Source of the DNA: a virus
Lineage: Duplodnaviria; Heunggongvirae; Uroviricota; Caudoviricetes
Virus record (IMG/VR): IMGVR_UViG_2579778535_000002
DNA length: 13,955 nucleotides
Direction: 5' to 3' (one strand)
Below, one piece after another: positions 1-13,955 of this stretch (its first letter is position 1; every line of letters starts with the position of its first letter). The translations under genes and the position numbers were made by a program. A model generated the notes under the pieces. It was not told the origin of the DNA. It worked only from the letters and a program-made list of their open reading frames with translations, and searched no databases.

Positions 1-486
1 TGCCCCCCACGCCAGAGACGTGTTGCTGTGGCGACTGTCATCACTTCCGGTCAGCACATCGTGCTTTTTCCCCTTGTTGTCAGTTACGCGGATATAATCT
101 CCGGAGAAAGTCGAAACACGGCTGTAAGCCATACCCGCCATCGCATACGCGCTGAACCATTCATTCACGCACACAGAGGGCCCCGCCATCACGCTGAACC
201 AGCGGTTACGCACAGAATCTTCATGCCAGCGGGTATCGCTGTAACGGGTCAGCTGGCGATTCTTGTCTCCTGCATAGCTGAATGACGTCACCAGCCCCAG
301 TGTGTCCGTAAACTCATAACGGTATTTCACGTTAATCCCGTTCAGATTATCGCTGCCGGGAGCGTTCGTTGAGGCATGGAGATACCCCGCGCTCAGCGTG
401 GACTGATGTTCTGCTGCACTCGCTGGCGTAGCAGCGGCGACCTGCCAGACTACTGCGGACAAAATAACAGCACATAATTTACGCAT
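1..486 (-). CDS. lom: Lom/Ail-family outer-membrane protein (lambda Lom-like moron); 5' part only, 3' end runs off the window start
   Basis: Absent from the ORF track because no stop codon lies in the window. Hand translation of the minus strand from ATG at 486..484 gives MRKLCAVILSAVVWQVAAATPASAAEHQSTLSAGYLHASTNAPGSDNLNGINVKYRYEFTDTLGLVTSFSYAGDKNRQLTRYSDTRWHEDSVRNRWFSVMAGP..., open to position 1 (162 codons). Signal-peptide-like N-terminus followed by sequence I recognise as lambda Lom. SD-like GAGAGG about 5 nt upstream. Position directly downstream of J matches lambda order. Confidence 0.85.
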   Translation of the reverse strand, partial: MRKLCAVILSAVVWQVAAATPASAAEHQSTLSAGYLHASTNAPGSDNLNGINVKYRYEFTDTLGLVTSFSYAGDKNRQLTRYSDTRWHEDSVRNRWFSVMAGPSVCVNEWFSAYAMAGMAYSRVSTFSGDYIRVTDNKGKKHDVLTGSDDSRHSNTSLAWGA

Positions 487-507
487 AATTACCTCTCGCT
501 TTTCTGC

Positions 508-534
508 AATAAAAAAGGCGCCATTTCTGGCGCC
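508..534 (-). terminator. Intrinsic (rho-independent) terminator between J and lom
   Basis: On the minus strand: GGCGCC-AGAAAU-GGCGCC (6-bp G/C stem 534..529 with 522..517, 6-nt loop) immediately followed by UUUUUUAUU (plus-strand A-run 516..508). It lies 20 nt after the J stop (556..554) and before the lom start (486). The plus-strand version lacks a T-run, so it is unidirectional. Confidence 0.6.
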
Positions 535-553
535 CGTATCTGGGTTATAAAAT

Positions 554-3500
554 TCAGCTAATCGTGATGCCTGCAGTGGCTTTCTTCATCACCACAACCA
601 GCAAATCGCTGATACTTGCTGTGGGATACCAGTTATTTACCAGCCACGCTGACACCGAAAACTCCAGCGTCATGTGACCGTGACCAGCCGGCATATCAAT
701 AACACCACTGTAAATCAGCGTATTATCCAGCGCGGTACGGTTATAAATTTCAGCGCCGTTTTTCCGTACGATCAGACGGCATGAGGAGTAAATATCAGTA
801 TGCTCTTTCTCATGTTTAGCGCCACTGAATGCCACCGCCGGAATAACAATCTGCCGGTCAAACGGCTGATCGTCATAAACCCTGACGGTAATGGTTCCTG
901 ATGGCCACCGCTCCGGTGCACGGGAGTCCCGGGGGAAAGCTTTGCCCACTGTTTTAACGAGATCGCCTTCAATCTGGTTCGCGGACAGTTTTCCCAGAAC
1001 CCGACAGTTCTCGTTAATCGTGACGTTGTTGAGCGTCCCGGAGTTCGCATTCACGTTACCGCTGATATCGGCATTTTTCGCCGTCAGCCGCCCGTCCGGT
1101 GTCAGGGAAAATGCCGGAGGATTACCGCCGCTGGTAATGGTCGGAGCCGTCAGGCGTTTCAGGAACACGTCGTTCATGAATATCTGATCGCCCTGACCAA
1201 CAAACATTGGTCTTGTGTTGCCATTAGACGGATCAATAAACGCGATACGGTTAGCGGCAACCAGGAACTGGCTCAGTTTGCCTTCCTCCGTGTCCTCCAT
1301 GCTGAGGCCAAGTCCCGCGACATAATGCTTACCGTCTTCGGTCTGCTCAATTTTGACGCCCCACATGGCATTCCATTTATCGTTGGCGTCTTTCCACTCT
1401 TTCGAAAACTGATCCAGTCTGCTGGCGTTATCTTCCGTCAGGTCGACTTTTTCCAGCAGCTCCTTGCCGAGATGGGATTCGGTTATCTTGCCTTTGAAAA
1501 AATCCAGGTAACCTTCCGCATCATCGCTCGCCCGACCGACGGCCTCCACGAATGCCGATTTGCCAACGGTGTTCACACTGCGGATATAAAAGTAATAATC
1601 ATGGCCCGGTTTGATATTGATACTGGCAGCTATCCAGTACAGCCCCGTACCAAGATAGCGGGCTGTGGTTTCAACCTGCCTGATATCCGCAATCCGCTTT
1701 TCCGAGAACCAGAACTCAAACTGTACCGTCGGATCGTAAACCGCAAGATGCGGCGTGGCGGTGATCTGAAAATAGCCCGGCGTCAGCTCAATCCGCGACG
1801 GCGCTGCCGGTGCGGCAATCCGGAACGATACCGATGCCGGATCGCCCTGCTGTCCCCACGCATTTACCGCCCGGACCGTCAGCGTGTAACGCCCCAGCGC
1901 CAGTTGCCTGAAGCGGTATGTGGTTTCCGTCGTCCGGGCCGTGCTGACCAGCCGCTCACTGCCGTCATCCGCTGTTACGGTCAGACGGAGCAGGAAGCTC
2001 ACGCCCTTCACCACCTTCGGCGTGTCCCAGCGCGCCAGCACCTGATATTCCCCGCTGTCTGCGGTGACTTCGGCGGTCAGGTGCTGCACCGCTGGCGGCG
2101 TGACACCATTCACCGTGCCGCTCTGGTCGCCGTCAAAGTGCGCCCCGTTATCCACGATGGCTTCTTTTTCCGGTACATGCTGCACGGCGGTGATGGCATA
2201 CGTGCCGTCGTCGTTCTCACGAATACTCACGCAGCGGAACAGGCGCTGGCGCAGCGTCGGCAGCTTCAGCCCCCACACGCTGTATTCAGCAACACCGTCA
2301 GGAACACGGCTCACTTTCACCTTCACGCCGTCGGTGACGGACTGAACCTCCACGCTGACCGGACTCCCCTGCCCGTCAACCAGGCTTATCAGCGTGGTGC
2401 CGGAAGATGGCAGCGTGATTTCACGGTCGAGCGTCAGCGTCCGGGTCTGGCTGTTTACCGCCAGCACGCGCCCGCCGATGCTGATACCGGCATAGTCATC
2501 ATCACAGATTTCAATGACATCGCCCGGCACATGGCGAAGCCCTTCTGCGCCCACGCTGAAGTCCACGGTCTGCGTTTCCAGCAGTTCTGTTTTAATCAGC
2601 CACAGCCCGGCGCGGTGTGCCTGCCCCCGGCTGGTACAGCCAAAGGCATCCATCTTCGTGACGTTACGACCGTAACGGGCAATGGCCTGCGTATCCTCCA
2701 CAAGCTCTGCCGCCGTCTCCCAGCCGTTGTTCGGGTCAATCCAGTTCACCTCAACGGCATTATGGCGGTCCTTCAGGGCGCTGAAGCTGTAGCGGAACGG
2801 CGCGCCATCATCCGGCATCACCACATTACTGCGGTTATAGGTCCACACCTTATCCGAGGGTCGGTCCTGCACGAACGTCAGCGTCTGCCCGTTCCATACC
2901 GGCATACAGCGCATCGCCGAGCAGAAATCACTGAGCACATCCCACGCCTTGCGCTGTGTGGTCAGGTACGCATTACAGGTGATGCGCGGCTCCGTGCCGC
3001 CAAAGCCGTCCGGTACTGACTGGTCGCAGTACTGGCCGATGACATACAGCGCCCATTTGTCCACATCCGCCGCACCAAGACGTTTCCCCATGCCGTAGCG
3101 CGGATGGGTCAGCATATCCCACAGACACCAGGCCATGTTGTTGCTGTATGCCGGTTTAAACGTTCCGTCCCAGATACCGCTGTATTGCCGCGTCTGCGGG
3201 TTATAATTCGACGGCACCTGCAGAATACGCCCGCGCAGATGATAATTACGGCTCACCTGCTGGCTGCCGAACTGCTCCGAGTCCACCTGCACGCCGACCA
3301 GTGCCGTGTTCGGGTAGCACTGTTTCACATCGATGATTTCGGTGTATGACGACCAGAGCGTTTTGTTCTGCAGCTGGTCTGTGGTGCTGTCCGGCGTCAT
3401 CCTGCGCATCCGGATATTAAACGGGCGCGGCGGCAGGTTATCCACCACCACCGAGGCCAGATACTGCGACGTGGTTTTGCCCTTAATGGTGATGTCTTTT

Positions 3501-3949
3501 TCCGTCACCCAGCCACCGTTACGCTGTATCTGAACCAGCAGGCGGACTTCCGACGGATTCCTGTCCCCCTTTGAGGTGGTTTCCACCAGAGCCTGCACAC
3601 CGAAGGTAAAGCGCAGTCGGTCGATGTTTGCCGACGTGATGGTCCGGGTGATCGGCGTGTCATATTTCACTTCCGTACCCAGCACCGTCTCGGAGCCGGA
3701 GGATTCAAATCCCTCCGGCGGTGTCTGCTCCTGCTCACCTGCCCGGAACACCACCGTGACACCGGAGATGTTGGTATTCCCCTCAGTGTCCAGCACCGGC
3801 GTACTGTTCAGCAGCACGCTTTTTAATCCATCCACCGGACCTTCAATCGGCCCTTCACTGATGGCATCAATCACACTCAGCAACTGCGTGGACTTCAGGT
3901 TGTCCTTCGCTTCGCGCGGGGTATGCCCCTTACTGCTGCCTTTACCCAT
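554..3949 (-). CDS. J: Tail tip / central tail fibre host-specificity protein J
   Basis: 1131-aa ORF (lambda gpJ is 1132 aa). I recognise the sequence as lambda J over most of its length ([58 protein letters not shown]...). ATG at 3949, TGA at 556..554. Position after I matches lambda synteny. Confidence 0.97.
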
Positions 3950-3966
3950 TTCTCACGCTCCATAAA

Positions 3967-3991
3967 CGACAAAACCGCCCGGGGGCGGTTT
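3967..3991 (-). promoter_or_regulatory. Stable GC hairpin in the I-J intergenic region (possible attenuator or RNA-stability element)
   Basis: Minus-strand RNA AAACCGCC-CCCG-GGCGGUUU (8-bp stem incl. 5 G:C, tetraloop) followed by UGUCGUUUAUGG, then a GGAG/GAG SD-like stretch and the J ATG. Part of the flanking U/A run is consumed in the stem, so the terminator assignment is weak. Confidence 0.3.
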
Positions 3992-4009
3992 CACATAAAA
4001 CGTTTTTCA

Positions 4010-4651
4010 TCAGCGACCAATCACCACAACCTGACCACCATCACCTTCATCTGCCGTGCTGATCTCCTGAGATACCACCCGCGACCCCACACGCATTTCA
4101 CCGTACAGAACGGGCAGGACATTGCCCTGGGCAACCATATTATCCAGTGAAGAAAAATAGGTGTTCTGTTTGCCGTTATCCGTTGTCTGTGTGCGGGGGG
4201 TTTTGGGTTTAGGGGCCAGCATCTGTGCAACACCGCCAAGCGTCATACTGGCACCGAGAGAAAACAGCAGATTACTCGCCATAATTCCTACCCCCGGCAT
4301 CCATATAGCAACCGCCATAACAGCCGCCCCCAGCACAGCCTGAAACACACCGCCACTTTTAGCACCCGCCAGACGCGGCACGATATGGATCACGGCACCA
4401 TTTGCCAGCGGCTCATTCAGACGGGCTGATAATTCGTTTTCACCTGTATCACGCCCGGCAATCCGTATCTGATACCAGCCATCGCTCAGTTTCTGACGAA
4501 ACGCCGGGAGCTGTGTGGCCAGCGCCCGGATGGCTTCAGCCCCCGTTTTCACACGAAGGTCGATGCGGCGACCAAATCGTTGTAAATCCCCGTAAAGGCA
4601 GATGCGCGCCATGCCCGGTGACGCCAGAGGGAGTGTGTGCGTCGCTGCCAT
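4010..4651 (-). CDS. I: Tail tip assembly protein I
   Basis: 213-aa ORF recognised as lambda gpI (MAATHTLPLASPGMARICLYGDLQRFGRRIDLRVKTGAEAIRALATQLPAFRQKLSDGWYQIRIAGRD...; C-terminus ...VLPVLYGEMRVGSRVVSQEISTADEGDGGQVVVIGR). ATG at 4651..4649 preceded by GAGAGAGG. It overlaps the 3' end of K by 103 nt in a different frame, as I recall for annotated lambda. About 10 codons shorter than lambda I (223 aa). Confidence 0.85.
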   Translation of the reverse strand: MAATHTLPLASPGMARICLYGDLQRFGRRIDLRVKTGAEAIRALATQLPAFRQKLSDGWYQIRIAGRDTGENELSARLNEPLANGAVIHIVPRLAGAKSGGVFQAVLGAAVMAVAIWMPGVGIMASNLLFSLGASMTLGGVAQMLAPKPKTPRTQTTDNGKQNTYFSSLDNMVAQGNVLPVLYGEMRVGSRVVSQEISTADEGDGGQVVVIGR

Positions 4652-5292
4652 TTGTCGGTGTACCTCTCTCGTTTGCTCAGTTGTTCAGGAATATGGTGCA
4701 GCAGCTCGCCGTCGCCGCAGTAAATTGCGGCGTGATTCGGCACCGATGAACCAAAACAGCACAGCAGCACATCGCCCGGCTGTGCCGCTGACAACGGCAC
4801 CTGATACAGCCCCGTCGCCTCCAGATTATCCAGATAGAGATTCTGGCCGTTACGCCACCAGTCATCCTCACGATGAAAGTCCGGCATCTCAATCCCCGCC
4901 AGATGATAAGCATCCCGGAACAGTGTGTAACAGTCCGTCACACCGTGCTCAAAGCGCCGCCCGGTGAGATGCGGCACACAGCGGAACTTATGAATCGTCC
5001 CCCGGCAGACCAGCCACCACGGCAAATCACTCTGCACCTGCAGCCGCCGGTCGGCCTCACTCAGCCAGGGCAGACCACCGGGGTGGCTGTGGACCAGCGC
5101 CACAATCTCACCCTGCATTTCTGCCTGCAGCCAGTCTTCCGGCGACATACGGAAATACGCCTCCGGCTCACCGGAGATATTCACGCAGGGGAAATATCTT
5201 TCCCCCTCCGGCGTGCTTACCACGAAGCCGCACGACTCCGCTGGCGCACATCGCCGGGCGTGCGCCAGAATCGCTGATTCTGTCTGTGTCAT
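4549..5292 (-). CDS. K: Tail tip assembly protein K (N-terminal JAB/MPN metalloprotease-like domain plus C-terminal NlpC/P60-like domain)
   Basis: 247-aa ORF. Exact JAMM motif H68-S-H70-x7-S78-x2-D81 (VALVHSHPGGLPWLSEAD) with an upstream E-x-C-G (AESCGFVV, E19). NlpC/P60-like Cys (VTDCYTLF) and His (HHAAIYCGDGELLHH) further downstream. ATG at 5292 lies 5 nt after the L stop with no SD, which suggests translational coupling. The lambda-annotated 199-aa form would start at M49 of this ORF. Confidence 0.85.
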   Translation of the reverse strand: MTQTESAILAHARRCAPAESCGFVVSTPEGERYFPCVNISGEPEAYFRMSPEDWLQAEMQGEIVALVHSHPGGLPWLSEADRRLQVQSDLPWWLVCRGTIHKFRCVPHLTGRRFEHGVTDCYTLFRDAYHLAGIEMPDFHREDDWWRNGQNLYLDNLEATGLYQVPLSAAQPGDVLLCCFGSSVPNHAAIYCGDGELLHHIPEQLSKRERYTDKWQRRTHSLWRHRAWRASAFTGIYNDLVAASTFV

Positions 5293-5297
5293 GGGAT

Positions 5298-5996
5298 TTA
5301 CTGCGAAAGTTTGTTAATGGAAAGGAAGCCGCCAAAGTTGCCGACGTTATTGCGGAACTTACAACCGCTCAGGCATTTGCTGCATTTATCCTTCGTGATA
5401 TCGGACGTTGGCTGGTCATATTCATCCGCGACAGCCGGACCGCTATAACCGCACTCGTCACCGCGATAGGTCCAGGTGCAGGTGTTGGCCAGCATGATAC
5501 GTCCCGGAAAAACAGCGCCATCCGTTTCCGTCGGCGTGGACAGTACAAAGGAGGCACTCACCGCGCTCAGTTCGCTGCACTGCTCAATGCGCCAGCGGCT
5601 GATCACCTCCTGCTCCGGATCGGCGTAACTGTTTCCGTTGACGAAGTTCACCGCATCCAGAAAACGGGCGTAAACCTTACGCCGGACCACCGTTCCGCCG
5701 ACCAGACTCTGCATATCTTCCGCCATCCCGGTGACCATACCGTACAGGTTAGAAACCGTCAGCGTGGGGCGCGTACTGGTGCCTTTGCCATTCAGTTCAA
5801 AACCGCTCCCCTGAATGGGATACGGCTGATACTGTCGCCCCTGCCAGGTGACCGGCTCACCTTTTTCGTTCTGCTCATTACAGAAAAAATAACGTTCTCC
5901 ACCGACCTCTGTCAGGTCGATTTCCCAGAGCACCACGCTGGCCGACTGCTCCGCACGGGTGCATTCACTCTGTGTTTCCTGCCGGATATCCTGCAT
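5298..5996 (-). CDS. L: Tail tip assembly protein L (Fe-S cluster-binding)
   Basis: 232-aa ORF, same length as lambda gpL, recognised sequence (MQDIRQETQSECTRAEQSASVVLWEIDLTEVGGERYFFCNEQNEKGEPVTWQGRQYQPYPIQGSGFELNGKG...). C-terminal Cys cluster (GDECGYSG ... KDKCSKCLSGCKF) matches the reported [4Fe-4S] site of gpL. The ATG at 5996 shares 1 nt with the M stop (TGATG). Confidence 0.95.
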   Translation of the reverse strand: MQDIRQETQSECTRAEQSASVVLWEIDLTEVGGERYFFCNEQNEKGEPVTWQGRQYQPYPIQGSGFELNGKGTSTRPTLTVSNLYGMVTGMAEDMQSLVGGTVVRRKVYARFLDAVNFVNGNSYADPEQEVISRWRIEQCSELSAVSASFVLSTPTETDGAVFPGRIMLANTCTWTYRGDECGYSGPAVADEYDQPTSDITKDKCSKCLSGCKFRNNVGNFGGFLSINKLSQ

Positions 5997-6325
5997 CAGT
6001 TCACCACCTGTTCAAACTCTGCGCTGAACTCAACACGCAGCATACTGACCCGCGACGACCATTTTGCGCAGGTCACCTTTATCTGCCTGTAACCATAAGG
6101 CGGCGTCCACAGAAAGGCCTTCCAGCCCCCGTGCTCAGCCAGAAACGACTCCAGCGCCGTGGCCTCCTCACGGGAGACAGAAAGCGTCACGCTGTACGTT
6201 TTCAGGTCGGCATTCAGCCCGGCAGGCGCTCGCTGGGAATAGCCATCACCAAAGCGCACTTTCCTGACGGAAGGAGCCGAAGCCACATCCATACCGGGTT
6301 TCACTTTCCAGCGGAAGGTTTTCAT
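5996..6325 (-). CDS. M: Tail tip protein M
   Basis: 109-aa ORF, same length as lambda gpM (MKTFRWKVKPGMDVASAPSVRKVRFGDGYSQRAPAGLNADLKTYSVTLSVSREEA...). GGAGGTGG SD 5 nt upstream. ATGA start/stop overlap with H. Confidence 0.95.
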   Translation of the reverse strand: MKTFRWKVKPGMDVASAPSVRKVRFGDGYSQRAPAGLNADLKTYSVTLSVSREEATALESFLAEHGGWKAFLWTPPYGYRQIKVTCAKWSSRVSMLRVEFSAEFEQVVN

Positions 6326-8901
6326 CGTCCACCTCCGGAGAACAGACCACCATCGCGCATCTGCCCGGTCACAACATCCATTGCCGCCTTACGGGCTACG
6401 TCATAAACAGCCTTCAGTGCCTGTGGCCCTATCTGACCGTTCGTGCCGTCGTTGTTAATCACCACATGGTTATTCTGCTCAAACTTCCCGGACGCCTGCG
6501 ACCGGCTGTCCGCCAGGCTGCCCGGTGTACCGACATAACCACCGGTGGCATAGCCGCGCATCAGCCGGTAGAGATTCCCCACGCCAATCCGGCTGGTTGC
6601 CTCCTTCGTGAAGACAAATTCACCACGGTGAACAATCCCCGCTGGCTCATATTTGCCGCCGGTTCCCGTAAATCCCCCGGTCGCAAAATGGAATTTCGCC
6701 GCAGCTGCCTGAATGGCTGTACCGCCTGACGCGGATGCGCCGCCACCAACAGCCCCGCCAATGGCGCTGCCGATACTCCCGACAATCCCCACCATTGCCT
6801 GCTTAAGCAGAATTTCTGTCATCATGGACAGCACGGAACGGGTGAAGCTGCGCCAGTTCTGCTCACTGCCGGTCAGCATCGCCGCCATATTCTGTGCAAT
6901 ACCATCAAAGGTCTGCGTGGCAGCACTTTTAACCTGCGACATACTGTCCGTGGCGCTCTCTTCCCACTCACTCCAGCCGGACCTGAGGCCTGCCATCCAG
7001 CTCCCGCGAAGCTGGTCTTCAGCCGCCCAGGTCTTTTTCTGCTCTGACATGACGTTATTCAGCGCCAGCGGATTATCGCCATACTGTTCCTTCAGGCGCT
7101 GTTCCGTGGCTTCACGTTCTGCCTGCCGGTCAGTCAGCCCCCGGCTTTTCGCATCAATGGCGGCCCGTTTTGCCCGTTGCTGCTGTGCGAATTTATCCGC
7201 CTGCTGCGCCAGCGCGTTCAGGCGCTCCTGATACGTAACCTTGTCGCCAAGTGCAGCCAGCTGGCGTTTGTACTCCAGCGTCTCATCTTTATGCGCCAGC
7301 AGGGATTTCTCCTGTGCAGACAGCTGGCGACGTTGCGCCGCCTCCTCCAGTACCGCGAACTGACTCTCCGCCTTCCACAAATCCCGGCGCTGCTGGCTGA
7401 TTTTCTCATTTGCTCCGGCATGCTTCTCCAGCGTCCGGAGTTCAGCCTGAAGCGTCAGCAGGACAGCATGAGCATTGTCTTCCTGACGATCGCCCGCAGA
7501 CACCTTCACGCCGGACTGTTTCGGCTTTTTCAGCGTCGCTTCATAATCCTTTTTCGCCGCCGCCATCAGCGTGTTGTAATCTGCCTGCAGGATTTTCCCG
7601 TCTTTCAGTGCCTTATTCAGTTCCTCCTGGCGGGCGGTATATTTCTCCAGCGGTGTCTGCAGGCGTTCGTAAGCCTTCTGCGCCTCTTCGGTATATTTCA
7701 GCCGTGATGCCTCAGACTCGGCCCGATCTTTTGCTGCCATCTCACTGGCCTTTTCAAGATCGGCCTGCAACGTGGCGGCTGAAAGCCCAAGTCGCGCATT
7801 CTCTCTCTTCTCCCATGCCCCCCGGAGATTGGCAAGAAATGCTGAAGTTTTACCGCGCCGGTGGCTTCGGCTCTGATACCACTGCCATTTTTTATCCGCT
7901 TCATCAAAAGCCTTTTCAGCTTTGGCGAGCATATCTGCAGAGGAGTCCGGGCGGCCAATATCCAGCACCGCATCCCACATGGATTTGAATGCCTGTGCAG
8001 TCTTGTCTGCCCAGGTCTCCAGCGTACCCATGTTATCTTTCAGTTTACGGGTCTGGTCATCAAACCCTTTCGTTGCGGCCTCGTTCGCCGCCTGCAATGC
8101 CCCGGCCCCATCGCCGGAACGCTGCAACTGAGCAACATACGCAATCTGTTCCGCCGTCACGTTATGGAACTGGCGCGCCATCGCCGTCAGCCCCGACGTC
8201 GGGTCAGTGGTCAGCTTCCCGAAGGCTTCAGCGACCTTGTCCACCTCCACGCCGGATGCAGAGGAGAAACGCGCCACACTCTGGCTGATTGCCTCAAACT
8301 GCTCACCACCACGCACACCGGCATTCACCAGCGCCGTCAGTGACTCGCTGGTCTGGTTAAACGTCAGCCCTGCCGCCTGCCCTGCTCTGGACAGGACCAG
8401 CATACGATCTGCCGTCAGTCCCGCCTGATTACCGGAAAGGACCAGCGTTTTGTTGAAATTAGACAGGGTTGAGTCACCCTGATACCAGGCATACGCCAGC
8501 GCACCGGTCGCCACCGCCAGCGAAGTGATACCCACCATCGGCAGGGTGATCGCACCGGCAAGCCCCCTGAACATGGGGATCATCCCGCCGAAGGAGTCCT
8601 TCACCTGACCACCCTGTTGCAGCAGGATCAGCCACGGACTTTGCCCCCCTGCAAGCTGTGTGGCCACGTCGGTGAACTGCGCAGGCAGCATACGCATGGC
8701 GGCTTTATACTGCCCGACGGAAATCCCCGCTTTCTGTGCAGCCAGCGCCTGCCGGTTCATTGACTGTTCAACGACTGCCGCTGTTTTTTTCGCATCACTT
8801 TCCGTACCGGAAAAATGACGCCTGACTCTGGCCATCTGCTCGTCAAATCTGGCCGCATCCAGACTTAAATCAACGACCAGATCGCCTACCGGTTCAGCCA
8901 T
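6322..8901 (-). CDS. H: Tail tape measure protein H
   Basis: 859-aa ORF (lambda gpH is 853 aa), recognised sequence (MAEPVGDLVVDLSLDAARFDEQMARVRRHFSGTESDAKKTAAVVEQSMNRQALAAQKAGISVGQYKAAMRMLPAQFTDVATQLAGGQSPWLILLQQGGQVKDSFGGMIPMF...). Long Ala/Gln/Glu/Lys-rich predicted coiled-coil centre and Gly-rich C-terminal region. GGAGGAG SD upstream of ATG 8901. The start overlaps the end of the T frame by 8 nt. Confidence 0.97.
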   Translation of the reverse strand: MAEPVGDLVVDLSLDAARFDEQMARVRRHFSGTESDAKKTAAVVEQSMNRQALAAQKAGISVGQYKAAMRMLPAQFTDVATQLAGGQSPWLILLQQGGQVKDSFGGMIPMFRGLAGAITLPMVGITSLAVATGALAYAWYQGDSTLSNFNKTLVLSGNQAGLTADRMLVLSRAGQAAGLTFNQTSESLTALVNAGVRGGEQFEAISQSVARFSSASGVEVDKVAEAFGKLTTDPTSGLTAMARQFHNVTAEQIAYVAQLQRSGDGAGALQAANEAATKGFDDQTRKLKDNMGTLETWADKTAQAFKSMWDAVLDIGRPDSSADMLAKAEKAFDEADKKWQWYQSRSHRRGKTSAFLANLRGAWEKRENARLGLSAATLQADLEKASEMAAKDRAESEASRLKYTEEAQKAYERLQTPLEKYTARQEELNKALKDGKILQADYNTLMAAAKKDYEATLKKPKQSGVKVSAGDRQEDNAHAVLLTLQAELRTLEKHAGANEKISQQRRDLWKAESQFAVLEEAAQRRQLSAQEKSLLAHKDETLEYKRQLAALGDKVTYQERLNALAQQADKFAQQQRAKRAAIDAKSRGLTDRQAEREATEQRLKEQYGDNPLALNNVMSEQKKTWAAEDQLRGSWMAGLRSGWSEWEESATDSMSQVKSAATQTFDGIAQNMAAMLTGSEQNWRSFTRSVLSMMTEILLKQAMVGIVGSIGSAIGGAVGGGASASGGTAIQAAAAKFHFATGGFTGTGGKYEPAGIVHRGEFVFTKEATSRIGVGNLYRLMRGYATGGYVGTPGSLADSRSQASGKFEQNNHVVINNDGTNGQIGPQALKAVYDVARKAAMDVVTGQMRDGGLFSGGGR

Positions 8902-9732
8902 ACCGGACTCCTCCTGCGATCCCTTCTGATACTGTCATCAGCATTACGTCATCCTCCGTCATGTCCGCCACATCCGGGGAAGCGGGGATAACTTCATTCC
9001 CGTCCGGGCCAAAGCGGACGCCTCCGGCAAGCCCTGCCGCTTTCTGCATCAGCACATCATCTTCAGGCTCTTCGTCAGCCTCGCGCCGGTTAAGCAGACT
9101 GAAATCCAGCGGATGCATATCCGGATCGCTGAAAAACAGGCTGAGCACGGTGTACGTCAGCCCGGAAAAGTGCATATCCAGCAGAACATCATGAAAATAA
9201 TGGGTACTGTAAAAACGGTGCCAGTCGGCATACTCCGTGGATGACATCCCGGCAAGCATGGCGCGCCAGTCGGGTCGCCCCATCTCACGCGCCAGTTTCA
9301 GGGCAAAACTCAGCTCACCGTCGAACACTTTCCCGCAGAAACAGGCTCTGCAGGCCCGGCGTCATCTGCCTGTTCAGGGGCATTATTCACCACAAACTCA
9401 GACATTCCGGACAGACGTAACACCACGTTTTCAGCCTGAGCAATTGCCTCCGTGGGCCAGGTGGTAAGCACTTCCTGCTCAATCTGCGTAATGGCTTCAT
9501 TCATGGACGGCAGCTTTGTCTTCTGCGGATGGTTATGCCACAGAGACATCGCCACCAGAAACGCCCCGCTTCTGATAAGATCCTCTACAGACACCTGCAG
9601 GTTGCCACTGGATTCAGCCTTTTTTTCCTGCTCTTTCAACCAGGCGAGATGCTCAATACGCTGCAGGGCTGACAGTTCAGAAAGCGTGACGGTCACGCCG
9701 TTATATTCAAATGATTCGGTTTTCAGGAACAT
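8894..9732 (-). CDS. T: Tail assembly chaperone G-T fusion, made by programmed -1 ribosomal frameshift at 9334..9328 (G frame 9732..9328, then T frame 9328..8894)
   Basis: The G frame ends ...CCU GUU UCU GCG GGA AAG UGU UCG ACG GUG AGC UGA (PVSAGKCSTVS*). A -1 slip on G GGA AAG enters the frame encoding (V)FDGELSFALKLAREMGRPDWRAMLAGMSSTEYADWHRFYSTHYFHDVLLDMHF..., which is the lambda gpT sequence. The T-frame ORF in the track (8894..9328) begins at a GTG, not a true start, and has no SD of its own. Confidence 0.88.
9310..9732 (-). CDS. G: Tail assembly chaperone G
   Basis: 140-aa ORF, same length as lambda gpG (MFLKTESFEYNGVTVTLSELSALQRIEHLAWLKEQEKKAESSGNLQVSVEDLIRSGAFLVAMSLWHNHPQKTKLPSMNEAITQIEQEVLTTWPTEAIAQAENVVLRLSGMSEF...). 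ATG at 9732 with GGAGAG SD 7 nt upstream. Acidic C-terminus. Confidence 0.95.
   Translation of the reverse strand: MFLKTESFEYNGVTVTLSELSALQRIEHLAWLKEQEKKAESSGNLQVSVEDLIRSGAFLVAMSLWHNHPQKTKLPSMNEAITQIEQEVLTTWPTEAIAQAENVVLRLSGMSEFVVNNAPEQADDAGPAEPVSAGKCSTVS
9328..9334 (-). promoter_or_regulatory. Slippery heptamer G GGA AAG for the G-T -1 programmed frameshift
   Basis: Plus strand CTTTCCC at 9328..9334, which is GGGAAAG on the coding strand, placed 6 codons before the G stop, exactly where the lambda G/T shift site lies. Confidence 0.85.
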
Positions 9733-9747
9733 CGCTGACTCTCCGGA

Positions 9748-10488
9748 TTAACTGGCGGTGACGGTGATTTCTGCAACCGCAGCAAGTTCACCATTACCGG
9801 ATACAACCGGAATGTTTACCTTGCCTGCAGCAACGCCGTTCACGGTGATGGTCATACCACTGACCGACACGGTGGCTTTTGTTTTATCCGCAGACACCGC
9901 ACGGAAGCTCTTGTCGGTTACACCTTCCGGCTGGAATGCCACGGTCAGCGTGGTGCTCTGCCCTTTCACTACGGAAGCACTGGCTGGCGTTACCGTCATG
10001 CCGGTTGCTGCCGTCACCGTACTGCGATCTTCAGCCATCGACGGGCGTCCCACATTGGTGACCTTCACCGTGCGGGTGATCACTTCCTTCGCCGTCACCG
10101 CTTTACCGATACTGCTGACCCAGCCACGGAACACATCGACCGTGCCGTTCGGGAAGCGGATTTTATAGGCACGGGTATCACCTTCATTAAACCACGCCAG
10201 CAGCGCCTGCTGCCCCTGCTCTCCGGGCATCCACGCCAGCGTGAAGCTGGTATCTCCGGCTGATTTCTGCCCCTGCCCGGTCGCAGTCCAGTCCGCATCT
10301 TCATCATCGAGATAGCTGTCGTCATAGGACTCAGCGGTCAGTTCGCCGGGTGTCAGGTCTTTAACTTTTGCCAGACGCGACCAGTCAACGTCTGAAAGCG
10401 GGTTCGCATAAGGGTCACCGTTCCCCTTATAAACCCACAGTGTGGTCCCGGCACCTTTCACCGGCATTACAGGATTTGGTACAGGCAT
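9748..10488 (-). CDS. V: Major tail tube protein V (C-terminal Ig-like domain)
   Basis: Recognised lambda gpV sequence starting [67 protein letters not shown]... (246 aa). I take the ATG at 10488..10486, which is preceded by GAGGA (U stop TGA is embedded in it: TATGAAATGTGAGGACGCTATG). The ORF-track start at 10518 would overlap U and lacks an SD. TAA at 9750..9748. Confidence 0.95.
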
Positions 10489-10495
10489 AGCGTCC

Positions 10496-10891
10496 TCACA
10501 TTTCATAGGTAATGACATACGTCAGATCGGCTGAACTCCACAGGCCCGCATCATCGTCGCGCCGGTAGTCATAGCCACTGGCCACCATACTGGTGATCAA
10601 ATCTGACAGTGCCGGGATATCGCTCATCACCGGATAAATCCGGGACTCCATCCACGAATCCAGCTCTGAATCCGGCACCTGAGCAGGCAGGAAAACTTCG
10701 ATATGCAGCTCCGCCTGCCAGGTATCGCTGTCCAGCTCTTCGCCCGTGTATTCAGCGCCGGTGAGATAAACGGCAACTGCCGGAAAATCTTCCTCATCAA
10801 AAACAGCGGGGCGACCATCAAAAAACGTCGCCCCGGTGTCATGCTTCTCCAGTGCATCCAGTACGGCTGCACGGAGTTCAGTATGTTTCAT
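10496..10891 (-). CDS. U: Tail terminator protein U
   Basis: 131-aa ORF, same length as lambda gpU ([71 protein letters not shown]...). ATGA overlap with the Z stop. Confidence 0.95.
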
Positions 10892-11466
10892 CGCTTTATT
10901 ACCATTCTCAGTTGATGCTGCAGCGCATAGCCCAGCTCTTTCGGAAGACGTTCACGCCGTATCCGTTCAATATTCTGTTTAAACGCCGTGGTCAGCGGCA
11001 CCGCCATCGGGATTTTCACCACATCAATGGGGTAACGGTTTTTCCCGGCCACACGCTGCATGACATGCCACCGGCCATTTTTCAGTTGCTGAATAAACGC
11101 GCCGGGAATACGACGGTTTCCCACCACAAGCACGCTGCCGCCACCTTTCAGGGCTGAACGCTGCCCCTTTTTACGACGCCTGCGTCGGGACAGGACAATC
11201 CGCGCGTTACCCAGCTTTATTACGGGCAAATCTCCCCGGTTAACCCTGATTCTGGCCTGCGGATTTTTGACCGTGGCCCTTTTCAGCCTGGCCCTTTCCT
11301 TTACCAGTTTCCGGCGTACCTTTGTCTCACGGGCAACCTGTGACGCCGACTGCGATATCGCGGATGAAGCAACGCGGTTAATGGCCATTGCGGCGGCACC
11401 GGGCACCGCCGTTCTGCTGATACGGCTGAGGTTTTCAACGGCCTGCTCAAGACCTTTTATGGCCAT
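10888..11466 (-). CDS. Z: Tail completion protein Z
   Basis: 192-aa ORF, same length as lambda gpZ (MAIKGLEQAVENLSRISRTAVPGAAAMAINRVASSAISQSASQVARETKVRRKLVKERARLKRATVKNPQARIRV...). AAGGGGGA SD upstream of ATG 11466. Confidence 0.95.
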   Translation of the reverse strand: MAIKGLEQAVENLSRISRTAVPGAAAMAINRVASSAISQSASQVARETKVRRKLVKERARLKRATVKNPQARIRVNRGDLPVIKLGNARIVLSRRRRRKKGQRSALKGGGSVLVVGNRRIPGAFIQQLKNGRWHVMQRVAGKNRYPIDVVKIPMAVPLTTAFKQNIERIRRERLPKELGYALQHQLRMVIKR

Positions 11467-11477
11467 ACATCCCCCTT

Positions 11478-11831
11478 TCAGCGGCGACGGTTAACGGCAG
11501 GCGGTACGCCCCGCCCAAGCCAGAGATGACAGCTTCCGCCATCATCCGGCGAAATCCGGTCTATCCAGAAGTTTTCCTCACCGATGGTCAGCGTGTCGCC
11601 GCGCCGCAGCTGCCGCACCTCATCAGTCCGGACAAACAGGGACGGGCTGGAGCCTTCAACGCGTACGCCCTGTCCGGCATAGCTGATATTTTCAGGGTCA
11701 TCAAAAACACCACGTATTACTGCGCCGGACTGCTCACCGGATGTCATGGTGGCTGACGTTCCCATGTACCCGCGTATCGTTTCATCGGCGCGGGCAATGG
11801 CAGCATCGAACAGGTTATCGAAATCAGCCAC
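11478..11831 (-). CDS. FII: Head-tail joining protein FII
   Basis: 117-aa ORF, same length as lambda gpFII (MADFDNLFDAAIARADETIRGYMGTSATMTSGEQSGAVIRGVFDDPENISYAGQGVRVEGSSPSLFVRTDEVRQLRRGDTLTIGEENFWIDRISPDDGGSCHLWLGRGVPPAVNRRR). The start codon is GTG (plus 11829..11831 is CAC), preceded by GGGAGG about 5 nt upstream. Confidence 0.93.
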   Translation of the reverse strand: MADFDNLFDAAIARADETIRGYMGTSATMTSGEQSGAVIRGVFDDPENISYAGQGVRVEGSSPSLFVRTDEVRQLRRGDTLTIGEENFWIDRISPDDGGSCHLWLGRGVPPAVNRRR

Positions 11832-11842
11832 AGCGCCTCCCG

Positions 11843-12238
11843 TTATTGCATTCTGGCCAGGCCGCGCGCTGTCATTTCAGCTGCCACACCGGCAGAGACA
11901 CGGAACGCCGTTCCCGGCAGCACAAATGCCACAGCCTCATCCCGCGTGGCGTGAAGTGCATCAGTATGCAGCGTCACCAGTGCCACAACCGTGACCAGAG
12001 CAGCCGTATCAGTCACGGTATCCGTCTGCGCTGATACCACCTCATTTTCATGTCCGGTCAGCGCATTTTCCGGGCTGACAGACGTGTCCAGACCGGCTGC
12101 GTCATCCGTGTCATCAAGCTCCTCTTCCAGCTCTGCCACACGGAGCGCCAGTTCTTCTTTCGTCCCCGTCAGGCTGACATCACGGTTCAGTTGCTCACCC
12201 AGCGTCCGGAGACGGGCAATCAGTTCATCTTTCGTCAT
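11843..12238 (-). CDS. FI: DNA-packaging / head completion protein FI
   Basis: Recognised lambda gpFI sequence starting MTKDELIARLRTLGEQLNRDVSLTGTKEELALRVAELEEELDDTDDAAG... (132 aa). I take the ATG at 12238..12236, which is preceded by GGAGGA with a 5-nt spacer. The ORF-track start at 12277 lies inside the E-FI hairpin and adds 13 residues not present in lambda FI. Confidence 0.9.
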   Translation of the reverse strand: MTKDELIARLRTLGEQLNRDVSLTGTKEELALRVAELEEELDDTDDAAGLDTSVSPENALTGHENEVVSAQTDTVTDTAALVTVVALVTLHTDALHATRDEAVAFVLPGTAFRVSAGVAAEMTARGLARMQ

Positions 12239-12250
12239 GGATTCCTCCAC

Positions 12251-12279
12251 AGAGAGAAAATGGCCCCGAAGGGCCATGA
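12251..12279 (-). promoter_or_regulatory. Stable UUCG-tetraloop hairpin followed by a U/C-rich tract, directly 3' of the major capsid gene E
   Basis: Minus-strand RNA after the E stop (UAA 12282..12280): UC-AUGGCCC-UUCG-GGGCCAU (perfect 7-bp stem, plus 12277..12260) then UUUUCUCUCU (plus 12259..12251), then the FI SD and ATG. Confidence 0.5.
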
Positions 12280-13305
12280 TTACGCCAGTTGTACGGACAC
12301 GAACTCATCAGGATCAGCCAGCAGCATCAGCGGTGCTGACTGAATCATGGTGAACTCTCGCGCCGGATCGCCGGATGTCTTCCAGTTTTTCGGATAACGG
12401 GGAGACGCATTAATACCCTCACTCAATGCATCCGCATCCTGAATACAGCCATAGGTGCGCAGACCGCGTGCATGAGTGTTCCCCAGCACCATCGTGTTGT
12501 CCGGCAGGAAGTTCTTTTTGACGCCGTTTTCCACGTACTGTCCGGAATACACGACGATGGCCACATCGCCATACATCCCCTTATAGGACACCGCTTTGCC
12601 CAGGTCTTTTACCGCTGTCTCCAGTTCGGAATGAGAGCCGCGACGGGTATCCAGCTTCTCCCTGACGGCTTTGAAGGAACGGAACAGCGCCCAGCCTTTC
12701 GGGTCAAACACGATGATATTCACCACGCCGCTGGCGTTCAGCGCGTAGGCTTCGATATCGTCGGTCGGGTCATACGTGGACTTGTCACGCTTGCTCCACT
12801 CCGTGCCGCCGGACTGCGTGATGTTGTTCGCCGCACTGCGGCCCATATCCACCTCAACCGGATCGAAGGCTTCACCGGTCATGGTGTATTTGCCCTTGAG
12901 CACGGCAGAAACTGCCTGCATCTCTTCGACCTGAGCAATGGCCAGCTCTTCGTCACGCATGTTCTGCATGATGATGCGACGGCGGCGGTAAGCCGGGTCC
13001 GCCAGATTCTGCGGATCTTCATCCGGCAGGCGACGCAGGGTCATCTGCGGATTCACCTCATGCTTGGGTTTGACATATCCCGGCGTAAATTCAGAGGTGG
13101 AGCCGCCACGGGAGCGGATAACCTCACCGGAAACAATCGGCGAAACGTACAGCGCCATGTTTACCAGTCCCGGAATTTGTGAGAGATAGACTTTCTCCGT
13201 AGTGAAGGGATAGCTCTCACGGAAAAAGAGACGCAGAAACAGCGGATCAAACTTAAATTTCTGCTCATTTGCCGCCAGCAGCTGGGCGGTTGTGTACATC
13301 GACAT
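12280..13305 (-). CDS. E: Major capsid protein E (HK97-fold)
   Basis: Recognised lambda gpE sequence starting MSMYTTAQLLAANEQKFKFDPLFLRLFFRESYPFTTEKVYLSQIPGLVNMALYVSPIVSGEVIRSRGGSTSEF... and ending ...MIQSAPLMLLADPDEFVSVQLA (341 aa from the ATG at 13305). The ORF-track start at 13332 adds 9 residues (MRLFLRDFF) that fall in the D-E hairpin/U-run and are not part of lambda E. Confidence 0.95.
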   Translation of the reverse strand: MSMYTTAQLLAANEQKFKFDPLFLRLFFRESYPFTTEKVYLSQIPGLVNMALYVSPIVSGEVIRSRGGSTSEFTPGYVKPKHEVNPQMTLRRLPDEDPQNLADPAYRRRRIIMQNMRDEELAIAQVEEMQAVSAVLKGKYTMTGEAFDPVEVDMGRSAANNITQSGGTEWSKRDKSTYDPTDDIEAYALNASGVVNIIVFDPKGWALFRSFKAVREKLDTRRGSHSELETAVKDLGKAVSYKGMYGDVAIVVYSGQYVENGVKKNFLPDNTMVLGNTHARGLRTYGCIQDADALSEGINASPRYPKNWKTSGDPAREFTMIQSAPLMLLADPDEFVSVQLA

Positions 13306-13339
13306 AAAAAAATCCCGTAAAAAAAGCCGCACAGGCGGC
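13306..13339 (-). promoter_or_regulatory. GC hairpin plus U7 run (intrinsic-terminator-like) in the D-E intergenic region, just upstream of the E start
   Basis: Minus-strand RNA after the D stop: ...CACUAAA-GGCCGC-CUGU-GCGGC(U) (5 G:C pairs plus a G:U, plus 13339..13326) followed by UUUUUUUACGGGAUUUUUUU and then the E AUG. Confidence 0.45.
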
Positions 13340-13360
13340 CTTTAGTGATGAAGGGTAAAG

Positions 13361-13693
13361 TTAAACGATGCTGATTGCCGTTCCGGCAAACGCGGTCCGT
13401 TTTTTCGTCTCGTCGCTGGCAGCCTCCGGCCAGAGCACATCCTCATAACGGAACGTGCCGGACTTGTAGAACGTCAGCGTGGTGCTGGTCTGGTCAGCAG
13501 CAACCGCAAGAATGCCAACGGCAGCACCGTCGGTGGTGCCATCCCACGCAACCAGCTTACGGGTGGAGGTGTCCAGCATCAGCGGGGTCATTGCAGGCGC
13601 TTTCGCACTCAATCCGCCGGGCGCGGTTGCGGTATGAGCCGGGTCACTGTTGCCCAGCGGCTGGTAATGGGTAAAGGTTTCTTTGCTCGTCAT
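13361..13693 (-). CDS. D: Capsid decoration protein D
   Basis: Recognised lambda gpD sequence [110 protein letters not shown] (110 aa from the ATG at 13693). An in-frame ATG two codons upstream (13699) is the ORF-track start; AAGGGA SD upstream. TAA at 13363..13361. Confidence 0.92.
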
Positions 13694-13702
13694 AAACATC
13701 CC

Positions 13703-13955
13703 TTACACTGGTGTGTTCAGCAAATCGTTAACGGCATCAGATGCCGGGTTACCTGCAGCCAGCGGTGCCGGTGCCCCCTGCATCAGACGATCCAGCGCAG
13801 TGTCACTGCGCGCCTGTGCACTCTGTGGTGCTGCGGCCAGAATGCGGCGGGCCGTTTCCACGGTCATACCGGGGGTTTCTGCCAGCACGCGGGCCTGTTC
13901 TTCGCGTCCGTGAGCCTCCTCACAGTTGAGGATCCCCATAATGCGGCTGTTTTCT
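13703..13955 (-). CDS. C: Shared 3' end of the capsid assembly protease C / scaffolding protein Nu3 reading frame; 5' part lies beyond the window end
   Basis: Minus-strand frame open to the window edge, ending ...ETPGMTVETARRILAAAPQSAQARSDTALDRLMQGAPAPLAAGNPASDAVNDLLNTPV*, which I recognise as the common C-terminus of lambda C/Nu3. The stop lies 9 nt upstream of the D start, as in lambda. Confidence 0.8.
   Translation of the reverse strand, partial: ENSRIMGILNCEEAHGREEQARVLAETPGMTVETARRILAAAPQSAQARSDTALDRLMQGAPAPLAAGNPASDAVNDLLNTPV

Follow-up and report, generated by a model that had tools for sequence, protein, structure and literature searches.

A conserved terminator-like RNA hairpin following the major capsid gene E in a lambda-type late operon

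In a lambda-type phage sequence, the major capsid gene E is followed by a short GC-rich RNA hairpin with a U-rich tail, and comparative evidence identifies this pair as the conserved unit of the E–FI spacer. The element is probably a conserved, leaky Rho-independent-terminator-like hairpin that ends the capsid cistron within a Q-antiterminated operon and modestly enriches E RNA.

Setting and structure of the E–FI hairpin

The window, which is the whole stretch of 13,955 nt that was analysed (IMG/VR record IMGVR_UViG_2579778535_000002), carries on its minus strand a lambda-type head–tail morphogenesis module comprising Nu3/C, D, E, FI, FII, Z, U, V, G/T, H, M, L, K, I and J. Identity in the E–FI region is 98% with Escherichia phage 2G7b and about 94% with lambda, and the E protein shares 100% identity with the 2G7b capsid protein and 97% with lambda E. 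Q itself lies outside the window. The closest complete phage encodes the Q antiterminator upstream of its lysis genes, and the window genes were therefore assigned to a lambda-type Q-antiterminated late operon. The E–FI junction is composed of the following features.

12280..13305, minus strand: major capsid gene E (341 aa), the upstream cistron, recognised from its translation and its identity to 2G7b and lambda
12278..12282, minus strand: E stop codon UAA (12282-12280) with the 2-nt spacer UC (12279-12278)
12260..12277, minus strand: RNA hairpin AUGGCCC-UUCG-GGGCCAU, with a 7-bp stem, five G-C pairs and a c(UUCG)g loop, from folding and conservation
12277-12271, 12270-12267 and 12266-12260, minus strand: the 5' arm AUGGCCC, the loop UUCG and the 3' arm GGGCCAU of this hairpin
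12251..12259, minus strand: pyrimidine/U-rich tail UUUCUCUCU, a weak U-tract directly 3' of the stem
12236..12248, minus strand: FI translation start, with Shine–Dalgarno (SD) sequence GGAGGA (12248-12243) and AUG (12238-12236), at positions homologous to those annotated in lambda and 434

An earlier note on this DNA had described a hairpin two nucleotides past the E stop, and in minus-strand coordinates it lies exactly there, with an identical arrangement in lambda. The free-energy calculation that the note had proposed gave −12.9 kcal/mol for the isolated hairpin (z = −3.5), and none of 200 shuffles was equally stable. Within a 108-nt context the stem pairs with a probability of about 0.92–0.95. 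The UNCG loop is closed by a C-G pair (CCC-UUCG-GGG) in both the window and lambda. A terminator scan of the window detects the hairpin, and its architecture is that expected of an intrinsic terminator, with a GC-rich stem in the range of about 5–14 bp and a loop in the range of 3–8 nt on the transcribed strand. Its location, in a sense-strand intergenic spacer immediately past the E stop, is likewise that of an intrinsic terminator. As a stable stem-loop directly 3' of the more expressed cistron, here E, it also has the placement of an intercistronic 3' stabiliser. An Rfam scan of the whole window returned no family at the gathering threshold. One detail of the previous description needs correction, in that the tail given there, UUUUCUCUCU, repeats the U that closes the stem; the stem is followed by three U, not four.

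Thermodynamic stability was rejected as evidence when taken by itself. The window contains eight perfect hairpins of at least 7 bp with loops of 3–8 nt, where about five are expected, and 18 terminator-like matches compared with 12.2 ± 3.9 in shuffles. The 71-nt fold around the site is unremarkable (z = −0.75), and at the lambda locus 8 of 33 control blocks are as stable as the lambda hairpin by energy alone. The probability of such a hairpin arising in a random spacer of 41 nt is 0.007. By its sequence alone the E–FI hairpin is not significant, and the case that it is other than a chance feature rests on conservation across relatives.

The 13-kb operon stretch contains only four gaps longer than 15 nt (D–E, E–FI, I–J and after J), all other gene junctions measuring −103 to +15 nt, and each of the four holds a GC-rich tetraloop hairpin with a T-rich tail. 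The three besides E–FI are listed here.

13319..13343, minus strand: D–E spacer, terminator-like hairpin AAAGGCCGC-CUGU-GCGGCUUUU followed by further U, −12.2 kcal/mol
3972-3991, minus strand: I–J spacer (60-nt gap), terminator-like hairpin AAACCGCCC-CCGG-GGCGGUUU and then UGUCGUUUAU, a weak U-tract
517-534, minus strand: canonical terminator GGCGCCA-GAAA-UGGCGCC with U6, 19 nt past the J stop codon (554)

The post-J terminator is strong and has the top terminator score in the window. The D–E hairpin is more canonical than the E–FI hairpin and is conserved in lambda, N15 and phi80; its N15 orthologue, located after the D homologue, is annotated as a putative rho-independent terminator. Distant E-family phages do not generally carry a hairpin past the decoration gene.

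Conservation of the hairpin among relatives

Selection on the stem was assessed in 104 lambda-like loci, representing 61 haplotypes, which were picked by the FI start motif only. Two of the 14 stem sites vary in these loci (π = 0.026), and both changes preserve pairing; the earlier note had proposed conservation in lambdoid spacers as a check. In the flanking genes, 66 of 102 third codon positions of E and 72 of 102 of FI are variable (π = 0.10–0.11), which makes stem diversity about four-fold lower (Fisher p = 1.1e-4). The loop varies at two of four sites, with a π of 0.06 against 0.026 for the stem. The tail varies at six of nine sites, a synonymous-like rate (p = 1.0 against third positions). 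The commonest stem variant, present in more than 13 loci, converts the closing A-U to G.U (GUGGCCC...GGGCCAU); this change retains the sense-RNA hairpin while destroying both the DNA palindrome and the antisense hairpin. These comparisons clearly point to a sense-strand RNA structure under purifying selection.

N15 and phi80 are homologous to the window in nucleotide sequence exactly as far as the E stop. Although their spacers do not otherwise align with it, both phages have GUGGCCC-NNNN-GGGCCAC a few nucleotides beyond this end. Enterobacterial prophages with 85–88% E identity carry the stems CGGCCC/GGGCCG, UGGCCC/GGGCCG, GCGGCCC/GGGCCGU and AACGGCCC/GGGCCGUU. When 21 non-redundant lambda/N15-clade spacers are aligned without gaps, 96.6% of the cells assigned to the stem are paired, compared with only 33–57% in slid registers, and the covariation score was reached by none of 500 shuffles. 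Five core pairs are invariant across the 21 spacers. The variation falls on the outer pairs, one of which is UA in 13 spacers, CG in four, UG in one and other combinations in three, while the second is GU in eight, AU in seven, GC in four and other in two. The Erwinia prophage L134 was excluded from the pair count because MAFFT placed its hairpin out of register; its stem, UGGUCCC/GGGGCCA, would contribute more double changes. On this alignment the covariation is real but limited to two pairs, and the invariant core is uninformative on structure.

Beyond the lambda/N15 clade, a strong GC-rich hairpin starting −2 to 18 nt from the capsid stop was found in about 15 of 19 diverse E-family phages (25–88% identity), the spacers of which have no mutual sequence similarity. 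The rest have no spacer or weak structure only. In 12 of the 19, the post-capsid block is matched by at most two of about 50 same-locus control blocks (binomial p = 6e-11), and five of six further prophages at 37–43% identity behave likewise. Post-capsid hairpins are also present in virulent, non-lysogenic phages, such as the Chi-like SPN19, AH2, Suzuki and phiAxp-2.

Several of these distant, non-homologous hairpins have familiar caps. UUCG loops close those of Suzuki (L087), AH2 (L088) and MA11 (L092), and GNRA tetraloops those of 569R10 (L086) and phiAxp-2 (L093). The recurrence of such caps suggests repeated selection for compact, stable loops, not for one loop sequence.

Two further observations concern the sequence collection. 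Lambda E at 94–100% identity occurs on short, low-coverage contigs from unrelated organisms, among them Chromatium, Shewanella, Paenibacillus, Bradyrhizobium, Kitasatospora and Akkermansia (L105–L120 and many of L136–L174); these contigs are almost certainly lambda DNA contamination of assemblies, not prophages. In IMGVR_UViG_2698536339_000001 (L045:1501-3034), the first 488 nt of E are tandemly duplicated before a complete E, which may be a genuine partial duplication or may have arisen in assembly.

Class of element and known counterparts

The UUCG tetraloop highlighted in the earlier note is present in the window and in lambda. It is not a conserved feature, since relatives carry other loops, including UUAG (at least eight loci), UUCU, UUCA, UCCG, UGCG, AUUC, UGUC, UGUU and UUUC. 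The window tail UUUCUCUC has five U in eight positions, three of them in the first four, and is accepted by a simple scan. Over the 21 non-redundant relatives, the 8 nt after the stem contain 5.05 T on average, and only 1.7% of the sense-strand 8-mers in the window reach five T. The conserved unit is therefore the stem together with a tail that is U-rich in composition rather than fixed in sequence, not the UUCG loop.

The element has terminator architecture, a GC-rich 7-bp stem leading into a U-rich tail, in line with the partial terminator considered in the earlier note. Some orthologues are intrinsic terminators of textbook form, including that of L167 (8 bp followed by U8), phage D2 (7 bp followed by U6) and 569R10 (U6). 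A classical terminator discriminant, used here for ranking only, places the window at +7.6, lambda at −3.5 and N15 at −12.5, against +42 for the post-J terminator and +40 for L167. By sequence, the E–FI element thus classes as a weak or borderline Rho-independent-terminator-like structure, one of four in the late operon.

Other classes of element were considered and set aside. A dispersed REP-like repeat was ruled out because the motif is single-copy in the window, and an RNase III site was ruled out, the 7-bp stem being far below the length of an RNase III substrate. A recoding signal linked to the stop codon is unlikely, given that the distance between stop and hairpin varies from −2 to 18 nt across phages. 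An antisense or bidirectional terminator was also ruled out; the plus-strand version is followed by GAUUACGCC without a U-tract, and the G.U variants become A.C mismatches on that strand.

The lambda E–FI hairpin, at lambda 7163-7180, has the same stem, loop and 2-nt distance from the E stop as the window, and its tail is UGUUUCUCU where that of the window is UUUCUCUCU. The lambda records (J02459 and OR974322) and the 434 record have no annotation at the hairpin site. The N15 record (GenBank AF064539) labels as a "putative rho-indep. transcription terminator", which is a prediction only, the stem-loop at 7053-7073 that separates gene 8 (major head) from gene 9. This stem-loop is in the orthologous place, following a capsid gene with 88.6% identity, and shares the GGCCC/GGGCC core, the 7-bp stem, the loop length of 4 nt and a pyrimidine-rich tail that continues into the SD of the FI homologue. 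It differs from the window in its closing pair (G-C instead of A-U), its loop (AUUC instead of UUCG), its distance from the stop (9 nt instead of 2 nt) and its weaker U-tract (CUUUCUGG). With this orthologue annotated, the hairpin and its kind are already recognised, and the present finding is mostly confirmatory.

Comparable arrangements are known from unrelated systems. In T7, the leaky terminator T-phi follows the major capsid gene 10 and lifts capsid mRNA over that of the downstream genes, and weak terminators also follow phiX174 gene F and f1 gene VIII. Unlike the window element, T-phi acts on T7 RNA polymerase, has been experimentally characterised and operates without antitermination. 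At malE–malF (a REP), in the Rhodobacter puf operon and at papB–papA, a stem-loop lies 3' of the more abundant cistron and is proposed as a barrier to 3' exonucleases. The evidence in those cases is half-lives measured for the individual RNA segments, whereas the window element is known from sequence, has a U-rich tail and is single-copy instead of REP-type. Inefficient terminators are cited as balancing expression in T7 (PMC9163698), and the late gene clusters of SPP1 are bounded by predicted stem-loop terminators (PMC6316719). In the P22-like phages L and P22, predicted terminators lie past the procapsid/coat module within an antiterminated late operon that has a single promoter (PMC8022706). 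Their suggested functions are partial termination or the stopping of polymerases without antitermination, although the authors state that the roles are not known (PMC8022706). These terminators share with the window element their place at the end of the capsid block, but the capsid family is unrelated and the sequences are non-homologous.

Possible roles and the FI start

As a leaky terminator-like hairpin, the E–FI element would act on only part of the transcription that reaches it. During lytic growth, Q-modified polymerase would mostly pass the site, and the folded hairpin would define or protect the RNA 3' ends made by the minority of polymerases that terminate. In addition, 3'-to-5' exonucleases entering from cleavages in the approximately 14 kb of downstream tail-gene RNA would stall at the stem. 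RNA of E and the upstream genes would as a result become modestly more abundant or longer-lived than RNA from FI onward. The expected effect is modest, at most about two-fold, because the V gene lies downstream and translation initiation sets most ratios. The major tail protein V is needed at about half the copy number of E, and its gene is downstream of the E–FI site. Sampson and colleagues, in work from 1988, reportedly ascribed the ratios of lambda late genes to translation initiation. Since V is required in quantity, strong termination at this site cannot be the means by which E is set apart in dosage from FI, FII, Z and U. It is also unlikely that termination is efficient during lytic growth, as one study describes Q-loaded polymerase as precluding terminator hairpin formation in the RNA exit channel (PMC9388147).

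The proposal in the earlier note that the hairpin sets the dosage of capsid against downstream proteins is plausible but overstated, given V, Q antitermination and translation initiation. The hairpin does lie directly 3' of the gene for the most abundant head protein. The stem also begins 2 nt past a very heavily translated stop codon, and terminating ribosomes repeatedly melt it, which counts against the leaky-terminator reading. A literature search found no experiment on the function of the E–FI hairpin and no 3'-end map of lambda late RNA, and a search with the hairpin sequence gave nothing relevant.

The same architecture could belong to a true terminator that stops only Q-free polymerases, those of spurious or read-in transcription in a prophage or in early infection, and has no bearing on late dosage. 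The conserved U-rich tail, the distribution of four such elements along the late operon and the presence of Q in the closest phage are all consistent with such an insulator, which is also one of the two possible roles named by Casjens and co-workers (PMC8022706). We consider it unlikely, as weak U-tracts insulate poorly and an element after the capsid gene is also found in the virulent phages SPN19, AH2, Suzuki and phiAxp-2, which favours a capsid-linked role over prophage silencing. That the palindrome arose by chance, or is a DNA-level protein-binding site without RNA function, is highly improbable. The near-expected number of perfect 7-bp hairpins in the window (eight against about five), the 71-nt z of −0.75 and the lack of an Rfam match would fit this explanation, yet it does not account for a stem about four-fold less diverse than synonymous sites, for the compensatory and wobble exchanges in relatives, or for a G.U variant that spares only the sense-RNA hairpin and not the DNA palindrome. 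Nor would it predict that non-homologous hairpins recur at the equivalent place in distant phages.

Control of FI translation is a further alternative, in which the hairpin and adjacent structure organise the 41-nt spacer, either separating E termination from FI initiation or limiting FI initiation. A small hairpin, GUGGA-GGAA-UCCAU (12237-12250, minus strand, −4.3 kcal/mol), covers half of the FI SD and the AU of its AUG; by this model it may reduce FI translation. Within it, SD nucleotides 1–3 and the AU are paired with P > 0.9, and the two changes that relatives show in its stem (C to U, A to G) still allow wobble pairs. The minimum free energy folds of N15 and phi80 also pair the SD, through an outer helix with CUUCC just past the stop codon, and the placing of control at translation initiation, which Sampson et al. 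reportedly argued in 1988, would agree with such a role. Against this, the main hairpin leaves the SD untouched, and the structures that occlude it are weak and clade-specific. The SD and AUG are under constraint in their own right and hence provide no independent covariation. In distant phages the hairpin keeps to −2 to 18 nt from the stop and is remote from the SD that comes next. The conserved U-rich tail would also be left unexplained. We therefore regard FI translation control as improbable.

Returning to the leaky terminator-like hairpin, the D–E and E–FI hairpins together bracket E on both sides, and a more speculative extension can be drawn from this. The E cistron, bounded by two read-through hairpins, might form a doubly protected segment that outlives the endonuclease-cut 26-kb late RNA and supplies part of the capsid excess by stabilisation, not termination, an arrangement that would be convergent in E-family phages. 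We hold this to be doubtful. If the E–FI hairpin does measurably raise capsid mRNA over downstream RNA, control at the RNA level would join translation initiation, to which textbooks ascribe the dosage of lambda late genes. It would also, if true, answer the open question of Casjens and colleagues on the purpose of terminators in antiterminated late operons.

The position of the hairpin also bears on how FI is annotated. The ORF track of the window begins FI at the ATG at 12277, inside the stem, a start that the earlier note had judged unlikely and that is not the one FI uses. The annotated FI start of lambda corresponds to 12238, and the lambda and 434 records both place FI at the homologous downstream AUG, with a ribosome-binding site. 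The ORF from the in-stem ATG is in the same frame as the AUG at 12238, and in relatives the in-stem ATG is replaced by GUG, CUG, CCG or GCG. Similar starts are found in other records. The phi80 RefSeq entry (NC_021190, L003:1231) begins the FI homologue at the GTG of the hairpin 5' arm, with a better, SD-preceded start at L003:1267. Phage D2 (OM475427, L085:1748) begins it at an ATG in the hairpin loop, with a good SD and ATG (MATKE...) 34 nt downstream of the annotated start (L085:1782). The hairpin accounts for this recurrent mis-annotation of FI-type starts within the stem-loop, in the phi80 RefSeq entry, in D2 and in the ORF track of the window.
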